Source: a virus (Duplodnaviria; Caudoviricetes). From it: a stretch of 33,886 bases of DNA. Position numbers and translations under genes: made by a program. The notes beneath the pieces were generated by a model, which made no database searches, was not told the DNA's origin, and worked only from the letters and a program-made list of their open reading frames with translations. Positions 1-33,886 of this stretch are shown piece by piece (position 1 is the first letter of the stretch; every line of letters begins with the position of its first letter). The DNA lies in the IMG/VR virus record IMGVR_UViG_3300002180_000039, positions 1 to 33,886 of that record; one strand, written 5' to 3'.

Positions 1-1425
1 ACGTTTAACACCAGCACGAACTCCGATTTCCGGTACAAATCGAGTTTGCATATCGGCTCGCGCTTCGGCTGGGGTCATATCAACTTTTGCAATTTCGCCC
101 CGCATTTCTGCGAGTATTTCCGGGGTAATTTCTGTCAAGTCACCATCGACCATATCAGGTCCCGATCGTGGTGCCGGGATCGGTTTATGCCCGCAATGTG
201 GACACGCGTTATATATTGCCTCATATATTGCCGTACATTCTGGACATGCTTTAACAGGGATAACGTCGGTCGGTTTCGCTTTACTACGTTTTTCACGACG
301 GTCGAGTGTCCATTCACGTTTACGATCCGGTAAACCATGACGCGTAACATTACCCACATGATCGATAATAATCGCTTCGGTTTTACCTTCTAATAAACGA
401 AGTGCCCGTCCGAATTGCTGTACGTAAAGTCCGTATGATTGGGTAGGTCGAGCCATGGAAACGACCTCGATAGCAGGGAGATCGAACCCCTCACCGAATA
501 AATCCACATTGATGAGTTGTAATAATTCTCGATTTTTAAATCGTCGGAGAATGGCAACGCGATCGGCGTCTGACGTTTTGGCGCTAACAACTGCAGCCGG
601 TACACCTTGCGCGTTAAATTGTGCCGCAATATCGGTCGCCGTTTCGACGTCGGTAGCGAACGTAATACCGAGTTTACCTTTTGCAATACGTAAATAATGG
701 GTGACAACATCACCGATGACATGCGATTTTCGAACCGCTGTTTTTAATTTGGCTTTATTGTAATCACCGTCCGCGCTTGTCGTTACTTGACTTAGATCAA
801 GATCTGACGGTGGGGCAAATATTCGATAATCGGTTAAATAACCTTGATTGATTAAATCGCGCATGGTTGGACCTTCGACCATAACGTCCACTAATCCATC
901 GGCATGACGTCCGAGCCCTTTACCATCGGCACGATCCGGGGTGGCTGTTACGAGCAACCCTTTAGCATTAGGGAACATTTGAAACGCTGTACCCCATTTA
1001 TTACCTTTTAATACGTGATGACCTTCATCAATAACGCATAACGTGACAGATTTTCGCCAGTATTCCAACTCGTCAGATCGTTTAACCAATGTATCAACAC
1101 CCGCGACCGCGACTTTCGAATTTGGATCTATAAATGAGTGTCCGAGTTCTAACATGTGGACATTAACGCAAAGTCTGACAACTTTTTTCGGTCCTATTAT
1201 TTTATGATATACACCGTCTCGAGCGAGCGCGAGCGATATTTGACTGACTAATTCCTGACGATGGGCAATGGCACAAACCGGCCCGTCATGTTTCTTTATA
1301 ATCTCGGAAAATATAACAGTTTTACCACTACCCGTAGGATATACCGCCATGACAATACGATGACCGGCGTTCCATTCGAGATTTATATTCTGTTCGCCTT
1401 CGGCTTGATAGGGTCTTAACTGCAT
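1..1425 (-). CDS. Superfamily 2 (DExH) helicase with C-terminal zinc finger, 3' end truncated by the window edge
   Basis: Absent from the ORF track because there is no stop in the window. Manual translation from ATG 1425 gives MQLRPYQ (Q motif), YPTGSGKT (Walker A), VIDEGHH (Walker B), TATPDR (motif III), IIDHVGN..RHG and CPEC..CPHCG. Confidence 0.93.
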   Translation of the reverse strand, partial: MQLRPYQAEGEQNINLEWNAGHRIVMAVYPTGSGKTVIFSEIIKKHDGPVCAIAHRQELVSQISLALARDGVYHKIIGPKKVVRLCVNVHMLELGHSFIDPNSKVAVAGVDTLVKRSDELEYWRKSVTLCVIDEGHHVLKGNKWGTAFQMFPNAKGLLVTATPDRADGKGLGRHADGLVDVMVEGPTMRDLINQGYLTDYRIFAPPSDLDLSQVTTSADGDYNKAKLKTAVRKSHVIGDVVTHYLRIAKGKLGITFATDVETATDIAAQFNAQGVPAAVVSAKTSDADRVAILRRFKNRELLQLINVDLFGEGFDLPAIEVVSMARPTQSYGLYVQQFGRALRLLEGKTEAIIIDHVGNVTRHGLPDRKREWTLDRREKRSKAKPTDVIPVKACPECTAIYEAIYNACPHCGHKPIPAPRSGPDMVDGDLTEITPEILAEMRGEIAKVDMTPAEARADMQTRFVPEIGVRAGVKR

Positions 1426-1452
1426 TTTTTTATTATTTCTCGTTATTTCATG

Positions 1453-1481
1453 TTGACAAGGGAGATACTACGGCATAAAAT
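1453..1481 (+). promoter_or_regulatory. Sigma70-type promoter for the rightward replication operon
   Basis: TTGACA (1453-1458), 17 bp, TAAAAT (1476-1481); AAGGA RBS then ATG at 1516. Confidence 0.8.
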
Positions 1482-1493
1482 CACTATCGTCAA
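1465..1493 (-). promoter_or_regulatory. Sigma70-type promoter for the helicase, overlapping the rightward promoter
   Basis: Minus strand TTGACG (1493-1488), 17 bp, TAGTAT (1470-1465), 40 nt upstream of the helicase ATG. Confidence 0.65.
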
Positions 1494-1515
1494 TAACGAA
1501 AAGGAAATTAAAACA

Positions 1516-2316
1516 ATGAACAAATCAATTAGTTTAACAGTCGATACCGACGACTATAACGCATTAACCCGCGCTTCGGATATGTTGCACGGCATGGCTC
1601 AAGATATAAAAAAATCGGGCTGTAAAGGTTGTATCGATGAAGACAAAGAAAAAGAAGCCGACGAAATACTCGTTAAAGCTGGTGTCAAATCTGACAATGA
1701 TAATAAATCATTAGAAGGTATCGAACACGTAGGGAATGAAGGAAGTGAAACTTCAGCCGCAGACGCATTCGCAACTAATGACGATAAACCGGAAAAAATC
1801 AACGTCGGTACCGAAATCGGTGTTTCGGTTGGTATAGGTGGTGGTGTCGAACTCGATAGTCAGGGTTTACCATGGGACGTACGAATCCACAGTAAAAATA
1901 AGTCGAAATTGGCTAAAGATCAATCATGGAAGAAAAAACGCGGCGTCGATGCTGCATTAATCGTACAAGTCGAAGCCGAACTTCGCGCAGCAATGGCGAC
2001 GGCACCGGCTCAAGTTGAAACGTCATCCCCCACGACCGAAACACCAGCGGCACCGGCTACCCTTGAGACACCAGCAAAACCAGCGGCACCGGCTACCCTT
2101 GAGACACCAGCAAAACCAGCGGCACCGGCTCAAACTGAGACATTAACATTCCCCGACTTGATGGGTAAAATCACGACGGCAATGGGTGCGGGCACGTTGA
2201 CTCAAGAAATGATCATGGTTGTTATTAATCCTTTAGGATTAGCGTCGTTACCATTAGTCGCGGCACGTCCTGATCTTATTCCTGAAATCAATACGGCGTT
2301 GTTTCCGAATGGGTAG
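1516..2316 (+). CDS. Hypothetical replication-module protein with a D-x-x-G-L-P-W-D-x-R-I-H motif and Pro/Ala linker
   Basis: Start moved from 1450 to ATG 1516, which follows the promoter and RBS; its stop overlaps the next gene start. Confidence 0.85.
   Translation: MNKSISLTVDTDDYNALTRASDMLHGMAQDIKKSGCKGCIDEDKEKEADEILVKAGVKSDNDNKSLEGIEHVGNEGSETSAADAFATNDDKPEKINVGTEIGVSVGIGGGVELDSQGLPWDVRIHSKNKSKLAKDQSWKKKRGVDAALIVQVEAELRAAMATAPAQVETSSPTTETPAAPATLETPAKPAAPATLETPAKPAAPAQTETLTFPDLMGKITTAMGAGTLTQEMIMVVINPLGLASLPLVAARPDLIPEINTALFPNG
2044..2130 (+). repeat. 36-bp in-frame tandem repeat (about 2.4 copies) encoding PAAPATLETPAK
   Basis: CCAGCGGCACCGGCTACCCTTGAGACACCAGCAAAA is exact at 2044 and 2080, with a partial third copy at 2116. 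Confidence 0.95.
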
Positions 2317-3487
2317 TCATTCAATCATTCCGCCGTCATCGGCGCATATCTGGGGTGCCCCTAACGGGTGCACCGGTTGGGTGTTAATGTCTCAACAATT
2401 CCCCGAACAGGAAGAAACACCAGAAGCGGCGGAAGGAACAGCATCGCACGAGATCGGATCAGAGTTGATAATGTGCCAAACAACCGGTCCAACGATACCC
2501 AAATCCGATCATTATGTCGATAAAACAGCGTCGAACGGTGTTGTTTACACGGAAGAAATGTTCGAAGCGGCTGAAATCTACGCTAAAGATGTGGGCGAGG
2601 TTATGCGTTCGACGGCTGTTTTCGGTGGTCCTAATTTTGGTAATGAACAAAAAATCAAAATGCCAAAAATACACGAACTAAACGAAGGCACTCCCGATCA
2701 ATTTATATTCGATGGTAAAACGGGCAATTTGTACGTGTGGGATTATAAATTCGGTTTCGAAATTGTCGAAGTGTTCGAAAACTGGCAATTAATCGATTAT
2801 ACCGAAGGTGTCCTCGAATTACTCGAAGTCAACGGGATAACCGATCAACATATCACCGTACATATGCGAGTCGTACAGCCTCGAGCACATCACCGCGACG
2901 GTATAATTCGTGAATGGGTTGTTAAAGCGAGTGATCTACGTGCTCATTTCAACACTTTACATATGAACGCGGCTATTTCGTTGGGTAACGATGCGATATG
3001 TAACACGGGTCCGCATTGTAAACATTGTGTCGCTCGTCATGCTTGCGGACCTGCGATACAGGCCGGAACGGGAATGTATGAGGTATTGGGAAAGCCGGTA
3101 CCACTTATAATGTCACCCGCAGCGAAAGGCGCTCAATTGACACTTATTAAAAAAGCTCGTAAATATCTTGAAAGTTTGGAATCCGGATTCGAAGAGGAAA
3201 TTAAACACGAAATTCGAACGGGTACAGACATTCCGGGGTGGTTAGTTGCAATGGGTCAAGGTCATGAAAAATGGATTAAACCTGCAGAGGAAGTAGCCAC
3301 AATGGGTGATTTAATGGGTTTTGATGTACGAAAACCCCTCGCAGTTAAAACCCCCACACAAGTTCGTCAATTAGGTATTGACGATAGTGTCATTAAGGAA
3401 TATAGTATCAAACCAAACACCGGACTAAAAATCGTACCGGATAACGGAAGTAAAGCAAAATTATTATTTGGAGAAATAGCATCATGA
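2309..3487 (+). CDS. DUF2800-family Cas4-like PD-(D/E)XK nuclease
   Basis: N-terminal HS..PPSSAHIW..C, A.EGT..HE, GTPD...DYKFG catalytic motif, NWQL, and a C..C.....C cluster. Confidence 0.85.
   Translation: MGSHSIIPPSSAHIWGAPNGCTGWVLMSQQFPEQEETPEAAEGTASHEIGSELIMCQTTGPTIPKSDHYVDKTASNGVVYTEEMFEAAEIYAKDVGEVMRSTAVFGGPNFGNEQKIKMPKIHELNEGTPDQFIFDGKTGNLYVWDYKFGFEIVEVFENWQLIDYTEGVLELLEVNGITDQHITVHMRVVQPRAHHRDGIIREWVVKASDLRAHFNTLHMNAAISLGNDAICNTGPHCKHCVARHACGPAIQAGTGMYEVLGKPVPLIMSPAAKGAQLTLIKKARKYLESLESGFEEEIKHEIRTGTDIPGWLVAMGQGHEKWIKPAEEVATMGDLMGFDVRKPLAVKTPTQVRQLGIDDSVIKEYSIKPNTGLKIVPDNGSKAKLLFGEIAS
3378..3406 (+). promoter_or_regulatory. Internal promoter with operator-like palindrome upstream of the SSB-like gene
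   Basis: TTGACG, 17 bp, TATAGT; contains TGAC-N6-GTCA. Confidence 0.6.
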
Positions 3488-4323
3488 TAGAAATTACATC
3501 ACCAGTAGGTCGCCTCGTTTCGGGTCATCCGATGGTAGCGCGTCCCGTAATTGACGAAAAAACGAAACAACCGAAAATGCAACGTGACGGAGTAACGCCG
3601 CAAATCGATCACTATGTTGGTCTTGCTATTCCTAAAGGTCAAGAAACTGACTGGAAGCTAACCGAATGGGGTCAACAAATGAACGCCGAAGCGTTAGCAT
3701 CATTCCCGAATGGTGAGCATCAAATGCCCGCTTTTTCATGGAAAGTTACTGACGGCGATAGTCAGGCACCTAATAAAAACATGAAAAAACCATGTGATCG
3801 CGAAGGCTATCCGGGACACTGGGTAATTAATATGTCGAACGGTTTCCCGATTAAATGTTATCACCGCGAAAAGTATGATCCGACTCAACAAATCCAACAA
3901 AAAGAAGCGATCAAAGCGGGTGATTATTGTCGTTTAGTATTTACCGTCAAAGGTAATGGAGCGGCACCACCGAACACACCGGGTATTTACGTTAATCCGT
4001 CAATGTTCGAACTTTATCAAGCGGGTATCGAAATCATTAGCGAGAGCGCAGCCGATCCGAGTGCGACATTCGGTGCGGTAGCAGGTCAAATGCCAGCAAA
4101 CGCGCAAGTCGATCCGAACATGGCTGCAGCGGCGAATACTCCGGCTACACCAGCAACACCAGCGACACCGGGCGGCGGACCTGCAGCACCAGCGATGGAC
4201 GTTCTAACACCTGTCGAAGTCAAGTATATGTTGCCGGATGGTACGGGTCCATGGACCGCCGAACAATTGGCACCGGCTGGCTACACACCGGAATTAATCG
4301 CGGGCTTAGTAAAAGCACCGTAA
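3484..4323 (+). CDS. Single-stranded DNA-binding protein (DUF2815/gp2.5-like)
   Basis: Follows the DUF2800 gene; SPVGRLVSG, WKVTDGD, GYPGHWVI, IKAGDYCR, GIYVN; Pro/Ala-rich tail. Confidence 0.7.
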   Translation: MIEITSPVGRLVSGHPMVARPVIDEKTKQPKMQRDGVTPQIDHYVGLAIPKGQETDWKLTEWGQQMNAEALASFPNGEHQMPAFSWKVTDGDSQAPNKNMKKPCDREGYPGHWVINMSNGFPIKCYHREKYDPTQQIQQKEAIKAGDYCRLVFTVKGNGAAPPNTPGIYVNPSMFELYQAGIEIISESAADPSATFGAVAGQMPANAQVDPNMAAAANTPATPATPATPGGGPAAPAMDVLTPVEVKYMLPDGTGPWTAEQLAPAGYTPELIAGLVKAP

Positions 4324-4334
4324 TCACAATGATT

Positions 4335-4357
4335 CCGCCCTTCGGGGCGGTAATTTT
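4335..4357 (+). terminator. cUUCGg hairpin after the SSB-like gene (weak terminator or mRNA stabiliser)
   Basis: CCGCCC-TTCG-GGGCGG followed by TAATTTT and then a GGAG RBS. Confidence 0.6.
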
Positions 4358-4369
4358 GGAGTAATAATA

Positions 4370-4759
4370 ATGTCAGATATTAAAGACGATGTATTAATTT
4401 ATGATGGTCTAGTTCGTTTAATACGAGTTTGTCATCAAGCAGCTTGCGATGGTGGATGGTGGACTGATTTACAAACCGGACAACCTCTATTACGTAATAA
4501 AGGTGAAATGCTTTGTTTAATTCATTCCGAAATATCCGAAGCGATGGAAGGTGCCCGTAAAAATTGTATGGACGATCATCTTCCACACCGGAACATGGAA
4601 GAGGTCGAACTCGCGGACGCATTAATTCGAATTTTTGATTATGCAGCCGGTCACGATCTCGATGTAGCGGGTGCTTTTGTTGAAAAACTCGCATATAACG
4701 CGAATCGTGCGGATCATAAACCAGAAAATCGAGCCAAAGACGACGGTAAGAAATTTTAA
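4370..4759 (+). CDS. MazG-like all-alpha NTP pyrophosphohydrolase
   Basis: LIHSEISEAMEG...EVELADALIRIFD gives the ExxE...ExxD metal-binding pattern. Confidence 0.85.
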   Translation: MSDIKDDVLIYDGLVRLIRVCHQAACDGGWWTDLQTGQPLLRNKGEMLCLIHSEISEAMEGARKNCMDDHLPHRNMEEVELADALIRIFDYAAGHDLDVAGAFVEKLAYNANRADHKPENRAKDDGKKF

Positions 4760-4858
4760 CTTTATGGGAATTCACCCGGTCGGATAAAACCTTCATCGTA
4801 GGGGGCTACGTGATGCGGATCGGGTGTTTACCCTCCTTTTTAAATAGGGCGATAAATA

Positions 4859-5131
4859 ATGGCATATTTCTTTTTAAAACAAGGTAAACAATATCTCGAT
4901 TTAACGGGTGATTTAATCCTTTCTCATAACGATCGATTAGTGAAAGCACGTACAAAAAGTGCCGCCCCGGTCAAAGTGTTAAACGCTAAATTTGTGATTA
5001 ATGCGGGTAAATTAACTTTTATCGGTAAATTAAAAGCCACGAAATTAGCGCTCGGTTTCATATGGGGTAAACCGAACCCGTTAACCGCTGAAGATACGAA
5101 TCTTAATAAACCGGTAGTTACTAATGAGTAA
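4859..5131 (+). CDS. Hypothetical basic protein
   Basis: 90-aa ORF in operon orientation with AGGG upstream; overlaps the next start. Confidence 0.7.
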   Translation: MAYFFLKQGKQYLDLTGDLILSHNDRLVKARTKSAAPVKVLNAKFVINAGKLTFIGKLKATKLALGFIWGKPNPLTAEDTNLNKPVVTNE

Positions 5132-5285
5132 ATACGATCCCGAAACACTGAAAATGATGTCATCGAGACTTTTAGCCGCTAAAGCTAACAATGACGACCG
5201 ATATTTTCAATTTATCATGACAATGTCGATTTATACGAATTTATCGACTCAACAAATCGCAGAGTTCGCCAATGCGGGGGCGTAA
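5124..5285 (+). CDS. Small hypothetical protein (53 aa)
   Basis: Below the ORF-track cutoff: MSKYDPETLKMMSSRLLAAKANNDDRYFQFIMTMSIYTNLSTQQIAEFANAGA; fills the gap and overlaps both neighbours. Confidence 0.7.
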   Translation: MSKYDPETLKMMSSRLLAAKANNDDRYFQFIMTMSIYTNLSTQQIAEFANAGA

Positions 5286-7659
5286 GCAATGCGACCCGGT
5301 CAGTGGATGCGGTAAGTTCTACAAGCAACAATTCAACGAATGCCCCTCGTGTGGGGCTTCTGAAGCGTTTAGTAACCTGATCCCATTCAATCCTCGTGAT
5401 TGGTCCTACGATTTAGAATCATATCCGAATATATTTACCGCTGATTTTAAACATATGAATTCGGGCGCTACGGCGTTTTATGAAATAAGCGATCGACGTA
5501 ATGATCTCGATGGTTTATTAGTGTTTTTATTTGCATTAAAGCAATCAAATTCCCGAATGATTGGATATAACAATATTGGATATGATTATCCGATGTTACA
5601 TTTTATATTAGAAAACGCGCATTTATCCCCCGATCAAACCGACTTATATAATAAATCCATGAGTATTATCAACACCCCATGGGAACGTCGATTCGATAAT
5701 GTGATATGGGATAATGATATTCATATCGTACAAATCGATCTCTATAAAATACATCACTTCGATAATGATGCGCGTCGTACTTCATTAAAAATGCTTGAAT
5801 TCAATATGCGCTTAGATAATATAAGTGATCTACCCTACCCACCCGGCACCGTATTAAACGATTTAGAAAAAAACGTATTAATTGAATATAATCATGACGA
5901 TGTCGATGCGACCGAGAAATTCGCGATCGAATCAATCGAAATGATCGAATTCCGTGAACAATTAAGCGAAAAATACGGTCAAAATTTCCTTAATCATAGT
6001 GATAAAAAAATCGGTACAGATATTTTCGTCAACAAACTCGAAGCGTTCGCACCGGGTACATGTTACGCCCGCGACCACAATAACAAGAAAATAAAACGAC
6101 AAACGCCTCGAAGTTCTATCAATTTGGGTGAAATAATATTCCCATACATCGAATTTAAAGTACGCGAATTCGAACTCGTAAAACAATGGTTATCATCGAA
6201 AGTTATCACCCAAACGAAGGGCGTCTTCGAATTCATAACGGTATCGGCTGAAATGGCCTTTATCATGCGTCATGACTTAGTAAAAGTGTATGGATTATCG
6301 TTAGACGACGTACCGAGCATATACGATGTTAAGAATATTAAAACATTATTAAATAAGGGTATTCCCCTCGATCAATGTTTTGATGATATAAAAAATCGAA
6401 CCGATTTGCATAATTTTAAATTCGTAAGCGGTGTAAAAGATAAATCGGGTTTAAATTGTATTGTCGATGGGTTTCGATACGACTTCGGTACCGGTGGGAT
6501 ACATGGTTCGATTGATTCGACGATTGTATGTTCCGACGACGATGGTGAGTTGTGGGATTGGGACGTGGGCGGTTATTACCCAACGTTAGGTAGTGTAAAC
6601 AAATTATTCCCCGAACATTTGAGCGAACAATTCGGTATTGTTGATAAAGAACTCGCGATCGAACGTAAGCAATACGACAAAGGGACCGCATTAAATAACT
6701 CGATAAAACTTGCCCGAAACGGTGCGTACGGTGATTCGAATAATAAATACAGCGTGTTTTTTGACCCACAATATACAATGTCAATAACTATTAACGGTCA
6801 GTTACTTTTATGTATGCTTGCACAACATTTGATTGATATCCCCGGTTTAAAGATGATCCAGATCAATACGGATGGTTTAACCGTTAAATGTCCGAGGCAA
6901 CATATCGACACCATGAAAAAAATATGTAAATGGTGGGAGAATTACACTTGTTTAGAATTGGAAAGCGTTATTTATAAACGTATGTTTATTCGCGATGTGA
7001 ATAATTATATCGGTGAATATAAAGACGGAAAACTCAAATCAAAAGGCGCGTACGTACATAAATCGAAGGAATCGCAGGGTCCGAAATGGACACCTAGCGA
7101 CATGGATTGGCACCAAAACCACAGCGCCCTTGTCGTCCCTAAAGCCGCTGAAGCCGCTCTCGTACACGGTAAAGATATTCGCGAATTCATCACCAATCAT
7201 AACGATATATTCGATTTCATGCTTCGTACGAAGGTGGGACGGTCCGATAATCTTATGATCTCCGATGCTGCAGGTAACGAACGAGAATTACAGAAAATAA
7301 CGCGATATTATGTAAGCGTTGACGGTGGATCATTAACTAAAATCAGTCCCCCGACGAAAGGGTATCAAGTCGGACAATGGAAACGAGCGACGAAGTTATC
7401 CGATCAATATTACAAAAGTGTGATCGCTGAATTGAAAAGTACAACCGCTGAAGATATAGAACTCGACTCGCTCGGTTTACCGTGGGACGAACGTATCAAC
7501 ACGAAAAATCGTTCTAAATACGAAATACGTCGTACCGGTGTTAATGCTGGGCAATTAGTCGCACCCTGTAACGACATTAAAGACGCTGATCGGAATAATA
7601 TCAATTTTGAATATTACATCGCCGAAGCTGAAAAACTTGTTAAACCACTGAGGAATTAA
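5272..7659 (+). CDS. Family B DNA polymerase with 3'-5' exonuclease and N-terminal Cys4 cluster
   Basis: Exonuclease motifs YDLE, GYNNIGYD, YNHDD; polymerase motifs A DVGGYYP, B KLARNGAYG, C NTDG. Confidence 0.92.
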   Translation: MRGRKQCDPVSGCGKFYKQQFNECPSCGASEAFSNLIPFNPRDWSYDLESYPNIFTADFKHMNSGATAFYEISDRRNDLDGLLVFLFALKQSNSRMIGYNNIGYDYPMLHFILENAHLSPDQTDLYNKSMSIINTPWERRFDNVIWDNDIHIVQIDLYKIHHFDNDARRTSLKMLEFNMRLDNISDLPYPPGTVLNDLEKNVLIEYNHDDVDATEKFAIESIEMIEFREQLSEKYGQNFLNHSDKKIGTDIFVNKLEAFAPGTCYARDHNNKKIKRQTPRSSINLGEIIFPYIEFKVREFELVKQWLSSKVITQTKGVFEFITVSAEMAFIMRHDLVKVYGLSLDDVPSIYDVKNIKTLLNKGIPLDQCFDDIKNRTDLHNFKFVSGVKDKSGLNCIVDGFRYDFGTGGIHGSIDSTIVCSDDDGELWDWDVGGYYPTLGSVNKLFPEHLSEQFGIVDKELAIERKQYDKGTALNNSIKLARNGAYGDSNNKYSVFFDPQYTMSITINGQLLLCMLAQHLIDIPGLKMIQINTDGLTVKCPRQHIDTMKKICKWWENYTCLELESVIYKRMFIRDVNNYIGEYKDGKLKSKGAYVHKSKESQGPKWTPSDMDWHQNHSALVVPKAAEAALVHGKDIREFITNHNDIFDFMLRTKVGRSDNLMISDAAGNERELQKITRYYVSVDGGSLTKISPPTKGYQVGQWKRATKLSDQYYKSVIAELKSTTAEDIELDSLGLPWDERINTKNRSKYEIRRTGVNAGQLVAPCNDIKDADRNNINFEYYIAEAEKLVKPLRN

Positions 7660-7664
7660 AAAAA

Positions 7665-8348
7665 ATGAATAAAATTAATGTATTAGATCATGGATTTGTA
7701 GGATTAGTAGATCATATGGGGTCGGATTTATCAATCTCCCGTAATGCTCGTGTTTCATACGATGCAGAATGGCGAGCGGGCGAAGATAGCGGAAGCGACA
7801 CCCGATTAATTAATTACTTATATTCTAATGGACATAACACACCGTTCGAAGCGGTAACATTTACATTTGATGTCAAGGCTCCGATCTTTGTGTTCCGCCA
7901 ATGGCACCGCCATCGTACACAATCGTTCAATGAATTAAGCGCCCGTTATCGCGAATTACCTGAAGAATTCTATATTCCTGAACCAGAACATATCGGTACA
8001 CAAAATAAAGATAATAAACAGATGCGCGATATTGGTGGCGACATTGATTTCAATCATACAGATGTAGTCAGAAATTTAATGCATATCCAAAATTCAAACG
8101 CATTTAATACTTATCATTTACTCATTGAAAAAGGTGTACCCCGCGAAATTGCCCGATCCGTTTTACCTGTGGCAACTTATAGCCATATGTTCGCGACGGT
8201 TAATTTACATAATTTATTTAGATTTTTAGCTGAACGATTGCATCCACACGCTCAATATGAGATCCGCGTATATGCCGAAGCGATGCTCGAATTAATTCGT
8301 CCGATTGTACCCGTAGCGGTTGCAGCATTCGAAAAAGGTTTAAAATAA
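7665..8348 (+). CDS. thyX: Flavin-dependent thymidylate synthase ThyX
   Basis: RHRTQSFNELSARY signature, H.TPFE, E.AR.VLP, R..PHAQYEIR. Confidence 0.97.
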   Translation: MNKINVLDHGFVGLVDHMGSDLSISRNARVSYDAEWRAGEDSGSDTRLINYLYSNGHNTPFEAVTFTFDVKAPIFVFRQWHRHRTQSFNELSARYRELPEEFYIPEPEHIGTQNKDNKQMRDIGGDIDFNHTDVVRNLMHIQNSNAFNTYHLLIEKGVPREIARSVLPVATYSHMFATVNLHNLFRFLAERLHPHAQYEIRVYAEAMLELIRPIVPVAVAAFEKGLK

Positions 8349-8692
8349 CGAACGATAACGAACGTCCGAGTAAAACTTATAAATTACGCGCACCGGGTAT
8401 AAGTGATCACGCTTTATATTTTACAGTTGTCGGAGAATCAATACCCGAGGCGTTTTTTATTAATAGTAAAGAACTTGAATCGTTTCAGTGGATTACATCA
8501 CTTATGACGTCATATCATCGACAGGTCAAGATCGGTACACCTATCGAATCAATAATTAATGATATGAAAGAGACATTCGACCCAAATGGTTCGTATATTA
8601 TCCCCGATGGTACCGGGCGCGAAGTTCATAGCGTGGTACATCATTTAGGGTTAATATTAGAAAGTCATTGTAAGACAATCCCTACATTTTGA
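8348..8692 (+). CDS. Stand-alone NrdJb/TSCPD-like domain protein (class II RNR-associated) lacking a canonical start codon
   Basis: The frame of ORF 8504-8692 is open upstream: RPSKTYKLRAP..SDHALYFT..PEAFFINSK..FQWI..L...FDPNGSY...SVV..LG.ILE.H, which matches NrdJb as I recall it. There is no ATG/GTG/TTG between TGA 8258 and ATG 8504; ACG at 8348 overlaps the thyX stop. Confidence 0.72.
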   Translation, partial: TNDNERPSKTYKLRAPGISDHALYFTVVGESIPEAFFINSKELESFQWITSLMTSYHRQVKIGTPIESIINDMKETFDPNGSYIIPDGTGREVHSVVHHLGLILESHCKTIPTF

Positions 8693-9204
8693 TACCATTC
8701 ACGTAACCCCGTTTTATCAGCATTACACGACCTTACAGCCGTTTTTAATTCGTCGGCATATTTGTAAAGGTCTTCGTTTTGAACTTCAATTTCGGCTCGA
8801 CCGTCGGCATTAATAGTGCCTTCGGCGGGTTTATATAGTCCATTTTTTGGCTTGTCACCGGAGAGGTCGAGCAACTTATAAGCGAGAAGGCTAGGCATAA
8901 CATTAATAGACCATTTCTTAATATCGGCGTTTTCATTTTTTAATATCTCCAAATCTCGAGCGAGTTCCGCTGTTTTAATAATTAAATGATTTTTAGTCGC
9001 TGCAGATTTTGCGACAGCATCGGCGCTGATATCCGCGACTTTTTTAATTTTATTATAATCCCGTTCCCAGTTTTTATTAGTTTCTGTCAATGTGGAATTG
9101 GCTTGTGTAAGTTCGCCATTTTCTTCAATTACTCCGAAAACATACCATCCAAATAATATGACCAGAATTAAAACAACACCCGCGATTATTAATTTAGTAT
9201 TCAT
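8665..9204 (-). CDS. Rz-like inner-membrane spanin with an o-spanin-like C-terminus in the same frame
   Basis: N-terminal TM helix, coiled coil, W....MP motif; last gene of the lysis cassette. Confidence 0.75.
   Translation of the reverse strand: MNTKLIIAGVVLILVILFGWYVFGVIEENGELTQANSTLTETNKNWERDYNKIKKVADISADAVAKSAATKNHLIIKTAELARDLEILKNENADIKKWSINVMPSLLAYKLLDLSGDKPKNGLYKPAEGTINADGRAEIEVQNEDLYKYADELKTAVRSCNADKTGLREWYQNVGIVLQ
8745..8936 (-). CDS. Rz1-like outer-membrane lipoprotein spanin embedded in Rz, apparently truncated
   Basis: Signal peptide with lipobox LISC, then Pro-rich NPPKALLMPTVEP; nested in an alternative frame of Rz. Confidence 0.7.
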   Translation of the reverse strand: MKTPILRNGLLMLCLAFSLISCSTSPVTSQKMDYINPPKALLMPTVEPKLKFKTKTFTNMPTN

Positions 9205-9212
9205 AAATCACC

Positions 9213-9422
9213 CTATTTATTCATTAAATTATTATCGTCCCATACCGCACCGAAAACATAAGATCCGATCACGGCACCCGCTAAACCAAACGAACCATAT
9301 AATGCAACTTGAGCCGTTGGAGTATCGGCACCACTCCATATAATTTTAATAATAACCACAGCGCAAAATAACAAAGTGATTATTATTATAGATCGTCTAA
9401 TTTTCCAATTTGGTTGTATCAT
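9213..9422 (-). CDS. Putative holin (2 TM helices)
   Basis: 69 aa, two hydrophobic segments, lies between endolysin and spanins. Confidence 0.65.
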   Translation of the reverse strand: MIQPNWKIRRSIIIITLLFCAVVIIKIIWSGADTPTAQVALYGSFGLAGAVIGSYVFGAVWDDNNLMNK

Positions 9423-9423
9423 T

Positions 9424-9972
9424 TTATGATTCTCTTTGTACCGCTTCAGAAACGCTGTATAACATATCGTTTAATACTTCCCACGGAAAATGAGGGCCGG
9501 GATCGACTTTTTTAGCCGCTTTTTTATCTGGATATTTCTTTTTCCAATCGGCGCGAACCTTATCATGACCTTGTATCCATTCGGTTGTAAATTTATGCTC
9601 TGTCATAAATTGAGCCGATAACGTACCTAAATTTAGAATTTGTTCATCTGTGTAGGGAAAATCGGTACCGCCTTCTAATTCAATACCTATTGTAAAACTA
9701 TTGCATCCCTCGCGACCATTCATTATAGATTTGCCCGCATGATGTGATCGAAACCCTTCGGGTACTAATTCGATAATCGTTCCATCACGTCTAATTAAAT
9801 AATTCGCCGATACTCCGTACTGTTTAAAAATACCGATAATAGCTTTCAAATTAAAAGGATCATTCGGTAAAATATTTTTAGCACTTATAAAATGAATGAC
9901 GATACCATCCATTGATTTTATTTTATGTTTTGAATAACAATATGACGGTAAATGTTTTTTAATAATATTCAC
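9424..9972 (-). CDS. Endolysin, N-acetylmuramoyl-L-alanine amidase (Amidase_2/AmpD-like)
   Basis: IVIH, VSANYLIRRDG, HAGKS, N..TIGIELEG, GH, K.DPGP.FPW. Confidence 0.93.
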   Translation of the reverse strand: MNIIKKHLPSYCYSKHKIKSMDGIVIHFISAKNILPNDPFNLKAIIGIFKQYGVSANYLIRRDGTIIELVPEGFRSHHAGKSIMNGREGCNSFTIGIELEGGTDFPYTDEQILNLGTLSAQFMTEHKFTTEWIQGHDKVRADWKKKYPDKKAAKKVDPGPHFPWEVLNDMLYSVSEAVQRES

Positions 9973-10394
9973 GGTTGTTTATCCATTTTTTTAACGATAG
10001 CTTCGGCGATTTTATCAACAGAAATATCATTCGCTTTATTAGTGCTTTGAGTCCCTAACCATGTAATAAAGCCGGTTGTACAAGTTACGGCGAAAATAAT
10101 TATAAAAGCATAATTTTTTAAATCTGTTTTTTTAACAAATTTTTCATGATGATCCGAATCCATAGCATGAAGTTCAGCTTTTAATTTAATTTCGCATTCC
10201 CGGCGTTCCTTACCACTTTGCTCTATCGCTTTCATGACATTCTGCGTGTCATTTTTTTCATTGCTCATGTGATCCGCCATTTTACAATCGAGATCTTTAA
10301 TCGTGGTTTCGATACTATCCAATCGTATATTTGTTTTTTGATCACCTAGCATTTTATTAACTTCGGCTTCGGTATATATATGTTCATCTGTCAT
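9969..10394 (-). CDS. Hypothetical coiled-coil protein with C-terminal TM helix (lysis-associated)
   Basis: Single hydrophobic segment YAFIIIFAVTCTTGFITWL; coupled to the endolysin start. Confidence 0.7.
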   Translation of the reverse strand: MTDEHIYTEAEVNKMLGDQKTNIRLDSIETTIKDLDCKMADHMSNEKNDTQNVMKAIEQSGKERRECEIKLKAELHAMDSDHHEKFVKKTDLKNYAFIIIFAVTCTTGFITWLGTQSTNKANDISVDKIAEAIVKKMDKQP

Positions 10395-10399
10395 GATTA

Positions 10400-12181
10400 T
10401 TATTCCGAAGTGGTGTATTCAAGTTCTACAATAATTTTACCGGTTCCAGTTTTTCCACCGGGCGAAGTGATTAATATCGGCCCCGACCAACCCCCGACCC
10501 TTGCATCATTAATGGTCATATCTTCTGTGTCCCATATGGCTTGACTAACGCTTGTCGTGATGGACGCGAGAAAATTTGTGTCTCCCTCGTATCCGATCTC
10601 TATCAATATTCCTGCATCCGAGCTCGTGGCTTCTGTATAAATAATTTTAGCGGAGATTAGGTGTCCACGACGATTAGGAACATTAGCAATCATTGATGTC
10701 ACCGCCGCACCTGATAAATCAACTTCTATCGACCGGACGTAATTAATACCACTCACTTGGTTTAATTGTGCGGTTGCGGGTGTACCTGCTGAGTCCATAG
10801 GTGAAAACCAATTATTACTCCCATCGTGACTTACAACAGCGTTATCTTCTACAGTTATCGTATTTATATTGTTTAATGTGTCCGAATACTCAAAAGAGCC
10901 TTTCACATCTACTTTGGCGTTACCTAATGCTCTAATTAAATACCCCGTTCCTGTAGTTGGGCCAATTACAGATTGGAATACAGCACCATTTACTATTACA
11001 GTCGTATCGCTTTCAAAACGCATCAAACCTTCACCAGCTTTAATTTCCATATTCTCAAAATTAATAGTATTTATTACTGTTCCGCGAGCGTTTGTTAATC
11101 TGAATTGAGTTTCCGTACTAACCGTTGCACCAACCACACAATTGCTAAATAGTGTTCTGGTTAATGAATTTACAAAATAGAACGATACGCCACCAGCGGC
11201 AACATTGTTGACATAAACCGCATCGAAGATATTTCCTAATGCTGTTCCTCCCGTGCCACCACCATGAACACCAAAACCAATGGGGTTATCAATTCTTATA
11301 TTGATAAACTGGCTAATCCATGTGGAATCATGTATATCAATGCCGACATTAAACAGACTTGTCCTTATGTTTTCAGCTTTGAAATAGCCAAAAGCAAAAG
11401 ACGGATCAAAATAGATCGCGGCATTTGTTGTATCAGAAGCATGCCCGGTAAAAGCTAAGTCACTAATCCCACTATATTTTGAGCTTAACGCGGGGAAAGT
11501 TATACCGTGTATATTTGCCGCCGTATTTTTAAGTATTGATTTAAACTGCCCAGCACCTCTAAGGTAGACATATTCTTTCATGGCAATATCGGCACTTTTC
11601 ATGTACGTTTTAGCGGCAAAATAAACATTACCACCACCGATTGATTCCATATAATCAACAGCGTCTTGAATTGATGTTATATCATCTGTTGATCCGTCAC
11701 CTTTTGCTTCAAACCATTCGACAGCCACGCCGCGAAAAGCAGATACTCCATTTCTCTTCCATCGACCACCATCAGCATCGACAATTATTGTACCTCTATT
11801 ATCCGTTGAGATAACATCAGCTTCATCTAAAACAAATGGACCTCCAGTATCATCAGTAATAAAACATTGTGTTTTGTCTGATAGTTGACTACTTTCAACC
11901 AATCGAAGGGCTGCATAATCATCTTTTACTAATCCAGACGATTTATTTAATGCTTGTAAATATTGTGATGCACCTACTTTATCAGCATTACCACTCGGAA
12001 CAATTGCCGCCTCGATTAAAAGTGCTTGTTGGAAACCGAAAATGTCATTCGCTCGCGCTTTTTCGTATGGCGAACCATCACCCGCACCCGGCGTACTTTC
12101 ATTTTTAGAACTACCATACGGATAGTCGGCATCCGGTGCGGTCATACGACCGGGATATTGAGTGTTAGGATTAATTGCCAT
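10400..12181 (-). CDS. Tail fibre/tailspike with pectate-lyase-like beta-helix (putative depolymerase)
   Basis: N-terminal attachment region (YPYGS...ND..GF.QAL...SQYLQAL), then WFEAKGDGSTDD..IQ.A...GGG.VYF...Y...L.G.G and Asn/Gly-rich repeats. Confidence 0.85.
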   Translation of the reverse strand: MAINPNTQYPGRMTAPDADYPYGSSKNESTPGAGDGSPYEKARANDIFGFQQALLIEAAIVPSGNADKVGASQYLQALNKSSGLVKDDYAALRLVESSQLSDKTQCFITDDTGGPFVLDEADVISTDNRGTIIVDADGGRWKRNGVSAFRGVAVEWFEAKGDGSTDDITSIQDAVDYMESIGGGNVYFAAKTYMKSADIAMKEYVYLRGAGQFKSILKNTAANIHGITFPALSSKYSGISDLAFTGHASDTTNAAIYFDPSFAFGYFKAENIRTSLFNVGIDIHDSTWISQFINIRIDNPIGFGVHGGGTGGTALGNIFDAVYVNNVAAGGVSFYFVNSLTRTLFSNCVVGATVSTETQFRLTNARGTVINTINFENMEIKAGEGLMRFESDTTVIVNGAVFQSVIGPTTGTGYLIRALGNAKVDVKGSFEYSDTLNNINTITVEDNAVVSHDGSNNWFSPMDSAGTPATAQLNQVSGINYVRSIEVDLSGAAVTSMIANVPNRRGHLISAKIIYTEATSSDAGILIEIGYEGDTNFLASITTSVSQAIWDTEDMTINDARVGGWSGPILITSPGGKTGTGKIIVELEYTTSE

Positions 12182-12192
12182 TTTAAACTCTC

Positions 12193-13005
12193 CTACGAGT
12201 AATCAACTAATATCCCGATCCATTGTTGAGTCGGGCAAATCTTAAGACATAATGTTTCAAATTCGTTTTTTCGTGATGCGTCCACATTTGCATGATCGGG
12301 GAATGTAGCGCCTCCAATATATAAAAAATATGGATATTTTGTCACATCCGACGGTATTATATATTGTTTCAAAGCATACACTGTCAATAATCGACCGTCC
12401 ATAGCGTCGGCACTTCCATCATTCATAATCGCCGAACCATCACCGATTATTGACGTGGAAGGTATATATATCTTATTAACTAATACATATCCGGGCGGCT
12501 GAAATGTTGCTCCATCCATTGCGATGGCTATATCTCCGTCCTGCATATCCGCACCACCATCATTCGAAAAATATCGTAATGGTAGAATCCCGTCGTTCAA
12601 ATATGTAAACGGGCTACGCGCGGTTGCAGGTGTATCGACTCCGACCGGCGGTTCTGTACCGGGTACCCACCATTGATGAACATATACGTCGAATCCCGCC
12701 GCTTGCAGTGTATCTTGAATATATCGTGGTGATTGTCCCCCCAATGCTTTCCATGCTGCATCAAGTCGATCTCGACGTTCTTGTTCATTTGTAAGCGTGC
12801 TAGGAAGTGCGAATTGTTGCTCCCATTGTGGAATTTCTCTCGTAGTTTCTGGAAATATATCTAACCAGACACCATCTAAAAATGTTTTTATATTTGAACC
12901 TAAAGGCGTGGTTAATCCTTCGAAAAATTGACGAAGTTTTTTATTAATAGTAATCCGCCACGATCTTGCATTCGGTAATAAATGCTGAAAAATTCGTAAA
13001 AACAT
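12193..13005 (-). CDS. Baseplate wedge protein (Mu gp48/DUF2313-like)
   Basis: LLP..RSW, P.TT...QWEQQFAL, GGQSP.Y; follows baseplate J. Confidence 0.75.
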   Translation of the reverse strand: MFLRIFQHLLPNARSWRITINKKLRQFFEGLTTPLGSNIKTFLDGVWLDIFPETTREIPQWEQQFALPSTLTNEQERRDRLDAAWKALGGQSPRYIQDTLQAAGFDVYVHQWWVPGTEPPVGVDTPATARSPFTYLNDGILPLRYFSNDGGADMQDGDIAIAMDGATFQPPGYVLVNKIYIPSTSIIGDGSAIMNDGSADAMDGRLLTVYALKQYIIPSDVTKYPYFLYIGGATFPDHANVDASRKNEFETLCLKICPTQQWIGILVDYS

Positions 13006-14204
13006 TATATAAATACTACCGAAGTTGATAGTTTGGCTTTTTCGCCTTGTTGTAAAATATATAATTCAAGACTACCACCTATACCAGTTTCACTAAAAAA
13101 AACAGTGGTAAAAGTTCCATTTGCTGCGGATACAATATCATCAATTAAACCAATCAAACTAGATCGTGTTATTCGATCCAATCGTGGCGGAATTGTTAAA
13201 CCATCAATAAAAGGTTCAGCATCTAAAAAGAATTCAATAACCGCCGCGTCAATTTGTGCTTGTATAGTTGCCAAATTATCAACAATTAAACCCGATACAG
13301 TACAATCGAAACCGACTCGAGTAATGGCAAATGTATTCGCTAATGCATTAGCAGGGCGACGACTTGCAAGTCCATTCTGATCGAAATTAATCGAATCTAG
13401 CACCGCTTCGAGTTGTGCTGTCGTTGGTATTCCGTCCGGATCGGTATCTGTATTGGCTTCGACATATACATCAACTTGACCGGGATTATCGCTTGTATAA
13501 GGATAAGCGTTGATGATACCTGCGACCTCTTCGCCCCAAATTTCATAATCAACATACGCGCCGCCTTGTGGTCGTTTCTGAAAACGATCAATTACGCGTT
13601 GACGATATGCTTCGGTACTTTCCCCGTTTGCACCTGTCACGACTTGAGAATCGACAACAGTATCGCGAGCGACATTAGCTAAAGGATTAGCAAAAGAGAC
13701 AATCGCACCGGGATCAAGATTACCAATCGCACCGGCACCGCCCCCACCTGATTGATCGGAAACCGCTCTAATATTCGCTTGCACCGTGGCTGCATTAAGT
13801 AATATAGCGCCAATTGTAATATATGTGACACCATTATCCACATTGACGAGTTGTGTACCTGAAGAAAGTGACCCGATTTGATTTTCGACGGTAATATCGA
13901 CTAGTAATTCGGCTTGCGTGGCCGCCACTGGGTCGCCTATACCAATTAATCGACCCCATTCGGTTAATGGGACAATAGATTTACCGTTAACGATTGTTTC
14001 GTTTGCACTTGCAGTCTGTACGAATATTTGTAAAAACATGAATCCGCCATATTTATACAAAAGTATAAAAACACCGGCTAAAACTTTAGCTAACACCCTT
14101 AAAAATGATTTAGGTAATAATGGGATCGTCTGATTAAGTGACGCCTCGAGTTGTGCGATTATGTTATCGCTAATCTCTTTGGTAGTAGGTGTCGTTAAAC
14201 TCAT
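13005..14204 (-). CDS. Baseplate J-like protein (Mu gp47-like)
   Basis: G..GNL, GA..ES.EAYR.R, PQGGA..DY..W, GQVDVY; start set at MSLTT (ATGA overlap). Confidence 0.9.
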   Translation of the reverse strand: MSLTTPTTKEISDNIIAQLEASLNQTIPLLPKSFLRVLAKVLAGVFILLYKYGGFMFLQIFVQTASANETIVNGKSIVPLTEWGRLIGIGDPVAATQAELLVDITVENQIGSLSSGTQLVNVDNGVTYITIGAILLNAATVQANIRAVSDQSGGGGAGAIGNLDPGAIVSFANPLANVARDTVVDSQVVTGANGESTEAYRQRVIDRFQKRPQGGAYVDYEIWGEEVAGIINAYPYTSDNPGQVDVYVEANTDTDPDGIPTTAQLEAVLDSINFDQNGLASRRPANALANTFAITRVGFDCTVSGLIVDNLATIQAQIDAAVIEFFLDAEPFIDGLTIPPRLDRITRSSLIGLIDDIVSAANGTFTTVFFSETGIGGSLELYILQQGEKAKLSTSVVFI

Positions 14205-14644
14205 GAGCTCGCCTTCCAATTTTGAACAAATTCGAAACTAGACTCTTCGCCCAGTGTGTCAATGTTAATGATTAATTTGATTTTATTCAATCCGGGAATA
14301 CTTGCGACCACATTTATCGAGGATGCGACTTTTTTATCGATAAACCATGCGAGGTCGCGTTTCGCGGCATCTTCTATGCGATGTAAATTACCTGTTGTCG
14401 CGGGAATTCCTTTAAGTAAATTTTGAGTTTCACTTCGATATTCTAATATTGGATCGGTTTCATCAAGATTACCCCAATATGTTAGACCATTTTTGGATAA
14501 ACCGTCGTCGTCTTCATTGCCGCCAAATAATGACAAATAAGCCGCAGTTTCTAAACCTCCCGACATTTCAACGATACCGCCTTCGACGTTAATGTCGCCT
14601 TCGTCATTCGTCTGGAATAATACTACATCGCCTTGTTGTGTCAT
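14201..14644 (-). CDS. Baseplate protein (Mu gp46-like)
   Basis: GLETAAYLSLF, YWG, A..DLAWF; gene order. Confidence 0.8.
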   Translation of the reverse strand: MTQQGDVVLFQTNDEGDINVEGGIVEMSGGLETAAYLSLFGGNEDDDGLSKNGLTYWGNLDETDPILEYRSETQNLLKGIPATTGNLHRIEDAAKRDLAWFIDKKVASSINVVASIPGLNKIKLIINIDTLGEESSFEFVQNWKASS

Positions 14645-15282
14645 TAGTTATTAAGTCCTGTATTACCCGGCGGCGTACCCGCTGGATGATCATGATCTGC
14701 TACATCTTTACCATTTGCTAATATTGATGGTGCCGATACTACCGCGGCGGCCACGGTTGCCGGACTTGTTATATTCCCACTGGTATCTATAGTAACACCA
14801 TTAACCAAAAAGTCACCGCCCGACTGTAATTCGAATGAACCTGATCCGTTAACACCTTTTATCGATCCGTCTGATTTTGCATCAAATGTCGAATTTGGTG
14901 TCGTAATGATTGATCCACCATCAGTACGAAGCAATACCGAACCATTATTATTCGATATTAATACCGATCCATCATTTTTAAGCCATACTTCATTTACATT
15001 TGCACCACTATTAGCATCACGAGCATAAATTCGCTTATCACCTTCGACAGCTTTTGGTGTATTAATAGGATCAACATATCCGATAATCGTTTCGCCGCCA
15101 GTACGAGGAATATCATTAGTAACCACATAATCGGTCGTTAAAGGAAATGAATCATCCCCAGCGGGTGCGAAATGTTCAGCGGTAATATTAGGACCACCAC
15201 CGGGATCGATTTTAACATCTGATATTTTAGCCCCGTTACGTTCGACACGACTAAATGATAATAATTTCGCTATTCGTCCCAC
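14644..15282 (-). CDS. Baseplate spike/assembly protein (Mu gp45/gpV-like)
   Basis: G.DSFP, GDKRIY, beta-strand repeats and a C-terminal HxH metal-binding motif (DHDH); GTG start. Confidence 0.8.
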   Translation of the reverse strand: MGRIAKLLSFSRVERNGAKISDVKIDPGGGPNITAEHFAPAGDDSFPLTTDYVVTNDIPRTGGETIIGYVDPINTPKAVEGDKRIYARDANSGANVNEVWLKNDGSVLISNNNGSVLLRTDGGSIITTPNSTFDAKSDGSIKGVNGSGSFELQSGGDFLVNGVTIDTSGNITSPATVAAAVVSAPSILANGKDVADHDHPAGTPPGNTGLNN

Positions 15283-16502
15283 GGTAAAACCTCCGGTAAT
15301 TCACCACTAAATGAGCCGGGAATAACAAGTTCTAAGGTTGCTAAATCAGCATTTTCGCGATCGAAATCAACGGAACGAATAATAAATTCGTACTCGTTAT
15401 ATATCATCGCGTCCGGTGCGGTTAATTTCAATGTCGTATTAGGTTGCCATAATACACCAACGGGATCGCGCCATGTATCGACCTGTATGGTGTATCCGGC
15501 CAAATTCCCGAACATACGACCCATTTTAGCCTGTACCGCCGCTTTTACATCAGCTTTAACCGTATCGGGTACCCCGAATATTAAAGGGCGAATCACACCT
15601 TCTAATCGTTCATTTTTAACAGTGTATTTTGATCCTGATAAACCTAATTCGACCGATTCTAGTCCTGTTATATGACTATGGTAATCTTGAGGATTAAAAC
15701 GCGGTGTAACCGATAAAAGAGGTGATTCGCCTTGTCGTAATCGTGCGACAGGATTACCCACTGTCGTTGATTGTTGGAACAATAATTCGCCACGTTCGGT
15801 ACTTGATATAATTAAATTACGTTGTTTGGCTAATTCGATTAAAAATGATAATACTTTCTTTTCAGGTTTAGAGGCGACACGCTCAAAAATTGCGCCATCG
15901 TCTGCATCAAATTTAATACCAATCCCGAAAGGCTCGACAAATTTCGCCGTTATTTCTGGTAATTTTTGATTATTAAATTCTAAAGGGAACGCACTTGCAG
16001 GGGGTGTGCAATCGTTTAATACGGCGGGTAATGAATAACCGCTAACCGATATTATCTTTCGATTATTTTCTAATACTGGATCGATAGTGATCATCGTACC
16101 ATTGAAAAGTAAATCACCACCCACAGTAACCACAATATTTTTATATGAAAACGGGCGAAATGTTTCTCGGAAATTAGGAGTATCCGCGTCGAAAGGTGCA
16201 CTAAATTCGACAGTATCCATCGCATCCATAGAACGAGATAATCGAATTCTATCCCAAAATCGGAACCGTTCGCCGTCAATTAATAAAGCGACCTCATTCG
16301 GATCATCGAATACCGCTTTTTGAGGTATGTTTTGTGGTGCGGTTGGTACGACGGGGATGATTAAAGAAATACCCGGCGTCAATGGTTCAAATACTCCGGG
16401 GTTCGCACTTTCAATACGTCCCGCTTCAAGTTCGGTACCGTATACTTTGCGAGAGATTAATTCGAATGTATCACCATCAAGAACATTATAAATAGTAGAC
16501 AA
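15270..16502 (-). CDS. Baseplate hub (Mu gp44-like) with N-terminal LysM-like domain
   Basis: YNVLDGDTFELISRKVYG...I..ANP at the N-terminus; W.....LWQPN at the C-terminus; TTG start after GAGGG. Confidence 0.8.
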   Translation of the reverse strand: MSTIYNVLDGDTFELISRKVYGTELEAGRIESANPGVFEPLTPGISLIIPVVPTAPQNIPQKAVFDDPNEVALLIDGERFRFWDRIRLSRSMDAMDTVEFSAPFDADTPNFRETFRPFSYKNIVVTVGGDLLFNGTMITIDPVLENNRKIISVSGYSLPAVLNDCTPPASAFPLEFNNQKLPEITAKFVEPFGIGIKFDADDGAIFERVASKPEKKVLSFLIELAKQRNLIISSTERGELLFQQSTTVGNPVARLRQGESPLLSVTPRFNPQDYHSHITGLESVELGLSGSKYTVKNERLEGVIRPLIFGVPDTVKADVKAAVQAKMGRMFGNLAGYTIQVDTWRDPVGVLWQPNTTLKLTAPDAMIYNEYEFIIRSVDFDRENADLATLELVIPGSFSGELPEVLPWDE

Positions 16503-17730
16503 TTTCACGCCCTCGAGGTAATTCGAGTATTTCGGTACCACTCAAATCGTTTGAGTTAATGAAAAAATCAAGTTGATCATCAATACTTCCGTATAATTCA
16601 GCGATTAAATCAATAATTGTACGATTACGATCCAACACGATACGACGTTCTTGTTTGAGTGAAAATGATATTTCAACTAAAAACCCTGCAGCAAGTGCGA
16701 CAGCTTCTAATAATTGTTGATATGCCCCACCTGTATCGATTTCGGACAACGATTGAAAATTATTATCGCGCCATTCGACAAGATTAGCGAATTGAGTCAA
16801 TACAAAATCCGCAGCCTGTAATGCTTCGGTTTTTGTCGTAAATTGATTATTAACAACCGAAACGATCGAACCTGTAACATATGTCGAAGCGTATAAATCA
16901 TTGGTATGGAAATCGTTCGAATGGCGAGAATCGAGTCCGGGTACTGCGATATTATTGTTACCATTTATAATTAAATTAGCTAAATTAACATACCCGTCGA
17001 GACGGGCTTCGATATTCGTCAATGCTCGCGCTGGGGATTGGATTAATTGCGTCGTTTGAAATGCTAATGTTAAAGGTTCTGAAACGAGAATATCAATACC
17101 GTTATTAATCGAATCATTAATCGCATCAAATTGTTTTTTTACATCGTCTTGAGTATTTGCGACAGATTGTAGACCAGATTTAACAGCGTCTAACGATACT
17201 TGATATGTATTTTTAAAACTCGATTGTTCAACAGCACTATCAAGATCGGTAATTTCCTCAAATTCTGCAGCGGCGGCGTTATTATATTCATCAACAGCCG
17301 TCAAAACATCACTCGCGGGATCGTTTTGCGAAGTCGGATAAATAATTCCGATTGTTTCCCAGAATGCGACCTCGATTATCGCCTGATTAGCCGCTGTTTT
17401 AAGATCATCACGTCGAGTAATGGTACCGAATGGCACGACGTCCACAGTTCCATAAATCGGGTGTTCGAGTTTACCGGTGCCCCGTTCTAATAATGCGGCC
17501 TCGAATGTATCGGCTTCGATATCGTAATCATCACCCCAGAAAAAAACGCGTAACGGATAACGACGTCCCGTATGGCCTAGGTCCTGAATAAATGTTCCAT
17601 CAGCGTCGGGAAATTCAAACGCGGTCGTTTTCTTATCAACAGATTTTCGAACATCTTCGTAATCAAACGTTAATCGTACGCTTGACGGCGATGTATAGGC
17701 CGCCTCACGTATTCTATTTAACCATGACAT
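16486..17730 (-). CDS. Mu gpN-like tail/DNA circularisation protein
   Basis: MSW..R..A, FEFP..D...QDLG, G.LEHP.YG; C-terminal ELYG...N...LP.G. Confidence 0.85.
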   Translation of the reverse strand: MSWLNRIREAAYTSPSSVRLTFDYEDVRKSVDKKTTAFEFPDADGTFIQDLGHTGRRYPLRVFFWGDDYDIEADTFEAALLERGTGKLEHPIYGTVDVVPFGTITRRDDLKTAANQAIIEVAFWETIGIIYPTSQNDPASDVLTAVDEYNNAAAAEFEEITDLDSAVEQSSFKNTYQVSLDAVKSGLQSVANTQDDVKKQFDAINDSINNGIDILVSEPLTLAFQTTQLIQSPARALTNIEARLDGYVNLANLIINGNNNIAVPGLDSRHSNDFHTNDLYASTYVTGSIVSVVNNQFTTKTEALQAADFVLTQFANLVEWRDNNFQSLSEIDTGGAYQQLLEAVALAAGFLVEISFSLKQERRIVLDRNRTIIDLIAELYGSIDDQLDFFINSNDLSGTEILELPRGREIVYYL

Positions 17731-19151
17731 TAGAACGCCCCCGAAGGTTGTAATTTGATACCAGCGCCCAGATTACCGCCTGTTACAGCGGCACGACCTG
17801 ACTCGTCACGAATCGTGACTTCGGCTGTACTTGTTTTACGTTGTTCTTCGATAGTTCGAGCGATTCGATCTTGTGGGCTTACCATTTGAGGATCGATACC
17901 ATCCTGTTCTTTTTTATCTTCGTCGTCATCGCCGAAACCGAGGAATCCGCTTACGGCGCTAGTTACTGTTTTTATTTTATCCCACATATCGGAGAAAAAT
18001 TTCGATACAGGGTCCCACGCGAGCATTACGAGTCCCGCAGCTGCGACAATACCTATTAAAATTAATCCTAATGGATTAGCCGCAGCTATTAGATTGAATA
18101 ACCCCATCGCGATTGTAACGACTTTAAGTGCGAGCGATAAAGCAACAACACCGGCAATCACTTTCGCGATCGTGGCACCATGTCTCGATAAAAACGCGAA
18201 TCCATCAGCGAGACTCGATATACCTTCTTTCGCTGATTTCACGAATTCAATAAATTTAGTAGAAATTAACTCGCGATTATTTTTAACCCATTCGCGGAAC
18301 TGTTGAGCCATCCCCGTAGCTCCGAGAATCATTTCTTTAATGGTTGGAGCTAATACGCCTCCGAGTTCGGCTGCAGTTAGAGAAATATTATCTTTTAAAG
18401 TTGAGAACATGCCAGATGTTGTTTTACTTGAAATTTCCATCCCTTTAAAGAATACACCGCCTTTACTAGTCATTTTTTCAAACGCTTTAGTTAAATCACG
18501 AGTCGTAACTTTACCGGCGCTTATCATTTTGAAAAACGCTGCATTAACTTTTGTACCCATCGAATCGGCTAATTCAGTGAAAATAGGAACACCCGCTTCA
18601 CCGATCATATTTAATGATTCCATATCGACTTTACCTTTTAACATAGCTTTAGTGAAACCGCGGGTAATCGAATCGAGTTTTTGAGCATTACCGCCCGCAG
18701 TATCACCCATCATACGCAATGTTTTAATCGTATTTTGAATATCCCCATTCATTACAGGGAGTAATTGACTAGCGGTACCGGCTAAGTTTTCAAATTGGAA
18801 AGGTGTCGAAGCGGCGGTTTTGTTCAATTCGTCCACAAGTTCTTTAGCTTTTTTCGCACCACCTAACAACGGAGTAAATGCGGCTTGAGCGTCTTCGACT
18901 TTGGAAAATTCCCGAACTAATAATCCAACGGACGCGGTTAATGTACCGATACCAATTGTCGCGAATTTTAAGGCGGTACCAGCGCCACGCTTTAAACCAC
19001 CTATCACATTGCTGAGGGCTCGATTTGCAGTACGTAAACCGCGTGTCATTGCTCGAGTGAACTTACCGACTCGATTTTGCATACGTGACACGGGGGCGGT
19101 CAAACGATCAACACCCCGAAAAACCGCTTCAATCGAGAACCGTCCCGCCAT
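17730..19151 (-). CDS. Tape measure protein (short, 473 aa)
   Basis: D.LTAP, A.STPF, GD.A.G, L...GVPI, SG.FSTLKDN, ANPLGL; follows the tail chaperones. Confidence 0.9.
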   Translation of the reverse strand: MAGRFSIEAVFRGVDRLTAPVSRMQNRVGKFTRAMTRGLRTANRALSNVIGGLKRGAGTALKFATIGIGTLTASVGLLVREFSKVEDAQAAFTPLLGGAKKAKELVDELNKTAASTPFQFENLAGTASQLLPVMNGDIQNTIKTLRMMGDTAGGNAQKLDSITRGFTKAMLKGKVDMESLNMIGEAGVPIFTELADSMGTKVNAAFFKMISAGKVTTRDLTKAFEKMTSKGGVFFKGMEISSKTTSGMFSTLKDNISLTAAELGGVLAPTIKEMILGATGMAQQFREWVKNNRELISTKFIEFVKSAKEGISSLADGFAFLSRHGATIAKVIAGVVALSLALKVVTIAMGLFNLIAAANPLGLILIGIVAAAGLVMLAWDPVSKFFSDMWDKIKTVTSAVSGFLGFGDDDEDKKEQDGIDPQMVSPQDRIARTIEEQRKTSTAEVTIRDESGRAAVTGGNLGAGIKLQPSGAF

Positions 19152-19154
19152 GAT

Positions 19155-19388
19155 TTACCCCTTCGGTTTACTATGTTCTTTAAGTTCATTACGTAACCCG
19201 TCGTAAAAAAAACGGATCTCATGTGCTTTTAATGTCCGAGCGTCCGGTAAACCCGGAAAATCGCGGCATATTTGGAGTAACATTTCCTTATATACCGCAT
19301 GGTAAACGTGTCCGCCTTTTGGGATACTTTCATCAGCCCCGTTACGAACTAAAAGCGTCCGAACTAGTCCATTAAAAGCAAAAACAAT
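19155..19388 (-). CDS. Tail assembly chaperone extension (gpT-like) in the -1 frame
   Basis: The -1 frame is open from the end of the chaperone gene to TAA 19155: FNGLVRTLLVRNG...MLLQICRDFPGLPDARTLKAHEIRFFYDGLRNELKEHSKPKG. Confidence 0.75.
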   Translation of the reverse strand: MVFAFNGLVRTLLVRNGADESIPKGGHVYHAVYKEMLLQICRDFPGLPDARTLKAHEIRFFYDGLRNELKEHSKPKG

Positions 19389-19789
19389 GCCATACAGATT
19401 TTAATATCTGGACCAACTAAACTGGCAAATATATTCGGGTGTACTTTGCACATGTCACCCATCATGGCATATGTAGCAGCCACATTTTGATTTTTCTTTT
19501 TACCGTCCGTAGCCATGCCCGACGCGCCCGAATATTCGTGGAATGTAATTGCGTCTTTATGTTTAGATCGGGAATGTTGGGGACAATAAACCGCTTCACC
19601 GTTGTCATTAATAACTAATGAACCGGCCTGTAATGCTCGTAAAATTCGACGTTTTTGTTTTTCAAATCCGCTGACATCTTCTTCATTCATAACAGAAGTA
19701 TCAACATCGAGATCCATCATTTCAGCAAATCGATCGAATTCCGCTTCCGCGACTTCAAGTGCGACGATTGGTTCTTTTTTATCACTCAT
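19364..19789 (-). CDS. Tail assembly chaperone (gpG-like)
   Basis: Lies between tail tube and tape measure genes; T-runs just before the stop. Confidence 0.75.
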   Translation of the reverse strand: MSDKKEPIVALEVAEAEFDRFAEMMDLDVDTSVMNEEDVSGFEKQKRRILRALQAGSLVINDNGEAVYCPQHSRSKHKDAITFHEYSGASGMATDGKKKNQNVAATYAMMGDMCKVHPNIFASLVGPDIKICMALFLLLMD

Positions 19790-19878
19790 AATATATGCCC
19801 TATTTTAAAAATGGTGTCACGCCCCGTGAAGGCAAGGGCATAGGGCTGCCGCGTGACTTTGTGCCCTATTTATCAAAA

Positions 19879-20262
19879 TTATTGCTTTGTTAATCTACCC
19901 GGTCCACCCAATGATACGGCGGCGGTCGCGTTTTGACTACTTGATTGTAATTCGCCTACGATTTGCGCTGTACCTTGATAAGTTAAACCCGACGCATATG
20001 TGATCGCGATTGGGAAAAATCCTTTACCGTCTGATAAATCCTGCAAGAACTCATGATCTCCGCGATCATCATCAGACTCAATAGTTAAACCATCAATTGA
20101 TAATGGTACTCGCGTTTTAATTAATCGCGCACCACCATCACCGTTTGCTTGAACTTCGTTTTCCCATCCACCTAGTTTACGCTGTGATTCAGCATCAGCC
20201 GCAACGGGAAATTCCCGTCCGTCTAATATGATTGATTCAATTGATCCGCCTACTGCAGCCAT
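19879..20262 (-). CDS. Tail tube protein
   Basis: 127 aa, directly after the sheath gene, GGAG RBS. Confidence 0.75.
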   Translation of the reverse strand: MAAVGGSIESIILDGREFPVAADAESQRKLGGWENEVQANGDGGARLIKTRVPLSIDGLTIESDDDRGDHEFLQDLSDGKGFFPIAITYASGLTYQGTAQIVGELQSSSQNATAAVSLGGPGRLTKQ

Positions 20263-20288
20263 GATTATATACTCCTATAAATTAAAAG

Positions 20289-21782
20289 TTACGCCACGAC
20301 CGTAGGTGTGCCGAAGAAGAAACCGAATTCCAAATCAATCGATTTGATATTAGTATTACCGCTCAATTGAACAGTGGTAACTAAATTCAATCGTTTAGGA
20401 TTACCCGCGTCGATTTCTGCGATAGTGTTTAGTTTAGCCGTTTCCGGATCACTGATAATCGCATTTAAACCGAGACTATCAAGCATCGCAGCAACCGCGG
20501 CGACAGCCGTTTTCGGTTTCTTAGCGGCACGATTTACAGTTGGTTGATCGTCTGGAATTAATGGAGCGCCATCCCATTCGTCAGTTGCAAAAATCAAATC
20601 TAAATTAAATATAATATTTTGCAATTTAACAATATCAACAACAAAACGATAAGCCGGAGTAGGATCACCCGTTGGATGGTAGAAAGTAACCACATCGGAT
20701 ATATTTATCACGCCGTCTTTAACTTCAATTGTCGAACTACCTTTTTTAACCGCTACATCACGATCAGCGTATGTCCATTGTTCGCCATCAGTACCGGGAA
20801 CAAGGCCGTCAGCGTCTTGACTACCGTAATCATGTGGAGGGTTATTATTTGCTAATTTAGCGATACGCGCTAATTGACGAGCCGCAGTAACGAAAGGTAA
20901 ATCGTTCGAACCCGGTGCGACGAGTTGTGCATTTGTTTTGTCTGTTTTACGAGCATCAGAAACCGCAGTCGCAGCCGTCACCGTTGTAGCAGTATTACCA
21001 GTGAATACGACAAGTGGTTTACGTACTAACGCACCCCATCGACCGTCGCCAAATGTTGAATACTTACCGAGAGTCGTCGTATCAGCAACATCTAAACAAT
21101 TTAAGACCATTGATTCCCAAATATTACCCACTTGAGCGAGTGCCGGATCGACATCAGGATTAACTAAACCGCCTACAGGTTGTGTAATTGCAAAAGAATT
21201 ACCGACAGTCGTTAGACCAATAACCTCGACGACGATATCGTTTGCGCTTGTACCTTCCCATTTCGATGTAAAATTAAGGACGGTGGTACCATCAACAGCG
21301 ATAATCGGCATTTCTAAAACTGCATTAATAGCGGTTTCCATTTTAGCCGTAACGAGTGCGACTGTATCAGTCGTTTCGATAACAAATTCTTCAGAATCAA
21401 TATTATTAACTCGAATGATATACGATGCGGCTTCAGTAGGTGCGACAGTGGGTGTAATATCACCCGCCGAAGCGACACCGGAAGCGTCATCGTCAAGCGG
21501 ATAAATAGTCACGGGGATTGTACCTACTCCGTCACCGTTCACGGGGAATAATTGACGTGCGGCATTATGAATCGGAGAACCGAAACCATAAATACTCGCC
21601 GCTTCCGGTGCACTAGTTACTTGTCGTTTCGTTGTCGCATATACTGACAAGCTATTACCTTGACCTACGACCGCGATTCGTTGTGGTAAAAATAAAATTC
21701 CACCGCGTAAATTTTTAAAAATTGTCTGAATGCCGAGGACCCGCGCTACCGCTGAAGCATCGACCGCTGTTGAAATGCCCAT
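20289..21782 (-). CDS. Contractile tail sheath protein (Mu gpL-like)
   Basis: A...YGFGSP, TSKW.G..AN, GG..NPD, G.ST, ID..NP.RLN. Confidence 0.9.
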   Translation of the reverse strand: MGISTAVDASAVARVLGIQTIFKNLRGGILFLPQRIAVVGQGNSLSVYATTKRQVTSAPEAASIYGFGSPIHNAARQLFPVNGDGVGTIPVTIYPLDDDASGVASAGDITPTVAPTEAASYIIRVNNIDSEEFVIETTDTVALVTAKMETAINAVLEMPIIAVDGTTVLNFTSKWEGTSANDIVVEVIGLTTVGNSFAITQPVGGLVNPDVDPALAQVGNIWESMVLNCLDVADTTTLGKYSTFGDGRWGALVRKPLVVFTGNTATTVTAATAVSDARKTDKTNAQLVAPGSNDLPFVTAARQLARIAKLANNNPPHDYGSQDADGLVPGTDGEQWTYADRDVAVKKGSSTIEVKDGVINISDVVTFYHPTGDPTPAYRFVVDIVKLQNIIFNLDLIFATDEWDGAPLIPDDQPTVNRAAKKPKTAVAAVAAMLDSLGLNAIISDPETAKLNTIAEIDAGNPKRLNLVTTVQLSGNTNIKSIDLEFGFFFGTPTVVA

Positions 21783-21793
21783 GTTATAATCTC

Positions 21794-22468
21794 CTATGGT
21801 GCCGTGTAATCGTAATCAGCTTCGAGGACAATTTCGCCATCTTCAGCCCGTTTAACATCTACCGACAAGTATTCTAGCGTTTCCGCTACCACTTGTGGTG
21901 AGAATTCATTAAATAATACCCTAAAAGCAATCCTCGCGCCTACTATTTGTTGAACTTGACGTCCATCTATTTGAGGTTGGAAAACTGTTATCGATTGCGG
22001 CCATCGTTGCCACACTAAACCGCGTAATCCTAAATATGTATATTCGGCGGACATTAAAATATTACGTACGAGCCGTAATGCTTTTTGTACTTCGTAAGCC
22101 GCCTCACGATCTCCCGGTTTATGACCGGTACCGCCGTCGTCTTCGCTTACTCCATAACCGTAACAATCGATATTAAAAATACCGTCCGTTTTTTGTCGTT
22201 CGGATATATTACTTCCTGATTGATCAAAATTCGAATTATCATACCAGACATTAACGATAGGACTCGGATCGCTTGCTGAATCATTGAGATATTGTTCCCA
22301 TGGATTCGAACGTTCCGCGAATATTCTTAATTTCCACTCGTCCGGATCTTTTGCCGCTGCGGTTGCTAATGATTGTTGACTCGCAATTTCAGTCACTAAA
22401 ATAGTCACGATTTGATCGCGAATAACTTCGAAATTATCTTGTTTATCGATTAATGCCGTTATAGTCAT
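21794..22468 (-). CDS. Putative tail completion/neck protein
   Basis: Position upstream of sheath; size; no firm motif. Confidence 0.6.
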   Translation of the reverse strand: MTITALIDKQDNFEVIRDQIVTILVTEIASQQSLATAAAKDPDEWKLRIFAERSNPWEQYLNDSASDPSPIVNVWYDNSNFDQSGSNISERQKTDGIFNIDCYGYGVSEDDGGTGHKPGDREAAYEVQKALRLVRNILMSAEYTYLGLRGLVWQRWPQSITVFQPQIDGRQVQQIVGARIAFRVLFNEFSPQVVAETLEYLSVDVKRAEDGEIVLEADYDYTAP

Positions 22469-22845
22469 TTATAAAATTCCAATAAACAGACAACCAAACC
22501 CAATGCACGATCCGGGTTCGATTGTGAAACCTTAAATTTATAAGCATTACCATTAATATCGTCAAATTCGATTATCCATGGTTTTTTAGATGTGTCCGCG
22601 ATGCCTTGTGGCAACGTAAGTCCCGCCGCAGTCAATGACGAAATACGTATCGCCGCTGAAGCTAATCGACCGCTTACGGCTTGTCCGGTATCAGGATCAA
22701 TAATCTGACTGATATCGTTCGAATAACCCGTAAAAGGTTTAACCGTACCCGCAGGGTCAGTCACTGTGATTGGATAACCAAAACCATAGGCGCTATCTTC
22801 TAAAATAGCGCCTAGATCCGATTCTGCTATTTCTCGTAAACCCAT
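22465..22845 (-). CDS. Putative head-tail adaptor/closure protein
   Basis: Position between capsid and tail genes; 126 aa. Confidence 0.55.
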   Translation of the reverse strand: MGLREIAESDLGAILEDSAYGFGYPITVTDPAGTVKPFTGYSNDISQIIDPDTGQAVSGRLASAAIRISSLTAAGLTLPQGIADTSKKPWIIEFDDINGNAYKFKVSQSNPDRALGLVVCLLEFYK

Positions 22846-22847
22846 GA

Positions 22848-23303
22848 TTATTTTTTAAGTATGAAACCGCGATCTACATTATTATCGAGAGTTTCTTGAC
22901 CGCCCGATAAATATTCGGCTTTAACTTCGTCGCCTTCAGCTAATATACCTTTTTTAGATGTAATTGATTTACCTTCAGCAACACGATACGGAGGAATTGT
23001 ATCTTGTTTGGCTTTAGCTTCTTTTTTCGCTTTTTGTGCCTTCAATTTATCATCTTTGATTTTTTGTGCTTTTTCTTCGATTTCTTCCGATGAATCATCA
23101 GTCGATTCATCGGCACCCGGAACCAATGCTTCGGATTCTTCAGTCGATTCATTCGATTCGGTTGGTTTAGCTTCTAAAGCGCGTAATTCTTTTAACGCTT
23201 TATTCAATTGATCATTATTTAAACCGACAGTATTCGGTATTTCGACACCTTTTTCGACGGCGACCTTATTAATTGATTCGATTAAATTTTTATTACTTGG
23301 CAT
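22848..23303 (-). CDS. Hypothetical protein with acidic/Lys-rich linker after the capsid gene
   Basis: GGGAG RBS; two small domains joined by a low-complexity linker. Confidence 0.7.
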   Translation of the reverse strand: MPSNKNLIESINKVAVEKGVEIPNTVGLNNDQLNKALKELRALEAKPTESNESTEESEALVPGADESTDDSSEEIEEKAQKIKDDKLKAQKAKKEAKAKQDTIPPYRVAEGKSITSKKGILAEGDEVKAEYLSGGQETLDNNVDRGFILKK

Positions 23304-23324
23304 GATTATTAACTCCCTAGTTAG

Positions 23325-23358
23325 AAGAAAGCCGAAGGCAAATTCCCCCGACTTTCTT
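23325..23358 (-). terminator. Stem-loop after the major capsid gene (terminator/attenuator)
   Basis: AAGAAAGUCGGGGG-AAUUUG-CCUUCGGCUUUCUU; 14 bp with three G-U pairs that form only on the minus-strand RNA. Confidence 0.65.
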
Positions 23359-23363
23359 AGTTA

Positions 23364-24443
23364 TTAAATACCAGTATTGATACAACCATACGTATCGATT
23401 GCAGTTGGTATCATAATTGGACGTGTACCCGCTTCGACCATCATCGTTTCACCATTCGGGGTGATATAACCGTTCATTTGAATATCGAACGCTTTACCCG
23501 GAATACTAATACGAGACAATAAAGATGGTGGTACGCGTGAATCACTAGTGATTCGTGGAATACCGCCGAATGCAGCGTCTAAACGACCCGAAGAGGCACG
23601 AACTACGACTTTATCATCAGGGATGAATTTAGTTGATACGCCTGTTTGTGGATGCTTATAACGACCGCCATATGTCCAGATATCATAACTATAGTTACCG
23701 ATTTCGATAACACCGCGGAAAATACCGCCGTTACCCATCAGTTCTAAAGGTACGATACCGTTACCATTGATACGACGATTATCCATACGAGCTAATACGT
23801 CGGAATCTTGAATAAATAGTTCGTATGAACCTTCACCCATGATTAACATATCAGGATTCGACAAACCATCACCGCGGATAACATTCGCTAACGCTTCAAT
23901 ATCAGACAACATTACAGCGGTAGTCTGATCCCATGCGACAGCGGCGTTCGGGAAATGAGTTGTTTTCGGTTTATAATCAATTGTATAAACTGCGACACCA
24001 CTTTCGTCGATCAAAGTAACTGTACCAGTAGTCAACACCTGAGACGATTGATATTCAACGGCTCGAGCGATCTTACGCTGCAGTTTTTGACCTAAACGGA
24101 CACCACGTTTCAATGCGTTAGCCATAAAGTCTACAGATTTAAACGGATCGTCACCCGGCATACGTTTAATTAATGTATGCGCGTTGATTGGTCCTGCTTC
24201 TTTATGGATTGGTGGTTTAAAGCCTTTATTCGTATATAAGTCTTCACTATTTAAGCGAGCACCCGTGCTCAAATCTTGAATAGCGATAGAGATATCTTCT
24301 TCAGTACGAACGATATCGATTTCGACTTCTTCCGAATTATGAAAATTACGGCGTGGAGATTGAAACATACCCGATAAAAACATCGTCGGTTCTGCGTCTT
24401 GCTCATAGGCCGCGAGCATTACTTTAGTAGTTGTACCAGTCAT
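23364..24443 (-). CDS. Major capsid protein (lambda gpE family)
   Basis: FL..MF, SEEVEID, FKPP..K, R.VE....QVL.TG, IDY, FIP..KV, RP..IP; 359 aa. Confidence 0.9.
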   Translation of the reverse strand: MTGTTTKVMLAAYEQDAEPTMFLSGMFQSPRRNFHNSEEVEIDIVRTEEDISIAIQDLSTGARLNSEDLYTNKGFKPPIHKEAGPINAHTLIKRMPGDDPFKSVDFMANALKRGVRLGQKLQRKIARAVEYQSSQVLTTGTVTLIDESGVAVYTIDYKPKTTHFPNAAVAWDQTTAVMLSDIEALANVIRGDGLSNPDMLIMGEGSYELFIQDSDVLARMDNRRINGNGIVPLELMGNGGIFRGVIEIGNYSYDIWTYGGRYKHPQTGVSTKFIPDDKVVVRASSGRLDAAFGGIPRITSDSRVPPSLLSRISIPGKAFDIQMNGYITPNGETMMVEAGTRPIMIPTAIDTYGCINTGI

Positions 24444-24457
24444 GATAATACTACTCC

Positions 24458-25153
24458 TTATTGATTATCTAAAATATTGAGTTCGTCAACGCTTTCAGCG
24501 ACGATCCCAAAATCACGCAACGCATCGACGATACCATCTGTAACAGTACCACCCGCGTCAATTACTAGCTTCTCGCGACGAACGCGACCGCTAACCATTG
24601 CTCGTTGTGCTTGATCTTCCGCACCCGTTGCCGACACATCATACGTCAACACCATGGAAGGAACTTGAGCACCACCGGCACCATCTACAGCAAAAATAAC
24701 GACATCACCATCAGCGGCGACCGTTAATGTAGCAGTATCACCGACCACGAAATCAGCCGCACCGTCTGTAATAGTGAATTGTAAACCCGCAGCCTCGAAG
24801 ACTGTAGCAGCACCAGCACCGACAGTAAGTGTCAAACCACTGGCAACTATTGCACCATTAGGATCGACAAGTTCAAACGTACCACCATTAGTTAGAGCGA
24901 CCGTACAATTAAGTACATAAGCGCCCACAATCGGTACAACTTGACCACCTACAACCGTCGCAAGTGTAACCGTACCATCACCGGTACCAGTAAACGCGGA
25001 CGCTGTAACAGCATCGGCAACGGCTTTACGTGCCAGAATAGTACCTTCGACATAATCGTCAGCACCGGGAAAAGCTAAAGTAACATCGTTAAAAAGCGCA
25101 TCAGCGATAATAACGGTACCCAGATCATTATTTGTAGTTGTTAAATTAGGCAT
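24458..25153 (-). CDS. Head decoration protein (lambda gpD-like) with inserted beta-rich domain
   Basis: GTIL...DG...P..VL...LRD.GI ends surrounding a TGTGDG...FTITDG..DFVVGD insert; directly upstream of the capsid gene. Confidence 0.75.
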   Translation of the reverse strand: MPNLTTTNNDLGTVIIADALFNDVTLAFPGADDYVEGTILARKAVADAVTASAFTGTGDGTVTLATVVGGQVVPIVGAYVLNCTVALTNGGTFELVDPNGAIVASGLTLTVGAGAATVFEAAGLQFTITDGAADFVVGDTATLTVAADGDVVIFAVDGAGGAQVPSMVLTYDVSATGAEDQAQRAMVSGRVRREKLVIDAGGTVTDGIVDALRDFGIVAESVDELNILDNQ

Positions 25154-25499
25154 GATTATCTACTCCCAATTCGTCAGCTAATGCCGTCGCGAGAACTTTA
25201 TCTTCAGATTCTTCGTCGTCGGACGCATCAGTATCTAAATCGTTTTCGCTTTCGCTTGCACGACTTTGGATTGACTGGTTATTCATACCAGCCGCGAAGT
25301 ATTTAGCATTAACGGAAGCCGTCAATTCTGTACCTTCACTAATACACGACATAGCGAGATCCATATCTCCCGATGATTTACCCATCGTTAAATGTGCGTC
25401 TACGCGTTCGCGCTCCTGTGTAACACCTTTTTCCACGCCTTGCGCTTCAATCTGCGCGACTAGGGCGGGGTGTTCTGCTTTCAGTTGATTTAGGTCCAT
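25146..25499 (-). CDS. Nested in-frame scaffold protein (Nu3-like)
   Basis: AGGGGG RBS before the internal ATG; MDLNQLKAEHP...G...ERER. Confidence 0.6.
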   Translation of the reverse strand: MDLNQLKAEHPALVAQIEAQGVEKGVTQERERVDAHLTMGKSSGDMDLAMSCISEGTELTASVNAKYFAAGMNNQSIQSRASESENDLDTDASDDEESEDKVLATALADELGVDNHA

Positions 25500-26429
25500 T
25501 ACGGCCCCCTGTTGTTGTCCACCGCCCTCGGCGGCACTGGTTTCGGAAATATCGCTATTTCCATTAATGGTATCACTATTGCTAGTAATACCGTTATTCT
25601 CTTCGTCATCATCTAATGCAGGTTCTATCGCTACATTGGTGATGACTTTATCAATCATACCGACTTTTACCGCGTCGGGCTTGTCCGAATCAGGGTCTTG
25701 AGCGATAAGCATACCACCTTGACCGAAATTATCTATAACATCTTGTTCGGTTGTGCCCCGACCTTCTGTAATTTTTTGAATAAACACCCTTTCCATGGCG
25801 TCTACTTCGTTTTGTAATACGCCCGCGCCATGTGGTGTCGATGGATCGGCTTGTTTATTGGGTGCATTTTTCGAAACGATTTTAATACGTTTTACACCAT
25901 TACGCGCCATCGCGTCGGAAAAATCTAATCCGGCCATGATGACACCGATAGATCCGGTATTAGCAAGTGGAGACATCGCGACAATTTCATTCGCTGCAGT
26001 CGCTAAATAGTAACCAGCCGAAGCAATCATCCCATGATTTTCGGCAATAACTTTCTTTTTAGTCGATAAACTTTCGATCGCTTGTCGTGCTTGATCCATA
26101 CCAGCAACCGTTCCGCCCGGTGTGTCCATTGCGAGTCGCACTGTATCCACGGTGGGATCGTCTTCGACGCTTTTAATCGCTGCGATAATATCGATATATC
26201 CTGTACCACCAAAACCGAAGAAACGCGCAATCGGGCTCGGTCCCGCTGGGGATAATGGGCCGGAAATTTTAATCGTCGCTTCATTACCAGCATCATTCCG
26301 AGAAATAATACCGTCAAGAGGCTTTTCGCCGAATGCACTCAATGCCGTGGCACGTTCTTCGGTCGTCGCATTTTCTAATTTCTCAAGATATGAAATCGCG
26401 TAATCTTTTTGTAATCCGTATAATTCCAT
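25146..26429 (-). CDS. Head maturation protease (S49/SppA, lambda gpC-like) with C-terminal scaffold
   Basis: DTPGG, ASAGYYLA, TGSIGV; start at MELYG. Confidence 0.9.
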   Translation of the reverse strand: MELYGLQKDYAISYLEKLENATTEERATALSAFGEKPLDGIISRNDAGNEATIKISGPLSPAGPSPIARFFGFGGTGYIDIIAAIKSVEDDPTVDTVRLAMDTPGGTVAGMDQARQAIESLSTKKKVIAENHGMIASAGYYLATAANEIVAMSPLANTGSIGVIMAGLDFSDAMARNGVKRIKIVSKNAPNKQADPSTPHGAGVLQNEVDAMERVFIQKITEGRGTTEQDVIDNFGQGGMLIAQDPDSDKPDAVKVGMIDKVITNVAIEPALDDDEENNGITSNSDTINGNSDISETSAAEGGGQQQGAVMDLNQLKAEHPALVAQIEAQGVEKGVTQERERVDAHLTMGKSSGDMDLAMSCISEGTELTASVNAKYFAAGMNNQSIQSRASESENDLDTDASDDEESEDKVLATALADELGVDNHA

Positions 26430-26431
26430 GG

Positions 26432-27214
26432 TTATGCGTCCTCTATCCAGCCGAACCAATCTGCAGTTATAAGAGCGGCTTTGTCTGTAGTTTTTAAAAG
26501 CATCGCGATAACGGTACCTTCTGTAAATGGTAACGGTACGGGTAAATTAAAACCTTCCGAGCTATCTTGTAAACCAATACTACCAAATGGAATAAATAAT
26601 TCTTGATCGGTATATTGATGATTATCTAATTCAGTCGCAACAATTTGAACCAATGCTCGAGCCGCAGCCGTTCCACTAATTGAGGAAGCAACTAAACCGG
26701 AGACCATCATGCGTTTTCCTTTTGGAACCATACGGGCACTTGATGAACAACGCACGTCATCTGCTTTAATTTCGCTATAAATTTGAGCGCCGACATAGGC
26801 TTTAATATCACCAACCGCACCTTGTCCGGGTGTTCCGGTTGTTTGTATGTGCATGCAATTTATAAAACGTACGCCGGTTATGGCTCCAACTATCGGTGTT
26901 AATCCGTTTAATGGAATAATAGCGGATTGTTCATCAAGATTAATATCGAGATAATGAACCTCAACACTGTTGACACCTATATCGCCGTCGGCATCGTCAG
27001 CATCGGAACTAACAATATCAATATCAATACCCGCCGCGTCTGGAATTTTAAAAACACCATTCGGCCATATAATTCGATTCGCATCAGCACCCGTCGTCGT
27101 TAATTCGCCGAACGATCCTTCGGGTTTCGCGCCTGATACTTTTCCGCGGGCAATTTGAACACCTAAATCCTGAACGGTTCGAAGTGGTCCACTATTACTA
27201 GTTATACCGCTCAT
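26432..27214 (-). CDS. Hypothetical beta-rich protein, probably virion-associated
   Basis: 260 aa, coupled to neighbours, between portal and protease. Confidence 0.7.
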   Translation of the reverse strand: MSGITSNSGPLRTVQDLGVQIARGKVSGAKPEGSFGELTTTGADANRIIWPNGVFKIPDAAGIDIDIVSSDADDADGDIGVNSVEVHYLDINLDEQSAIIPLNGLTPIVGAITGVRFINCMHIQTTGTPGQGAVGDIKAYVGAQIYSEIKADDVRCSSSARMVPKGKRMMVSGLVASSISGTAAARALVQIVATELDNHQYTDQELFIPFGSIGLQDSSEGFNLPVPLPFTEGTVIAMLLKTTDKAALITADWFGWIEDA

Positions 27215-27471
27215 GTATCGATCCTTACTTTACCGATACCACCTATAGCATAAACATAAACATCAGCTGCCGCACCAAATGATAAAGGAAGATCGCCATT
27301 GATCGGTACAGCCTCGGAAAAATCAGTCGGAACGGCACCCGTTGTCGCAATATACGTCCACATATATTTATCAGGTGAATTACTCATGATCCGAATCGCG
27401 GCCGTTGTCAAATTCGTAATAACTTTAGTCCATTGATCAGCGGGGCATGGTACGACTACAGGATTAGCCAT
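27211..27471 (-). CDS. Small hypothetical beta-rich protein
   Basis: Start at MANPVV overlaps the portal stop region. Confidence 0.65.
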   Translation of the reverse strand: MANPVVVPCPADQWTKVITNLTTAAIRIMSNSPDKYMWTYIATTGAVPTDFSEAVPINGDLPLSFGAAADVYVYAIGGIGKVRIDT

Positions 27472-29092
27472 TTTCTTCGTCTCCATTTTCCTCGACAGTC
27501 ATATCGAGATTTTCATCTTTAATTAAACCACTCGCGATCAATGGTTGCAAGGCTTCTGCTAAATTTGTGTTTTCTTTTACTAATTGTTGTACGGTTTTTG
27601 AGTATTTCGACCCAGTTAGTTCGCGTGATGCACGATCACGGGTGATCCAACCATTCACGACAAGTAATTCGTACGCTTTAACCTCTTTGAGTAAATCCAC
27701 GTTGGGTTTTATCGCGCCTGACCATTCGGCAAGCATCCACGCGCCGTATTTATCCCACTGTTCGGGGTTACGCCATGATTCGAGTAGACCCGGTGCGACA
27801 ATATTCCCGTTTAATGTCTCGGAAATTAACCAATCTTGATATATAGGGTTGTTAAATTCTTCACCGAAACTCGTACGTTTTAAATCTAGGTACATTTTCA
27901 ATTCATTAACGGCACCACGACTCGCGGAATAATTGTTCTGAAACGCGAGCGTCATTACTTCCGGTGGTATTTCGTTTGACCATGCAAACGCTTGAACGAT
28001 AGCCGCTTCAAAGGCTCCGAAATTTACGTTCGGACGTTTTGTATCGTAACTTTGAATTTTTTCCCCATGTTGCATTTCCTGATAAATTGATCCGGGCATA
28101 CTTTGAGAAAAATCAAGATCCTTTCGACCTTGAGAGTCATTTTGTGTGGTAATGGTATCTTTACGTAATGCACCACCAGTCAAAGGTAACGTACCCATTT
28201 TGTCCTCGGTTTTTTCGACCCATACAGCGATCATCGCATTAAGTACCGCAGCGCGTTGTTCTGCATCACGATAACGGTCAATCTCTTTTAATGATTGCAT
28301 GACTAATGCGAGAATAGATTGTCCGCGTACGTCATCGATTAGACGTTCGGTACCATATAGTAACCATGCTTGACGACGTCCAGTGCGAGGACCGAGAGCC
28401 GCAACGCGACGATGTATACCGTTCTTTTGTTTAACAAAAAACGCAACATGTCGCCCCGATTTATCAATTTCGACACCGTTTGAAATTTCATTCCCGCGAT
28501 TATTAACGGCACGAATTAAAGTATCACTTTGAGGATCGGAAACGTGCTCGGCATCAATAAGATCAATCGTAGGTAATCCGGCCACGCCTTGCCGTAATAA
28601 AACGAGGACGTCCCCAGATACTAAAGCCATCATTCGGGCTTGACGTTGTAACGCACCTAACGTACGCGCATTACGATGATCACAAATTTCGGGATTTTTA
28701 CCATAAATAGTGAAACGACGCTCGGTATTTTCAGACCATGCGGCCAAATCATCGCGGTCGAGTCCTAAAATATCGGCATCGGGTGTCGCTTCGAGGGATA
28801 GACCCTTATTAATTTCATTCGTGATTAAACGACGAATTAAGCCGCGAGCGTATAGGTTTTCGGTAAATAATTGTTTTGAACGTTTACGTAACAGCCAATA
28901 ATCGACAATTTCATAATCTTTAGTGACGCCGAAACCGTTGTAAAACTTGTCGCCACTCCATGAACCGGTACCACCTACGAAATTATCGAGAGCATTGACA
29001 TCGAGAATGGGAGATATATTAGATTCGGGCGCTTCATAACCAGCATTACCGGTCATAGCGAGCATTTTGTCGCGTAATTTATCATTTACCAT
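27464..29092 (-). CDS. Portal protein (lambda family)
   Basis: LR.RS..L..EN..A.G, GD, NGVEID..GR.VA, RG.S.L, NYSASR, D.LKEV.A. Confidence 0.93.
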   Translation of the reverse strand: MVNDKLRDKMLAMTGNAGYEAPESNISPILDVNALDNFVGGTGSWSGDKFYNGFGVTKDYEIVDYWLLRKRSKQLFTENLYARGLIRRLITNEINKGLSLEATPDADILGLDRDDLAAWSENTERRFTIYGKNPEICDHRNARTLGALQRQARMMALVSGDVLVLLRQGVAGLPTIDLIDAEHVSDPQSDTLIRAVNNRGNEISNGVEIDKSGRHVAFFVKQKNGIHRRVAALGPRTGRRQAWLLYGTERLIDDVRGQSILALVMQSLKEIDRYRDAEQRAAVLNAMIAVWVEKTEDKMGTLPLTGGALRKDTITTQNDSQGRKDLDFSQSMPGSIYQEMQHGEKIQSYDTKRPNVNFGAFEAAIVQAFAWSNEIPPEVMTLAFQNNYSASRGAVNELKMYLDLKRTSFGEEFNNPIYQDWLISETLNGNIVAPGLLESWRNPEQWDKYGAWMLAEWSGAIKPNVDLLKEVKAYELLVVNGWITRDRASRELTGSKYSKTVQQLVKENTNLAEALQPLIASGLIKDENLDMTVEENGDEENG

Positions 29093-29340
29093 GAAGGTGC
29101 ACCAATTATCGTACCGGAACCATTGAGTCGAGCTTCAAGCGTAGCACATCGATTATATAGACTGTCGATTGTTTTCTGAATCATAGTTAAATCGAGTTTA
29201 GTTACTGTCTGACGTGATTGTCCCGTATCAAACGTATATGACTGTACGCCACCGGTACCCAATGCGAGCGCGGCGTCCTCATATGCGACGATTTGCAGCT
29301 TCGTAGCCGTTATACGAGCTTGTATAAATGTTGAGTCCAT
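29086..29340 (-). CDS. Head-tail joining protein (gpW-like)
   Basis: Helix, QSYTFDTGQSRQTVT hairpin, helix; directly upstream of portal. Confidence 0.7.
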   Translation of the reverse strand: MDSTFIQARITATKLQIVAYEDAALALGTGGVQSYTFDTGQSRQTVTKLDLTMIQKTIDSLYNRCATLEARLNGSGTIIGAPSW

Positions 29341-29429
29341 TACATGACCTTACACCATTTCGGGTTAGATTAAATATAAATATAAAATATCAGTCGTCAG
29401 TATACATAATAAAAAATAAATGTAAAATA

Positions 29430-29489
29430 ATCGTTATTTTATGTTGACGGCGGTGTCAACATAGCATATTATTACCTTACTGAAACGAA
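29430..29489 (+). promoter_or_regulatory. Repeated promoter/operator, copy 1
   Basis: TTGACG (29444), 17 bp, TATTAT (29467); palindrome ATGTTGAC-N6-GTCAACAT; 59/60 identical to 30250-30309. Confidence 0.9.
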
Positions 29490-29512
29490 CAACGACCCGG
29501 AGAAACACAAAA

Positions 29513-29761
29513 ATGAATACTTTTACTAAATGGCTAGAAACTTTCTTAGAAGAAAAGAACGCACCCGCTAAATCATGGGAAATCGACGCGAACGGTACTA
29601 CTCACTTCATCGATTCGGATGTCGTTATCGAAGCAATCAAAACCACATCGGGCCAAGAACAAGCACAAATTAAAAATACTTTGGTAATGATTGATTTCAA
29701 AAATGGCGACATTAATCATTTTTTCGAACATTTGGCACGCGGTTTAGTCGCTAACTACTAA
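29513..29761 (+). CDS. Hypothetical protein (unit 1, gene a)
   Basis: GGAG RBS after the promoter; begins MNTFT. Confidence 0.85.
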   Translation: MNTFTKWLETFLEEKNAPAKSWEIDANGTTHFIDSDVVIEAIKTTSGQEQAQIKNTLVMIDFKNGDINHFFEHLARGLVANY

Positions 29762-29765
29762 TCGA

Positions 29766-29798
29766 ACCGGGGCGAAAGCCCCGAAGGATCTTAAAATG
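29766..29798 (+). repeat. Repeated GNRA hairpin plus RBS, copy 1
   Basis: ACCGGGGC-GAAA-GCCCCGAAGGATCTTAAAATG; 32/33 identical to 30542-30574. Confidence 0.92.
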
Positions 29799-30245
29799 AA
29801 GTATATCTTAGTAACAGGCGGCCAAACTGGTAGAAAATTACATTCAGCACATAGCGGATCGAGTTGTTTGTCGTGCGGCCATTGGACGAAAACCGCCGTT
29901 ACACGTTTTCAAGTTGCCGATAATATCGAACCGGAAACACTCGAAAAATTCAAAAATGACGGGTTTGAATTATGCGAAAAATGTTTTCCTCAATATGCCG
30001 ATACACAAATTAAAAAATATACGGGACCGAAGTATCATTTAAAAAATTTACGTCCTGAACTAGTCGAAGGTAGAATCCTCGCTAAATTATTCAGGGGTTC
30101 GGCTTGTGGTCGTAAAGTCGATTATTTATCAAAATTTAATGATTTTAAAAAAGCATATAAGGAAGATCCGGACAAGTGTTGCAAAGGCTGTACGAAAAGA
30201 ATGTTCGAAATAATGGTGCAAGTTCAGGAAATGAAAATAAATTGA
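29796..30245 (+). CDS. Cys/His-rich putative zinc-binding protein (unit 1, gene b)
   Basis: Two H...CG...CxxC clusters. Confidence 0.8.
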   Translation: MKYILVTGGQTGRKLHSAHSGSSCLSCGHWTKTAVTRFQVADNIEPETLEKFKNDGFELCEKCFPQYADTQIKKYTGPKYHLKNLRPELVEGRILAKLFRGSACGRKVDYLSKFNDFKKAYKEDPDKCCKGCTKRMFEIMVQVQEMKIN

Positions 30246-30249
30246 AAAT

Positions 30250-30309
30250 ATCGTTATTTCATGTTGACGGCGGTGTCAACATAGCATATTATTACCTTAC
30301 TGAAACGAA
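30250..30309 (+). promoter_or_regulatory. Repeated promoter/operator, copy 2
   Basis: Same -35, -10 and palindrome as copy 1, 820 bp downstream. Confidence 0.9.
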
Positions 30310-30325
30310 TTAAGGAATAAACAAA

Positions 30326-30538
30326 ATGAATACTTTTACTGAAAACCAAGAATTATCGGCTCGCTCTATCTGTGACAATGATTGTATTTTTCGTGCGACG
30401 GTTGTTAAGCGTACAGCGAAGACCGTTACTATTAAGGACGACCGCGGCGAACGTCGCTGCAAAATCCATAATCGCGGTGACGGTGAGTTTATTTTCCCAT
30501 ATGGTCAATATTCAATGGCCGCTACTTTCAACGCATAA
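30326..30538 (+). CDS. Small hypothetical protein (unit 2, gene a)
   Basis: TAAGGA RBS; begins MNTFT; RSICD.DCIF...V.KRTAKTVT...P.G.YSMA. Confidence 0.85.
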   Translation: MNTFTENQELSARSICDNDCIFRATVVKRTAKTVTIKDDRGERRCKIHNRGDGEFIFPYGQYSMAATFNA

Positions 30539-30541
30539 CGG

Positions 30542-30574
30542 ACCGGGGCGAGAGCCCCGAAGGATCTTAAAATG
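30542..30574 (+). repeat. Repeated GNRA hairpin plus RBS, copy 2
   Basis: ACCGGGGC-GAGA-GCCCCGAAGGATCTTAAAATG. Confidence 0.92.
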
Positions 30575-30976
30575 GCAAAATTATTAAATGAAGAATTTCC
30601 GATTAATATCAGAATGCACCGGGAAACTTTTAGCGAATTCAGAGCAAGCGAGGAAGGTAGTTACGAAGATATTCAAACAGGCGCTAATGATGAATATTCA
30701 GACCATACAAAACATTTTTATTATTGGTCTGATAAACTCCCTTCTTCCCCTACAATATTAGTGATTCAAGATATTGATCAATTATTCGAAACATATCATC
30801 GATTATGTTCTGGTACTTTTCAAATAGATCAAGAATTTGGAAAAAGTTATTTTAAACATGCTTGTCGAATCGCTGATAAATTGAAACCGATTGTCGATAA
30901 AGTAATCGAAGATAATCGCGCCACCGATCAGCATCGAGAAATATATTTATTAACTACTTACCCGTCGGGATATTAA
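30572..30976 (+). CDS. Hypothetical protein (unit 2, gene b)
   Basis: AAGGA RBS; 3' end overlaps the terL 3' end by 23 bp. Confidence 0.8.
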   Translation: MAKLLNEEFPINIRMHRETFSEFRASEEGSYEDIQTGANDEYSDHTKHFYYWSDKLPSSPTILVIQDIDQLFETYHRLCSGTFQIDQEFGKSYFKHACRIADKLKPIVDKVIEDNRATDQHREIYLLTTYPSGY

Positions 30977-32951
30977 AATACAACGCCTCGGACTCGATAT
31001 AATTCCAGAATTTTTCCCAATCAATCGTCTCGAGTTCGAAATGTTGTATACAAATCGACCACGCTAAGATCTCGACGGCTGCATATCCATAACCCAATAA
31101 ATCGAATAATTCATTCGCAGCATTGCCGGGGCGATACCAGTAATAAACCGTATTTCCTTTATCGTCGATTTTCTCGCGGCGACTCTCGACCGTTAATTCC
31201 TTGAGTTGTTTATCGGTAATGTCCACGGGTGCGTTGAAATGGTGCGGTTTTTGAAGTCCTGAATCCTCGACCCACTCGCGACGAAGGACCGGCGCCATAC
31301 GATCTTTATAATGATCAACTAATATCCGATAACCAATGGTCCCGGCTTGTGTGGTAAATTCGGCGAATTCTTTTATCGTTTGATTCTTCGCGGGACGGTC
31401 ACGACCTAAAATCGGATAGACGCCCGACGCGTAATCCGCGCAAAAATTCGAAACCGTATCATTTGCGTAACCAGCATCGACGAGCGTTAATGCGATTTTA
31501 TATTCTTTCCCGTCATCGGCGGTATATGTGGTTTCTTCGATAAGTTCGCGAAGCCGTCCCCATACTGGACTTGATAATTCGCCGCATTCGTCCTCGTCGT
31601 TTTCAACTTCAAAACGCCAATAATCAACAACGTAACAAATCGAATCACGGGTCCAACCCTTGACCGATACGGCTAAATTCTTTTTATGGACATCGACTTG
31701 ACAAGTTAAAAACAGAATCGACGATCCGGAATGCTGCGCGGCGTACTCGTTAGGAACTTGACCCAATCGATAAACCGCTCGACGATGTGCTGATACAGAC
31801 GTAAATCGAATTTTCGATCCCATGATTTCAAACGGTTCGGCTAAAATATTATTATAGAAAACTTGATATTTGCCGATGTCGCGGACCTTTTTTTCGACTG
31901 GGTCAAATCCGCGTAAATATGAACTAACGCATTTATACCATGGCTGCATACCGATCGGAGAATATAACGCGGGCAAGTGATACGAACGAATTCCCGGTTC
32001 GACAGGTCGTGCCGTGGGGTGCCAATGTGCACCATGATCCGAAGAGAATAATCGTTCCTTATCATGTTCGTAATGTTCGTGCCCGCAATTCTGACAACAA
32101 TATCGAACCGATTCGAGTACGAGACTACCTTCGTCGAGGTCCCATTGAAAACCGCCAATCACGCCCGATTCTTTGTTCACGGTTTCCCATCGTAGCGACT
32201 GAGGGAATCCACAGGATTTGCATAATATATTATAAACGCGTTGATCGCCTCGACGGTATGCCGCTTCGATTTTAGATTTACCCTTGATAAGTGGTGTCGA
32301 GCCTCGACCAATTTTCCGACGTTCCCAATAGCCCGAACAACGATCATCACTTAACGAATCGGGATCACCATCTTTACCAACCTTGTCGGGCCATGCGTCG
32401 ATCTCGTCTTTGAGCATGATGGCGATAGAGTACGAACGCATTTTATCAGCATTCTTCGCACCGAACGGGACCATATAGCCGCCGCCCTCCCATTGTAAAT
32501 GATTCGCCGTTTTACCTGTCTTACGGGTATTCCCTTCATCGCTCGATCGGATAATATGAGCGAACCCGGATTGATTAATCATCGGGATAACATTATTTTC
32601 GATACGTGCCGTCGCGAGTTCTTTATCTGCAGTCATGTACATTAGGGGTAACGTTTTCGCGTGGGCCATATAATACAACATGACCGATTCAAGTAATGTC
32701 GTATAAGTAATTTGTACACCTTTTTTGACATTGACTTCGCGGACCGAACTATCAAGATCAAAACAATCAATAATCTCGCGCATGAATGGGTTAACATCGT
32801 AACGAATATATCCGGGTATTGAGGTTACGGATTCCGGGAGGTATCTATTCGCCTCGTTAAAATCCGACGGTTTCAAATGATCAACGACTTCGGTTAATCC
32901 TTCGATTTCATCGATGACCCAGCCCGCGCCGATGTTAGTTAGTTTAGACAT
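30954..32951 (-). CDS. Terminase large subunit (lambda gpA family)
   Basis: PG....NPFMREI.D, K..Q..YT, DEID.W, STP, GDQR.Y...C..C, Y.C..C, VDV, VDAGY, NE..D...Y. Confidence 0.95.
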   Translation of the reverse strand: MSKLTNIGAGWVIDEIEGLTEVVDHLKPSDFNEANRYLPESVTSIPGYIRYDVNPFMREIIDCFDLDSSVREVNVKKGVQITYTTLLESVMLYYMAHAKTLPLMYMTADKELATARIENNVIPMINQSGFAHIIRSSDEGNTRKTGKTANHLQWEGGGYMVPFGAKNADKMRSYSIAIMLKDEIDAWPDKVGKDGDPDSLSDDRCSGYWERRKIGRGSTPLIKGKSKIEAAYRRGDQRVYNILCKSCGFPQSLRWETVNKESGVIGGFQWDLDEGSLVLESVRYCCQNCGHEHYEHDKERLFSSDHGAHWHPTARPVEPGIRSYHLPALYSPIGMQPWYKCVSSYLRGFDPVEKKVRDIGKYQVFYNNILAEPFEIMGSKIRFTSVSAHRRAVYRLGQVPNEYAAQHSGSSILFLTCQVDVHKKNLAVSVKGWTRDSICYVVDYWRFEVENDEDECGELSSPVWGRLRELIEETTYTADDGKEYKIALTLVDAGYANDTVSNFCADYASGVYPILGRDRPAKNQTIKEFAEFTTQAGTIGYRILVDHYKDRMAPVLRREWVEDSGLQKPHHFNAPVDITDKQLKELTVESRREKIDDKGNTVYYWYRPGNAANELFDLLGYGYAAVEILAWSICIQHFELETIDWEKFWNYIESEALYFNIPTGK

Positions 32952-33798
32952 TATTTAATTGATTCAACGTTCGAGCGACTTTAGCTTTAATCGGTCGTAT
33001 GAATGATGTGATCTGATCCTTGACGAATTTCTCCACGTCATCGAGCGAGCGTTCCGCGGAGTGCATCGCCGTAGCGCGTCGGGCAATTGTTTTCGCACCG
33101 TCCGTCAATAATTTGATATGTGCCGATTCAATCGGATCAATTATTCCCAACTTCACGAGGTCGCGACTTACGAGCTCACCTTTCGCGACGGCATTTTTCA
33201 AACGCTTCTCGTTAATGTCTTCAATCATTTTGATCGACTTGAGCCAATCAAGGAAACGAATATCGGTACCGAACCGGGTCACGAGTTCACGGAGACTCAT
33301 ATCCGCGAAGGCTGTTATATCTTCAGGAATTTCGAGGAGCATCGCTTCGGGATCAATTGTTTCGGGTGTGGCTTTTTTTCGCTTGTCGTTTTTTGCTGCG
33401 ACACCCCGTACGTGTGGTTTTTCTTCGGGTTGTTTTACGGCTGGTGATTCCGAATTAATCCCCGCGGCGGTCATCATAACCAAAATCGACGCGGCCCGGT
33501 TGTACCCGATTTTAAGTCCACGTTGGATATTCGAGGCGGTGAAGCGATTGTTCGTCTGACAATGTCGAATAGCATCTTCGTACAGGGGGTCGATTCCCGG
33601 TGCGGGCGATTCTTGCTGTTCTTCGGTTTTGTTTTTTACGTACGCTACGGCTAAATGATGGTTCGCGTTTATGCGTTTTCCTTCCATCGCGGCGCTAAGT
33701 CCGTTACGTATTGCCTTCGTGACAGCCCCAGCCGAAACCCCCGACATGCGTGAAAATTCAGCTTTACTGACTAATTTTTTTTCTGTTTTCTTTACCAT
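32944..33798 (-). CDS. Terminase small subunit (Nu1-like) with inserted FtsK-gamma-like winged helix
   Basis: N-terminal HTH (SKAEFSRMSGVS..AVTKA); internal DPLYEDA...AS.IQR.LKIGYNRAA; C-terminal LKNA..KGELV; overlaps the terL start. Confidence 0.8.
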   Translation of the reverse strand: MVKKTEKKLVSKAEFSRMSGVSAGAVTKAIRNGLSAAMEGKRINANHHLAVAYVKNKTEEQQESPAPGIDPLYEDAIRHCQTNNRFTASNIQRGLKIGYNRAASILVMMTAAGINSESPAVKQPEEKPHVRGVAAKNDKRKKATPETIDPEAMLLEIPEDITAFADMSLRELVTRFGTDIRFLDWLKSIKMIEDINEKRLKNAVAKGELVSRDLVKLGIIDPIESAHIKLLTDGAKTIARRATAMHSAERSLDDVEKFVKDQITSFIRPIKAKVARTLNQLNNV

Positions 33799-33804
33799 GG
33801 GAGG

Positions 33805-33834
33805 AGTGTAGCGCTCCGACTCCTACGCGGTCAA
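33805..33834 (-). promoter_or_regulatory. Candidate promoter giving a leaderless terS transcript
   Basis: TTGACC, 18 bp, TACACT, 6 nt, ATG; no SD at normal spacing. Confidence 0.5.
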
Positions 33835-33886
33835 GTTTTGGTCAAACTTTGGAAAGTGTGCGAGGGGTGATCGACGGAATCAAAAC

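What the first reader, a model, noticed from the sequence alone, without database searches (positions are those of the whole stretch)
33457..33591. FtsK-gamma-like DNA-binding domain inside the small terminase subunit
Seen: residues 70-114 read DPLYEDAIRHCQTNNRFTASNIQRGLKIGYNRAASILVMMTAAGI, flanked by Pro/Glu linkers, between the N-terminal HTH and the oligomerisation region. Known: this matches the FtsK/SpoIIIE gamma consensus (DPLY..A......S.S.LQR.L.IGYNRAA.....E..G), the module that reads KOPS sequences and orients a DNA translocase. Inference: the packaging motor may have borrowed a sequence-polarity reader for pac/cos recognition, for telling phage from host DNA, or for interfering with host FtsK/XerCD.
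Basis: partly seen in the sequence, partly recalled or inferred. Interest (0 to 1): 0.8.

Follow-up and report, generated by a model that had tools for sequence, protein, structure and literature searches.

The report
Cos-phage terminase with wingless FtsK-gamma insert
The protein that starts DNA packaging in this marine phage really carries a trimmed copy of the DNA-reading domain of the bacterial chromosome pump FtsK, but many relatives lack it and a similar fusion was published in 2021, so it is likely an optional extra grip on the genome end rather than a direction reader.

Summary
Observation confirmed. ORF 33798-32944 (-) is the small terminase (TerS) of a lambda-type cos myophage. Residues 70-119 match FtsK_gamma above Pfam's cut-off and fit the solved gamma at 0.6 A. 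But the wing is gone, and the three residues whose loss makes E. coli FtsK KOPS-blind are all substituted. The domain is in 56 of 80 lineages, with at least 9 gains or losses; the cos end is the same with or without it. KOPS is neither enriched nor skewed. The N-terminal HTH, not gamma, co-varies with the direct repeat beside cos. TerS-plus-gamma is published (Bacillus Sam46/Sam112, 2021), and the scan noted it before on other DNA. New here: a Nu1-like cos family with an internal wingless copy, an apparently independent fusion; 15-nt terminal repeats; a PHROG mislabel. One lead: a G/C inverted repeat at the TerS promoter occurs in 18 of 48 gamma lineages and 0 of 15 without, but it was defined after the fact and is not significant in independent pairs. 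Best reading: an accessory DNA grip at the cos end (0.5). New variant of a known kind; interest 0.42.

The parts
32944..33798 (-). Small terminase subunit (Nu1-like), 284 aa; PHROGs files it as phrog_13700 'FtsK/SpoIIIE-like protein'
   Evidence: overlaps the TerL start by 8 nt
33625..33777 (-). N-terminal HTH (residues about 8-58); its recognition helix co-varies with the cos-proximal direct repeat
   Evidence: phrog_57 at residues 4-64, E 4.7e-6; model; co-variation
33457..33591 (-). Wingless FtsK-gamma three-helix domain (residues 70-114), optional in the family
33406..33456 (-). Pro/Glu/Lys linker where the gamma wing would lie; a second short linker precedes the domain at 33592-33624
32953..33336 (-). 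Conserved C-terminal helical region (residues 155-282), inferred oligomerisation and TerL-binding part
   Evidence: dN/dS 0.07; weak complex support
30954..32951 (-). Large terminase, lambda gpA type
   Evidence: PF05876 and PF20454
33872..33886 (-). 15-nt terminal repeat at the contig end, inferred 5' cohesive end (cosN); the same 15 nt close the other end of the 44,371-bp contig
33858..33864 (-). Conserved CTCGCAC element inside the cos end, in lineages with and without gamma
33829..33845 (-). Direct repeat TTGACC x2, 11 bp apart (33845-33840, 33834-33829); candidate HTH-binding sites; the second copy is also the predicted -35
33802..33824 (-). G-rich/C-rich inverted repeat (AGGAGT 33824-33819; ACTCCT 33807-33802) around the predicted -10 box TACACT (33810-33805), 6 nt before the ATG; candidate gamma site or RNA hairpin

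Best explanation
This lambda-type small terminase carries a wingless FtsK-gamma helix-turn-helix that likely serves as an optional second DNA grip at the phage's own cos end, not as a reader of DNA direction. Steps: (1, shown) the gene lies 88 nt inside a fixed genome end and overlaps the gpA-type TerL gene. (2, inferred from co-variation) the native N-terminal HTH reads the direct repeat 42-58 nt inside the end and sets packaging specificity. (3, inferred) gamma, on flexible linkers, would bind the neighbouring DNA through its basic helix with invariant Arg101, most likely the G-rich arms of the inverted repeat 63-85 nt inside the end. That would stabilise the initiation complex and, because the repeat straddles the predicted -10 box, could also damp TerS's own promoter. 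(4, inferred) the benefit is small enough for the domain to be lost repeatedly after one gain.
For: Gamma is additional to an intact HTH. It is under purifying selection like the HTH: dN/dS 0.28 vs 0.26, linker 0.51, 11 pairs. Arg101 and Asp70 are invariant in 116 of 116; helices 2-3 carry net charge +3.7. Optional: 56 of 80 lineages, 13 changes on the tree, at least 9 forced. The cos motif is in 34 of 56 with and 17 of 24 without gamma. HTH helix S24+[ST]25 goes with TTGC repeats in 13 of 13, other helices in 1 of 40; gamma status does not (12 of 38 vs 2 of 15, p 0.30). Inverted repeat of 4 bp or more: 18 of 48 gamma vs 0 of 15 gamma-less; 14 of 24 with an aromatic residue at 99 vs 4 of 24 without. 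14 seen vs 5.5 expected from shuffles; tree simulations P 0.001-0.005. The pattern holds in the least divergent half (12 of 19 vs 1 of 10); a control window in the coding sequence shows no such G-run excess.
Against: No binding data exist. The inverted-repeat link was defined after looking at the data. Independent pairs never reach significance (5 pairs, median p 0.25; 8 pairs, median p 0.25), and the new loci were too few to test it (4 of 12 vs 0 of 2). 30 of 48 gamma lineages lack the repeat, and its arm spacing varies by about 5 bp (read by eye), unlike a fixed operator. Cos end, HTH and gamma lie within 430 bp, so linkage can produce both correlations; the HTH-only tree is too weak to exclude one origin. 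The HTH-repeat link rests on 3 independent pairs (p 0.5). An RNA hairpin explains the repeat without gamma. Gamma is more variable than the HTH (38% vs 49% mean identity), and dS is near saturation.
Confidence: 0.5

Rival explanations
1. Gamma is a non-specific basic DNA tether or a slowly decaying passenger. The inverted repeat is unrelated: an RNA hairpin that blocks TerS translation on read-through transcripts crossing cos, as for T4 gene e, while transcripts starting at the promoter inside it are translated.
For: Specificity positions are highly variable: Y99 42%, N100 27%, R-equivalent at 104 27%, 107 and 110 mixed. Repeated loss. The -10 box lies inside the hairpin, as in the T4 precedent (PMC3014915 passages). 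The last gene at the right end points toward cos and TerS. Arm spacing varies and some stems have bulges or G-U pairs.
Against: dN/dS matches the HTH. RNA folding z-scores do not differ between groups (p 0.59, 0.39), and in the aromatic group the top strand is not more stable than the bottom. It does not explain why the repeat is absent from all 15 gamma-less lineages.
Confidence: 0.3
2. One reading: gamma reads KOPS-like oriented octamers to orient packaging, to tell phage from host DNA, or to compete with host FtsK on the chromosome.
For: True homology to the KOPS reader. This protein keeps IGYNRA. Gamma has joined at least three unrelated TerS families. A few lineages have an exact GGGNAGGG in the promoter spacer (3 of the 63 scored).
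Against: No wing; KOPS-blind positions substituted. Exact KOPS 0-4 per genome, equal to the reversed control. 21 near-matches in the window vs 33 expected, none at the cos end. The top skewed 8-mers are A/T-rich and, where located, scattered, mostly in coding sequence. KOPS with at most 1 mismatch near the start: 9 of 48 vs 1 of 15, p 0.43. A cos end already fixes direction (PMC4669245).
Confidence: 0.08
3. Gamma is a protein-contact module that engages host XerD (activating or blocking dimer resolution) or another protein.
For: The XerD-activating nonapeptide of E. coli FtsK, residues 1289-1297 (PMC5052618), aligns to residues 93-101, where the key Arg (R1289 = R93) and IGYNR are kept; it does not need the wing.
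Against: R93 is kept in only 63% of the family. No integrase among the 54 ORF-sized stretches scanned. No excess of XerD-arm-like sites (0 in the window vs 2.4 expected; 1 vs 0.9 in the rest; motif recalled). No integrated copy among 3 GTDB hits.
Confidence: 0.08

Closest known systems
Small terminase gp1 of Bacillus phages vB_BcM_Sam46 / Sam112 (Kazantseva et al. 2021, PMC8190038; QIQ61202.1)
   Same: TerS with an FtsK_gamma domain, directly upstream of TerL; function untested; few KOPS in the genome; same hypotheses proposed.
   Different: Sam46: Terminase_2 family, headful/pac, gamma at the N-terminus with its wing. Here: Nu1-like family, inferred cos packager, gamma internal and wingless. 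The two align only over gamma (47 columns), so the fusions are inferred to be independent.
FtsK gamma domain (P. aeruginosa 2VE8/2VE9/2J5O; E. coli 2J5P, 5DCF; PF09397)
   Same: Three-helix core, about 49% identity, rmsd 0.6 A over 45 residues; IGYNRA kept in this protein.
   Different: No wing, KOPS-recognition triad substituted, not attached to a translocase motor.
Lambda gpNu1 with cosQ-cosN-cosB (PMC4669245)
   Same: HTH-first TerS gene just inside the left end, followed by gpA-type TerL, head-tail adaptor, lambda-type portal, S49 protease, decoration and gpE-type capsid. Shares phrog_57. cosQ-like AGGTACT 23-25 nt before the end vs GGGTCCT at 23 nt in lambda.
   Different: 15-nt rather than 12-nt end; only 88 nt to the start codon; extra gamma domain; contractile-tail genes; direct profile comparison with Nu1 is not significant (E 0.14).
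gp04 of Shewanella phage SppYZU01 (ARB06241.1, 'hypothetical protein'; phrog_13700)
   Same: Same family, 50.7% identity, same position before TerL, same cos motif, gamma present.
   Different: Not annotated as TerS; recognition helix VGWERA; TTGC-type repeats.

Membership tests
FtsK_gamma (PF09397) | Profile score above the curated cut-off | tested here: met
   45.4 vs 30.6 bits
FtsK_gamma (PF09397) | Three-helix core superposes on solved gamma | tested here: met
   rmsd 0.6 A over 45 columns to 2VE9
FtsK_gamma (PF09397) | C-terminal beta-hairpin wing | tested here: not met
   profile ends at 53 of 63; no strands in the model; wing-like motif in 0 of 55 lineages and 1 of 110 homologues, vs 5 of 5 other phage gamma proteins
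KOPS-reading FtsK gamma | R1300/E1303/E1306 equivalents | tested here: not met
   S104/V107/T110
KOPS-reading FtsK gamma | Oriented, over-represented octamer in the cognate genome | tested here: not met
KOPS-reading FtsK gamma | Sequence-specific DNA binding | not testable with these tools
   needs EMSA or SELEX
Nu1-like small terminase | Gene directly upstream of gpA-type TerL | tested here: met
   TerL starts within -20..+50 nt in 63 of 80 lineages, further downstream in 13, not in the fetched DNA in 4
Nu1-like small terminase | N-terminal HTH plus helical C-terminus matching the Nu1 family | tested here: met
   phrog_57 (lambda Nu1 E 1e-76) matched by 12 of 13 family members at E<=0.1, best 4e-15, up to 200 residues in gamma-less ones; pairwise HHalign to Nu1 not significant
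Nu1-like small terminase | Binds TerL through the C-terminal region | tested here: inconclusive
   weak support: score 0.41, best control 0.00; may reflect likeness to known terminases
Nu1-like small terminase | Adjacent cos site with fixed cohesive ends | tested here: met
   49 of 80 lineages' contigs begin within 3 nt of the motif; 7 of 9 contigs checked end in the same 15 nt; inferred from assemblies, not raw reads
Sam46-type FtsK_gamma-Terminase_2 TerS | Terminase_2 body and N-terminal winged gamma | tested here: not met

The most novel reading that the evidence does not exclude
Phage packaging machines have captured the FtsK-gamma module at least three times independently (Terminase_2, Sf6-type and Nu1-like TerS). 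In this cos family it was stripped of its wing and retargeted from host KOPS to a G/C inverted repeat over the terminase promoter. One protein would then use two readers side by side: the HTH on the cos direct repeats and gamma on the promoter arms. That would couple packaging initiation to shut-off of its own operon, with domain and site decaying together.
Probability: 0.25. Interest if true: 0.7.

Novelty: new variant of a known kind. Interest (0 to 1): 0.42.

Why it matters
How small terminases pick their own DNA is still partly open. This family is a natural experiment: 80 lineages with the same cos end, two HTH specificities matched to two repeat types, and a second DNA-binding domain present, eroded or absent, with a cultured member (SppYZU01) for tests. 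It also corrects annotation: phrog_13700, filed as an FtsK/SpoIIIE-like host-takeover gene, is a small terminase. The surprise is limited because the kind of fusion is in print and gamma is a promiscuous add-on in many phage proteins.

Tried and rejected
KOPS/SRS enrichment or skew: none. Pairwise profile match to lambda Nu1: not significant; P0193 against the family alignment A2 also not significant. Search for longer fused forms: 0 of 17 candidates, weak evidence. BFVD fold search: one significant hit, unnamed. A second viral-contig scan gave 65 loci, all but about 3 already held; those were not added to the counts. The DNA-pattern scan gave 102 stretches, mostly unrelated. RNA-folding difference between groups: none. 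HTH-only tree: too few columns to resolve. No gamma-domain phylogeny was built, so the donor is unknown; the 102 host FtsK sequences used for comparison were picked by similarity to P0258, which inflates their conservation. Sequencing runs: no RNA holder listed; contigs of four runs could not show molecule ends. dif-like sites: chance level. The KOPS-complex paper PMC2570039 is not held, so base contacts of individual residues were not checked. The search of earlier findings by sequence returned nothing. No supplements were read; those of PMC8190038 and PMC10132091 may bear on the prior-art and termini claims.

Full report
Observation. The stretch is residues 70-114 of a 284-aa ORF at 33798..32944 (-). 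It matches Pfam FtsK_gamma at 45.4 bits (cut-off 30.6) over profile positions 4-53 of 63. All 6 PDB sequence hits are FtsK chains. The model (mean pLDDT 83.8) has an HTH at 12-58, three helices at 73-111 with no strands after them, and long helices at 179-282. Foldseek ranks FtsK gamma first, rmsd 0.6 A over 45 columns.

The host protein is a small terminase. The gene overlaps a gpA-type TerL and heads a lambda-like head cluster followed by contractile-tail genes. A search gave 268 homologues; 116 of the 120 listed were aligned, four close relatives of the query being left out. From fetched loci, 145 of 171 matching ORFs were complete and collapsed to 80 lineages at 90% identity. TerL starts within -20..+50 nt in 63, further on in 13, and is not in the fetched DNA in 4. 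12 of 13 members tested match phrog_57, the family of lambda Nu1, at E<=0.1, though a direct comparison with Nu1 is not significant. A predicted complex of two C-terminal regions with TerL 1-320 gave weak support: score 0.41, best control 0.00, runs agreeing in at least 80% of contacts, partner pLDDT at least 67. That mark was reached by 116 of 157 solved and 2 of 215 mismatched pairs, but at 0.60 or under by only 18 solved pairs and both mismatches, and it may reflect likeness to known terminases. PHROGs labels the family 'FtsK/SpoIIIE-like protein' under host takeover, a label driven by the insert. The nearest cultured member is Shewanella phage SppYZU01. The three GTDB hits are MAG contigs starting near the gene, not integrated copies, and no integrase was found among the ORFs scanned, so a lytic life is inferred.

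The window ends at a cos site. Contigs of 49 of 80 lineages begin within 3 nt of a conserved motif, usually 82-108 nt before the start codon. 7 of 9 long contigs checked carry exactly the same 15 nt at both ends; the other two show no such repeat. A motif like lambda cosQ lies 23-25 nt before it, against 23 nt in lambda. I read this as a filled-in 15-nt 5' cohesive end. Against it: a distant gamma-less relative, PD0307, was called P1-type headful by PhageTerm (PMC10132091 passages), and raw reads were not available.

The domain is optional and eroded. It is present in 56 of 80 lineages. On a tree built without it, presence changes 13 times, at least 9 forced by well-supported branches; one gain and many losses is my inference, since more distant relatives lack it and the tree is unrooted. 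The cos motif is found in 34 of 56 with and 17 of 24 without. The wing is missing in 55 of 55 scorable lineages and 109 of 110 scorable homologues, but present in 5 of 5 other phage gamma proteins checked. E. coli residues 1289-1297 (PMC5052618, passages and part 2 of 6) align to 93-101, which places the KOPS-blind triad R1300/E1303/E1306 (PMC2680272 passages) at S104/V107/T110. These positions are mixed in the family, while Arg101 is invariant. The domain is not neutral: dN/dS 0.28 vs HTH 0.26, linker 0.51 and C-terminus 0.07, on 11 pairs with dS near saturation.

No KOPS signal. Exact KOPS occurs 0-4 times in five genomes, like the reversed control. Near-matches in the window are fewer than chance (21 vs 33) and absent from the cos end. 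The most skewed 8-mers of the full contig are A/T-rich; the four located are scattered.

What reads cos. A direct repeat about 11 bp apart lies 42-58 nt inside the end, as TTxAC or TTGC. In 53 of 63 lineages (10 ties dropped), an HTH helix with S24 and S/T25 goes with TTGC in 13 of 13, other helices in 1 of 40; gamma status is unrelated, p 0.30. This points to the native HTH as the specificity element, as in lambda, 21 and N15 (PMC4669245 passages). It is post hoc, rests on 3 independent pairs (p 0.5), and linkage is not excluded.

The one lead for gamma. In 63 of 77 lineages with enough upstream DNA, a -10-like hexamer sits 5-8 nt before the ATG, and only 5 of 80 have an SD-like word there, which suggests a leaderless transcript. 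Among those 63 (17 of 80 dropped), a G-rich/C-rich inverted repeat of 4 bp or more flanks the -10 in 18 of 48 with gamma and 0 of 15 without. It is in 14 of 24 with an aromatic residue at 99 and 4 of 24 without, at equal GC content. Shuffles give 5.5 where 14 are seen; tree simulations give P 0.001-0.005 for gamma and 0 of 1500 per rate for the aromatic class. The pattern survives stratifying by divergence. But independent pairs are too few (median p 0.25), new loci were uninformative, arm spacing varies, and a T4 gene e-type RNA hairpin is a fair alternative (PMC3014915 passages). It is a lead, not a result.

Prior art. TerS with FtsK_gamma was described for Bacillus phages Sam46/Sam112, with the KOPS and host-packaging hypotheses (PMC8190038, outline and passages). 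That protein shares only the gamma stretch with this family and keeps its wing. A third type exists: 4 of 17 Sf6-type TerS among the 120 proteins listed carry gamma, again sharing only gamma. P0193, a single protein without DNA context, is a Nu1-like TerS with a wingless gamma. Of the 150 best gamma hits among cluster representatives, 30 are this family; the rest include FtsK, RdgC, Mrr, AlbA and tandem-gamma proteins, so the module is a common add-on. Four literature searches returned no report of a Nu1-like or cos-phage case; PMC3706429 was seen as a listing only. A TerS review has no mention of FtsK (PMC9611059, term count). The library lacks most subscription papers. Earlier notes of this scan report the fusion on other genomes; they are not independent evidence.

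Verdict. A real, recurrent and partly published fusion. This family adds an independent internal wingless form in cos phages, evidence against the polarity-reader idea, and a testable candidate site. Best reading: accessory grip at the cos end (0.5); non-specific tether with an unrelated RNA hairpin (0.3); KOPS reader (0.08); XerD or other protein contact (0.08). New variant of a known kind; interest 0.42.

Noticed in passing
window 33872-33886 and the far end of contig G001 (L181:1-15); also L013, L017, L024, L025, L038, L042: 15-nt terminal repeat with a cosQ-like AGGTACT 23-25 nt before it; defines the likely physical ends of this phage group, including SppYZU01, whose deposited record starts elsewhere (motif at about 2274).
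   Followed up: partly
window 33829-33845 and TerS residues 21-30: HTH recognition-helix type co-varies almost perfectly with the cos-proximal direct repeat (TTGC vs TTxAC); two predicted packaging specificities.
   Followed up: partly
window 33798-33834: TerS looks leaderless across the family: -10-like hexamer 5-8 nt before the ATG in 63 of 77 lineages, rarely an SD.
   Followed up: partly
window 29513-30976 (+): Several small opposite-strand ORFs inserted between TerL and the head-tail adaptor; only the 82-aa one has a PHROG match (phrog_6004, unknown).
   Followed up: no
window 26432-27486 (-): Two unannotated genes (91 and 260 aa) between portal and S49 protease, with no Pfam or PHROG match.
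   Followed up: no
L002 (Acinetobacter phage Scuro) 12349-12903 (-): The TerS homologue matches only the C-terminal region; neither HTH nor gamma is in that reading frame.
   Followed up: no
L225:2391-3266: The TerS match spans residues 6-278 but the C-terminal region lies in a separate 154-codon frame: split gene or assembly error.
   Followed up: no
proteins P0258, P0276, P0282, P0284; P0193: Sf6-type TerS with N-terminal winged gamma on a long basic tether; and a distant Nu1-like TerS with wingless gamma.
   Followed up: partly
L181:40-100 and junction-spanning loci: Repeated TAGCGG-like words and an A-tract just before the cosQ-like motif at the right end.
   Followed up: no
window 7665-8348 (+); L181:8799-9344 and 9826-10146: ThyX thymidylate synthase, a DNA methyltransferase and a nucleoside 2-deoxyribosyltransferase-like gene.
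   Followed up: no
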